Of a stretch of 64,000 bases of DNA, positions 1 through 64,000 are shown piece after piece. The notes beneath the pieces were generated by a model. The model made no database searches. It saw nothing but the letters and a program-made list of their open reading frames with translations, and was not told the DNA's origin. Made by a program: the position numbers and the translations under genes. How positions within the stretch are numbered: the first letter of the stretch is position 1; each line of letters begins with the position of its first letter. The stretch lies in NCBI RefSeq assembly GCF_963921235.1, contig NC_086097.1, forward strand, positions 54,934,001-54,998,000. The letters run 5' to 3'. The stretch is from Mobula hypostoma. Taxonomy: Eukaryota.

Positions 1-820
1 TCCCTTTAGCCACAAGGGCCATATCTAACTCCCTCTTAAATATAGCCAATGAACTGGCCTCAACTGTTTCCTGTGGCAGAGAATTCCACAGATTCACCAC
101 TCTCTGTGTGAAGAAGTTTTTCCTAATCTAGGTCCTAAAAGGCTTCCCCTTTATCCTCAAACTGTGACCCCTCGTTCTAGACTTCCCCAACATCGGGAAC
201 AATCTTCCTGCATCTAGCCTTTCCAATTCCTTTAGGATTTTATATGTTTCAATAAGATCCCCCCTCAATCTTCTAAATTCCAAGAAGTATAAGCCTAGTC
301 GATCCAGTCCTTCATCATATGAAAGTCCTGCCATCCCAGGAATCAATCTGGTGAACCTTCTTTGTACTCCCTCTATGGCAAGGATGTCTTTCCTCAGAAT
401 AGGGGACCAAAACTGCACACAATACTCCAGGTGTGGTCTCACCAAGACCTTGTACAACTGCAGTAGTACCTCCCTGCTCCTGTACTCGAATCCTTTTGCT
501 ATGAATGCCAGCATACCATTCGCCTTTTTCACCGCCTGCTGTACCTGCATGCCCACTTTCAATGACTGGTGTATAATGACACCCAGGTCTCGTTGCACCT
601 CCCCTTTTCCTAATCAGCCACCATTCAGATAATAATCTGTTTTCCTGTTTTTGCCACCAAAGTGGATAACCTCACATTTATCCACATTAAATTGCATCTG
701 CCATGAATTTGCCCACTCACCCAACCTATCCAAGTCACCCTACATCCTCTTAGCATCCTCCTCACAGCTAACACTGCCACCCAGATTCGTGTCATCTGCA
801 AATTTGGAGATGCTGCATTC
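1..820 (-). mobile_element. CR1-clade (HER1-like) LINE, RT C-terminal/3' fragment
   Basis: ORF 128..598 has CR1 ORF2 C-terminal motifs (LYKxLVRPHLEYCVQFWSP, RRLRGDLIETYKI, SRTRGHSL). Very similar to the plus-strand copy at about 58070-59125. Confidence 0.93.
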
Positions 821-1064
821 TTCCGATACCTTAGAACTCATCTTGCTAACGGATGCTCAAAATAAATCAACATAAAGCACAGATGCTCACAGGCACATGC
901 TTAAGCAATGCCGGCTAGAATGCAGTTCCAGGGGAGGTGCCTGGCTGCTTGGGGCGCGCGCTGCCTTTTTTTCGTAACAGTGAAAACACCTTCTGTTAGT
1001 GAAAACAGGTAACTAATGTAGGTCTTTCGTAACAGCGAGGTTTCGTAAAGCGGGGGACACATGT
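821..1064 (-). mobile_element. Tigger/pogo-type DNA transposon terminal fragment
   Basis: Reverse complement matches the left end of the 20668-22210 element (GTCCCCCGCTT...ACGAAACCTC.CTGTTACGAAAGACCTACATT). Ends in a TIR-like GCGGGGGACACATG followed by TA. Confidence 0.75.
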
Positions 1065-1339
1065 AGTCTTGTCTAAAACCAGAGGGTATGACCTTAAGGT
1101 GGGAGGGAGGAGGGGATCTTGGGTATAAATTTTTTGTACATGGAATATTTGGTTTCTGGAATGAGCTGTCTGATTAGATGGTGGGGGCAGAAATGAAACA
1201 TTTAAGTGGTATCTTGACAGGATGCTGAGGAAATTGGAATTTCTGCAGATAAATGGGATTAGTACAGATAGGCTTTATGATTGCCATTGACAACAGTAGG
1301 CTGAAGAGCCTGTTTCGGGAGACCATATCTTTTATGGAC

Positions 1340-1885
1340 ATCAACACATTTCCGGGCATCAGTACCTCAGAGGTTCTATCCTCGGCCTAATATATTGATG
1401 CAATCATGATGAGGTAGTTCCAGTGGCTGGTATATTACTTAACATGAGTAAATTTCTACTGATGTATGGTGGTGAGCAATCTGATTGGCTGCATCTTCAC
1501 CTGATACGGAAGCTCCAGTGCACAGGGTCAAGAAACACTGCCGAGGATTGTAGATTCAGCCATCTTTATCATAAGCACCAGCCTCTCCACCATTAAGGAT
1601 ATCTTCAAGAGATGCCTCAAGAAGGCTGCATCCATCATAAAGGACCTTAACCATCCTGGGCATGCCCTCTTCTCATTACTATCATCAGGGAGATGCACAC
1701 TTTATTTTTTTGGAACAGCTTCTTCCCCTCTGCCATCAAATTTCTGAACAGTCAATGAACCCATGAACACTACCTTGCTATTTTGCTCCCTTTTTTGTAC
1801 CGTTTATTTTTAGATTTCTTACTGTAAGCTATGGTCCTTTTTATGTATCGCACTCTTCTGCTGCCACAAAACAACACATTTCAGA
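1340..1885 (+). mobile_element. Decayed Rex1/Babar-like LINE 3' fragment
   Basis: Recurrent 3' motif (AAGAAGGC.GCATCCATCAT.AAGGACC...CCATCC.GG.CATGCCCTCTTCTC) shared with copies at about 3850-4130, 9580-10120, 43580-44590 and 50100-51200. Confidence 0.6.
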
Positions 1886-2799
1886 AGCAGAATCGGGTTT
1901 ACTATCACTGACATATGTCGTGAAATTTGTTGTTATGTGGCAGCAGTTCATTGCATTACATAATAATAAAAACAGTGAATTACAGTAAATAAATACATAA
2001 ATAGTATGCATCATAAAGTTAAGTTAAATAAGTAGTGCAAAAATTAGTATCACAAGTTGTCTGTGATAATAAATCTGATTTTGATTCTGTGCAATACAGC
2101 TCCGGTTCTCTATGTGTCAGAACCGGACATTTTTTTCTGCAAATAATTCACATAATATTGGCACAGTCTTACTCTCTTCACCAGTACATCCTGTTCTGCC
2201 AGGCGTGTTCTACAGTCCTGCTATTTGCAACACATTAAGTCTTTGTTAACAGCACCCTTCCCCCCAAATGTCCTATTATTCCATTTAGCAGAATGACCCC
2301 TACAACTCGCCATCTATAGTAGCCTTGCCCTCACCCTATCACAGATGAATCCCTCCAATAATCTTCTTTGCAATTTAAAACTACCTTTTTTCCTTAATAA
2401 TTCTCATGAAGGAGCTTTGATCTGAAATGTTATTTTGTTTCTGTTTCCACAGATTCTGTTTGACCAATCAACTGTTCCCAGAATTTTTTGTATTTTAATT
2501 CAAATTTTCAGCATATGCAGTACTTTTGATAAAAACTTCAGTTTACAAATATTTAATTGGAGAACATTTCATTTTAACCATTTACTGGATTTCAGACAAG
2601 CAGCCTGGTAATTTTTTGACAGTGAAGGAGTTGAGAGAGGTTGTGCAGACCGTCAGTTCTTTTCTGGAATAAGTCACTGAGGGGCGCCATGTAAATGAGA
2701 AACAGGCAGAGGTCAAAAGATTTTCCCAGGGGATACCAGAGTGACAGTGTGGGAGCAGGAAGTGAAACCCTTGCAGTTCATTCTTTTGACTATCAATCA

Positions 2800-3496
2800 C
2801 AGACATCCCACCCTGCAAAAACTCATTTCAGTGAGGTATCACCATCAATTTGCGGGAGACTCCCGGAACTTCCGGGAGAGGTGGGATGTCTGCAGTAGAG
2901 TAGCTCCTCAGCAGCTAGCAAGTTAGTTTAAATAACGTTAGCTATGCTAATAAATAAATGACACCTGTTACACTCACCTCAACATGTCTTTTACAGTCCT
3001 AACCCACCATGGGCAATAGAAAAGTCACTGTTGCAAACAGTGCAGCGAGCAACACTGTCATTATTTATGACCCCTATTAGGCAGGGGTACACTTTAGGGT
3101 AGCCTGGGGTGACATACGTTTAATATTTTCTGTTTTTGGAATACTCTCCCATGGCGTGCTCGCTCACTCTCTCTCTCGTGGTCGCTCTTGCGCTGTCGCT
3201 TGCTTCTCTCTTGCTCTCTTTCGCGCTCTCTCTCTTGTGGTCGTTCTCGTGCTCGCTCACTCTCTCTCGTGCTCTCTCGCACTGTCGCTTCTCTCTTTCG
3301 CGCGCTCTCTCTTGTGGTCGCTCTCGTGCTCGCTCGCACTGTTGCTTGCTTCTCTCTTGCTTCTCTCTCGCTCTCTCTCTCGTGGTCGCTCTCAAAAAAT
3401 TGATTTCCGTGATATTGTATATAATTTGCGGGCATCAGGGAGCCACTATTAATATGTGGGAGACTCCCGGAACTTCCGGGAGAGGTGGGATGTCTG
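2800..3496. mobile_element. Non-autonomous DNA transposon (MITE) with 13-bp TIRs, 6-bp TSD and an internal CT-rich microsatellite
   Basis: TIRs CAGACATCCCACC (2800) and GGTGGGATGTCTG (ending 3496). CAATCA is duplicated at 2794-2799 and 3497-3502. Degenerate (CT)n/CTCG repeat at about 3157-3393. Confidence 0.8.
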
Positions 3497-4134
3497 CAAT
3501 CAATAGATAAAAATTTAGATCAGGCAAATGAATACAAAATTTTAAAGTAACATTTCAACTAATTTTGTTAAAAGCTACCATTTGTTTAATGCGTGGATGA
3601 TATATTTATTTTGGGAATTAAGGGTTATGGGGAAAAGGCAGGTAGATGGAGCTGGGTTTACGGATAGATTAGCCATGATCTTATTGAATGGCCGGGCAGG
3701 CTTGATGGGCTGGATGGCCTACTCCTGCTCCTACTTCTTATGTTCTTATGTTCTAAATGCTGACATACATAGTTGAAAGGAAGAGGAAAACAGGATGGTG
3801 TTGTTTATGTTAAACATTGCCGACAAAGAGTAGAGGACACTGAGACTAAAGATTCAGCCAGTTTCATCATGGACCCAATCCTCCCCACCACTGAGGACTC
3901 CTTCAAGAGGCAGTATCTTAAAAAGGCAGCATCCTTCATTAAGGACCCTCACTATCTGGGACATGTGCCTTCTTTGTATTACTACCACTGGAGAGGAGAT
4001 ACAGGGGCCTGAAGACCTAAACTCAATGATTCAGAAACAGCTTCTTCTGCCTTTAGATTTCTTAACAGTCCATGAACACTACCTCATTATTCCTTTTGCT
4101 TGCATGATTTATTTATTTTGTAATTCATTTTATT

Positions 4135-4397
4135 TAAAGGTACACCACAGAATCTTCCAGCCCAGTGAGCTGTGCCGCCCAGCAACCCACCTATTTATTC
4201 CCAGCCTAATCACAGGACAATTTACAATGACCAATTAACTGGTAGTCTTTGGACTGTGGAGGGAGACAGAACAGCTGGAAGAAACCCATGCCCTCACAGG
4301 AAGAATGTACAAACTTTCTTACAGAAGATGCGAGAATTGAAATCCAAACTTTCGACACCCTGAGCTGTAACAGTGGCGCACTAACCACTGTGTTACC
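4135..4397 (-). mobile_element. tRNA-derived SINE (HE1/V-SINE-like)
   Basis: Minus strand begins GGTAACACAGTGGTTAGTGCG (A-box-like), then GGATTTCAATTCTC (B-box-like), followed by the V-SINE-type core (TTTGTACATTCTTCC...GGGTTTC...CCACAGTCCAAAGAC...TTAATTGGTCATTGTAAATTGTCC). Confidence 0.75.
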
Positions 4398-5102
4398 CCA
4401 ATAGTAATTTTATGTCGTTGCACAATACTGTTGCCATAAAAACTCATAAGAAAGTGATAATCAGCCAGTTCTGATGAATAGTTTTGGTCTGAAACATCGA
4501 CTGTCACTCTTTTCCATAGATGCTGTCTGGCCTGCTGAATTTCTTCAGCATTTAGTGTGTATTGAAAGTGATAATAAACCTGATTTTGATTCCAATACAG
4601 ATCAAGAAGGTTGAGGATGAAGAACTTTTACTATCTCTATCACATTAATGACTTTATTAGAGAGTTTTACATATGTTGGAATGCAAATAAGTGGAAGATG
4701 CAAAATCAGTGATAATGTACTAGAAAAAGAGGTGAGAAGGGATACATGCATAAGACAACGAAAGGAATATTCATTATATTTTAAACTTGGCGGAAAATGC
4801 TCAGATCTTTTATTTGGTGGAAATGAGTTGAAAAAAAAGAGAATTTATTCAATGTTCACCCAGATGGGAGAGCTTGCAAGAAAGCACTGGTTACATCTCT
4901 GTTGATGGAAGACATAGAGACTGAAGGTCCCAGATGCTGAAGGACATATAGAGCAAAAGGAGACAATCAAAGAGAACTATCAGTATGATATTTTAAAATT
5001 GTGATAGAAATCCACTTCCACTGTGAGGGAAACGATGCTTAAGGACTTAAGTCTGCAGATGCTGGAGTCTGCAGCAACAAACAATCTGCTGGAGGAACTC
5101 GA

Positions 5103-5900
5103 GATCAAGTTCAATTTTAACTGTCATTCAACTATACACATGTATACAGCTAAGTGAAACAGCATTCCTCCAGGGCTACGATGCAAAACATGGTACACAC
5201 AGCAGACAACACGTGGCATATATAGTTATGATAGCATACAGTCACATTAAAATTTATGAGCCCAAATCTCTAAGTGTCATGGCCTGAAGATTGATGGTAC
5301 ATCAGATGTCGTCCTAGAGCCATGTTTCTGCAAGAATAAACACACAGCAGTTCCTCATGTTGCGCTAGTTCAGTCACAGACTTGTCTTCCATGGAGGACA
5401 CACTGGAGAGCACCACTAACAGGATGGCCAGCTCCAGCCAAGCATGGATTCCAGTACACCCAATGCGCCTCGGTTCTCCTCCACATCACCTCTGGAGCCT
5501 CCTCTCCTGGGTGACTGCCACAGCATGTAGGCCTGGAACACATAACAACTGAAGCCACACAGTTCCTACACCACTGGTCTTGCAAATGAACCAACGGATC
5601 AGACGTGGTATTTCTTATTACCAATGTCCAACAGGGTCTTGTGATCTCAAGAAAAGTTTGCACCATGTGTTGGACTGCATACCATTTCTGACCCTTCTTC
5701 CCTGGGTGGCTGTAGCAGGTGACGATATGGTATGCAATAAACCTGTACTGCACAGCTCACCTGCCGTCCAACAACTCGGTAGTGAGGTAGGCTTGCAGCA
5801 TTTGGTATTCTTAAAATCCAGCAGTGTCCTGCAATCACAAGAAAGTCAATAAGGACCTGGAGAGGCCACTGCCACCAAGCGCGCAGCCATCTTACTGCTG
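5103..5900 (-). mobile_element. Non-autonomous non-LTR retroposon (YY1-like 5' head, Rex/L2-type tail)
   Basis: The minus-strand 5' end contains AAGATGGCTGCGC and the 3' end reads ...GAATGACAGTTAAAATTGAACTTGAT. Same layout as 33983-34638. Boundaries are approximate. Confidence 0.5.
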
Positions 5901-8022
5901 GAACAGACACAAAGTGACTAGAATTACGAGGAAATTCTCTTAGCTCTAGAAATGCATCCAATATTTTAACAGGAATCTAATCCTCAACAAAACTATAAAC
6001 ATTAGCACGTTTTTAAGAAATAATTTAAATAATGATATGAAAAACATCTTGATCTAGCTAACTGCTTGCCTTTTAATATTTTGCTTAGATGCAGACTATT
6101 CACAATGGCTGGTGTATTATTGCCTTATTCTTCTTGGGCAGGCTTGGGGTTGAGATTTAATTTCTTCCATTCAATTCTGTTGACTGAATTTTAAAAAAGT
6201 TTTGTTTAGACATGCATTTGACACTACTAAGAATATCTGAATAAATGTATCATTCACATGAAGAACACAAAACAACTTTTCTGACAAGCTATGCATGGAA
6301 GAGTTTCTAGATCACATAATGCATTTTAAATAATTTCATACTGAACTGAAGTAAAAGTTAACTTGAATTAAATGGAGCATGAATGAGAAACCATTTTCAC
6401 TCATAATGAAAGTTAAAGGAACTCATGCATTCTTTGTTCAGTATGTAATAGCTTAACAATAAACTCCTGCTATCATATTAGCAAATGACCTCAACTGTGC
6501 TATAAATTTCCAAGATTCTGCATTAGCTATGGTGCAAAGACTAGGCCATTAAATTCTTATCACAGTGCAACTTTGTTTTACAATACACATTTGAATCGAT
6601 ACATGATGGCATGCAAGCCCTGCTCTTAGCCAATATTCCAATCACAGTGCAGACTGTGTTGAATGAGGTTTTACCATCACCCTAATATTTCTTAATATTT
6701 CTTGCCATATTACACAACATCACCTTCATTAAGCACAGACTAGAGAAATAGGAAACTTCAACCAATGTCATTTCCATTCCAGAAAAAAACATCATTCCAG
6801 TACAGTATTAGGAATTGGCTTGCAGTACAGAAAAGGATGTTAACTAACATGCATATTCACAGTTGAGTTCCAAATCACAAAGTAATTCACTTGTTTGAAA
6901 ATGGTCCTTATACTAAACATCTTTTGGGCAGGTGGGGCTCGACAGCCTTGGACGGCAACCCCCTAGGAGCAGGAAAACTCTGATTTTAAACCTCCGCTGC
7001 CATGCAGCCCCACCCATCATGGCAAGGACTTTGGGAGTAAACCTCAAGGAAGAAATCTGGAGTCGGGGTCCCTAAGGCAGTTTGATGTTGTTTACAACTT
7101 CACTCTGACAACCTCTGCGACGACATTGGTGCCAAGCTGTATCGGCATTTGCTCTTCCCTTGGACTAAGTCAGTGACATGGAGAGGGGGAACCCGCTGCA
7201 TGGGCAACAGCCGGTTCTTCAAATCTTCCTGCCCAGGCTTGCGCCCTGGAGAGGACACAGTCCACCAGCAGCACAAACCCATAATCCCCTGGAATGGACA
7301 GCTGCCTATAAAACAAATATTCTCCAGCAATATGCTCGATATAGTTACATTACCAAAATCAATAAAGATGCATAACAAGACCATGGAAAACATGAATCAC
7401 TTCCTATATCTTCGGGGTAACCTTTCAAGGCATTAATTTTTACAAATAAAAGCATCCAAATCCATAAATGAAGCAACATCAGCACCTCCCAGGTGAATAT
7501 CCCCAGTTTCAAGGCTCTTTTTATACTCTGTTTACCATGCAACAACGATTCTGTGCATTTCTGAGGCATGGAATCTCTACAGAAGATAACTCAAACGATT
7601 GAAAGACACATTTTGTGATTCAAATCTCAACATATCTTCCAGGATTGAATTCACTCCAAGATGATTGCCACTCACAAGTCACACCCACCTACGTAGCTAA
7701 AAAGTCAGAGCATGGAAAGAGGGCCTTCAGCCCAACTCATTCATGCCATCTATGTAGTCCAGTGGACTAGTCCCACCTGCTTGAGAGTGGCTGGGAATAC
7801 TCCTATTCCTCCAAATGTGGGAACATATTAGGAACGCGACTGGGAGCCAGACCATGAAACATGACTAAAACAGGGCCACATACGCAGAAGTAGTACGTTG
7901 GGATACTTAACTTCAAGTTAAAATGGTGCTGGTGATCCTCTGTGACTTCTGGCTGGTAGCTAATGAAACAAGGATAGCAACTAAATAAAGGGCAAAATCT
8001 CTTACTAGCTCTTCCTTCAGTT

Positions 8023-8058
8023 AGTCCTGATGAAGGGTCTCAGCCCGAAACGTCGACT
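8023..8058 (+). ncRNA. Minimal type I hammerhead ribozyme motif, copy 1
   Basis: AGTC-CTGATGA-AGGG tctcag CCC-GAAA-C-GTC/GACT. Stem I is AGTC/GACT, the conserved core is CUGANGA...GAAA, the triplet is GUC, and stem III is the palindrome ACGT. Confidence 0.8.
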
Positions 8059-8105
8059 GTACCTCTTCCTAGAGAGTAAATCTCTTACTAGCTCTTCCTT
8101 CAGTT

Positions 8106-8141
8106 AGTCCTGACGAAGGGTCTTGGCCTGAAACGTCGACT
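8106..8141 (+). ncRNA. Minimal type I hammerhead ribozyme motif, copy 2
   Basis: AGTC-CTGACGA-AGG gtcttgg CCT-GAAA-C-GTC/GACT, 83 nt downstream of copy 1. Confidence 0.8.
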
Positions 8142-10281
8142 GTACCTCTTCCTAGAGATGCTGCCTGGCCTGCTGCGTTCACCAGCAACTTTGATGTGTG
8201 TTGTTTGAATTTCCAGCATCTGCAGAATTCCTCGTGTTTACGTTTTAAAATTAGCAACTGAATACCTTGTTAACCATGCTTCTTTTGGCAAATGATCATT
8301 GCAAGTAATAGTCTGCAGCTTCCCTTTGCACTTTAGGCAACTCGATGTGGCAGAACCAAGGCAAAGTGAGGTGGTGGGCCCATCGCCAAGAGTGTGCCAG
8401 AGCATGAAAGGTTGGGCACAGGACAAATTGAACTGACAAAGTTCGATGTGTCCAAACAGCAAAATCTATTGTGCAGACAGAGAGTTAAGCACCAGGCCAA
8501 ATTGAAAAGGTCAGGTGTCAAGGCCATAGGCAAGATATTCAGATTCAGATCGTTGCTCGAAGCGACAGAACACAATGTTCGCATGGAGCTGGGCCAGAAT
8601 GAAAAGGTCAAGGTGTCAGAAAGGTCAGGGTGTCAGGGCCCGAGGCAAGGTATGAGCCGATTAAGATTGCTGTTCCACGGTATTTACCTGGCTCTGCACT
8701 GGATTATGGGACTCTCTTGTGGACTTGAGTTCAGAAACACGAGTTGCTTGCAGTTACTGTTTGCATGATTTTTCTTTCATTGCACATTGGGTGTTCGACG
8801 GTCTTTTTTATGGGTTATTTTATTTTATTTTCTTATGAACATGATGTGTTTCTTTTATTCTCTGCATATGTATGGGGTTTGTTTTTGGATTTCTTTGTCT
8901 TGTGGCTGTCTGTTAGGAGATGAATCTCAAGGTTGTATAATGTATACATCCTTTGATAATAAAATAACTTTGAACTTTTGGGAATGGTACCAGGTGTACA
9001 TCTAAACCAAAGCCGTGATTGGGATTGGGAGCTGGGGACCCAAGTGTGGCTGGGAATGTGACCTGCAGCCAAAAGCCACGGTGATTAAGATAAGGAACTA
9101 AGGACCGATGTGTGAGTGGGAATGTGGATAGATATGGCTATAGGGAGGGATATGTAAAAGGAGAGTCGTACAGAATAAAGACACAAAGTGGGAAAAGAGA
9201 GGAGGAAGGATCTCAAAGTAAAGGGATTCAAGGACAAGAGTGATTGAGGCACTGAGGCATCGAGGCAAAGATGGGTGAGGGAGGACAATGAACAAGGACA
9301 GCTTTGTGATCATGAAAGACAGATAGAGATATGTTGAGGGAGGGAAAACGAGTGAAAGTGCTGAGTAGCACTTACATGTGTGCCTACTAATATGTGAGTA
9401 TTAATCTCCATGTAGCTTTGGCTTATCTCAGGTTATCTTGGTCTCCTTGGCACTGCATTAAGATCTTGTTCTCTCAAGTCCATATGAATATATATTAAAA
9501 AACGCAAATGGGTAACTTCCACACTACAAACTGTGCTCAGTGTGAGGCATGGCTAACCTAGTCACCAAGGACTCTAGTGATTTCTACAGTTGTACCATTC
9601 TGACGAGTTGCATCATTGACCGGTACGGAGGCTCCAAAGTGCAGCATCTAACATGGCTGCAAAGGGTTCTAGACTCAGCCTGTTAGACCATCCAAGACGT
9701 ATTCACAGGGTAGTGCCTCAGGAAGGCAGCATCCATCGTTAAGGACCCTTCCCATCCAGGCCTTGGCCTCTTCTCAATAGTACCATCAGTGCAACACACA
9801 CAAAAAGCTGGAGAAACTCAGCATTTTGTTTATGTTGCTTGGATTCCAGCATCTGCAGATTTTCTCATTTGTGATTGGAGTACCATCAGGGAGAAGGTTA
9901 CAGGAGACTGAAGACACATACTTAATGTTTTAGAATCAGCTTCTTCACCTCCGCCATTAGATTTCCAAATGAGCCACGAACTTCTGAACACTACCTCACT
10001 ATTCTTCTTTCACACTATATATTTATTTTATTTTATTGTAATTTATAGTAATTTTATGTCCACTGTACTACTGCTACAAAACTAATTTCAGTAACAATAA
10101 ACCTGATTTTGATTCTGAACACTGGAGAAATGATACAAAATCATGCCTGTTCTTTTAATGAAGACCTTCAAAATTAATTAAGTTTTTAAAGAAACGCAGG
10201 TTAAGTTGATGACAACTGTTGTGGAATCTGTTAAATAGCTTTTCAATTTGTCACGGTGAGCAATTGATACTGCTCAGCGCC

Positions 10282-10831
10282 TGTAGTGGTTGCTTTAAAA
10301 CAAAGCAAAAGCACTGAGAGATTAAGCCAGGAGATCTACGGTGTATGATGCGTTTCCAAAACAATGAAGTTCCAAAATCAAACAAGGTACATTCAATCCT
10401 TTATTAGTAGGCAGCCGTCGATCCCAATTACAAAACCAGCAAAGACGATAAAACTTGCAGTGACAAAAAAACTAATGAAACTAAATTAGCAATATAGAAT
10501 TAAAATTAGTGAAATAACAAAGTTAGCAGTTGAACTAATGTACTTAAGTGAAGTTAGCAATCTAGTTAACATTCTGATGACATTCCAATTAGAGGTCCCA
10601 ATTAGCATAACAAAGTGGTCAAATTAAGTCAATTTAAAAAAATCATTCTCTGTGACTCAACCACTCTCCACTAGACTAAATAATAACTAACCACAAACGT
10701 GAATACATAGCTACATTCATTTGCTTCTACAACACGTCAACCCACGTGACAGATTACCATAATAAATGTACCACCGACAGAAAATAGATACATGGCTCCA
10801 ACAGACAGATAATAGGTACGTGGCTTTGACA
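10282..10831 (-). repeat. BEL/Pao 3' LTR
   Basis: TGT...ACA termini. Alignable by eye along its length to 40512-41034. Preceded on the minus strand by GTGTAATAATTAAGCTGTTGGAA, which resembles a decayed BEL 3' end/PPT. Confidence 0.75.
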
Positions 10832-10894
10832 TTCCAACAGCTTAATTATTACACTATAATAACTGCAACTACATACTACTAAAATTAGGAGACA

Positions 10895-11966
10895 CTAGAC
10901 AACAGGGTGACCCGTTGGGGCACCCTTGGAGAGAAGGGTAGTACAGTCTGATGTGACCAGAATGAACATTAAATTTTACTGAATGCTATTGGTATCGCTT
11001 TGCTTTGGAAACAGAAGTAGAAAACCTCAGTTTACTAAAGAAGAACGACGCGCAGCAAAGCAAATATAGCTGCTCCTCATTTAACAAAGGACACTTTTGA
11101 TGGCATCATTTCTGATTTATCTGCCACCCTTGTGCATCTCGTTGTCATTCTGGAGACGTGCAGTCCTTTCATCCCCCATCTCTTCATCTCTTTTGCTGTT
11201 TGTTGTTTGCCTCTGATCCTGGAGACTTGCATGCCTCTCCTCCTCTGTCTCTTCTTCTCTCATCTTTTTTTGTCCTGACTCTTTGATCCTGGAGTCGTGC
11301 GGCCCTGGTCTCATCCGATTCTTGTTCTCTCCCTCTCCTTGCCGCTTCCCAATGACGTTCAGCGTCATCTCTTGACCATGCGGCATAATTAGGCTGACCA
11401 TTTTTTTTACCCTAATACTGGATAGAAGATACGAAGCAATAATCAGCAGTAAGGATGCTGATTATTGTTGATGATGTGGTTGGCGCTCTCTTAAATGAAC
11501 GTGATATAGTCACCACTGTCCTTTGACTGCAGCAAAGGGTTTTATGGGTGTCTCGAAGTACGTCATTACAATAAGATTTAATTATCTCTTATTGATGGGT
11601 GGCAGTTAGATCTGTCCCAATCCTGCACATGCTGATGGTGATTAGCAGAATGTGACCACTCGAAATAGAGCTGCCCTGCCCTTTTGTTCTGGTAGGTGTC
11701 ACTGCTGAGACTGGCCGTGCGCATGCGTTGGGCTGTCGCATCCCGATTTCTATGATGGCGGATCGGTTCTTGGGTTAAAGGGGAGCCTGTTGATTTTTGC
11801 GAATGAGCAATTTTTACATGAATATATAACCCTGAACTTTGCCTGCATTCTGTAAGTTAGCACATTTTAATTCGATTTAGCCAAGAAAAGTGCCGCTGTA
11901 ATGCACCGTTTGCTCTAATTGGAACAGACAGACAGACAGAGCATGAGAGTTTTAGTTTTATATAGA
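10895..11966 (-). mobile_element. Non-autonomous Helitron (about 1.07 kb)
   Basis: Minus strand: 5' A|TCTATATAAAAC followed by a (CTGT)n tract. The 3' hairpin AGGGTGCCCCAACGGGTCACCCT (10904-10926) lies 5 nt before CTAG|T. No TSD. An internal charged-repeat ORF remnant (11117-11401, ETEEERHAxLQDQR) resembles RepHel N-terminal repeats. Confidence 0.85.
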
Positions 11967-12159
11967 TGAAATCTTCAGTGATAAACATCTTAACATTTAT
12001 ACAAATGTCCTCTTTCTTCTTCCAGTCAAGTCTTGATATCGTCATCTAGGCCAGAGTTTATCAGCACCTAATCCAATACAGAGTGATCTTTACCACCACT
12101 CTCAGTCAAGTCAGGAAATCAAATCAAAGTCATGAAACTTCTAGAGCTGTAGACACAGA

Positions 12160-12300
12160 TCTTTGTCATAAGCCTGTACAGACATCTGGTCTTGGTCTTG
12201 ATGTGCACCTGCTGTACAAATCTTCTTCTGTCTGGAAAGATTTGAATGACTGTTTCCACAATCCAAGAGCTTCAAGGCACTGTGTCATCAACTATAAGCA
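12160..12300 (-). pseudogene. BEL/Pao integrase C-terminal domain remnant (DUF5641-like)
   Basis: Manual translation VLIVDDTVP*SSWIVETVIQIFPDRRRFVQQVHIKTKTRCLYRLMTKIC matches the typical BEL pol C-terminus. Confidence 0.8.
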
Positions 12301-15300
12301 CAAGACCAGAAGATATGGGAGCAGAATTAGGCTATTTGGCCCATTGAATCTGCTCCACAATTTCATCACGGGTGATCCATTTTTCAACTCAGCCCCAGTC
12401 TCCTGCCATCTCCCTGTATCCTGTTCATGCCCTGACTAATAAAGAACCTATCAACCTCTGCCTTAAAAATACATAAAGACTTGGCCTTCAGAGCTGCCTA
12501 TGACAACCCAAATTCCACAGATTCACCATTCTCTAAAAGTAATTCCTCATCTCCGTCCTAAAAGGATGCCCCTCTATCTTGAGGCTGTGCCTTCTGGTCT
12601 TCGACACTCCCACCATAGGAAACAGCCTTTCCACATCCACTCTATCAAGGCCTTTCACCATTCAATAGGTTTCAATTAGGTCACCCCGCATTCTTCTAAA
12701 TTCCAGTGAATACAGGCCCACAGCCATCAAAAGCTCTTCATATGACAAGCTGTTTAATCCTAGAATAATTGTCATGAACTTCTTTTGAACCTGCTCCAGT
12801 TTCAGCGCATTCTTTCTAAGATAAGGGGCCAAAACTGCAAACAATACTCTGTAGGCCTCACCAATGGTTTATAAAGTCTGAACATTACATCCTTGCTTTT
12901 ATATTTTAGTCTTCTTGAAATGAATGCTAACATTGCATTTACCTTCCTCAAAGCAGACTCAACCTGCAAACCTTTAGGGAATCCTGCACAAGGACTCCCA
13001 AATCCCGTTCCGCCTCAGATTTTTGTATTTTCTCTCCATTTAGAAAATAGACAAATCTTACATCTCTTCCATCAAAGTGCATGACTGTACACTTCCACAT
13101 CTACCACTTCTTTGCCCATGCTCCGACTCTAAGTCCTTCTGTAGCCTCCCTATTGCCTCAAAACTATCTGCCCCTGCATCTGTCTTCATATTGTCTCAAA
13201 CTTTACAACAAAGCCATCAACTTCATCATCCAAATTATTAATATATTGTGTAAAAAGAATTGGTCCCAGCAGCCAAACAGAAAAGGCTCCCTTTATTCCC
13301 ACTCTTTGCCACCTCCCAATCAGCGACTGCTTTATCCATGCTAGAATCTTTCCTGTAATACCATAGGCTCATAGCTTATTAAGCAGTCTCATAGGTGGCA
13401 CCTTGTTAAAAACCTTCTGAAAATCCAAGTACACAACATCAACTGATTCTCCTTGATCTATCCTGCTTGTTATTTCTTCGATGAATTCAAACAGATCTGT
13501 CAGGCAAGATAGATAAGATTTTCCCTTGAGGAAACCATGCTGACTGCAGCCTATTTTATCATGTACCTCCAAGTATCCCGAAACCACAATCTTTAACAGT
13601 CGACCCCAATATCTTCCTAACCACTGAGGTCAGACTAACCTGCCTATAATTTCCTTTCTTCTGCCTCTCTCCCTTCTTGAAGAGTGGAGTGACATTTGCA
13701 ATTTTCCTGTTTTCTAGTGATTCTTGAAAGATCATTACTAAGGCCTCCACAATCTCTACAGCAACCTCTTTCAGAACTCTGGGGTGTACACCATCAAGCA
13801 CAGGTGACTTACCTACTTTCAGACAGTTAGGTTTCCTAAGAACCTTCTCTCTAGTAATGATAACTTCACACACTTCATGACTTCTGACACCTGGAACTTC
13901 CACCATACTTCTAGCATCTTCCACAGTGAAGATTGATGCTGTTACGTACCCGTAACTGGGTTGCCAAACCAGCAGAAATGGATCACTCAGTTGGAGTCTG
14001 GATTACTAGATCTAAGAAAGTTTTATTAAAGAAACAAGCAACACAGTAATCGAAAGGATAATAAATGCAACAGTTCAGCAATGATAAACACACGTGCACA
14101 GAATTAAGATAACAGGATCAATCAATCTCTATCGTTGTCTAGGGGTAAATGACCAATTTCAAAGTGACACAAAGTCCAGTTCAATTTAGTTCAGTTCGCA
14201 GTATTCGTTGCCATGGCGATGGACAATGTGGGAGGAAGGAGAGAGAAAACAAGAACAAATGATCATTCAAAACGGCTTCCACACACAGACCTGCGATATT
14301 TCTCACAAGCAGCTTTCGGGCAAGCCCTTTGTGATGTCACCTGAGGTCACCGACTGTGATCCCTCCTCCAGATGCGGTCGATCCTCTGCAGTGAACCTGG
14401 CACCCAAGCAAGGGTGGACACACACCAGGTTCCCGCTGATCGTACCTTTCCACCCTGTGCGTCTCTGGCTTGGTTCCGCAACCAGCCTTCCAAAACGACT
14501 CCCGCCGACTTGCGGGGGGGGGCCACCGCTTCCAGGGTCTCGTTACCTCGTGGTGTCGTGTGTGTCCTGCCTTAGCGAACCTGTCCCTTTTTATCCCCCT
14601 GCTGGGGTATCGCCTGTCCATCACTTCAAACAGTTCAGGGTTCAAAGGGGGAGCCGCTCTAGACAGCTCTCTCTCCCGTCCCTTCATTACACATCTCCAA
14701 ATCGCCTGTCCATCACTTCAACCAGTTCAGAGTTCAAAGGGGGAGCCGCTCCAGACAGCTCTCTCTCCCGTCCCTTCATTACACATCTCCAAATGCTGCT
14801 TCATTGTCTTCCTTATCTCTCTCTCTCCCGAAGACAGGTGGCAGACCAACTGCTGATCACACAGGACAGCTAACATCTATGTGTATTCTTGTCACAATGC
14901 AAAATGCTTAATCAGTTTATCTTCCATTTCCTTGTATCCCATTACACCTATCCAGCATCGTTTTCCAATGGTCCAATATACACTCTTGCCTCTCTTTTAC
15001 ACTTCATGTATTTGAAGAAACTTTTGGTATTGTCTTTAACATTATTAGCTAGCTTACTTTCACATTCTATCTTTATCTTCTCAATGACCTTGAGTTGCCT
15101 TCTGCTGGTATTTTAAAACTTCCCAATCCTCCAATTTCCCACTAATTTTTGCTCCATTATATGCTCTCTCTTTGGCTTTTGTGTTGGGTTTGACTTCCCT
15201 TGTTAGCCATGGTTGTGTTATCTTGCCTTTGGAATACTTCTTCCTCTTCGGGATGTGTATATCCTGTGCCTTCTGAATTGCTTCCAGAAATTCCAGCCAT

Positions 15301-16420
15301 TGCTGCTCTGCCATCATCCCTGCAAGTGTTCTTTTCCAATCAATTTTAGCCAACTCTTCTCTCATGCCTCTGTAGCTTCCCTTACACCACTGTAATAATG
15401 ATACATCTGACTTTAGCTTCTTCTTCTCAAAGTTTAGGAAGTATTCGATCATATTATGATCACTTTCCCCTAAGGACTCTAATCAATTGTGGTTCATTGT
15501 ACAACACCCAATCCAGAATAGCTGATCCCCCTCATGGGCTCAACCACAAGCTGCTCTAAAAAGCCATCTCATAGGCATTTTAGAAACTCCCCCTCTTGGA
15601 ATCCTGCGCTAACCTGATTTTCCCAATCTACCTGCCCATTGAAATCTCCCATGACTATTGTAACATTGCCCTTTTGGCATACATTTTCTATTTCCCTTTG
15701 TAACTTGTAGACCACATCCCTACTACTGTTTGAGGGGTGGGGGCCGTATATAACTCCCACCAGGGTTTTTTTACCCTTGCAGTTCCTTAACCCTATCTAC
15801 AATGATTCAAGACCTTCTGATAGATTTCATCTCTTTCTACTGATTTCATTTCACTTTTTACTTACAGAGCCACACCAACCCCTCTGCCTTCTTGTCTGTC
15901 CTTTCGACGCAACGTGTATTCTTGGACATTAAGCTCCCAGCTATAATCTTCTTTTAGCCATGATTCAGTAATGCCTACAACATCATTCTTGCCAATATGT
16001 AACGGTGCTACAAGTTCATCGACCTTATTTTGTATACTATGTGCATTTGAATATAACACCTTTAGTCCTGTATTCACCTTTTTCAATTTTGTCCGTCTTT
16101 TATGTTGCCACTCATACTGTTGACTGCAATTTTTTAGCCCTGCCTTCAGCCTCTCCTTGCTAGGAGTCTCACTACACATTGCCTCTGTTTGTAAACCAAT
16201 AACCTCATCTTCAGTGTTATCACTCTGGTTTCCCCTGCTAAATTAGTTTGAACCCACCCCGAACATCTTTAGCCAACTTGCCCGCAAGGATATTGGACTC
16301 CCTCAGGTGTAACTCATCCCTTTTGAACAGGTCATACCTTCTCCAGAAGAGATCCTAATGATTCATAAACCCGAATCCTTGCACCAGTTCTCCTTGCACG
16401 CATTCACCTGCTAAACCACA
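12301..16420 (-). mobile_element. Decayed CR1 LINE (APE endonuclease + RT), interrupted by a solo LTR
   Basis: Fragments YSNAHSIQNK, VGITESWL, IVMGDFN, PWLTREV, IANVTPLFKKG...NYR.VSLTSVV, QHGFLKGKS, DVVYLDFQK. Many stops and frameshifts. Confidence 0.92.
13940..14896 (-). mobile_element. Solo LTR of the Gmr1-like Gypsy family (variant subfamily), 4-bp TSD ATGC
   Basis: Reverse-complement homology to the 25172-26025 LTR. TGT...ACA termini. ATGC at 13936-13939 and 14897-14900. Internal tandem duplication of about 90 bp (about 14609-14790). Confidence 0.93.
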
Positions 16421-16689
16421 ATGTCTCCTGTGAGGTAACTGAGTTTCAATTTTCGGGGCGCTATTAGGATTTGTGCGAGCAGCTCTGATGGAAATCATCA
16501 AGTACTTAGACTGTAACAGCTGAAATCCTCAGCTACAGCCATAGACAATATAGTAAGTGACATTGTTTTAAGGCAACTAAAAAATCTACCGCTACTCAAA
16601 GTCGACGAATCTCGAGGATCTCTGTTGGCTGGTACAGTTCCCCTTTAGGACAGCAGAAAAGAGGATGACACGCTGATTTAAAAGTTCAT

Positions 16690-18400
16690 TTAAGGAGACA
16701 AGGGTTTTGGCTAGCACTAGTAAACAGCAAGATTGCTGTACCAGAGGGACATTAATACCTGTTGTGTTTTATGTTTCACAGAGTCTTGGTTATCCCTGCC
16801 ATTCCAGATGCAGTGATACAGCCCGCTGACTTCACAAATCACCACCAACATAGGACTGCTGAGTCTTTCAAAGGCAGTGGAGGTGGAGTATGCTTTATGA
16901 TCAACTCCTTGTGGTGTACAAATATGGCAGTTCTGTCCCAGTCCTGTTCACACAACTTGGAACATCTTGGAATCAAGTGTCGTCCATTTTATCTGTTGTG
17001 GGAATTTTCAGCCATCATCTTAATAGCGGTGTATGTCCCACCTCAAGCTCATATCAAACAGGCTCTAGGTGCACTGAGTAACGTAATCAACAGGCGTGAA
17101 ACAGCCAACCCAGATGCCTTCCTCATCATTTGGGGGTATTTTAACTAGGGCAGCTTGAAAAGAACTCTAAATAATTATTACCAACATACCAGTTGTGGAA
17201 CTAGAGGAGCCAACACACTGGACCACTGTTATAGAACCATCAAGAGTGCTTACCGTGCCATCCCACGCTCACATTGTGGAAAGTTTGATCACCTGGCTGT
17301 ACTTCTGCTCCCTGAGAACAGGCAGAGAATAGACAGCAGCACCGGTAGTTGCATTCAAGTCTAGTGATCCAGGACTACACTAGGCCAGGTACGACTTCCA
17401 GAGGGCTATCTTAAGAGCAAAAGGACATTTCTGAATGAGGTTAGAGGTGGAACCGGATGCATGTCAACTCTGGCAGGGTTTAGAGGTCATTACTTTCGAC
17501 AAAGCACGTGGCAATGATGCTTCACTCCCAGATGAGTTCAATACCTTTTATGCTCACTTTGAAAAAGAGAATAAAACTACAGCTATGAGGATCCCTGCAG
17601 CACCCAGTGACCCTGTGATGTCTGCCTTGGAGGCTGATGTCAGATCGTCTTTCAAGAGGGTGAACCCTCGCAAGGTGACAGGCCCTGATGGGGTACCTGG
17701 TAGGTCTCTGAAAACCTGTGCCAACCAACAGGTGGGTGTGTTCAAAGACATTTTCAATCCCTCATTGCTACAGTTGTACATTTTCACCTACTTCAAAAGG
17801 GCAACAATCATACCAGTGCCCAAGAATAACAGGGTGAGCTGCCTTAATGATAATCATCCAGTAATACTCACATCTACGGTGATAAAGTGCTTTGAGAGGT
17901 TGGTTATGACTAGAATGAACTCTTGTCTCAGTAAGAATCTGAACCCACTGCAATTTGCCTACTGCTACAACAGATCTACAGCAGATGTGTTCTCACTGTC
18001 TCTTAATGCTGTCTTGGATCACCTGGAAAACACTAATACTTATGTCAGGATGCTGTTCATTCACTACAGCTCAGCATTTAATACAATCATTCCTACAGGT
18101 CCAAAACTTGGGCCTTTGTACCTTCCTCTGCAACTGGATCCTCTACTTTGGCACTGGAAGACCACAGTCTGGGTGGATCAGAAATAACATCTCCACCTTG
18201 CTGATAATCAACAATGGCACACCTCATGGATGTGTGTTTAGCCCATTGCTCTACTCTCACTACACTTATGATTGCGTGGCTGGACACAGCTCAAATGCCA
18301 TCTATAAATTTGTTGATGACACAACTATAGTCAGAATTTCAGATGGTGATGAATAGACGTACAGGGGCGAATTACTGTATATCAGCTAGGTGATGCAGCA
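16690..18400 (+). mobile_element. Decayed Rex1/Babar-like LINE (EN + RT), 3'-truncated
   Basis: Motifs GGGVCFMIN, AVYVPPQA, TRGANTLDHCY, GPDGVPGR, IIPVPK, KCFERLV, LQFAY, SSAFNTIIP, G.P.GCV.SPLLYS, KFVDDTT. Confidence 0.9.
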
Positions 18401-20053
18401 TCAACCTTCTCGCATCTCGCACTTAGCTCCAACAAAGTTTGTCATATTATTAGAGCACTGTTCACAAACCTGTCCTTGTCTTGCTATAAAGCATCAAAGT
18501 GCATTAACAAAGAAATCTGTATCTAAAAAAGATGCCACTTCAATGTGAACAGCTCGCATAGCTGGACAGGTAAATATGACCCCATACCTCTTCACTCTAC
18601 TCTTCTGGTGCTTCACCTTACAGTAGTCTACTCCTACACCTGTAAATGGAAGTTTATCTGAGGAGACCCTGTCCACAGGTAGATCTGCCATGTGCTAGCA
18701 TCCTGGAGCTACCTGCAACCAGTGATAAACAACACACTTAGGCTGGATTCTTGTTAATGCTGTATGGGCACTGGGAATCCAGTCATTTTGGTACAACCTG
18801 GATAACATATGGTTACCGTGTCCCGCCTCTTCATGTAACGGCCTCAGAATGATGTCTGAGATATGAATATCCTTTGCCAGTATAACAGGATGTTTAAACT
18901 CTACAGGCATGGCTGCCCTACTAAGCTGTCCAGCAACTCTCCAGGCACCATCTTCAAGGACTGGATTGAGCTTGAAAATATGGCTGTTCTTTTTCACACT
19001 TTCTCCACTTTGCAAACTTAAGAATTCATCTGGAAATCTTTCTTTGACAAAACCCAATGATATCCATTTCAGCCTTTCTGAACTCCTCCATTGAGTGCCA
19101 ATCTCACCTGGTCTGATCCTTGGCCTTTTCAATCTCTTTCTCTCTTCCCTCCCCCCCCCGCCCCCAAAAGAATACCCTTGTCGTCCTTCATCCAAGTCAG
19201 ACTGAGGAAATATTTGTTTGCATTCTCTTGTGAGTAAGAAATAACAGCAGGTTCTTAAATCTAAGAATCCAGGCCACTGTCTTTCTCAAACAGATCCAAG
19301 ATGAGAAATGATGGATTATATGTGTTACTGCATCCACCTTCCCTTCAATTTACGTGGCATTCATTGTAACATTCCCCTTGACTTCCAGGTCATCTAGCAG
19401 AAGTTCTCCAGGACAATCGGGATTCACAGGCCATTCACTTTCAGGCTGAAGAAGATACTGAGGCCCTGACACCCATGTCTCACTCCTCAGGAATGCTTTC
19501 ACTTTCAACTGCCTAGATGCCACATCTACTGGATGTTTACATACCTCCGACTGAGATGCTTGTGATACCTTAAGCGTTTCTGAAAGTCTGTTTGTGACGA
19601 AAGTTTGGAACCTGGAAGTTTCATTTTTGATATACTTCAGCACAGAACACAAAACACTGAGTCCTGAAACTGCACGTGCAACTCCTTCCTCCACAATGTG
19701 TTCAAAGGGCTTGCCATTGTAGCAGTGGTGAGCTCCATTTGAGGGATGGAAACTGGCTTCACCAGACCCACCCTAGATTTTCCCATGATAAAAGCACTGT
19801 GCACCTGACAGTGCATGCTGTGCAACAATAGGTAGGTCACTGCTCCATAGCCATCTTTGCTTGCATCTGTAAAATGGTGTAATTGTGCAGCAGTAACTTC
19901 TCCAAACTCCAGAAGTTTCAAACATCTAACAACCTTTAAGTCTTCCAACTGGCAGAGTTCTTTCAGCCAGCTTGTCCACTCATGAGCAACTGATGTTGGT
20001 ATAGTGTCATCCCAGCCAAGCACTTACTTACATAGATCTTGTAGGAAATTCTT

Positions 20054-20380
20054 AAGACAATAGGTGCAGGAGTAGGCCATTCGGCCCTTCGAGTCAGCAC
20101 CGCCATTCACTGTGATCATGGCTGATCGTCCACAATCAGTATCCAGTTCCTGCCTTATCGCCATAACCTTTGATTCCACTGCCTTCTGGGGCAGAGCATT
20201 CCACGTATCCACCACTCTCTGAGTGAAAAAGTTTTTCCTCAACTCCGTTCTAAATGGCCTACCCCTTATTCTTAAACTGTGGCCTCTGGTTCCAGACTCA
20301 CCCATCGGCAGGAACATGCTTCCTGCCTCCAGCGTGTCCAATCCCTTAATAATCTTATATGTTTCAATCAGATCCCCTCT
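20054..20380 (-). mobile_element. Short CR1 3' fragment inside the BEL element
   Basis: Near-identical to 55104-55630 apart from an internal deletion. Encodes TRGHSLRIRGRPFRTELRKNFFTQRVV. Confidence 0.88.
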
Positions 20381-20667
20381 TAGCAGATAGCACCACTGGA
20401 CTCAAGATTCCTAAAGATCACAGATGGAACTAACTGTGCAGAGGATCCCCCGTCTGGTGATCGGTCTATCTTGGATCATGATCTTAAATTTGCAAGTATC
20501 AGACTGAATGCAATGTTGCACACCCAGTACTCTCTTCACTGAAGGTATATCTTGATCCAGATCCTTCATGTCTTTCACTCTTTGCTCTTCTGGTATCACA
20601 GCCAGCACACTATGTCTGTTGCTTATCCACCTTGTGATTCTAAAGCCACCTCTAGCAAAAATGGATA

Positions 20668-22210
20668 CAGGTGTCCCCCGCTTTTCGAATGTTCGCTTTA
20701 CGAAACCTCACTGTTACGAAAGACCTACATTAATACCCTGTTTTCGCTTTCAGAAGGTGTTTTCACTGTTACAAAGAAAGGCAGCGCATGATAAAAAATC
20801 AGCGCGCGCCCCGAGCAGCCGCTCTGCCCCGGATTTGGAATGGCATTGCTGAAACACGTTGCATTGAGCAGCCGTTAGCAAGATGAATTGTAAGGTGTCG
20901 GAAAAGCCTGAAAGAGTAAGGGTGTTACACTTAGCGTAAAACTAGACATAATTAAGCGTTTCGATCGTGGTGAACGAAGCAAGGATAAAGTGAGTTTAGC
21001 TTGTGGAAGGTGACGAAGATGCTGTTGAAGAGGTTTCGGCATCCCATGACCAAGAACTGATAGATGAAGAGCTGATGCAATTGGAAGAGGAAAGGATAAC
21101 AATCGAAACCGAATGCAGAAAGTGAAGCAACTGCATGAGATTTTCGCTGCAATGATAAAGTACGACTTTAATTTTGAAAGGGTACATAGGTTTAAGGGAT
21201 ATTTGCAGGATGGTTTGAGTGCTTACAAACAACTGTATGATAGAAAACTGCGCGAGGCTCAGCAGTCAAGCAAGCCTTCTATATTAGCCACAGCAGACGA
21301 CGAACCTCAACCTTCGACATCGAGGCAGGCAGTCATAGGAGAAGATGAGCTGCCTGCCCTGATCGACGATGAGATGACACCCCCGTGTCCCACCACCCCA
21401 ACATCCGGGCCCCGGACAGATGCTGTACCGATTCGCAAAGAACACAGCGGTAGCCGGGAGGCACACAGCACATCTTTAAGAAAAAAGCCAAAATAAACAT
21501 GCTAATTAATTAGGTGCCGCCTAGAACGTAATTGTCAGCCCAGATCAGAGGCGATGCAATCGGCAATCGCCTCTGATCTGTGCCGACATTTATGTGCCGG
21601 GCAGCGCCTAATTAATTAGCATGTTTATTTCGGCTTTTTTCTTAACGATATGCTGTGTGCCTCCCGGCTACCGCTGCGTTCTTTGCGGCAATGTATCGGG
21701 TTGGCGGCCCGTAGGGTGGGGGCCACTGCACCACCCAGCCTGCGACAACTCAGTCTAACACACCATCATCAGTGTGCACGGCGCTGTTTTCCCAATTCCG
21801 GTAAGTGATACTACACTGTACATACATTATTTCTACTTTATATAGGCTGTGTATTTTTAAGTGTTATTTGGTAGATTTGGCAGCTTCATAGTTTAAAGGT
21901 TACTGGAGAGTGCGTTTATGCCAATAGCGCTTGTGTGAGATTTTCGCTACTGAGATCTGTGCAATCGTTGTACAGAAATATTTCTACTTTATATAGGCTG
22001 TGTATTTATCATATCATTCCTGTTTTTACTATATGTTACAGTTATTTTAGGTTTTATGTGTTATTTGGCATGATTTGGTAGGTTATTTCTGCGAACGCTC
22101 ACAAAATTTTCCCATATAAATAAATGGTAATTGCTTCTTCGCTTTACGACATTTTGGCTTACGAACTGTTTCATAGGAACGCTCTACCTTTGGATGGTGG
22201 GGGAAACCTG
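20668..22210 (+). mobile_element. Non-autonomous Tigger/pogo (Tc1/mariner) element, TA TSD
   Basis: TA|CAGGTGTCCCCCGC ... GTGGGGGAAACCTG|TA. Remnants of the CENP-B-like N-terminus (VTLSVKLDIIKRFDRGERSKD) and the Tigger C-terminus (SHDQELIDEELMQLEEE; YDFNFER). Confidence 0.9.
21434..21687. repeat. Imperfect palindrome of about 250 bp inside the Tigger element
   Basis: Arm CGCAAAGAACACAGCGGTAGCCGGGAGGCACACAGCA...AAATAAACATGCTAATTAATTAGG...CAGATCAGAGGCGAT is mirrored by ATCGCCTCTGATCTG...CCTAATTAATTAGCATGTTTATTT...TGCTGTGTGCCTCCCGGCTACCGCTGCGTTCTTTGCG. Confidence 0.9.
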
Positions 22211-23650
22211 TATAAGGCCATGATAGCGAGACACCGCTTCTTCCTCAGAGGACAATGACACAAGATAGTCATCAACATAGAAACAATGCATAACCTTATC
22301 TATCATCAATGAAGAACTGTTCTTCATTGCCTCTGCACATTTCCTAAGAGTGAAGTTGACACAGCTCAGTGATGAAGTTGCTTTAAAGAAATGTACCACC
22401 ATATAAAAGTCAGAAGTTGAGCTGCTAATAGAGCCAAATGGGAGCCATATCAAAGCTGAGGTCACCATCAGGCCACTAGAGAAACCTCAGCAGATCTGCA
22501 TCTTCCACTGGTACCTCAACCTGAGAAATATTAATTCAATCTCTGTCATGATCATTACTGGTTATGAATCTGGCTATGACTCCTATCAGTGAGCTAGTAT
22601 GATACGTTCTTTGTAAAAGCTGAACATTAAGTGGTCACTCCACAGTAAACACAACATGAAGTTTCCCTTTCCTTTTTCTGGGGTGATAAACACTACGATG
22701 TGGAATATACCAGACTTCCACATCACTGCATTCCAGATCCTCCGCTGGCACTCTTTCAGCATAAACTTTGGAGATGACATCACATGAAAGTTGTGTAGTC
22801 AGTGTGAAATGACAAATCTTCCTTAAAACTCTTCCTTAGATTTAGAACACTCTGTTCTGCAATCCTCCTATTATTTGGCATGTTCACCTCTTTCTTTCTC
22901 AAAAATAAACTAATCTGGTAGTGGCCAACCACCAGTTTTACAGAATTTGCAACCAGCTCCATGAACTTGTGGTCCTCTCTTGACAAACTAGGTTGTTCAT
23001 CCTGACTGCTTTCAGGGAAGTCTGCTTTAAACTGCTGCTGTCAAAGCTCGTCCTATTTCAAACCTGAGATGCTGTTAACTGTCAGCTCATGCTTTGCACA
23101 ATCTCTCCCATCATTGTCTCCTTTCAGTGGTCCATTAACAGTCCAGCTCAACATTGTTCTGGTTGCATAAGGTCCATCATTAAGACTATGAATCTCTTGC
23201 AATGGCTCCAATGCTTTAGCAGCTCAACTTCTGAATCAATCGCTGGCAAATGGACACACTTCAGGTGAGACCATCCCTGGAAATCCCTCTCTCGTGGAAT
23301 GTTCCATTTATGGACAGGCATACTTTCCTGCATATAGATGTTAAGTAGTTCACAATAGTTTTCATTATCTAAGCCAGACGCTTCCAATCCTGAAACAATG
23401 TAGCTACTCACGATCTTCTCTTGACCCATGGCATGTAAGATAATGTGTCCTTTTTCCTGTGAGGTTGGGCTTGTTCATGGAGCTGTTCCAAGCACTGCTG
23501 TACTTCCTAGGAAAGCATAAGTAACCACCGTGTTGTTACCCTTCTTAGATTTCACTTGTACTGGAAGTTTACAATCATGATCACCAGCCCTTGCAAGGCC
23601 ATTAGATACCTGGGCACTATTCACTGCTGTGTCTGTTTCTTTCACGGCTT

Positions 23651-24390
23651 GTTCAAAGTTCAAAGTAAATTTATTATCAAAGTGCATATGTAACATGCTG
23701 TAAAGTTTCACTGCTAATGTAATGGCCTCTCTGTAATGTTTCACTGCTAATGTAATGGTTTCTCTGTAGCAGCAATGTTTGGGTTATGACTAGAGACAAC
23801 TGGGATTTTGGAATGTACGTTATCCAATAAGAGGGATGTTGTTCTTTCTTGTGAGTCTGTTAGAGAGATTTTCATGGTCATTTGTCGGTGAGAGAAGAAG
23901 AAGGAAGACGCGTGTGCAGGGAGCTGGGAGATGACCAGACCGAGTGGACTGGGAGCGAGGGTCCGAAGGTTGGCGACTCATGGAGGAGGTCGATGGTTGA
24001 TGAATAGCCGTACCAGTGAGCTTCAACGTGCACCTTTGACTTTTTTCCTTAAAATGGGCTCATTTTCTTTACTAACCCTGTATTCAGATTAAGATTTATA
24101 AAATTCAATCCTTTAATTGTATATGGTGTACTGTCTGATATTTTGCGGTGCAGATTTGTAACCGGGCAACACACCATGAGGTTTCTCAGTTTGGCGGGGC
24201 CAGAAGTGGTCTTCCCCTAGACAAACGCATGCTGGCCAAGCCTGAGGGTTATCACCACGTACAACCCGGAGATTCTTTTTCTGCAGGTGTGTTTAACAAA
24301 TCTATAGAACAGTAAATGTAAACTATAAATATCAGGAACTTTAACTGTAAATAAACTGTACAAATGCAGATATAAACAAATAGCAGATGT
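23651..24390. mobile_element. LINE 3' tail (minus) interrupted by a probable solo-LTR-like insert of about 560 bp (about 23695-24253)
   Basis: The GTTCAAAGTTCAAAGTAAATTTATTATCAAAG tail resumes near 24254 (CCACGTACAACCCGGAGATTC). The intervening sequence is unrelated to BEL. No convincing TSD found. Confidence 0.45.
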
Positions 24391-25171
24391 TTTGATTCTG
24401 CACCCTTTTCTTCAGAGTGAATATGATGTCTGCTGGGATGCTTGCCATTGCAGGTCATGCATGAAATATGCTTCCTGCAATCCTTGCTGATGAGTCCTGT
24501 ACACAGATAGCTAAGCAGATCATCATCATCAGGTGCCATGCCCAGTTTGAGCTTTGACTGCCATGGCCCACACACTCCAGTTTTGGGTGAAGTGGATCAA
24601 TTCATTGGTATTCACTTCCAGTTCTCTGGCTGCTGTCTCATTTATCATTTGTCTTTGCCTTCCTTTTGCTTTCTTCCCTTCAACCTTTCCCATAATTACT
24701 GTACATTCTAACTCCTCTTTCCCAGTCACATGTCCAATGAAGTTACGTTGCCTTTTCATGATCTCATACATTATTTCCCTTTTTGTGTTTGCTCTGTTCA
24801 TGACATCCTCGTTAGATATTCGTTTCATCCATGATATTCTTTGCATCCTCCTCAAAAAACATATCTCTACTGCTTCAATTCATTCCCTCATGTTACTAGA
24901 TATTGTCCAACATTCTGATCCATATAACATAACTGGATAAACGTAACATTTCAGTACTCTGAGGCGGGTTGTCATGCCTAGTTTAGTGTTGGTCAGTATA
25001 CTCTTCATTCTTGTAAAGGTGTCTTTTGCCATCCCTGTTCTTCTTTCCATGTCGCACCTGCCATATGATTTCACCCAGCTTCCTAAGTAGCAAAAGTTCT
25101 GTACTTGTTTTATGTCTTCCCCGTTTATTTTCAGCCTACAGATAGGAATCTCCTTCTTTTTGGATATCACC

Positions 25172-26025
25172 TGTTACGAGAATACACATAAAATTAAGAT
25201 GTTTGCTGGCCTGGGCTAGCATCAGTGGCATCAGCAGTTGGTCTGCCACCTGCCCTCAGGGGAAGGAGAGATAAGGAACAATGGAGCAGCGTCTGGAGAT
25301 GTGTAATGAAGGGATGTGGGAGGAAGAGCTGTCTGGAGCGGCTCCCCCCTTTGAACCCTGAACTGTTTGAAGTGATGGACAGGCGATACCCCAGCAGGGG
25401 GATAAAAAGGGGACAGGTTCGCTAAGACAGACACACGCCACCCGAGGTAACGAGACCCTGGAAGCGGTGCGCCTCTCACGAGTGGTGAGAAGTACCGGAC
25501 AACGCACAGGGTGGAAAGGTACGATCAGCGGGAACCCGGTGTGTGTCCGCCCTTGCCTGGGTGCCGGGTTCACTGCAGAGGATCGACCGCATCTGGAGGA
25601 GGGGTCACAGTCGGTGACCTCAGGTGACATCACCAAGGACCCGCCCAAAAGTTGCTCGTGAGAAATCTCGCTGGTCTGTGAGTGAAGCTGTGCTGAATGA
25701 TGAGTTGTTCTCTCTGTCTCTCTTCCCCCACCTTTGTCCATCGCCATGGCAACGATTACTGCGAACTGAACTACAAACTGGACTGAACTTTGAGTCATTT
25801 TGAAATTGGTCATTTACCCCTAGACAACGATAGAGCTTGATTGATGCTGTTATCTTAATTCTGTGTACATGTGTGGTTATCATTGTTGAATTGTTGCATT
25901 TATTATCCTTTCGATTACTGTGTTGCTTGTTTCTTTAATAAAACTTTCTTAGTTCTAGTACTCCAGACTCCAACTGAGTGATCCATTTCTGCTGGTTTGG
26001 CAACCCAGTTACGGGGTACGTAACA
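25172..26025 (+). repeat. 5' LTR (854 bp)
   Basis: TGTTACG...CGTAACA inverted termini. AATAAA near 25937. Direct repeat of 29295-30148. Confidence 0.97.
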
Positions 26026-26029
26026 TAAG

Positions 26030-26047
26030 TGGGGGCTCGTCCGGGAT
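26030..26047 (+). promoter_or_regulatory. Primer binding site, tRNA-Pro
   Basis: TGGGGGCTCGTCCGGGAT, the 18-mer known as the MLV tRNA-Pro PBS, begins 4 nt after the 5' LTR. Confidence 0.93.
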
Positions 26048-26152
26048 TTTGAACGCTAAATTTGGGACGGAGTAAATTGATTGGGTTAAAATTCCCGAAA
26101 GAAAGAAAAGACAAACAGCAGAAATGGAGGTTAATTTATAAAGGCGCCGACC

Positions 26153-29122
26153 TTGGAGGCATTAGAGGATGCCAGGAAATCGGAATTGATAGCTGTGGCA
26201 AAACGGGTGAATCTTGCTAAGGTGAAGTCGACAATGAGGAGAGAGGAGATACACAGAGCTATTGTAGAGCACTATGTATCTAAAGGTGTGTTTCCCCAAG
26301 GTGAGCTGGGGGAGGTGTCTATTGAAAAACCTGCTGGAGACGCGGTACAGGTACAGCTTGAAAAACTGAGACTCGAGCACGAGTTCCGGGTACGGCAGTT
26401 AGAACACGAAGAGAAGCAGTTAGAAAGGCAGGAGAAAGAGAGAGAGTTAGAAAGGCAGGAGAAAGAGAGAGAGTTAGAAAGGCAGGAGAAAGAGAGAGAG
26501 TTAGAAAGGCAGGAGAAAGAGAGAGAGTTAGAAAGGCGGGAGAAAGAGAGAGAGTTAGAAAGGCGGGAGAGAGAGAAAGAGTTAGAAAGGCGAGAGAGAG
26601 AGAAAGAGGTAGAAAGGCAAGAGAGAGAAAGACAGTTGGAGAGAGAAGAGAGAGAGAGGGACAGACAGTTGGAGAGAGAGGAGAAACAGAGGGAAAGGGA
26701 ATTTGAGCTGGAGAAGTTAAAGATAAGGGCCGAGCAGGGGCTCGTGCCGAACCAAGGTGGAGGGTTCCGGGCGACCCAGGAGGTTAGGCTGGTTCCCCCA
26801 TTTGACGATACCGATGTGGATCGGTACTTTCTCCACTTCGAAAAGGTGGCTATAAGTCAGGAATGGCCGAGGGATAAGTGGGTTGTCTTACTTCAGAGTG
26901 TACTGAAAGGGAAGGCCCAACAAGCTTACTCCGCTTTATCCGCGGAAGATGCCCAGAAGTATGAGGTGGTGAAGGAGGCCATCCTCAGGATTTATGAGTT
27001 GGTCCCGGAGGCATACCGGCAGAGGTTCCGGAATGCGAGGAAGCGGTGGGACCGCACGTATTTGGAGTTTGCTCGCGAGATGCAAACATATTGTGAGCGT
27101 TGGTGCGCCTCGAAGGGGGTAGAGGGGGATTATGACAGACTGCTGCAGCTGATTCTGATTGAGCAGTTTAAAGGTTGTGTCCCTGAGGGTATGAGACCCT
27201 ACCTCGATGAGAAAGAGGCAGCCACGTTAGCCGCAACTGCTAAGTTAGCGGATGAGTATGCGTTGACGCATAAAATGAAGGTTGCCCCGAGTAAAGGCTA
27301 CCAGAAGGGTAGTCAGGACGGAGGGGAGAGTCCGCCGGAAAAGTCAGAAAGTAAGCCGGGGACTAGTGAAAAGGATAAGGTAGACCGGGAGCAGTCTGGT
27401 AGGAAGTCTCCTGGGGTCGTCTGTTATAATTGTGGGAAAGTCGGACACTTTGCGTCCAGGTGCTTTGCCCCAAGGAAGGAGACGGGGAAAGGAAAAGCGG
27501 AAATTTGGAATGGCTGTATTGAGCTGTTAAGCGAACCGCTAGGGAAGGACAGGTCTGAAAAAGTCCAGGAAGGGCGCGAGAGGTTTATCTCGGCCGGACT
27601 GGTGTCAGTGAAAAAGAGGTTAAAACCAGTTCCAGTGCGGATCTGGAGAGACACGGGAGCGTGTCAGTCACTAATACTGAAGAGTGTATTAGAGTTTAGC
27701 TCAGAGACCCAGACTGGGGAGGTAGAGGTCAAAGGTGTTGGGGAAGGGACAGAGTCAGTCCCTTTGCACCAGATACATTTACAGAGCAACCTGGTCTCTG
27801 GACTAGTCACGATCGGGGTGAGGTCCGAATTACCAATGAAAGACGTGGAAGTCTTGCTCGGTAATGACATCGCCGGAGGAATCGTGTTCCCAGTCGTGAG
27901 ATTGACGGGTCAGCCTGCCAGCATGGAGGCCCCGCCCGCGATGGTGAATTTGGCTGAAACATTTCTGCCAACCTTGTATGAGACAGGGTGTAGTGAGATA
28001 AGAGGTAGTGAGGGAGCTGGGACGGACGTAGCAGTAGCCAGGAAAGAATTTGTGCAGACGCAGGAGCGAGACGAGGGGCTGATGGTTTTTGCCGAGACCG
28101 CTCTCTCTGACACAGCCTTGACAAGCTATTGCGCGGATGAGGAAGTGCTAAGGAAGAAAGGGAAATCAAGTACAGCATCCGCAGATGAGGAGTGGGGGGT
28201 GGTGCAAAAGAGTTATGGGGATGAGGTTTTTAACATGGCCCACGAGGTACCCCCCGGTGGACATTTTGCGGTGCTGGAGGAAACAGTTGGTGGAATCATG
28301 AAAGAGAGTTACCGGCTGCCCAGGGGGAAAAATGTTATTGATCATGACCGACGCGAACTGAGACGGTCACCGGCTTTTGATATGCTAACAAACCTAGTCG
28401 GTGTTAGCGTGGAAATCAATGAAGCTAGGGGCCCCCTGCTAAGAGAAAAAAACCATTTTGAAAAGATTAGGATGGGATCGGTCAGATGGGAGAAGGCTAT
28501 TGTTTTGGCCAGGTCTACTGATAAGGTCTCTCCCTTAATCCCCGAAGGAGTAATTAAACGACTCGCACCTATGTGTTTGATTGTCCCGAGGAAATGCAAA
28601 GAACTGGGACGTTGGGTTATGTCTGTTACAATAGGGCAGCCAAGTAAACAACACCCATATTTTTCGAGTAATTCAGTGACTAAAGGGCTGATGAACACAG
28701 AGGTGTGTATTGGCAATTTAACACGGCTGTCTGAAGCCAGCTTGATAGTGAACCTTGGAAAAAATGAATTCGGCCACACGAATGTCACTTACCTGGGAAT
28801 TGTGGTGACACAGGGGCAGCTGGCAGTGATGCAAGCTACAGTGCAGGCTATCGCTGACCTCCCAACCCCGACAGACAAGAGGGCCCTCAGAAGGCTTTTG
28901 GAGATGGTGGGGTACTGCAGGAAGTTTTGCAATAACTCTGCGGTCAATACCCGTCCCCCTCCTACTAAGCCCTTGCGAGAGAAAACTGAGTCGGAATGGG
29001 ACGACCCTTGTTATTGTGGTCCGGGACAAAACCAAATGAGAGGTTACATTGGTCGCAATTCATCAGTGTTTTTGGCCACTATGAAGTTTGCTGAGTTGGA
29101 GCCTGGTCTAAGGGATTATTAA
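26153..29122 (+). CDS. Gag-protease polyprotein with degenerate integrase/RT tail (989 codons)
   Basis: Coiled coil, capsid/SCAN-like region (VPPF...YFLHFEKVA...LKGKAQQAY...YELVPEAYRQRFR...LIEQFK), CCHC knuckle CYNCGKVGHFASRC, protease RDTGA and LLGND, IN zinc-finger half AHEVPPGGH, RT remnants (VTYLG, PTPTDKRALRRLLEMVGYCRKF). The annotated start is TTG and the natural ATG is out of frame. Confidence 0.92.
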   Translation: MEALEDARKSELIAVAKRVNLAKVKSTMRREEIHRAIVEHYVSKGVFPQGELGEVSIEKPAGDAVQVQLEKLRLEHEFRVRQLEHEEKQLERQEKERELERQEKERELERQEKERELERQEKERELERREKERELERREREKELERREREKEVERQERERQLEREERERDRQLEREEKQREREFELEKLKIRAEQGLVPNQGGGFRATQEVRLVPPFDDTDVDRYFLHFEKVAISQEWPRDKWVVLLQSVLKGKAQQAYSALSAEDAQKYEVVKEAILRIYELVPEAYRQRFRNARKRWDRTYLEFAREMQTYCERWCASKGVEGDYDRLLQLILIEQFKGCVPEGMRPYLDEKEAATLAATAKLADEYALTHKMKVAPSKGYQKGSQDGGESPPEKSESKPGTSEKDKVDREQSGRKSPGVVCYNCGKVGHFASRCFAPRKETGKGKAEIWNGCIELLSEPLGKDRSEKVQEGRERFISAGLVSVKKRLKPVPVRIWRDTGACQSLILKSVLEFSSETQTGEVEVKGVGEGTESVPLHQIHLQSNLVSGLVTIGVRSELPMKDVEVLLGNDIAGGIVFPVVRLTGQPASMEAPPAMVNLAETFLPTLYETGCSEIRGSEGAGTDVAVARKEFVQTQERDEGLMVFAETALSDTALTSYCADEEVLRKKGKSSTASADEEWGVVQKSYGDEVFNMAHEVPPGGHFAVLEETVGGIMKESYRLPRGKNVIDHDRRELRRSPAFDMLTNLVGVSVEINEARGPLLREKNHFEKIRMGSVRWEKAIVLARSTDKVSPLIPEGVIKRLAPMCLIVPRKCKELGRWVMSVTIGQPSKQHPYFSSNSVTKGLMNTEVCIGNLTRLSEASLIVNLGKNEFGHTNVTYLGIVVTQGQLAVMQATVQAIADLPTPTDKRALRRLLEMVGYCRKFCNNSAVNTRPPPTKPLREKTESEWDDPCYCGPGQNQMRGYIGRNSSVFLATMKFAELEPGLRDY
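26415..26710 (+). repeat. In-frame 27-bp tandem repeat encoding (ERQEKEREL)n coiled coil
   Basis: GAGTTAGAAAGGCAGGAGAAAGAGAGA is repeated several times, then degenerates. Confidence 0.9.
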
Positions 29123-29282
29123 TAACACGTGTAAAAGGAACAGAAAATGTGATGACTGTCTGTCAAGGTGTTGACAGCTTCAAATTCTCTGTATTAGCTA
29201 AATAACTGTTAAAGATGTATATTGTGTATGTATCAGATAATGTAGTCATGTTTGTAATTTTTACCTCCCGGTAAAAATCCTT

Positions 29283-29294
29283 AAAGGGGGGAAG
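29283..29294 (+). promoter_or_regulatory. Polypurine tract
   Basis: AAAGGGGGGAAG immediately 5' of the 3' LTR. Confidence 0.9.
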
Positions 29295-30148
29295 TGTTAC
29301 GAGAATACACATAAAATTAAGATGTTTGCTGGCCTGGGCTAGCACCAGTGGCATCAGCAGTTGGTCTGCCACCTGCCCTCAGGGGAAGGAGAGATAAGGA
29401 ACAATGGAGCAGCGTCTGGAGATGTGTAATGAAGGGATGTGGGAGGAAGAGCTGTCTGGAGCGGCTCCCCCCTTTGAACCCTGAACTGTTTGAAGTGATG
29501 GACAGGCGATACCCCAGCAGGGGGATAAAAAGGGGACAGGTTCGCTAAGACAGACACACGCCACCCGAGGTAACGAGACCCTGGAAGCGGTGCGCCTCTC
29601 ACGAGTGGTGAGAAGTACCGGACAACGCACAGGGTGGAAAGGTACGATCAGCGGGAACCCGGTGTGTGTCCGCCCTTGCCTGGGTGCCGGGTTCACTGCA
29701 GAGGATCGACCGCATCTGGAGGAGGGGTCACAGTCGGTGACCTCAGGTGACATCACCAAGGACCCGCCCAAAAGTTGCTCGTGAGAAATCTCGCTGGTCT
29801 GTGAGTGAAGCTGTGCTGAATGATGAGTTGTTCTCTCTGTCTCTCTTCCCCCACCTTTGTCCATCGCCATGGCAACGATTACTGCGAACTGAACTACAAA
29901 CTGGACTGAACTTTGAGTCATTTTGAAATTGGTCATTTACCCCTAGACAACGATAGAGCTTGATTGATGCTGTTATCTTAATTCTGTGTACATGTGTGGT
30001 TATCATTGTTGAATTGTTGCATTTATTATCCTTTCGATTACTGTGTTGCTTGTTTCTTTAATAAAACTTTCTTAGTTCTAGTACTCCAGACTCCAACTGA
30101 GTGATCCATTTCTGCTGGTTTGGCAACCCAGTTACGGGGTACGTAACA
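29295..30148 (+). repeat. 3' LTR (854 bp)
   Basis: Matches the 5' LTR. The only difference I found is C29345 versus T25222. Confidence 0.97.
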
Positions 30149-30567
30149 CACCATACATTCTGCCTTTTTGCAATTGATTGATAGACCCATTTTCGCACTT
30201 TCTTCAACAACTATATCAATTAAGTTTTGTAGTTCTTCCTCCGTACTTGTAATTAACACAGTGTCATCCGCATATCTAAATTATTGATGTTTTCATCGCC
30301 AACTTTGATTCCCAAGATGTCTCTTATTTTTTGTAATATTGTTTCACTGTACACATTAAACAAATCAGGGGAGAAAACACACCCTTGTCTAACGCCTCTC
30401 TTGAATTTCATAAAGTGACTCACTTCTCCATCTATACCAAGCAGATACCATTTTTTTTTCCACCAAGAGCCCTTTTCTCCAGCCAAGGGTATGTATCCCT
30501 CACAGAACAGACAAACCGATGGACTATTTCTGTTCCATTAGTTCTAGCCTCAGTTAGAGCACAGGAC

Positions 30568-30800
30568 CTTAAGAAATAGGAGCAGAATTAGGCCATTTGG
30601 TCTACCGAGTCTGTTCCATTATTTCATCATGGCTGATCCATTTCTCTCTCAGCCCCAATCTCTTGCCTTCTCCCATATCCCTTCATGCCCTAACTAATCA
30701 AGAATCTATCAACCTCTGCTTTAAATATACCCAATAACGTGGCCTCCACAGCTGCCTGTGGCAATGAATTCCACAGATTTACCAATCTCTGGCCAAAGAA
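30568..30800 (-). mobile_element. CR1 3' end fragment
   Basis: Encodes FFGQRLVNLWNSLPQAAVEA...FKAEVDRFL plus the CR1 3' UTR. Confidence 0.8.
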
Positions 30801-31195
30801 CCACTTGCTGGCTAAAGAATCATTAAAGAAACAAGTGTTTGCTTTACTTCTCACAGTGGCCACAGTAGTGGCAAAGCTGCTTCCTTTAGCCTTAAAACGA
30901 AATTGTGACTTAGTTTTGTTTACACCTTTGCTTATTGTCGGTGATGTAGCATCCTGTATATTTCCAAACACTGGGTGTGTAGTAATCCTCACTTGCCTAT
31001 CAATAAAATCAACAAGGTCTGTGAAAGTAATCTTCCGGTTGTGTCTTTCTTGCTGTTTTCAGACCATTCTCCATTTATCCCTAAGCACATAGGGCAATTT
31101 CTACATGACAATCTACATATTAGCAGGCATGTCCAGCTCATGTATGTGCAGGACTTCTTCCACGGCTTTGCAACACCCTTTAAGAAAACGACTGT

Positions 31196-31316
31196 TCTCG
31201 GCCTGAAACATTGACTCTACTTTTTCCCATAGATGTTGCCTGGCCTGCTGAGCTCCTCCAGCATTTTGCGAGTATTGCTTGGATTTCCAGCATCTACAGA
31301 TTTTTGCTTGCTTGTG
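31196..31316 (+). mobile_element. Short Penelope tail insertion with 15-bp TSD
   Basis: Flanked by TAAGAAAACGACTGT (31181-31195) and TAAGAAAAAGACTGT (31317-31331). The body matches the Penelope 3' tail. Confidence 0.8.
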
Positions 31317-32216
31317 TAAGAAAAAGACTGTAGACTTGAAGTGTTTTCACGTATTCAGATTCCCATCGCCAAGACTTAGCTTTTAACAATCATTTCTTAT
31401 TTGTCAACATGCTGGCAACTTCTGATAAGTTCTCAAGGGCGACCCCTAGTGTACCTCAAGGAAATAGAGGCAGTCACCATAGCTCTCAGTCTTGCCTTCA
31501 ACGTTATTTTCAAAAGCCCTCATGAAAGCATGATACTGCACGGCTCTTCATCAAAGATTTGAAAATCTCTTTTAGGCAATGATGAAATACATTGTCGTTG
31601 TACCAATAAGGTTGTTATTTCATTTTGTTCCACATGATATCAATAATACTATTCTAACATCTATTCTCTAAAGAGCAGTTCGATATGACATAGATTCAGA
31701 GTACCTCATTAGTGTAGGCTATAAGTAAACACTCTGAACAATCTCTTGTGGGGGGGGAGGTTATATTCATGTTTCACAGACACTTGAAGAAGAAATGAAT
31801 CAACATTGACTTTCAGCTTGCTCCTGCCCCACCGAACTCATTTCTGCATACCCCCCACCCCGTTCAATCCCTTCCCACCTATGTTCGTGACACTTCTCAC
31901 GTTCTGAATCTTTTCAATGATTTTAAGTTCCCTGGCCCTCACCGCTTTATTTTCACCATGGATGTCCAGTCCCTATATACCTCCATCCCCCACCAGGAAG
32001 GTCTCAAAACTCTCCACTTCTTTTTGGATTCCAGACCTAATCAGTTCCCCTCTACCACCACTCTGCTCCGTCTAGCAGAATTAGTCCTTACTCTAAATAA
32101 TTTCTCCTTTGGCTCCTCCCACTTCCTCCAAACTAAAGGTGTAGCCATGGGCACCCGTATGGGACCCAGCTATGCCTGCCTTTTTGTTGGCTGTGTGGAA
32201 CCGTCCATGTTCCAAG

Positions 32217-33569
32217 GATCTGGTTCGGAGGGGCTGAGGCGTGCAACAAGAACTGGCAGGAGCGGACTGCCAAGGCGAAACAGAAACTGGGACTGTGGGG
32301 AGGGCGCTCCCTGTCGATAACGGGCAAGAACTTGGTCATCAGGTGTGAGGTGCTCTCAGGGCTGCTGTACTTGGTGCAGGTCTGGCCTGTCCCCCACTCT
32401 TACAGCTCGGAAATCACCCGGGCTGTCTTCAGATTCGTCTGGGGATCCAAGATGGAGCGGGTGAGACGGACTGTCATGCACAAGTCCCTGGACAACGGGG
32501 GCAAGAACGTCCCCAATGTCGCCCTCACCCTGATGGCCAGCTTCGTATGTGGCTGCATCAGGTTGTGTGTAGAGCCCAGGTATGTGGGCACCATGTACCA
32601 CTATGTGCCCAGGTTCTACTTGTCGCCCTGGCTACGAAGGACGGGTCTGGCCCCACTCCCGCGCAACGCCCCAGTCAGCTGGTCGTTGCCAGCATACCTG
32701 TCCTACGTAGCAAAGTTCTTCCAGGAGAACGCCTTTGACCACAGGGCCATCAGGCAGTGGTCGGCACGTAGTGTCCTGCAGGCACTGCAGGAGTAGGACG
32801 TGATGGACACAGTGGGGTGGTTCCCTGAGCAGACCGTCCAGTTCATCTGGCAAAATGCCTCATCGCCAGATCTCACCAACAGGCACCAAGACCTCGCCTG
32901 GCTGGCGGTGAGAGGGGCCCTCCCAGTCAGAGCCCTCCTGTACGCCGGGAACGTCGTCTCCGCACCTCACTGCCCACGGGAGGACTGCAATGAGGAGGAG
33001 TCTGTGACCCACCTCTTTGCACACTGCCAGTTCGCATAGAGGGTGTGGAGGAGGATGGACGGGCTAGTGTCACGTTTTATCCCCAGCAGCTGCGTAACAG
33101 AGGACTCTCTGATCTACGGGCTGTTCCCGGGGACGCACATGGAGACCAACATCCGGTGCTGCTGGCAGATCATCAACTCGGTGAAAGACACTCTTTGGTC
33201 GGCCCGAAACTTGATGATCTACCAGCACATGGAGATCTCCGTGGGAGAGTGCTGCCGACTGGCACATTCTCGGCTGCAGGAGTACGTGCTGAGGGACGCA
33301 CTGAAACTTGGTGCAGCCACCGCAAGGGCCCGGTGGGGAAGGACCACAGTATAGGTTTCTCCACCCGTGGGAGTGGGAGGGGTCGGTGGGCGGGGAGTAT
33401 ACCCCTCAACAATGATATGCTGAGCTGAACTACTGGAGTGCCACGTGGGTGGCTATAAATACGGATATGTACTGAGTATAATGGAAACGTATGTAAAGGA
33501 TGAAAAGTTATTGAATGGTTTTTTGTACATAGTTATTTTTGAATAAAGTATATTTTGAAATAAAAAAAA
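32217..33569 (+). mobile_element. Tx1/L1-like LINE 3' fragment nested in the Penelope RT
   Basis: GC-rich. Encodes RAVFRFVWGSKMERVRR, GGKNVPN and a zf-RVT-like CPREDC...ESVTHLFAHC, with in-frame stops. Ends in AATAAA plus an A-rich tail, after which the Penelope RT resumes. Confidence 0.9.
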
Positions 33570-33982
33570 TATACTGGTATCCGTCCCCAGCTTTTCCTTT
33601 GCTACATCGACGACTGCATTGGCGCTACTTCCTGCGCACATGCTGAGCTTGTTGACCTCATTAACTTTGCCTCCAACTTTCACCCTGCCCTCAAATTTAT
33701 CTGGTCCATTTCCGACACCTCCCTCCCTTTTCTTGATCTTTCCGTCTCTATCTCTGGAGACAGCTTATCTACTGATGTCTACTATAAGCCCATGCCCTCT
33801 CACAGCTACCTGGACTACTCCTCTTCCCACCCTGTCAAAATACCATCCCCTTCTCGCAATTCCTCCATCTCCGCCGCATCTGCTCTCAGAATGAGGCTTT
33901 TCATTTCAGGATGAAGGAGATGTCCTCCTTTTTAAAGAAAGGGGTTTCCCATCCTCCACCATCAACTCTGCCCTCAAACGCA

Positions 33983-34638
33983 GAAGATGGCGGTGTGACG
34001 CAGTGCGCAGCGGCCACTCTGGAATGAATATCTGTTATTTGTTGAGTAGGATGCCGTGCACAATCCTGATTTGATGGAGGCGGACATGAGAAGCACGGAG
34101 GAACATTTGTTGAAACTTCTGAAATGCCTGTTTCGCTGCCGCTGCTACTGTGCGATCCAGAATCTCCAGAGGGGAAGGCCCCGAATCCTCGGCTTTGCCT
34201 ATTGCTCGGCGGCCGGGGCCAGGGTCGAAGCGCTCAGCAGAGATGGTGCTCGGTGTTGGAGGCTCGAAGTTTTCGGACGGACTCAGAGCTGGCTGTGGTC
34301 AGGTGCTTCCAGAGTGCTGCATCGGCAAGTTTGCGGCGCTAGAGGTTCATGGCAGGGAGAGTTTTTCTTCCTTCTACCGTCTGTGTGAGATGATGGGCTA
34401 TTGGGGCTTTGAGACCTTTTTTTTACCGTGCCAATGGTCTGTTCTTTATCAAATTACGGTATTACTTTGCACTGTTGTAACTATATGTTATAATTATGTG
34501 GTTTCTGTCAGTTTTAGTCTTGGTCTGTCTTGTGTTTCTGTGGGATCATACTGGAGGAACATTGTATCATTTTTTAATGCATGCATTACTAAATGACAAT
34601 AAACGAGGACTCAGTGTCCTCATAATCTAATCTAACCT
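33983..34638 (+). mobile_element. Non-autonomous retroposon (656 bp) with YY1-like 5' end and (TCTAA)n tail, TSD AAACGCA
   Basis: AAACGCA at 33976-33982 and 34639-34645. Begins GAAGATGGCGG. Ends AATAAA...CATAATCTAATCTAACCT. Confidence 0.85.
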
Positions 34639-36028
34639 AAACGCATCTCTCCCATTTCACGCTCATCTGCTCTCACCTCATCCTCCCGCCACCCCACTAG
34701 GGATAAGGTTCCCCTTGTCCTCACCTACCACCCCACCAGCCTCCGTGTCCAACATACAATTCTCTGTAACTTCCGCCACCTCCAACGGGATCCCACCACC
34801 AAGCACGTCTTTCCCTCCCCCCCAAATTTCTGTTTTCCGCAGGGATCGCTCCCTACACGACTCCCTTATCCATTCGTTTCCCTACCTCCCCATCCCTTCC
34901 CACCGATCTCCCTCCTGGCACTTACCCTTGTAAGCAGAACAAATGCTACACCTGCCCTTACACTTCCTCCCTCACCATCATTCAGGGCCCCAGACAGTCC
35001 TTCTAGGTGAGGAAACACTTCACCTGTGAGTCTGCTGGTGTGATATACTGTGTCCGGTGCTCCCGGTGTGGCCTTCTGTATATTGGTGAGACCCAACGCA
35101 GACTTGGAGACCATTTCGCTGAACACCTACGCTCTGTCCGCCAGAGAAAGCAGGATCTCCCAGTGGCCACATATTTTAATTCCACGTCCCATTCCCATTC
35201 TGATATGTCTATCCACGGCCTCCTCTACTGTCAAGATGAAGCCACACTCAGGTTGGAGGAACAACACCTTATATTCCGTCTGGGTAGCCTCCAACCTGAA
35301 GGCATGAACATTGATTTCTGTAACTTCTGCTAATGTCCCTCCTCCCCTTCTTACCCTATCCCCTATTTTATTTATTTATTCATTTATTATTTCCCCCCTT
35401 TCTTTTTCTCTCTCTCTTTCCCTCTCGCAATCACTCCTTGCCTGCTCTCCATCTTCCTCCGGTGCTCCCCTCCCCTTTTCTTTCTCCCGTGTCTCCAACT
35501 TTGTTTTGCTTTTAGCCAATCAACTTCCCAGCTCTTAGCTTCATTCCTCCTCCACCTGTCTTTGCCTATCATTTTGGATCTCCCCCTCCCCCTCCCACCC
35601 TCCTTCTTTCAAATCTCTTACTATCTCTTCTTTCAGTTAGTCCTGACGAAGGGTCTCAGTCTGAAATGTCGACTGTACCTCTTCCTATAGATGCTGCCTG
35701 ACCTGCTGTGTTCTACCAGCATTTTGTATGTGTGTTGCTTGAATTTCCAGCATCTGCAGATTTTCTCGTGTTGACATTGACTGTTTTTGCGCCCTATCAA
35801 TATAAGAACTCACACCATAGGACTGTCCTGCTGGAGCACTTTTAGCACATGGCTCACTTGAAGCCCTTAGCACATTAACCTTGGCCACCTATGTGCAAAT
35901 TTCTTGCTGCAGCTTAAGCTGCTCCTCTCTTTTCCATAGCTGTTCCTCTTGCTTTTCCAGTGCATGCTTGTCCTTCGATAATTGTTGCTGTGTAATTAAT
36001 GCAGCTAAATCAACCTCTATCTGAATGC

Positions 36029-36646
36029 ATGCAGAGGATGTATTAAATAGGAGTTGGGATGTAATGTTGAAATTGTACAAGGCATTGATGAGGCCAAATT
36101 TGAAGTATTGTGTACAGTTTTGGTCACCGAATTATACGAAAGATGTCAACAAAATAGAAACAGTACAGAGAAGATTTACTAGAATGTTACCTGGGTTTCA
36201 TCACCTAAGATACAGAGAAAGGTTGAACAAGTTGGGTCTTTATTCTTTGGAGTGCAGAAGGTTGAGTGGGGACTTGACAGAGGTATTTAAAATTATGAGG
36301 GGGATAGATAGAGTTGACGTGGATAGGCTTTTTCCATTGAGAGTGGGGGAGATTCAAACAAGAGGACATGAGTTGAGAGTTAAAGGGCAAAAGTTTAGGG
36401 GTAACATGAGGGGGAACTTCTTTATTCAGAGAGTGGTGGCTGTGTGGAACGAGCTTCCAGCAGAAATGGTTGAGGCAGGTTCAATGTTGTCATTTAAAGT
36501 TAAATTGGACAGCTATATGGGCAGGAAAGGAATGGAGGGTTATGGGCTGAGTGCAGGTCGGTGGGACTAGGTGAGAGTAAGAGTTTGGCACGGACTAGAA
36601 GGGCCGAGATGGCCTGTTTCCGTGCTGTAATTGTTATATGGTTATA
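36029..36646 (+). mobile_element. CR1 3' fragment
   Basis: ORF 36025..36570 (LYKALMRPNLKYCVQFWSP...TRGHELRV...FFIQRVVAVWN) and a short GTTATATG repeat tail. Confidence 0.9.
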
Positions 36647-36715
36647 CGGAAGATGCTCTGCCTCCAGTAGAAATTCGAGCACTGACATGTTGCTCAGGTT
36701 GACAGCATCCTGTGG

Positions 36716-39232
36716 GACCTCTGCAATAGAGGAGCAGATTGGGAGGCAGATCTTGGAAAGGTGCAAAAATAACAGGGTTGTTATCATGGGTGACTTTAAC
36801 TTCCCTAATATTGATTGGCACCTTATTAGTTCCAATGGTTTAGACGGGGCAGCGTTTGTTAAGTGTGTCCAGGACGGATTCCTGTCACAGTATGTTGACA
36901 GGCCAACTAGGGGGAATGCCATACTAGATCTAGTATTAGGTAACGAACCGGGTCAGGTCACAGATCTCTCAGTGGGTGAGCATCTGGGGGACAGTGACCA
37001 CCGCTCCCTGGCCTTTAGCATTATCATGGAAAAGGATAGAATCAGAGAGGACAGGAAAATTTTTAATTGGGGAAGGGCAAATTATAAGGCTATAAGGCTA
37101 TAAGGCTAGAACTTGCAGGTGTGAATTGGGATATTTTTGCAGGGAAATGTACTATGAACACATTTTCGATGTTTAGAGATCTCTTGCAGGATGTTAGGGA
37201 TAAATTTGTCCCGGTGAGGAAGATAAAGAATGGTAGGGTGAAGGAACCATGGGTGACAAGTGAGGTGGTAAATCTAGTCAGGTGGAAGAAGGCAGCATAC
37301 ATGAAGTTTAGGAAGCAAGGATCAGATGGGTCTATTGAGGAATATAGGGAAGCAAGAAAGGAGCTTAAGAAGGGGCTGAGGAGAGCAAGAAAGGAGCATG
37401 AGAAGGCCTTGGTGAGTAGGATAAAGGAAAACCCCAAGGCATTCTTCAATTATTTGAAGAACAAAAGGATGACAGGTGTGAAGATAGGACTGATTAGAGA
37501 TAAAGGTGGGAAGATGTGCCTGGAGGCTGTGGAAGTGAGCGAGGTCCTCAATGAATACTTCTCTTCGGTATTCACCAATGAGAGGGAACTTGATGATGGT
37601 GAGGACAATATGAATGAGATTGATGTTCTGGAGCATGTTGATATTAAGGGAGAGGAGGTGTTGGAGTTGTTAAAATACATTAGGACAGGTAAGTCCCCAG
37701 GACCTGACACAATATTCCCCAGGATGCTCCACGAGGCGAGGGAAAAGATTGATGAGCCTCTGGCTAGGATCTTTATGTCCTCGTTGTCCACGGGAATGGT
37801 ACCAGAGGATTGGAGGGAGGCGAATGTTGTCCACTTGTTCATAAAAGGTAATAGGGATAGTCTGGGGAATTATAGACCAGTGAGTATTACATGTATAGTG
37901 GGAAAGCTGTTGGAATAGATTCTTAGAGATAGAATCTATGGACATTTAGAGAATCATGGTCTGATCGGGGACAGTCAGCATGGCTTTGTGAAGGGCAGAT
38001 CGTGTCTAACAAGCCTGATAGAGTTCTTTGAGGAGGTGACCAGGCATATAGATGAGGCTAGTGCAGTGGATATGATCTACATGGAGTTTAGTAAGGCATT
38101 TGACAAGGTTCCACATGGTAGGCTAATTCAGAAAGTCAGAGAGCATGGGATCCAGGGAAGTTTGGCCAGGTGGATTCAGAATTGGCTTTCCTGCAGAAAG
38201 CAGAGGGTGGTGGTGGAGGGAGTACATTCGGATTGGAGGGTTGTGACTTGTGGTGTCCCACAAGGATCAGGTCTGGGACCTCTACTTTTCCTGATTTTTA
38301 TTAACGACCTAGATGTGGTGGTAGAAGGGTGGGTTGGCAAGTCTGCAGACAACACAGAGGTTGGTGGTGTTGTGGATAGTGTAGAGGATTGTCGAAGATT
38401 GCAGACAGACATTGATAGGATGCAGAAGTGGCCTGAGAAGTGGCACATGGAGTTCAACCCGGAGAAGTGTGAGGTGGTACACTTTGGAAGGACAAACTCC
38501 AAGGCAGAGTGCAAAGTAAATGGCAGGATACTTGGTAGTGTGGAGGAGCAGAGCGATCTGGGGGTACATGTCCACAGATCCCTGAAAGTTGCCTCACAGG
38601 TAGATAGGATAGTGAAGAAAGCTTACGGGGTGTTAGCTTTCATAAGTCGAGGGATAGAGTTGAAGAGTCACGAGGTATGATGCAACTCTATAAAACTCTG
38701 GTGAGGCCACACTTAGAGTACTGTGTCCAGTTCTGGTCCACTATAGGAAGGATGTGGAAGCATTGGAAAGGGTACAGAGGAGATTTACCAGGATGGTGCC
38801 TGGTTTGGAGAGTATACATTACGATCAGAGATTAAGGGAGCTAAAGCTTTACTCTTTGGAGAGAAGGAGGATGACATGAGACATGATAGAGGTATACAAG
38901 ATATTAAGAGGAATAGAGTGGACAGCCAGCACCTCTTCCCCAGGGCACCACTGCTCAATACAAAAGGACATGATTTTAAGGTAAGGGATGGGAAGTTCAA
39001 GGGGGATATTAGAGGAAGGTTTTTTACTCAGAGAGTGATTGGTGCGTGGAATGCACTGCCTGAGTCAGTGGTGGAGGCAGATACACTAGTGAAATTTAAG
39101 AGACTACTAGACAGGTATATGGAGGAATTTAAGGTGGGGGGGGTGTTATATGGGAGGCAGGGTTTAAGGGTCGGCACAACATTGTGGGCCAAAGGGCCTG
39201 TACTGTGCTGTACTATTCTATGTTCTATATGT
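36716..39232 (+). mobile_element. CR1 LINE, 5'-truncated in the endonuclease, most of ORF2 present with stops and frameshifts
   Basis: MGDFNFPNIDW, PTRGNAILDLVL, SDH, KSPGPD, WREANV, KAFDKVPH, GVPQGS.LGPLLF. TTCTATGTTCTATATG tail. Confidence 0.93.
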
Positions 39233-39554
39233 GCGTAGTCAAAACTAGCCTTGGAATTTGACAAACATCGTCTGTTGGAAGGTGAGACATGTATTCACTT
39301 GTTGAAGCAGTATCACCTTCAATGGAACATTTTTGGTTAACCATTGTTTCATATCCTCTGTGAGTGCACTACTAACTCATCCAATGTTTGAAAAACACTG
39401 GTTCTGTTTTTCTTGCTCGACCTTGGGAAGTAATAAGATCAACATGTAATGTTACTTAGCAACAGCTTCACAGAGACTAGTCAAGTCCTCAAGATGAGAT
39501 TGCACTTGTAAGTCATTTCCCTTATTTCCCATAAGATCCATGATTGATGGTATT

Positions 39555-39922
39555 CATTATCATCATTATCTGCTGAGTCATATGACATAAGCAATCATGG
39601 TCTTATGACCATGACTGACCTTGGCCAATTTTTCTACAAAAGTAGCTTGCCATTGTCTTCTTCTGGGCAATGTACAAGACGGTTACCCCAGTCATTATCA
39701 ATATTCTTCAGTGATTATCTGCCTGATGTCAGTAGTTGCAAAACTAGGGCTTGTCATATGTACCAGTTGTTCATACGACCATCCACCACCTGTTTCCATG
39801 GCTTCACGTGACATTGATCAGGCTAAGCAGGTGACATTGCCCAAGAGTGACCTACAGGCTAGCGGAGGGAAGGAGCGATTACACCTCCTTTGATACAGAT
39901 GTATCTCCACCCTGCCACCCAA
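39555..39922 (-). mobile_element. RTE-related non-autonomous retroposon
   Basis: CATTATCATCATTAT tail at the left end. The body resembles RTE 5' UTR-derived short elements and interrupts BEL gag. Confidence 0.5.
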
Positions 39923-40511
39923 AATGGTATTAAACCTTTAATTTTGTTCACACTTATTTTATATTCCTTTTGAAAACTTTCGATTCTACCTGCTAAAGCT
40001 TCAAAGTAAGTTTAATTTCTCTTTTGCCAGCCCTGATGTGAGGATCGCTGACATCAGTTCCATGCTTCGATTCACGAATGTTACTTTCTCCTTCATGCAC
40101 CACTCATAATTAACTCTTTGTTCATCCGCAGCACCAGCAATATTCGATTCAATAATCGTAGTCAACAAACTGTTTGTGCATCTACAGTGCTTAAAACCAG
40201 ACTGAACAAACAGCCTTCAATTCAAACATCAGCAACCAGAATATTTCAGCACCTCAATAAAACAAAATGACAAACCCTTGGGCAAACACCGCGCGATTGA
40301 GCAACAATGGATGGGCAGCGCAGACCATTGAAAACTGTGTTCAAACCACAAACACACAGCATGAATCAACAAAAGGTCGGTACTTGCTGCAATCTGCTCC
40401 AGTTTCGACATGCAGTTTTCAGTGTAGCAATTCAAATTTCTCTAACAGCTCTGAGGTAATCCTTTGCGTAGATTGTTGTTCATTTGGAGTAACTATTTTT
40501 TGTTGACAAAA

Positions 40512-41034
40512 TGTAGCAGCTACTTTAAAACAAAGACCGCTGAGAGATTAAGCCAGGAAATCGACACTATATGATGTGCTTCCAAAACAACAAAGTTCCA
40601 AAAATTGAAAAAGGCATGTTTAATCCTCTATTACAAAACCAACAAAGACAAAAAATCTTATAGTGATAAAAAAACTAATGAAACTAAATTTGTGAACTCA
40701 CAAAGTTAGTGTTGAACTAACTTATTTAAGTTAAGTTATCAATCTACTTAGTATTCCAATAAATTTCCAATTTGCGCTCCCAATTAGGATAATTGGTTGA
40801 ACTAAATTAGTAGTCAACAAAAAATATCATTCTCTGTGGCTCAATCCCTCTTCATTAGACTAAACAGAACAACTAACCACAAGAGTGAATACGTAACTAT
40901 ACTCAATTTATTTCTACAATGCCCCAACCCTCGTGACAGATTACCAGAGCAAATGTGCCCACCATAAAATGTAATACAGACAGAAAATTGACAGATAGCT
41001 CCAACAGACAGAAAATAGATACATAGCTCCTATT
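40512..41034 (-). repeat. BEL/Pao 5' LTR
   Basis: Homologous to 10282-10831 (for example CTGAGAGATTAAGCCAGGA, AAAAAACTAATGAAACTAAATT, CGTGACAGATTACCA). Flanked by GTGCC (41035-41039) versus GCGCC (10277-10281), a possible 5-bp TSD with one CpG transition. Confidence 0.75.
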
Positions 41035-41609
41035 GTGCCTTTGAACAAAGAAACACAAAAGGGAACCCCAGTGTTTCACTCTTAAAGCAAAACACAGAAG
41101 ATGTTCATATTTACGCAAATAAGGGATAGTTTGCTCACTGTTCTATGAGTCAGGGGCCATTTCAGATCTTGTGATTGTACATTGCAGTTAATTTTAAAAA
41201 AGCCTTTAAGAAACAAAATTTTTGCCCCCATGAAAAATATCTTGGCACAATTGTCAGCCGAAGAACAGTTGGGTGATTTAAGAGTGCTCATTAGTTTCAC
41301 TTACATCAAACAGTAAAGACCATAAACTGCTTCCATCCTGGTGAAGTATTCTCTCCCAAGAACAAGACTGAAAGCAAAAATTAAGTTTACTTGTCTACCA
41401 GGTAAAACAGCAACTTGAGTTGATGAAAAATGATTTCATTGGAAGGCTTGTTGGACATTGTACCAGACAATACTAATATAAACATTGACAGTGCTAAATG
41501 AGCTGAAAAGAACAGTATCAATGGTGTAAAAGTTGTTATTTCATATTTCCTTACAATATGGGAGAAGCCATTTAGCCCACTGAGTCTATGCTGGCTGTCA
41601 GAGATTTAT

Positions 41610-42830
41610 TTCTATTTCAAAAATAGACTTCATTCACGATAAAAATCTATATAAAGGACACAACAGTATAAAACATTTGGTAGCGTGAACTTAAAAGAAA
41701 AAACAATCATTGCACCATTGCCACTCACATGACCTCCTGAAGTGATACACCCTCTATGTGTGGTCATGAAGGAGCCTACACTGTAGTCCTTCCCCACTTA
41801 GCTTTAGCATTGGTTATATTGAGTTTCAAGTGCATCCCTCAGCACATACTCCTGTAGCCTATTCACTGTACTGCAAAACCACCAAGTTCCTTCACTGAGT
41901 TAATGACCTTCCAGCAGCACTGGATGTCTGTCTCAGTGTGTGTCCCCTGTAGATCTAAGCATCCTCTGTTAAGCACCTGCTGGGGATGAACTGGGACACA
42001 AACTCTTGCATCTGTCTCCACACGCTTTTACAAACCCACGGTCTGCAAAGAAGTGGGTGACTGCAGCTCTCCCGAGGGTAGTATACATCATCTGTAGAGG
42101 AAAAGTCTGACTGGGTGGCTACCTCTCACTGCCAGCCAAGTGAAGTGTTTATTGGTGAGATCTGGTAAATAAGGCAATCTGCCAGATGGTTTGGACTATT
42201 TGCTTAGGGAACAAACCACAGAATATACAGCGTCCCTGTCCCACGGTGCCTAATGGACTTGTGTCAAAGGTGTTTACTTGAAAGAGTTCTTCCACAAAGA
42301 ACAAGTGGTGCAGCAGCATCCATCTGATTGGGCCTTTGTGTGGTAAGAGAGCCAGGCCTATCTGCCACAACACCCGGGGCAGGTAGAACTTCAGTATGTA
42401 GTGATATATTCTGCAGTTTGGTTCCACATACTGAGTGATATTCCCACGAAGGTGGCCGTCAGGATGAGAGCAATGTTGCGCACATATTTGTCCCTATTCT
42501 CAGGGGACTTGTGCATCAAGACCCATTGGACCTCTCAAATAGATGGAAGACATCCTGGGTGATTACAGAGGCAGAAGAGTGAGGAACAGGTCACACTTGT
42601 GCCAAGTATGGCAGCTCTGAGAGGATACAGCACATGATGACCAGGTTTTTCCCAGTTCTTGACACAAAATACCATTTCCACAAATCCAACTTTGTTCAAT
42701 CTGCTTCACGCAATTTTTGTTACATCCCTCCTCTGCTCTGAACCAGATCCCCAGCACCAAAGAGCATGGCCTTGCTCTTCCTGCAGTTGACTCTGGCCCC
42801 GGATGCCAACTCCAACTCGTTGCAGATTAA
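41610..42830 (-). mobile_element. Old decayed Tx1-like LINE fragment
   Basis: Reverse-strand similarity to 32217-33569 (YHYILKFYLP, LALLPH, FFVEE.FQ.N.FD, QIVQTIWQIA). The tail is at the left end. Confidence 0.75.
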
Positions 42831-43582
42831 TCTGTAACTGCGAAATACCTTCACATTTACATTGTTTGTTTCAGAGAACTAAAATACTTATGCTGATTTG
42901 TAGGCTTTGAGCATTCCAATTTGTGAGAATGCAACAGCACACCGTTCCTACCTCTGTACTAGAGTTACACTTAATTTGGTGGATGAAGGCATGTTTTCTA
43001 TCACAAGAAAAGTCACCAAACCTGTTGAAAAATATCTTTACAATCCTTACACCAAATTATGGCCTGTTTTTGCAAGTAAACATAGAACCAATTTTCAGAA
43101 ACTGGTAGGGGCTATTGATATCATCTGTGTGAAATTGCACTGGAAATATATACCTTCATGCAGAACTTAGCAGAAGGGAAGTTGGTCACATCAGATGCAA
43201 AGATATTCCAACAAATCCAAACATCTTGTAGTGTTTAGTTGTGAATGGAGAAATTCTTGAGGGGGAATTTTATAAAGCAGTCAAAATTGTATTTTTGTCT
43301 CAAAAGCACTGAATTGCCTGGATCTGTAGAAATTGTTTTTTTTTCAATTCTGTTTGAGTAGGCTTTTAGCTAAGAGGAAATATTTAAATGGTAGAAGTGA
43401 TACCAATATTCTATTTTTTCAAAAATCCAAGAGGATTCAGTTGCTAGTTGACAGCAGTTGGAATGGAAGGTTTCCACACGTTCACCTTATAAATACAAAT
43501 ACTTCATCCCACTGCAGCAGACCATCCTAAAGAAGAAAAAAACGAGAACTATAAGTAAGAACAGAAGTTTGAATCTGAATTC

Positions 43583-44590
43583 AAACAAGGCTGTGTGCTT
43601 AGCCCCCTGCTCTACTTGATTTATACTTATGCCTGTAAGGCTAAGCACGGCTCCAATACCATATTTAAGTTTCCTGACAACACCACTGTCATAGACTGAA
43701 TAAAAGGTGATGATGAATCAGCATTTAAAAGGGAGATTAAAAATCTGGCTGAATGGTGCCACAACACCAACCTCTCAATCAATGTCAACAAGACCAAGCA
43801 GCTGGTTTTTGACTTCAGGAGGAGGACACCAGAGGTCCATCAGCCAGCCCTCATTGGGGGATCAGAGGCGGCGAGGGTCAGCAACTTTAAATTCCTTGGC
43901 ATTTATCATTTTAGAGGATCTATCTTAGGCCCAGCACGCAAGTGCAATTATGAAGAAAGCACAGCAGTCCTCCTACTTCCTTAGAAGTTTACGAAAATTT
44001 GGCATGACATCTAAAAATTTGACAAACTTCTATAGATGTGTGGTGGAGAATATATTGACTGGCTGCATCACAGCCTGGTATGGAAACATTAATGCCTTTG
44101 AATGGAAAATCCTACAAAAAGTAGTGGATATGGCCCAGTCCATCATGGGTAAAGCTCTCCCCTCCATTGAACACATCTATATGGAGCACTGTCGCAGAAA
44201 AACAGCATCCATTATCACAGAACCCCACCACCCAGCCATGGTCTCTTCTCAGTGCTGCCATCAGGAAGAAGGTACAGAACCTCAGGATACACACCACCAG
44301 GTTTAGGAACAGTTATTAGCCCTCAACCTTCAGGCTTTTGAACCAGTGGGGATAAACATCATGTTCTTGATATTTATTGCTTATTTATTTATCTATTATT
44401 TTGCTCTTCTGTATTTGCACACTTTGTTGTATTTCACACATTGGTTGTTTGTCTGTCCTGTTGGGTATGGTCTTTCATTGATTCTATTGTGTTTCTTGGA
44501 TTTACTGAGTATGCCTGCAAGAAAACAAATCTTAAGAATATATATCGTGACATATGTGTACTTTGATAAAAAATTTACTTTGAACATGAA
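43583..44590 (+). mobile_element. Rex1/Babar-like LINE 3' fragment
   Basis: QGCVLSPLL region, KKAQQSSYFLRSLRKFGM, TNFYRCVVENILTGCITAWYG, and a TTTACTTTGAAC tail. Confidence 0.88.
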
Positions 44591-45619
44591 TCCTGAGGCC
44601 AGTAGGTCACAGAGCACATAACAGATAGAAGGCTGCCACTCAGATTTAAACTGAATTGCATGAAGTATTGAAAGCAGAGAGGCAGAGAAACAGAATTGAA
44701 CTGAGACAGGAAATTCAAATTGCAGGAATGGCAGGAGGAGTAAATACCATTGGAAAGCAGAAGGGAAAGGGTTGCTGGTGTCAAGTGTATTGAGGATTTT
44801 ACATATTATTTGCCAGGGTTAAATTGGCTGGATGATGGTGGTGGGGTGGCAATAAATTAGTTTATTATTGTCACATGAACTGGGGTACATTGAGAAGAAT
44901 GTGCTTTACCTAGTGAAGTAACGATGCAAGGATGTGCTCAAAAGCTCGTTGAAGAAGTGCAACCTCCTTGATGCCTCCAAGGACTATTTGGCGCATGCTC
45001 ACTCAAAATGGAGTAGGAACGTTGAACTTGGCACAGTATTGAGAACCATGAAGCCATTCAACTGGAGCATTTGGAGGGGGTAATGTAAGCCATGGAAGGA
45101 ATGGACCACTTCAGCTGTTCCAAATGTGGAAGTCTACAGTTACCTCATGGGTCCAACTCAGAATCCACAAAACCCAGAGTGAAAGTATGTCATCCTCAAT
45201 CACTTTTGGTAAATCATGTAATTCTGCTACTTTATATTATTTTTCCCCAAAAGCTATTATCTTTGTTCCTTTGTACGTTCGCAGGTCAGAACGCACTCTG
45301 AAGTGAGTGAGACTACATGCGGTATTTCTCTTCCCTTTCACATACTGTTATCTCTTCACGGATGCTGTGTGACTTGACTAATGTTTCCTGAACTTACTGT
45401 TTTTGATAACTTCGACTGCTTGTTCAGCAGAAAGCAAAAAAACTTGTCATACATTTTTAAAATCATAGTGCCAACTTCTCTCGCCTAGTCTACGAGTTTT
45501 GAAAAGTCATACCTTGTCTTTTGAAAAGTAAAAGCATGTACTTTCACACCGCACTGGTGTGACTGCTGGAAGTCTGCGGTTGTTTTCCTAAGTCATCACA
45601 TTTGAACCTAACGACAATA

Positions 45620-46130
45620 TTCGTATCTCACGGCAGTGGCCGTGGCCTCGGGAATCCTCAGCGCGCAGCATCCTGGGATACTGGCTGTCTCACGGCCTTA
45701 AGTGCGGGAGGAACAACGGCGGAGGTAGATTCCGGGAGGTCGACGGCTGTAGTAACTGGACAAGTAGTTTAGAAGGCCAGCAAGGGACTTACGTGTGAGT
45801 GCAGAAAGAATATTGCGGGCACACAGCCTACTAAGCTTCGGTTCTTCCCGTGAATCGTGACTCCGATTCCAAGGAACCGGTACAGAGGGTCACGAATTCA
45901 GGTGAGCGGTTGTTTTTCAACCACGTCCCGGATGCAAGCGGTTTGAGGGTAGTAGGGTGCGGCGGGCTTGTGACTCGGTAGGGACGGGTTGTATTCGTGT
46001 AGCTTTTGTTTAAAATTCGGTAACTTTTTTTAAAATATAGGAATCACCGAAACACAGCCGGTTAGGCCGCAGCCATGGCCTCTACTGACAACAGTATCCT
46101 GTAAGTCGCGATTTTCACAGTGCAGGGTGG
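45620..46130. promoter_or_regulatory. CpG-rich unique segment, probable host promoter/first exons
   Basis: Visible CpG enrichment relative to the flanks, non-repetitive. Plus-strand donor CAG|GTGAGC (45901/45902), acceptor ATAG| (46040), Kozak ATG and donor GTAAGT (46101). Minus-strand donor GTAAGT at 45792. Confidence 0.7.
46075..46100 (+). CDS. Putative first coding exon of an unidentified host gene (MASTDNSI/L, phase 2)
   Basis: Strong Kozak GCAGCCATGG inside exon 46041-46100, bounded by AG and the consensus donor GTAAGT. The product is not recognised. Confidence 0.6.
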
Positions 46131-48139
46131 CGAGATGATTTAGGGTACAGCAACTTTCCTTTTCTTCGACTGCTGAGATCTGAGTTGAGGCACTGCAGGG
46201 AAACCTGAGCCCCGAGCATCAACGTAAGCTCCGTTAGTGCCATTGGGTCAGTTTGATATAAATACTTGCTAATTAATAACCTATGCTCTTCCAGTTTTTT
46301 TGCGCGTTTTGGTCCGTTTGTAAAGCAAGAACATTTAGATTTGTAGTTCCCAATTTCAGTTTAAAATCAAGCTGTAAATTTAATATCAATTATAATTAGT
46401 ACAGATGTAGTCTTTATTGTTGCCATTGTGATAGCACTACACCTCATTTTAGTTGAACTGAATGCTCTTGGCTTTGACTTTGGCGAGGGGAAGGGTGGTT
46501 TGACGATATGTCCACCTTACCCCATTTGTTGATGGTTGTCTATATGTCATGAAATAAGTGTGCCTTTCAAAGAAGGCTGTCAAAAATTGTGTAAGCTGAA
46601 AAGATAAATGCAAGAGTGAAGGTTTTAAGTTTTCTGTTTCTGAGAGACCGAGGTCTGTAGAACGTACACCTGGGCTGGATGTAGAAACATAAAATAAAGA
46701 CTTTTAAGAGAGGTTTAGAAAGGCACATGAATGTGAGGAAAATGGAAGGATGTGGACATTGTATAAGCAGAGGGATTAGTTTAGTTGGCCATTTGAATAC
46801 TGATATCATTGGCTTGGCACTGCATTGTGGGCTGATGGACCTGTTCCTGTGCTGTATTTCTCTATTAGTGTTGCCTGCATAACTAAGCCACCTTGGACAT
46901 CACAGTTTTGTCACTTGAACCTTGAAAAGTGGTAGAGTTATTGTAAATTCTGGCCTTCCAAATGTCAGGCAGTGTTTGACAATATAGATCCTGAGCATAC
47001 AGGGGAATTGGTTGTTTTTTTTTGTGGTGACGTAGTTTTTGTGTTTTTGCCTTGCGTTTTTAATCCAAGCATAGACAAGGTAAAAAGCACATGCATAATG
47101 ATGTGTGTGATCTTTGAATATCTGCCAACTCATCCCTTGGATTTTCTTTGTAGTAGTGTTGATAGTGATCTGAAATAAATCAAAGCTTTACTAATGTTGG
47201 AAACCTAAAATAAAAAGAAACAAAACCTGCTGGAAATAACATGAGGCAAGTACAGAGAAAAACAAGGTTTCATATTGGTTGACCTATCATCATAACCAAT
47301 TAAAAGCAGCCTTCTGGCTCATGTCACTTTAGGCCATGACACTTGAGTAGCAATATTAAATGTATTGGTAACACTGTTGTGGGATAATTAGCATTGTTGA
47401 TATGAATCATTATTATCTGTTACTAAGTCTTGACTAGAAGTTGTTTGTAAGTTAAGGTTGTCATTTTTTTTGAGACTGGAACATAAAAATTGACACTTTC
47501 AGCCATTCCTTTAGCTTTCGTTCTTGTATCTCTGCTGATTTGCTTCATTTCAATTCTGTAATTTTGAAGGTTTGGAAAAGCTTTTTTAATAGGGGAAAAA
47601 GCTTTTTTAATTGATTCATTGGCAAATAAACCAATGGTTGTGTTTTGGCAATTTAAGGTGAACACGAATCTGTAGGAAACTTGATTTATAATAACATGTG
47701 AAACCAAAAGATGTTGTGGGCTTGTACTTTTTTGACCAGTATTGTTTCTGATTGGCTTTCAGTTTCTTTCTGGTAAGACTGAAGTTTACGAAAAACTGAG
47801 TTAATAGAACGAGAGTTGTAGTTCCAGTATTGAATAGCTGCTGAAAGTGCTATAACTTCCATTTGGTTGTATCTGTAGTTAAAATAAGTATAAAATAACT
47901 TCTGAAGTGCTTGTCAATAATATAGTCACTTTAATAGAATTACTATATTTCTGGAAGTCACTTGTTTTCTCTGAAAACAGACAACTATAAATATATTTAA
48001 TATCTGTGTAGTGATTCAACTTGGTGACCATTCTTAAGAACTAATGAAAGGTAATTGATCTGTAATATTAATCATTCAACATTAATGTACTTTTGAATGG
48101 TCTAAATGAACCAGCGATTTCACGATTGGGAAATGTATG

Positions 48140-48950
48140 ATAATGCATTTTGATAAAAGGAACAATAGTGTGGATTATTATCTAAATGGGGAGAAGGTTC
48201 AAACATAACAGTTGCAGAGGGACTTGGGAGACCTCGTGCAAGACTCCCAGAAGTTTAATTTACGGGTTGAATCTGTGGTAAAGAAGGCAAAGCAATGTTG
48301 GCATTTATTTCAAGGAGAATAGAACATAAAAGCAAGGACATAATGCTGAGTTTTTATAAGATGTTAGTCAGGCCGCATTTGGAGTATTGTCAACGGTTTT
48401 GGGCCCCATTATCTCAGAAAGGATGCACTCTCATTGGAGTGAGTCCAGAGGAGTTTCACGAGGATGATTCCAGGATGAAGGGGTTAAGGTATGAGAAGCA
48501 TTTGGCAGCTCTGAGCCTGTACTCAGTGGAATTTAGAAGCATACGAGGGAATCTCATTGAAACTTAACCAAATGTTGAAAGGACTAGATAGGGTGGATGT
48601 GGAGGGGATGTTTCCTATGATGGTGGTATCCAGAACTAGAGGACGCAGTCTCAAATTGGGTGGGGGGGGGTGTGTTACCCATTTAGAACAGGGAAAAGGA
48701 GGACATTTTTAAGCCTGAGAGTTGTAAATCTGTGGAATGCTGTGCCACAGACTGCGGTGGAGGCCAAATCTGTGCATATATTTAAGGTGGAAGTTGATAG
48801 TTTCCTGATAGGTCAGGGCATCAAAGGATAGGGTGAGAAGGCAGGTGTATGGGGTTGAGTGGGATCCGGGATCAGTCATGCTGGCATGGCAGAGCAGAGT
48901 CGATGGGCTGAATGACCTAATTCTGCTCCTATATTTTATGGTCTTATGAT
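48140..48950 (+). mobile_element. Decayed CR1 3' fragment
   Basis: MLAFISRRIEHKSKDIMLSFYKMLVRPHLEYC plus a TTATGGTCTTATG tail. Confidence 0.88.
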
Positions 48951-49069
48951 CCTCTGAAGAACTTGGTGGACTTAACTCTCAAGGATGCAGGTATGGCACC
49001 TTTAAGTGGATGAAGGTATATCACCATCCCAGAAGAGGGGGAGGAGGAGAGGACTCCATGCCATGCTAA

Positions 49070-51200
49070 AATGCTGAGGAATGAAACTCTCTCTACACCA
49101 TCTTGTTAGCAGAAGTAAAGTTGCTGGAGAACAAAATTGAGGACCTATGGGCTGGAAATGTGGAATTGCTGTATTTTGTGTTTCACAGAAACATGGCTCA
49201 TTCCAGATACGTCGGTAAAACCCAAGGGCTACTTGTTATACAGGATGGACCAGACTACAGATTCTGAAAAGGCAGAAGGTGGGGGTTTGTGATTCATGAT
49301 AAACTCTTGGTGATGCTCGGATACAGCAATCTTGTTGCTCTCTTGTTCCCCTGATCGGGAACATCTGATGATGTTCTACTTCTACTTACCAAGAGAGTTT
49401 TCTTCCATGATTCTGACCGCAGTTTAAATCCCGCCAAAAGCGGATGTTTAACAAACAATCAATATTTTGAATGCAGTGATTTGCAAACAAGAAGCGGCCT
49501 ACTTCTACGCTTTTCAAATCATAGTTGGGGACTTCAATCAGTCTTGTGTGAAGAAATCTCTGCTTGATTATTATTAACATATCATCTGCAGCACCAGGAG
49601 TCCCAACACATTCTACCACTGTTGTACTACAATTAGGAATGCCTACTGTTCTATGCTTGGATGGCATTTTGGGAAATCTGATCAATTAGCTGTCATCTAA
49701 AGACCTGTGCTTATCAACTGGCTAGAGTGTTCACCAATATCTTTAATCTCTTGCTTCGGTTGTCTGAGGTACCCACCTGCTTCAAGGGGGCTTTAATTAT
49801 ACTGGTGCTAAAGAAGTACGTGGTAACCAGCCTCAATGACTATCGTCCAATAGCATTTGTATCCACATTAATGAAGTGGTTTGAAAGGTTGGTAATGAAA
49901 CGTACCAGCTCCTGCCTGGAAACTACTTAGATACACTCCAATTTGCCTACCATCACAACTGGTCCACAGCAGGTGTCATTTTATTGGTTCTTCACTGAAT
50001 CTTGGAAGATCTGGATTGTGAAGATGTTGTCATCATCAGTGTGCTCTTTATTGTCTACAGCTTGGCATTCAATTTTATCACCCCCCCTCAAAACTAATCA
50101 ATAAACTTCAAGTCCTAGGCATCAATACCTCCTTGTGCAACTGGATCCTCGATTTCCTCACTTGCAGACCCCAGTCAGTTCGAATTGGCAACAACCTCTC
50201 CACAATCTTCGTCGGCACAGGTGAACCATAAGTCTGTGTGCTTAGCCCCCTGGTCTACTCACTTTATACTTATGACTGTGAGGCTAAGTACAGCTCCAGT
50301 ACCATATTTAATTTTGCCCGGGTCTCCTCTGCAGGTGGCTGAATCAAGGGTGGTGATGAATCAGCATATAAGAGAACGATTGAAAATCTTGCTGTATGGT
50401 ACATCAACCTCTCACTTGATGTCAGCAAAGACTAGGAGATGATTGTTGACTTCAGGAGGAAGAAACCAGAGGTCTATGAACCAGTCTTCATCAGGGATCA
50501 GAGATGGGAGGGCCAGCAACTTAAAATTCCTTGGTGTTATCATTTCGGATTACTTATGGGCCCAGCATGTATGTGCCAAAGAAAGTACGGCAGCGCATCT
50601 ACTTTCTTAAAAGTTTGAGAAGATTCGGCATGACATCTAGAACTTTAACTAACTTCTATAGATGTGTGCTGGAGAGTATATTGACTGGTTGCATCACGGC
50701 CTGGTATGGAAACACCAATACCCTTGTAAGGTATATCCTATAAAAGTAGCAGATACTGCCCAGTCAATCCTGGGCAAAGCCTCCTCACAATTGAGCACAT
50801 CTACATGGAGTGCTATCACAGGAAGGTCGTATCCATCATTAAGGACACCCACCATCCAGGCCATGTGCTCTTCCCATTGCTGCCATTGGAATGAAGGTAT
50901 AGGAGTTTTGGGACCTACTTCGGCAGGTCAGGAACAGTTATTACCCCTCAACAATCAGGCTTTTGAACCAGAGTGGATAACTTCACTCACCTATCACTAA
51001 ACTGGACTCACTTTCAAGGATTCTTCCTCTCATGTTCTCGATGTTTATTTTTCTCTTTTGTATTTGTACAGTTTGCATGTAGGTTTGTCCGTCCTGTTGG
51101 GTGTGGTCTTTCATTAGTTCTATTGTGTTTTTTGTCTACTGTGATTGCCCACAAGAATATGATTCCCAGTGTTGTATATGGTGACATACATGTATTTTGT
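49070..51200 (+). mobile_element. Decayed, internally deleted Rex1/Babar-like LINE
   Basis: EN remnants (CFTETWL) and RT remnants (VPTCFK, LNDYRPIA, MKWFERLV, LTNFYRCVLESILTGCITAWYG). Confidence 0.85.
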
Positions 51201-52904
51201 ATTAATCAGTGCTGCCTGGTCTCAGTATTTTTAATTTTATATTTATTACAGATTGCTTATATTTGATATTTTGCTAAAAATGTCTATGGGGATTTCTGCT
51301 AATATCTACTGACTTTGAACATGTTGCTCCGTAATAAATAGTGGTGTTGTGACATATTTAAAATTGGATGACTGGAACTGAGGGGATTATTTTGAACCTC
51401 AAGAAACAACTGACACTGTAATGTTCAACCTGAAAGATACAGTATAGAGCATGTACTATATACTTCCAGGAAGTGGTGATCCCACATTGAGTGTATGTAG
51501 ACAAAGAGGAAACCTTCCATGACTAATGAGTTCCAGCCCTGAAGTATGAAGAACAAGACAGGTAGTGCTGGAATTCCCTGACTGAGTCTTGCCCTTTTAA
51601 TAGGTTTTCATACTTGAAGGTTGGAAAAGGGAATAATGCTGTTCTTGGCACTGAGCATACTTGTCTGGGGTTTGAGTCTGTGTGAAGAGAGATAGAACTT
51701 GGAAGGAGATAAAAGAAGCTTGTTAATCTGCAGAGAGCTTGGGAAGCCCAGCATGCTAAGTATTTCGAGCATTTTGTTTTACTTTAGATTGCCAAAGGAC
51801 TTGAGAGCAACATCAGGCGTTGTTAAACAGATGAGATACTAGCTAAGTAAAGCTACTTGTGTACTAAATGACAAACAACAAGTAGTATGCAGAGTTAGTA
51901 GTTGTTACAACCAACTTTTCATATGAAAGCTTTGCATTTCTACCACATTTGGTCATGAAGTGCGTTGGACAGTTAAACATCTTGAAAGATGGTCCAAAAA
52001 ACACCTCTACACATCACAGTGGAAGGATAGAGCTCATGAATGCCAAAAAAAAGGACATTTGTAACCTTTTTTCACGAAGTGCAGATCTGTGGATCTATCT
52101 GGTCTTATTCCTGAGGTCCCCACCATTAGAGAAAACGGTCTTCAGCCACTCTACATGAAATCAAGAAAGCACTGCTTACAGCAAAGGCTGTCATTATAGA
52201 CAATATCCCAGTCGTGGACCTGTGACTCAAAACTAGTTATGCCTCTAGCAAAATTGTTCAAGTACAGTTACAAAAGTTGACAAAAAAAATAGAAGTAAAT
52301 GAAGTTGGCTTGATTACTTTCTCATCAGCCTACTGTCGATCATCAGTAAAGTGATAGGATGTGTTGTCGTGTGATGTTTATCTACATACACACTGATAGT
52401 CAGTATGGTTTCCAGTAGGATCATCCCAAACTTTATTAGAATCTTCATCCAAACAAGGCAAGGTGAAAGTGATATCGAGGCAACTTTTAACCAGTTCTGG
52501 TAAAACCAAGGTCAGTGGATTTCAAAGGGAAAAGTTCCAGCAGCAGGAGTTGTACTTTACATAAAAGAAGATGGTTGTTGTTTGTGATCAATAATCTCAG
52601 CCCCAGGATCTGATTGAAGGCATTTCCAGGCAGTGACCACTGCTCAATGGTCTTTATTAAATTGGTTTATTATTGTCATATGTACTTTGGGGAAAAATGT
52701 TTTTCATGGCATCTGTAAAGATCATTTTATTACTATAGTCCATTAAGATCATACAAGGTAAAACAAATGCAAAATAAATCGTTATAGTTAGAGAAAATGC
52801 CCTGCAGGCAGACAATATGGTGCAAGGCTGTAACAAGGTAGATTATGAAATCAAGAGTCCAGTTTATTGTATAAGGGAACCATTCATATAAGCTTCCTTC
52901 TATC

Positions 52905-53880
52905 AAAACAACACACACAAAATGCTGGAGGAATTCAGTAAGCCAGGCAACATTGAGGAAGAGTACAGTTGACGTTTCGGGCTGAAATCCATCCGCAGGA
53001 CTGGAGGAAAAAAGCTGAAGAGAAGATTTAAAAGGTGGGAGGAGGGGAGAGAGAAACAGAAGGTGATAGGTGAAACCTGGAGGGGGAAGGATGAAGATAA
53101 GATCTGGGAAGTTGATTGGTACCAGAGACAGAAGGTCATAGAAGAAAGAAAAAGGGGGAGGAACATCAGAAGGAGGTGATGAGCAGGCAAGGAGATAAGG
53201 TGAGAGGGAAAAGGAGATGGAGATCCCACTTTTTCTGGAGGACGGAGCGTAGGTGCTCAGAGAAGCAGCCTCCCAATCTATGTCAGGTCTCACTGATTGT
53301 ACAGGAGGATAATTATCTCCCAGTGGCCACTCATTTTAATTCTGCTTTCCATTCCCATTCTAATATGTCCATCCATGGCCTCCTCCACTGTCGTGATGAG
53401 GCCATACTGAGGTTGGAGGAACAACACCTTGTATTCTGTTTCGGTAGTCTCTAACCTGATGGCATGAACATCGATTTCTCAAACTTCTGGTAATGTACCC
53501 CCCCCCCCACCCATCTCTCCTTCACCATTTCCCACCCCCTTTTCCCTCTCTTACCTTCTCTCCTTGCCCATCTATCACTTTCCTCGGTGCTCCTCCCCCC
53601 TTTCTTTCTTCCATGGTCTTCTGCCTCTTTCACCAATCAACTTCCCAACTCTTTACTTCATTCTTTCCCCTTCCAGGTTTCACCTATCACCTTGGGTTTC
53701 TCTCTCCCCTTCTCTCCCCCCACCTTTTACATCTACTCAGCTTTTTTCTCCAGTCCTACCGAAGGGTTTCAGCCCAAAACATCGACTATACTCTTTTCCT
53801 AGATGCTGCGTGGTCTGCTGAGTTCCTCCAGCATTTTGTGTGTGTTGCTTGGATTTTCAGCATCTACAGATTTTGTCTTT
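52905..53880. mobile_element. Two Penelope 3' ends in inverted orientation with GIY-YIG remnants between them
   Basis: Minus-strand tail at about 52905-53225, an inverted GIY-YIG piece at 53228-53295, and a plus-strand GIY-YIG C-terminus (PVATHFNS...LEEQHLVF) plus tail at 53315-53880. Confidence 0.8.
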
Positions 53881-54289
53881 TTTTTTTATCATAAGATGAG
53901 ATGCACATGATTGTGCAATATTTAGTTCTCATCTCTATGGCAAATGAAAGTAGCTTCAAAGACCAAAACCCATCTGGATGAATGGAAGGCCAAAAAGAAA
54001 GGAGTTAATGGAGATACAAAAATAGGGGATTTATCAGCTGATGTTGTGGATGATCAAACTAAGAGATGATGTCAGATCGTAAAGGGAGCAAGAGGAGGAA
54101 TAAGAAGAGAATACTTCAGTGAACTAAATGCACCTTCCCAAGATCAAGATACACATTTGAGAAAGAAAAAGAGTGGGAACAAGAGGGAAAGAAGCTGGGA
54201 CTGGGAGAGAAGCAATGTTTGAAGTAGATGCAGAGAGAAAAGCTGAGAAAAGGAGAAGAAAGGTGTCTAGACCTGTCAGAAACACTTCC

Positions 54290-55056
54290 TGTACTCCCAG
54301 AGTCGAATCCTCCAACCACCATGGAGGAGGCCCCCAGAACCTGAGATTGTTTCACAGACGCAAGTCTCACCTGTGAAGCCCTTGAAAGCCTACTGCGATT
54401 AAATCTTCGGCCTGAAAGGGACAATTTAAAAGATTTCCTATGCTGTGGATGTTTGTATAGTAGTTGTGTAATATAGAGTATATTGTGTATATAGTTGAGA
54501 TGTATTCTATATTGAGTTTGAATTTATAGCGAACCGGGGAGGACTGTTGTGTACTTAATATTTCAGTAGTATTTGAGTGCCGTGAAGTACGGAAAGGGCA
54601 TCCCTTGCATTGAAGCTTGGTCTGGCCATTCACTGCAACAGAACTTCCCCCAGCCGTCTTGGACCCCACCATGCTGCTGGATCCGGGAGGGGATGTCGAG
54701 AGGGTGGGTCTGGACCTGTGCAACCCCCTACTCACCTAAAATCCACTCACGCACATGCTGTTCTTTTCTGAGGAGTGGGATACCACCCCACTAACTGACT
54801 GAAAGGAACCATCATCATCCTATGGGCTGGATAGCCAGAGAGTATTTGAGTAATATTGTAAATATTGTTTGGCTAAGCATTTTTGTTTAAGTAATTCACT
54901 GAGTTGTATGTAGAAATAAGTGAAATGTAAATGCCATGACACTACCATGTGATATGTGTACACCTTGTTTAAAGTTTGAGGAAAACACTAAGACTTTTAT
55001 TTCCAGCTCCTTTGTTTTCCCTACAATTAGTTACGTTTTGGAGTTCTAAAACATAA
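54290..55056 (+). mobile_element. Decayed Gypsy-like 3' end plus LTR (from about 54545), carrying a 262-bp insertion
   Basis: Purine-rich GGGGAGGA then TGTTGTGTAC. The insert 54579-54840 is flanked by the 11-bp direct repeat AGTATTTGAGT. Confidence 0.55.
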
Positions 55057-55103
55057 GTTAGCATATAGGTATGGAAGGCAACTTTTTACAGGAAAAATTG
55101 ACT

Positions 55104-55630
55104 AGACAATAGGTGCAGGAGTAGGCCATTCGAGTCAGCACCGCCATTCACTGTGATCACGGCTGATCATCCACAATCAGTATCCAGTTCCTGCCTTATC
55201 CCCATAACCTTTGATTCCGCTATCTTTAAGAGCTCTATCCATCTCTTTCTTGAAAGCATCCAGAGACTTGGCCTCCACAGCCTTCTGGGGCAGAGCATTC
55301 CATATATCTACCACTCTCTGGGTGAAAAAGTTTTTCCTCAACTCCGTTCTAAATGGCCTACCCCTAATTCTTAAACTGTGGCCTCTGGTTCTGGACTCAC
55401 CCATCAGCGGGAACATGCTTCCTGCCTCCAGCGTGTCCAATCCCTTAATAATCTTATATGTTTCAATAAGATCTCCTCTCAGCCTTCTAAATTCCAGAGT
55501 ATACAAGCCCAGTCGCTCCAATCTTTCGACATATGACAGTCCCACCATCCCGGGAATTAACCTTGTGAACCTACGCTGCACTCCCTCAATAGCAAGAAAG
55601 TACTTCCTCAAATTTGGAGACCAAAACTAC
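55104..55630 (-). mobile_element. CR1 3' fragment
   Basis: ORF 55177..55611 (AIEGVQRRFTRLIPGM...RRLRGDLIETYKI...FFTQRVVDIWNALP). Confidence 0.92.
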
Positions 55631-56611
55631 TGACTACTGATGTGTAAAAGACAAACTGTTCAAATAAAAATAATACTGAGAGCATTGAGTTGTAAAGAGT
55701 CCTTGAAAGTAATACTGTAGGTCATAGAATCAATTCTGAGTTATCCATGCAGGTTCAAGAACCTGATAGTTTTGGAGTAATAACAACTTGAACCTGGGAG
55801 TATGGAATTTAAGGCCTCCTGCCTGATGGTAACAGTAAAATGAGGGCATGTCCTGCATGGTAGTGGTTTTTTTGATGATGAATGCTCCTTTTCATTGTGC
55901 AGAACTCTATGTAAATATGCTCAATGCCGGGAAGGGCTTTGCCTGTTTTAGGCTGGGCTCTATCCACCACTTCCTGTAGGCTTTTCCGTTTTTGGGTATT
56001 AGTGTTTCCATACTAGGCCATGATGTTAGGATACTCTCCACTATAGGCATCTATAGAAGTTTGTCAAAAGTTTGATGACGTGCTAACTATGCAAGCTTCT
56101 AAGAAAGTAGAGGCACTGTTATGCTTTCTGATGACACTTGTGTTTGAAGTTTCATAACACTCCACCTCTGATCCCTTAATGAGGATGTTACCTCATTAAA
56201 GGAAGTGTGGTAGCATTGATAGAGCTGCTAAGTGGTCAGAAAAAGCAGCCTTTTGTGCTTCATCTGTACTGTTCTAGAGCAGCAAACAAGGTGCTGGAGG
56301 AGAACAAGTAGATTATGCACTACATTTACAAACTTTAAAATGATTTGGGGTTCAGATACTAAGCTTTTAAAATATTTGACAAAATAAATGGAACCCTATA
56401 TTTTGTATTGGGCATCTAAAGCATGGAAAGGCAGCTAAATCTATGCACATGATCAGGAGCAGTGAAGTACAGCCTGTTTAAGGAAGATTGTTCAGATGGA
56501 AAGAGTACTGAGCAAATTATAATAGTAGAAATATTTCATTTAGGCTCAGACTTAAGACTGGAGGTGATTTAACAGTTGTTCAAAATTGAAGTTTTGAGAT
56601 AATTTGATCAT

Positions 56612-57562
56612 TGCACACAAAATGCTGGAGGAGTTTGGCTGGTCAGCCAACATCAACAATCAACATTTCAGGCTGAAATCCCTCATCCAAACTGAAAGGA
56701 AATATAATTGGGCATGGAAAGGAGCAGGAGCTGGCAGGTGGAATTAATTCAGGTGAGAAGGGAAAGGCAGGAGGGTAGGGGGAGGGGTGAAGGGAATAAT
56801 GTGAGAAACTGGGAGGGTATAGGTAGAGAAGATAAAGGGCTGAAGAACAAGGAATCTGATGAGAGTAGACATTTGAGTTTGGAATAAAGGAAGGAGATTC
56901 GAAACCAGAGGGAGGAAAGTAATGGGCAAGTGATTAGGGTCGGGTAAAGGAAAAGGAAGGGGTACAGGGTCACGGGGTAATAGGGGGAATAGAGATAGTG
57001 GTTGCTGGAAGTTAGAAGACTCAATGTTCATAATGTCAGGTGGAAGTTGAAGATGGAATATGAGATGTTCCTCTTCTAGTCAGCATTGCGCTTCATTATG
57101 ACCACTGGAGGTGGCTATGTTGGTGTAGGAAATACAAAGTGGGATTTAAATAGCTGGCAACCGGGAGATCCTGGCTGTTGTGGGAGGCAAAGTGAAGGCA
57201 GTTGATGAATTGATTTTTTTTCTTCTTTTTCCCTGCCCCATTTGCATTGGGTCACACTGATTGTAGGGGCTGCTGCACTGTTTGTTTGGGATACAATAAA
57301 TTACATTGATGGATTCGCATTTGAACTGCTGCCTCACCTGGAATGACTGGGGTCCTGAATAGTAGTGAAGGAGGCAGTGCAGGGATAGGTGCAGCACCTG
57401 GGCTGGTTGCAGGGATAAGAATCTGCAGGGTGATCATTAGGGAAAGATGAGTGGACAAGGGAGTCACAGAGTGATCCCTCTGGAAAGTAGGGAGAAGATG
57501 ATGTCCTTCGTGATGGGGTCCCATTGGAGATGGTGGAATTTATGGAGGATGATGTGTTGGAT
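56612..57562 (-). mobile_element. Old Penelope-like fragment
   Basis: Degenerate QSFQVRQQFKCESINVIYC GIY-YIG start and a Penelope tail with a decayed hammerhead motif near 56665-56692. Confidence 0.75.
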
Positions 57563-58071
57563 AAGACATTATGAATGAGTTCAAGACAGCATGAACTTCA
57601 TGTTCTTCACAACTTATTACATAGGAAATCACACTCTGATACAGGATTAATGCATGTATTATGAAGTAAATTTGAACAACAAAAACATGAAATTCAAGCC
57701 TTATGAAGCCAATGCATAAATATTCTGGGTTTTAGGAGTCTAAGTAGTTACTCATTGTCAGATTGCTACTAAATTCTTCAGTGCTGATTTTGAAAATTAA
57801 CAAAGCGGAAGTGATGAAGTTGTATAGAAAATGTGGACCATAGGAAATGGTAACAGGGTTTAGTTCATTGATATTATGATCTGGAAGTTATGGTTTTCCT
57901 CTTGGTGCTTACTGCTGTCACTGTGCAACCGAACCAGCATCGGCACAAACATGGTTAAATGTTGAAGTGGAATTTGCTGTTCAAATGATCCTGTTTAGGG
58001 CGTGGCGTCAGAATCTTCAGTTAATGAAATGATGTGAACTATACCCTTGCGTGTATTTTTTAAAATATATT

Positions 58072-59125
58072 AGAAGTGGGATCTTTTCAGAATGGCAGGC
58101 AGTGACTAGTGGGGTACCGCAAGGCTCAGTGCTGGGACCCCAGTTGTTTACAATATATATTAATGACTTGGATGAGGGAATTAAATGCAGCATCTCCAAG
58201 TTTGCGGATGACACGAAGCTGGGCGGCAGTGTTAGCTGTGAGGAGGATGCTAAGAGGATGCAGGGTGACTTGGATAGGTTGGGTGAGTGGCAAATTCATG
58301 GCAGATGCAATTTAATGTGGATAAATGTGAAGTTATCCACTTTGGTGGCAAAAATAGGAAAACAGATTATTATCTGAATGGTGGCCGATTAGGAAAAGGG
58401 GAGGTGCAACGAGACCTGGGTGTCATTATACACCAGTCATTGAAAGTGGGCATGCAGGTACAGCAGGCGGTGAAAAAGGCGAATGGTATGCTAGCATTTA
58501 TAGCAAGAGGATTCGAGTACAGGAGCAGGGAGGTACGACTGCAGTTGTACAAGGCCTTGGTGGGACCACACCTGGAGTATTGTGTGCAGTTTTGGTCCCC
58601 TAATCTGAGGAAAGACAGAGGGAGTACAAAGAAGGTTCATCAGATTGATTCCTGGGATGGCAGGACTTTCATATGAAGAAAGACTGGATGAACTGGGCTT
58701 GTACTCGGAATTTAGAAGATTGAGGGGGGGATCTGATTGAAACGTATAAAATCCTAAAGGGATTGGACAGGCTAGATGCAGGAAGATTGTTCCCGATGTT
58801 GGGGAAGTCCAGAACGAGGGGTCACGGTTTGAGGATAAAGGCGAAGCCTTTTAGAACTGAGATTAGGAAAAACTTCACACAGAGAGTGGTGAATCTGTGG
58901 AATTCTCTGCCACAGGAAACAGTTGAGGCCAGTCATTGGCTATATTTAAGAGGGAGTTAGATATGGCCCTTGTGTCTAGGGGGATCAGAGGGTATGGAGG
59001 GAAGGCTGGTGCAGTGTTCTGAGTTGGATGATCAGCCATGATCATAATAAATGGCGGTGCAGGCTCGAAGGGCCGAATGGCCTACTCCTGCACCTATTTT
59101 CTAAGTTTTCTATGTTTTTCTATGT
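58072..59125 (+). mobile_element. CR1 RT/3' fragment
   Basis: WQAVTSGVPQGSVLGPQLFTIYINDLD, SKFADDTKLGG, and a TTTTCTATGT repeat tail. Confidence 0.93.
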
Positions 59126-59998
59126 GTACGGTGTAATTAAATTTTAGCTTTTATTCACTTTTTGGTGCCTAAGGAATTCTGGCAAGGCTAGCATTTAATG
59201 TCCATTCACAGTGCTCTATGAATTGCTGCAATCCTTATGGTGGAAGTATTCCCAGAGTGTTGCTTCGTAGGATATTCTAGGATTCTGACCTATGACTGAC
59301 CAAGAAGGGAAAATTATACTGTGTTTTCATATCAGAATGGTGTGCAACTTGGAGATGATGGCTTTCCCGTTTGCATGCTGCCTTTTCCTCTCGGCTTCGG
59401 AAGATCCAGTCAGAATAGATGAGTAACAGCCATGCATTTTGTTGAGTGCAGCCACTGTGTGAGAGTAGTGCAGGAAATGAATGTTTGAAGGAGAGCAGTC
59501 ATGGTGCACAGCTTTGCTAATCAATGCAGTTAACTTTTTAAAAAAGCATTTGATGAGATTTTCCAATTCAATAGAGCAGGGATTTTTTTTATTGACATAT
59601 CCATTAATCAGAATCATAAATTGTGAAAATCTGATATTGTCTCTGATTGTGGTTCTGGATTAGTTTTTTAATGGATAATATTCATATTTGATTACTGGAT
59701 CAAAGACAGGTGAGATATATAAATCAGCTATAATCTAATGAAATGGTGGAAAAGGCTTGATTTTTTTTGTGTGTGAAAACTGAATTTGTGAAAGCTATGA
59801 AAGTGATGCTTTATCTTGATGTTATCAAACATTAGTGTAGGTATATTTCCTGATTGTTTTGCTATTTTGAGAACCTATTATGTACACAATGGTGTAAGAT
59901 TAAGCAGTTGAGTTCTTTCTTCTTCATGTGTTTCAGAAATACCAATTGCCCAAGTTCTGTGGATTGTATAGGTTTTCCTTTTAAGGTTGTGCGTAGAA

Positions 59999-60762
59999 CA
60001 GTTGGCCCTCCTTATCTGCGGGTTCCACATGCACGGATTCAACCAACTGCGGATTGGGAAAACACGGAAGTTCTCTCTCCAGTACTCGTTTGAGCATGTA
60101 CAGACTTTTTTCTTCTTGTCATTATTTCCTAAACAGTACAGTATAACAACTACATCGTATTAAAAGTAATCTAGAGATGATTTAAAGTACAGGCAGTCTT
60201 TAAGTCAGATTTGTACGTAAGTCGGAACAGGTACATCTGGTATTATTTAGCATCAGTTAGTCATACTTTTGTCTTAGTATATATTTTACCTTATTTAGCA
60301 TCAGTTAGTCATACTTTTGTCTTGGGATATATTTTACCTTTCTATACATATAAAACACAAGAAACGTATGTATTTCAATAATTAAACCACTGCGTTGCTT
60401 GGTAATAATTGTAGCTTTCATCTGGGCAGGGCCTTTCGCGTGCTCCGTTATTCTCACTTTATCTTTTAAAATTGTTCCAATCATTGACCGACTGTAGCCT
60501 AATGCTTTTCCAATGACTGACGTTTCACCTCTTTCTGATCGCTTTATTATTTTCACTTTATTTTCAATCATGATCGTTTTCCGTCAACGGAACAGAAACA
60601 CTGCGGATTCATCAGCAGCCATGGGCGGCAGGTCCTGAACTCCACTGGGTCCTATAGCCCACTGCACTGAGACATGTTAAATCAAGGACTTGAGCATCCG
60701 CTTTTTTTGGTATTTGCGGGGGGCCCCGGAACCAATCCCCTACGGATAAGGAGGGCCGACTG
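59999..60762 (-). mobile_element. Non-autonomous Tigger/pogo element with CENP-B-type HTH remnant
   Basis: TIRs CAGTTGGCCCTCCTTATCTG and CGGATAAGGAGGGCCGACTG|TA. ORF 60305..60571 encodes KVKIIKRSERGE...IGKALGYSRSMIGTILKDK. Confidence 0.88.
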
Positions 60763-61899
60763 TATAGAAATATCTGTAAGATGGAGAGGATCAATCAATA
60801 TCATCTCAGAAATGCAATTAGTGTAGTTTTCCCAATTGAAATCTAATGAAGGGAATGAAATTGCTCAGAAATATGGGTAGAAAGTCTTGCAGAAATACTG
60901 CAAAACATCACCAACATTCTCTGGTTCTCATGTAGCAAATGCACAATAGGGTTCATTTTAATTGCAAGATTCCATTCCTTCCATATTATGGCTCTGTTAT
61001 ACCTGATCTTATCAACTTCAGCTCCTCAAAATCCTTACCAGATATTACAGTGAGGATAGACAGTAGACACTAGATACTGGTTTCTTCTCCACAAATGCTG
61101 CCTGACTTGCAAAGTTCCTCCTGCATCTTGTATCTGTTGCTCTTGATTTCCAGCATCTGCAGACTATCTTGTGTTTAGATTCCACAACTGCTTTAGACAT
61201 AGAAACATAGAAAACCTACAGCACAATGCAGGCCCTTCGGCCCACAATGCTGTGCTGAACATGTCCCTACCTTAGAAAGTACCTAGGGTTACCCATAGCC
61301 CTCTATTTTTCTAAGTGCATGCTTTGTCTATCCCCCTTCCCTCTCCACCTCAACATTGCTATTTCATGATCAGTGAACAATATTTCAGCTGTCATGGACC
61401 TACATTTCCCTAAAGCCTTGCGTCCTGTACTTTTGGAAAATATATTCAAAACATGTGCTTTGGCTTCCCTGCTAACTCACATCCTCCAGGATGGAAGATA
61501 ACAGAGGTTTCTTATCTGTCAGTTCCAGTCATCTCAAGTCACGTGCTCTCTTTTGTTTTCCTTTGCATTGTGCACTTATTTTTGATTAACCAATGTAATC
61601 ATTATTGACTTAGATAAAATTAAGATGTATCACGGAAATTGATCAGCAAATATTTCAAAGCTTGATTCAGTCCGGATTTTGATTTCATAGGTAGTAAACC
61701 TTTGACACTTGGTGAAGATCAAGTATGCATACATGATGATAGATTTGAATAATGATTGGCTTTGTGAGACAGCTCCATCGTGTCCCCTCATGTCACCCAC
61801 TTTTCAACTGGCTTTGTTGAGTTCTAGTCAGGAAAATACATTTGGGCAGATTTCAGTCTCCTCTTTCCCTGTTTGAAGTCGTATCCCATTTGAAGTACT

Positions 61900-63525
61900 T
61901 TTAAGGTCTAGACTAACTTGATGGAAATCCATGGCTCACAAGTTGAAGCACTAGATTTTGGGCTAATTTTGTTGGCATTACATATGGACTTGCAAAGTTT
62001 AATTTGGAAGTGCCTGTTGACAGGTAAGGGGGTGTCTGCCATGTGGGAGGACTTTGGAAAGTGAGCAGCAAGGCTGGCAGGATTAGGGAAACCTGGATGA
62101 CTGGGATCTTGAGGATGTAGTCGGGGTGGGGGGGGAGGAGGCAACTAGGGTAAAGTAAATCTCTTGAATATGAGGGATTTAGAAGTACTTTTAAGAAGGA
62201 GACCAGGCAGGAAGGGCAAATGAGATATCCTTGGCAGATCAGGCAAAAGAGAATCCTAAAAGATTCTTTAAGCATATTAGAGCACGATGATAACTGAGGA
62301 GAGAATAGGTCCCCTTAAAAATCAGTGTGATGAGTGAGGTCTTGTATAACTTTTTTTCCCTCTGTATTTACTGTGGAGAAGGTCATGGAAGCTAATAAGC
62401 TCAAGAACAGTAAATTCATCGTGAAATAACTTACCAACGTTATGAAAGAGATGTTGGTGATCCTGAAGCACACAAGGTGGATAAATCCCTAGGGGCCATC
62501 CAAGTGTTTCCTAAAACATGGGGTTGGTTTATGATGTTAAAAGTTCGTTTCGTCACTTTTTTCGAGCTCTGTGCCTGAAGATTGCAAAGATCTTGCGTCT
62601 TCGGGCCCACAGCGAAAGATTTTCCGGCCTCCCTGATGACACATGAGTCTCCTGCCGTGATACCGACCCTCGATCCGCCTGTCTGCAGAGCCCCGAGATC
62701 TTAGGCTTCTGAACATGATCGAGAATCACAGGCCAAACTCTTGGCATGTCGAATAATGACCAGTCATGGAAACCCTAGGACGGGTCCCATTCCCACAAAG
62801 AACTGAAGCCTGCATGTAACTCCAGGTTAGGGTCTTCAAAAGAACCCTGAAAGGGAAAAATGAAGATATTAAAGGTAGAAATAGAGCTGTTTACGAAGAT
62901 GCAAGCAGAGGAGTCACCGTTAGGTGCCATTATCCCTCCTAAGCTCCGCCGCCTTCGATAACAATTATCTATGTGGGACTTAGCAAGACTTTTAACAAGG
63001 TCTTGCCTGGTTGGCTGGTCCAGAAGGTGGATCACATGGGATGCATGGTGTAACAGCTAACAGGATATAAAATTGGTTTGGTAATAGGAGTCAAAGGGTG
63101 GTGGTGAAGGATTTCTTTTCTAGATTCAGTTCCTGCGATGATGCCAAAAGTGGTGGTGTGTTGTTCAGTGACGAAAGTTGTCTGAGATTACAACAGTAGC
63201 TAGATCAACACAGAGGCAGAAAAACTTATGGTATCTACTATACATTAAGCATAAATTTATCAAGAACTACTTAACTACATTGCTTTACAACACAAAGGAA
63301 TGGCAGGTGGAATGTAACTCCGCGATGTGACACACTTGGAGAAATTAAACCAGAGCAGTGCATGGGCATTAAATGGCAGGGTCCTGGAGTGATGTGGATC
63401 AGCATTGTTGCACAGTGGTGAAGAAGACAAATGTCAAGGCATTGAGTACAAGAGTCGGAATTTCGTGTTACAGCTGAAACAAGACATTGGTGGGACAGCA
63501 CTTGGAGTAGTGTTCATTGAAGTGC
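61900..63525 (+). mobile_element. Heavily decayed CR1 interrupted by a minus-strand retroposon 5' segment (about 62520-62958)
   Basis: CR1-like remnants (KENPKRFFKHI; RHWWDSTWSS shadow of the LVRPHLEY region). The insert has a GC-rich head ATGGCACCTAACGGTGACTCC on the minus strand. Confidence 0.6.
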
Positions 63526-64000
63526 AGAAGATGATCGGCAGATTCTTCCAATGATAGTGAAATCCAAAGTTCAGGACACAAGCTTGACAAATATTTGAAA
63601 GATGCATGACGTGCCAGAAAACACATTCTGGAGCAGCAGGAAAGTTACCAAGGTTAATTGCTCCCATCTCATCTGCTCCATTTTTACACTTACCAGTGGA
63701 CTACATTTATTTTCCAAAGCGTCAATGATACTCAGGAGGTACTGGTACTAGTGGACAAGTTTTCAAGCTGGGTGGAAACTATTCTAACAAGGAAAGCCAC
63801 TCTCACGTTATATTCCTGGATGGATATTGCTATGTCATATCAGCTCTGACCAAGAACACATTTCATTGGGAGTGTTTGTCAGGAATTATGTCGACTGATG
63901 AACAATGAATGGTCTTTTTTATTGTCCACGTCACCCAGAGTGATCAGGACAAGTCAAATGAATGAATGGAACCATCAAACAATGACCGAGTATCATGTGG
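63526..64000 (+). mobile_element. ERV-like (class I/epsilon-like) integrase remnant, runs off the window end
   Basis: Manual reading across frameshifts gives RCMTCQK (zinc finger CxxC), PFLHLPVDYI, VLVLVDKFSSWVET, ISSDQ, CP.HPE*SGQVK*MNGTIKQ. Confidence 0.75.

Follow-up and report, generated by a model that had tools for sequence, protein, structure and literature searches.

How does a retrotransposon that has lost its integrase and reverse transcriptase (RT) keep a reading frame open through their remains? The question is raised by a 5-kb LTR element of the Gmr1 type at positions 25172-30148 of the window, a 64,000-nucleotide stretch of Mobula hypostoma DNA. A single frame in this element joins Gag and protease to a tail of ∼400 codons, made of scraps of integrase, RT, and RNase H that keep the ancestral pol frame and have lost the catalytic residues (Table 1). 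We assign the element to the Gmr1 type from its LTR hallmarks, SCAN-type capsid, and integrase-before-RT order, its own RT core being deleted. The LTRs, described as nearly identical in a first-pass annotation, indeed differ at one site in 854 bp (25222) and are bounded by the duplication CACC; the window insertion is young. It sits inside one minus-strand LINE RT-coding sequence, both flanks belonging to the LINE, which is presumably RTE-like by its motifs, and the empty-site flank is visible as loose ends in the sequencing contigs X1 and X9. In X1, 139 contigs exit the LTR end into unlike flanks, a count that includes solo LTRs, 5′ LTRs, and related families. We take the primer binding site (PBS) to be complementary to the 3′ end of tRNA-Pro. 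Neither a second gag-pol copy elsewhere in the 64-kb window nor a tRNA gene within it was found.

Table 1. Features of the LTR element, in window coordinates
Feature	Position	Strand	Basis
Target site duplication CACC, left copy	25168..25171	+	sequence
5′ LTR, 854 bp, TG...CA	25172..26025	+	853/854 identical to 3′ LTR
TATA-like GATAAAA in 5′ LTR	25401		
AATAAA in 5′ LTR	25937		
PBS, 18 nt	26030..26047	+	no second match within 64-kb window
Family start codon, out of frame in window copy; 5-codon upstream ORF	26124..26141	+	matches family N-termini
Single open frame, 995 codons stop to stop	26135..29122	+	ORF listing
27-bp tandem repeat encoding charged (E/R/K) low-complexity stretch in Gag	26355..26715	+	
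Capsid region; SCAN domain at residues 291-380, E 1.4e-12	26765..27274	+	Pfam
Nucleocapsid zinc knuckle zf-CCHC, E 4.7e-6	27419..27463	+	Pfam
Aspartic protease; DTGA at 27650-27661 (residues 506-509)	27572..27889	+	
Integrase N-terminal scrap; H703 and H710 retained, cut directly before CxxC	27944..28351	+	
Integrase C-terminal end and integrase-RT linker scrap, to RT N-terminal QHPY motif	28352..28660	+	
RT scrap; thumb retained	28661..29011	+	alignment to relatives
RNase H C-terminal scrap, in frame, after ∼88-aa deletion, then stop	29012..29122	+	
Last ∼20 ancestral RNase H codons, in other frames, 3′ of stop	29123..29174	+	comparison with P0184, P0183
Polypurine tract (PPT)	29283..29294	+	sequence
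3′ LTR, 854 bp	29295..30148	+	LTR comparison
AATAAA in 3′ LTR	30060		
Target site duplication CACC, right copy	30149..30152	+	sequence

The frame had been thought to begin at 26153, which is TTG and not a eukaryotic start. The N-terminus ME.EEF[IL]K is found in 13 of the 32 Mobula proteins examined, and the earliest in-frame ATG of the window copy (26234) lies 38 residues into this family protein. Gag and protease had both been called intact; this stands for the protease, with its DTGA motif and well-folding model, and fails for Gag, because the family ATG at 26124 is out of frame as assembled. Production of full-length Gag by the window copy is not supported, and with its broken start the copy is probably a passenger at best. 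The protease domain is modeled at pLDDT 88-97 with retroviral aspartic proteases as the top fold matches; a single-sequence fold was uninformative (pLDDT 30). Identity to the intact members P0029 and P0022 is 48-51% in the capsid and 44-49% in the protease, and the Gag repeat tract differs in length between copies, always in frame.

The anatomy of the tail largely agrees with the first-pass annotation, which had described a zinc finger without CxxC, no DDE core, a degenerate RT active site, integrase before RT, and a frame open across these apparent deletions. The two finger histidines are present and CxxC is gone, the integrase core being lost at a junction near 28351/28352. The RT scrap is missing the fingers and most of the palm (∼128 aa) and a further 18 aa, and CIGN (residues 858-861; 28706-28717) aligns with YIDD of relatives. 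The order of the remnants is as described, and no stop interrupts the 995 codons. RNase H, reported as absent, is not quite so: residues 960-995 are an in-frame C-terminal scrap in which the YTDH site now reads YIGR. The window element thus has none of the HHCC/DDE integrase, YxDD RT, and RNase H of an autonomous element in catalytic form. A Pfam scan of the whole ORF returned SCAN and zf-CCHC and nothing else, as expected from the earlier reading; residues 590-995 are blank, versus rve, RVT_1, RT_RNaseH, and Integrase_H2C2 all scoring in the autonomous relative P0029. An intact RT or integrase hidden in an alternative frame can be rejected: across the tail, the other reading frames are interrupted by 28 and 32 stops, and with seven relatives as tblastn queries all significant tail matches fall in the ORF frame.

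Against helper-type proteins, the tail carries at least 12 indel events, read from proteins rather than DNA, and each keeps the frame; fixed frame breaks are confined to the last ∼20 codons ahead of the ancestral stop. The large junctions are located at short codon-phase repeats, and odds of (1/3)^n for in-frame indels are therefore overstated, because such repeats may favor in-frame deletion. Most of the tail is predicted at pLDDT <50. The integrase piece ahead of the finger (70-89) and the thumb (54-74) score higher, on the strength of intact homologues in the alignment.

The structure is not private to this copy. As the first-pass annotation had anticipated, the deletion junctions recur: the integrase junction is present in 20 of the 32 Mobula proteins, from M. 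hypostoma and M. birostris, and family proteins grade from light to heavy pol decay with common junctions, so the decay is older than the window insertion and the structure has propagated. Among the junction-bearing proteins, which as RefSeq entries are selected for open frames and come from ORF-based annotation throughout, 11 end at the same stop as the window ORF (29122) and 9 end early. A tree of 17 tails forms a ladder of successive in-frame indels with the two species interleaved and 5 of 14 inner branches well supported; internal branches share, as derived states, tail indels of +1, -4, -5, -6, -7, -9, and -18 residues. At residue 893, both P0004 and P0005 run out of the frame, on successive branches and not as a clade; should this form have propagated, the final ∼100 codons would be dispensable. 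Single contigs bridge the RNase H junction (X7 record 24) and, in the second organism, the RT junction (X9 record 31); two that cross the integrase junction were left uncounted, having <31 letters on one side. The summed contig depth of the tail is close to that of gag in all four runs, depth not being copy number; of these runs, X7 may be RNA and X17 is more likely DNA. RefSeq lists several family copies with isoforms or inside host gene models.

The family, the broken start of the window copy excepted, has what defines a semiautonomous Gag-protease family: many copies, a Gag-Pro ORF, and no RT or integrase. P0184 (RT-RNase H) and P0023 (Gag-protease-integrase) are helper-type Mobula protein fragments and candidate helpers. 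We found no Mobula helper protein of full length, and a protein search above 1742 aa gave an oyster protein alone, which is weak evidence.

Gag-protease and tail had been proposed for separate tests of constraint, and they differ. In a relative-rate comparison with P0023, the conserved columns of capsid, nucleocapsid, and protease lost only in the window lineage number 1, versus 4 lost only in P0023; for the integrase scrap the counts are 18 and 1. Altogether, 67 of the 151 helper-conserved tail columns (44%) are altered. The tail differences have a mean BLOSUM62 score of -0.44 (n = 132), close to the neutral expectation of -0.40, versus +0.21 for constrained comparisons (p 0.003) and +0.20 for Gag-protease (p 0.02). 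Common contig variants among the rows listed are 8 synonymous to 6 nonsynonymous in Gag-protease (p 0.024 against 29% expected) and 5 to 15, with no stop, in the tail (contrast between the two, p 0.08); these counts come from 34 ORF rows among the 40 listed out of 327, some of them near indels. Neutral change should have left ∼10 stops in the tail (5-11 over the range tried), and there are none (chance ∼4e-5). Among small indels, the 12 best supported of 35 all lie within the LTR, and the frame survives both a multicopy loss of 42 nt (28089-28135) and a form longer by 18 nt (28544). The RT-thumb scrap has lost 22 of 64 conserved sites (34%), compared with 45 of 87 (52%) in the integrase and RNase H scraps (p 0.046), a possible sign of some remaining constraint or of exchange with a helper.

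By this protein-level comparison and partial variant table, Gag-protease appears to be under purifying selection, and the tail seems to change its amino acids as if neutral with its frame kept open; what selection appears to maintain is therefore the open frame and not the protein. Random stops together with neutral dN/dS had been named as signs against a propagating lineage; the neutral-like change is there, and the expected stops are missing. This combination in turn favors one of the two purposes suggested for the tail, avoidance of nonsense-mediated decay (NMD) or continued translation, over the other, a structural extension.

Taken together, these data probably describe a nonautonomous Gmr1-type family of devil rays that builds its own Gag-protease particles, borrows its enzymes, and keeps its tail open for the sake of translation. 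The family RNA would be packaged in its own particles, and RT, integrase, and RNase H would be supplied by an intact helper. Gmr1-type elements would have one ORF translated to near the PPT, and the RNA would need translation almost to the old pol stop for its survival and for copying by the helper. With a stop after the protease, the untranslated tail would grow from ∼0.94 to ∼2.15 kb, and such lengthening is known to trigger UPF1-dependent decay; any master copies with a tail stop or frameshift would lose their RNA and leave no descendants, and in-frame deletions would cost nothing and so pile up. The risk of NMD rises with a long 3′ untranslated region, and RSV requires a stability element (PMC5031192, in its accessible text). 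We lean modestly toward mRNA surveillance, over translation-coupled packaging, as the reason for the open frame. That the lineage only avoids C-terminal degrons created by frameshifts was rejected as the sole cause, since it would not account for the absence of plain stops.

Could the tail protein itself matter? The integrase N-terminal piece or the RT thumb, released or still on Gag-protease, might recruit, scaffold, or inhibit the helper enzymes, and the less altered thumb, the moderate model confidence of these two pieces, and a SARS-CoV-2 defective RNA whose fusion protein attenuates its helper (PMC9610340, from the part available) would fit. We consider such a role unlikely, given that tail substitutions are no less radical than neutral, integrase columns are lost at 18 to 1, common variants among the rows listed are mostly nonsynonymous, repeated deletions cross helices and motifs, and most of the tail has low pLDDT. 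A little less likely again is an open frame that arose as a by-product, through template switching at in-phase repeats, a short lineage, and annotation that shows open copies only. The absence of all ∼10 expected stops at 44% column alteration speaks against it, as do the small indels shared on internal branches, the recovery of the window copy from raw DNA, and the lack of any common stop in contigs among the rows listed; the codon-phase repeats flanking the big junctions, the ORF-based origin of the family proteins, and the early ends in 9 of 20 speak for it.

Retention of the tail for RNA signals or spacing (packaging, dimerization, strand transfer), with the frame incidental, is quite improbable as the whole answer: such signals do not need a frame, the missing stops would go unexplained, and synonymous sites among the rows listed are without visible protection (5 of 20, as neutral). 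Coding-region cis-elements are common among RNA viruses (PMC4395149, accessible portion) and tail DNA matches gag in summed depth, which is not copy number, across the four runs; this reading could explain why the tail was not wholly deleted and may add to the translation account. Very improbable is domestication of the ORF as a host Gag gene, on the model of Bik-1 or the SIRH/SCAN genes, with host selection maintaining it. Gag-protease is constrained, some RefSeq copies lie within host gene models, and young elements with Gag alone can contribute to development in zebrafish (PMC12067270, as far as its available text goes), but the copies are many, their succession is ladder-like, the LTRs are near-identical with a duplication inside a LINE, and the start is broken, a pattern of selection for transposition; a single fixed locus without transposition hallmarks is not what we see.

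An open reading frame is usually taken as proof of a protein's importance. Here one ORF bears opposite signatures, with Gag-protease constrained and the tail looking as if selected for translatability alone. The many copies and graded series in two species make the effect of NMD or translation-coupled packaging on the spread of defective retrotransposons testable. For annotation, ∼1000-aa "uncharacterized" ray proteins, and isoforms under host gene names, should be recognized as transposon products. A broader proposition, to which we give somewhat less than even chances, is a host RNA surveillance rule for ray Gmr1-type elements: translation of any parasitic derivative must continue almost as far as the 3′ LTR, and this has preserved 400 meaningless codons since before the two Mobula species split. 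If true, it would be the retrotransposon counterpart of the "translation, not product" law of defective interfering RNAs and a natural gauge of frame-only selection in the vertebrate germ line.

Gmr1-like Ty3/gypsy elements (Metaviridae) have a SCAN-type capsid followed by protease, integrase, and RT-RNase H, as described in the accessible portions of two sources (bioRxiv 2025.03.03.638093, PMC8220671). The window element has SCAN capsid, protease, integrase, and RT-RNase H remnants in this order; unlike intact members, it holds the last three as dead scraps within 5 kb and cannot be autonomous. Like wheat RLG_Sabrina_SA (GAG-Pro), the Mobula family keeps Gag and protease without working RT or integrase. 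Sabrina_SA and RLG_Quinta (GAG + DUF1) are high-copy plant families without RT or integrase for which cross-mobilization was proposed and helpers were recognized via a shared PBS and LTR ends; the available text of those reports describes no in-frame pol remnant (PMC9744471, PMC11302176). Zebrafish BHIKHARI (Bik-1/Bik-2) are young vertebrate nonautonomous LTR families that retain Gag intact and lack pol, but they are retrovirus-derived, have no protease or pol scraps in the account available, and have a demonstrated host function (PMC12067270). Bik-1/2 and Quinta, both Gag-only, spread without such a tail, and by this comparison the need for one would not be universal.

A literature search, with most subscription papers outside it, found neither the Mobula family described nor a case of selection for frame alone, whether on a pol remnant or in any retrotransposon. 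Gag-protease semiautonomous elements (wheat Sabrina_SA) and frame-only selection in viral defective RNAs were already known. In the mouse hepatitis virus defective interfering RNAs, translation is needed and its product is not, according to the accessible parts of PMC4395149 and PMC8255065. The Mobula family resembles them as a deletion derivative with fragments fused in frame, its helper dependence suggested by enzyme loss; it differs in being a germ-line retrotransposon known from an evolutionary signature alone, whereas the viral RNAs are cytoplasmic and culture-tested. By this analogy, the signature in the Mobula family fits "translation, not product", with the thumb scrap slightly more conserved.

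The element, a Gmr1-type LTR retrotransposon copy, carries a polypurine tract and an 18-nt primer-binding site, which we take to correspond to tRNA-Pro, and it is flanked by a CACC target duplication. It inserted into a minus-strand LINE, presumably RTE-like from its motifs, and split it. LINE flank without interruption was seen among loose contig ends of sequencing runs X1 and X9; the target LINE sequence is very abundant in the runs compared. Because the two LTRs show just one mismatch, the insertion is recent, with an age of 0.6–2.3 My that carries a very wide error and assumes 1e-9 to 2.5e-10 substitutions per site per year. The ORF runs for 995 codons without a stop. Pfam finds SCAN and zf-CCHC in it and no other domain, and the modelled protease (pLDDT 88–97) has retroviral proteases as its predicted fold matches. 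Residues 590–995 are blank in Pfam, bearing out the first-pass annotation's expectation that no intact pol domain would be detected; the same search detects every pol domain in an intact relative. A 27-bp tandem repeat in Gag varies widely in length among family proteins, always in frame, with ~70 residues between the longest and shortest.

The same annotation had started the ORF at 26153, which is a TTG. In the assembled sequence, the ATG at 26124 matches the family N-terminus but is out of frame and meets a stop after five codons, through mutation or assembly error; the next in-frame ATG, at 26234, costs 38 residues of the family protein. The full family N-terminus stands at the start of 13 of the 32 Mobula proteins examined.

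Features of the element and of the surrounding window
Feature	Position	Strand	Remarks
LTR element, whole	25172-30148		two 854-bp LTRs, 1 base different
ORF	26135-29122		
Gag tandem repeat	26355-26715		27-bp unit
Tail scrap 1			IN N-terminus, ends just before CxxC
Tail scrap 2			IN C-terminal end and linker, after ~290-column gap
Tail scrap 3			RT segment, CIGN at YIDD position, after ~128-aa gap
Tail scrap 4			RT thumb, after 18-aa gap; also matches Ty3 RT (E 1.4e-4)
Tail scrap 5			RNase H C-terminus, after ~88-aa gap
Target LINE pieces	24880-25167 and 30153-30580	-	decayed RT-coding sequence
Solo LTR, related family	13940-14896	-	~86-88% identical to element's LTR; own 4-bp duplication ATGC
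Decayed retroelement ORF	36025-39238	+	
Decayed retroelement ORF	128-613	-	
Decayed retroelement ORF	17435-18187	+	
Decayed retroelement ORF	18695-19285	-	
Decayed retroelement ORF	31799-32796		

From their motifs, we take the decayed ORFs elsewhere in the window to be CR1/L2-like LINE pieces, a BEL/Pao-like integrase-region piece, a Penelope- or DIRS-like RT piece, and a Tx1-like piece.

The tail, ~400 codons following the protease, was aligned with the intact Gmr1-type proteins P0029 and P0022 and with two Mobula helper-type fragments, P0023 (Gag-protease-integrase, in which HHCC and the first aspartate of the core are present) and P0184 (RT-RNase H with YIDD and RNase H motifs), and consists of collinear scraps of pol. 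In tblastn with seven relatives, every significant tail match lies in the ORF frame; the sole ancestral codons in other frames are the last ~20, which sit behind the stop. The element has no working integrase (IN), RT, or RNase H. The zinc finger without CxxC and the RT site without YxDD had been read correctly, but the RNase H scrap had been overlooked when that domain was called absent. In the protein alignment, the large IN and RT deletions lie between short repeats of the same codon phase, a pattern that template switching in reverse transcription would be expected to give.

Gag-protease is constrained, and the tail drifts with its frame kept open. In the capsid, knuckle, and protease, 1 conserved column has been lost solely in this lineage against 4 solely in P0023; for the IN scrap the corresponding figures are 18 and 1. 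Helper-conserved tail columns are changed in 67 of 151 cases, and the tail changes are as drastic as those expected from neutral single-step mutation (mean BLOSUM62 -0.44 compared with -0.40); intact-versus-intact comparison (+0.21, p 0.003) and Gag-protease (+0.20, p 0.02) are both unlike the tail. Among the 40 variants listed of 327, 34 fall in the ORF, and those listed are 8 synonymous to 6 non-synonymous in Gag-protease and 5 to 15 in the tail (Fisher p 0.08), with no stop among them. At that divergence, ~10 stops (range tried 5–11) are expected in 403 tail codons, and the probability of none is ~4e-5. The odds of every indel being in frame, (1/3)^8 to (1/3)^12, favour the same conclusion but are inflated, because the large junctions lie at short in-phase repeats and the indels were read from proteins.

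The family propagates. Protein searches returned M. hypostoma RefSeq proteins up to 98% identical, together with M. birostris relatives, so M. hypostoma is the probable source of the window. The IN junction recurs in 20 of the 32 Mobula proteins across both species; 11 of these reach a shared stop and 9 terminate early. The other 12 end upstream of the junction or are helper-type. The original observation is real, multi-copy, and mostly as read, apart from the start codon and the RNase H call. In a midpoint-rooted tree of 17 tails, where 5 of 14 inner branches have good support and P0028 sits on a long branch, the two species are interleaved along a ladder: P0028 (birostris, with YIGD at the RT site and the 18-aa segment retained), P0179/P0180 (hypostoma), P0181 with P0178 (birostris), P0005, P0004, and then a young group with ten members, the window copy among them. 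Successive steps bring frame-keeping indels of +1, -4, -5, -6, -7, -9, and -18 residues. The tail was also found in contigs of two organisms, where one contig spans the RNase H junction and stop and one from the second organism spans the RT junction. Two length variants within the ORF in contigs, of 42 and 18 nt, both keep frame; the best 12 of 35 small-indel variants by support are all in the LTR. Two pairs of proteins exit the frame at shared places, P0004/P0005 near residue 893 and P0006/P0186 near residue 770; each exit falls at a single-base run and reflects either recurrent slippage or propagated truncated forms. Five RefSeq isoforms under the host names MACC1, UBE2G2, PPM1L, TRIC-A, and HSPBAP1 (P0002, P0015, P0020, P0183, and P0184) are wholly or largely products of the family or helper-type relatives, and are either chimeric transcripts or mis-annotations.

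We infer that the family makes Gag-protease particles, or contributes to them, while relying on the enzymes of a helper, and that the selected property is probably translation through the tail; frame breaks tolerated just ahead of the old stop are as this would predict. A stop just after the protease would stretch the stop-to-AATAAA distance from 938 to 2149 nt. Long 3'UTRs increase the risk of nonsense-mediated decay, and Rous sarcoma virus depends on a special element for escape (PMC5031192, in the excerpt cited). An element with a single ORF would presumably have had no cause to evolve such a device. Translation-coupled packaging or RNA remodelling, both discussed for defective viral RNAs in portions of PMC4395149 and PMC8255065, would by analogy account for the open frame equally well in kind. 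Against this reading stand the bias of annotated proteins toward open frames, the early exit shared by P0004 and P0005, a somewhat more conserved thumb scrap (22/64 changed versus 45/87 in the other scraps, p 0.046), a helper represented by protein fragments only, and Gag-only families elsewhere that manage without such a tail.

The family derives from the Gmr1-like group (bioRxiv 2025.03.03.638093; PMC8220671) and is non-autonomous. In its way of working it is comparable, as far as the cited extracts describe them, to RLG_Sabrina_SA and RLG_Quinta of wheat (PMC9744471; PMC11302176) and to zebrafish Bik-1/2 (PMC12067270). The new trait is a pol remnant that drifts neutrally yet stays open; our literature search returned no account of the ray family or of such a remnant in a retrotransposon. 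ORF-dependent defective interfering RNAs were reportedly studied by van der Most in 1995. It is these RNAs, as outlined in part of PMC9610340, that the drifting but open pol remnant of the ray family resembles.
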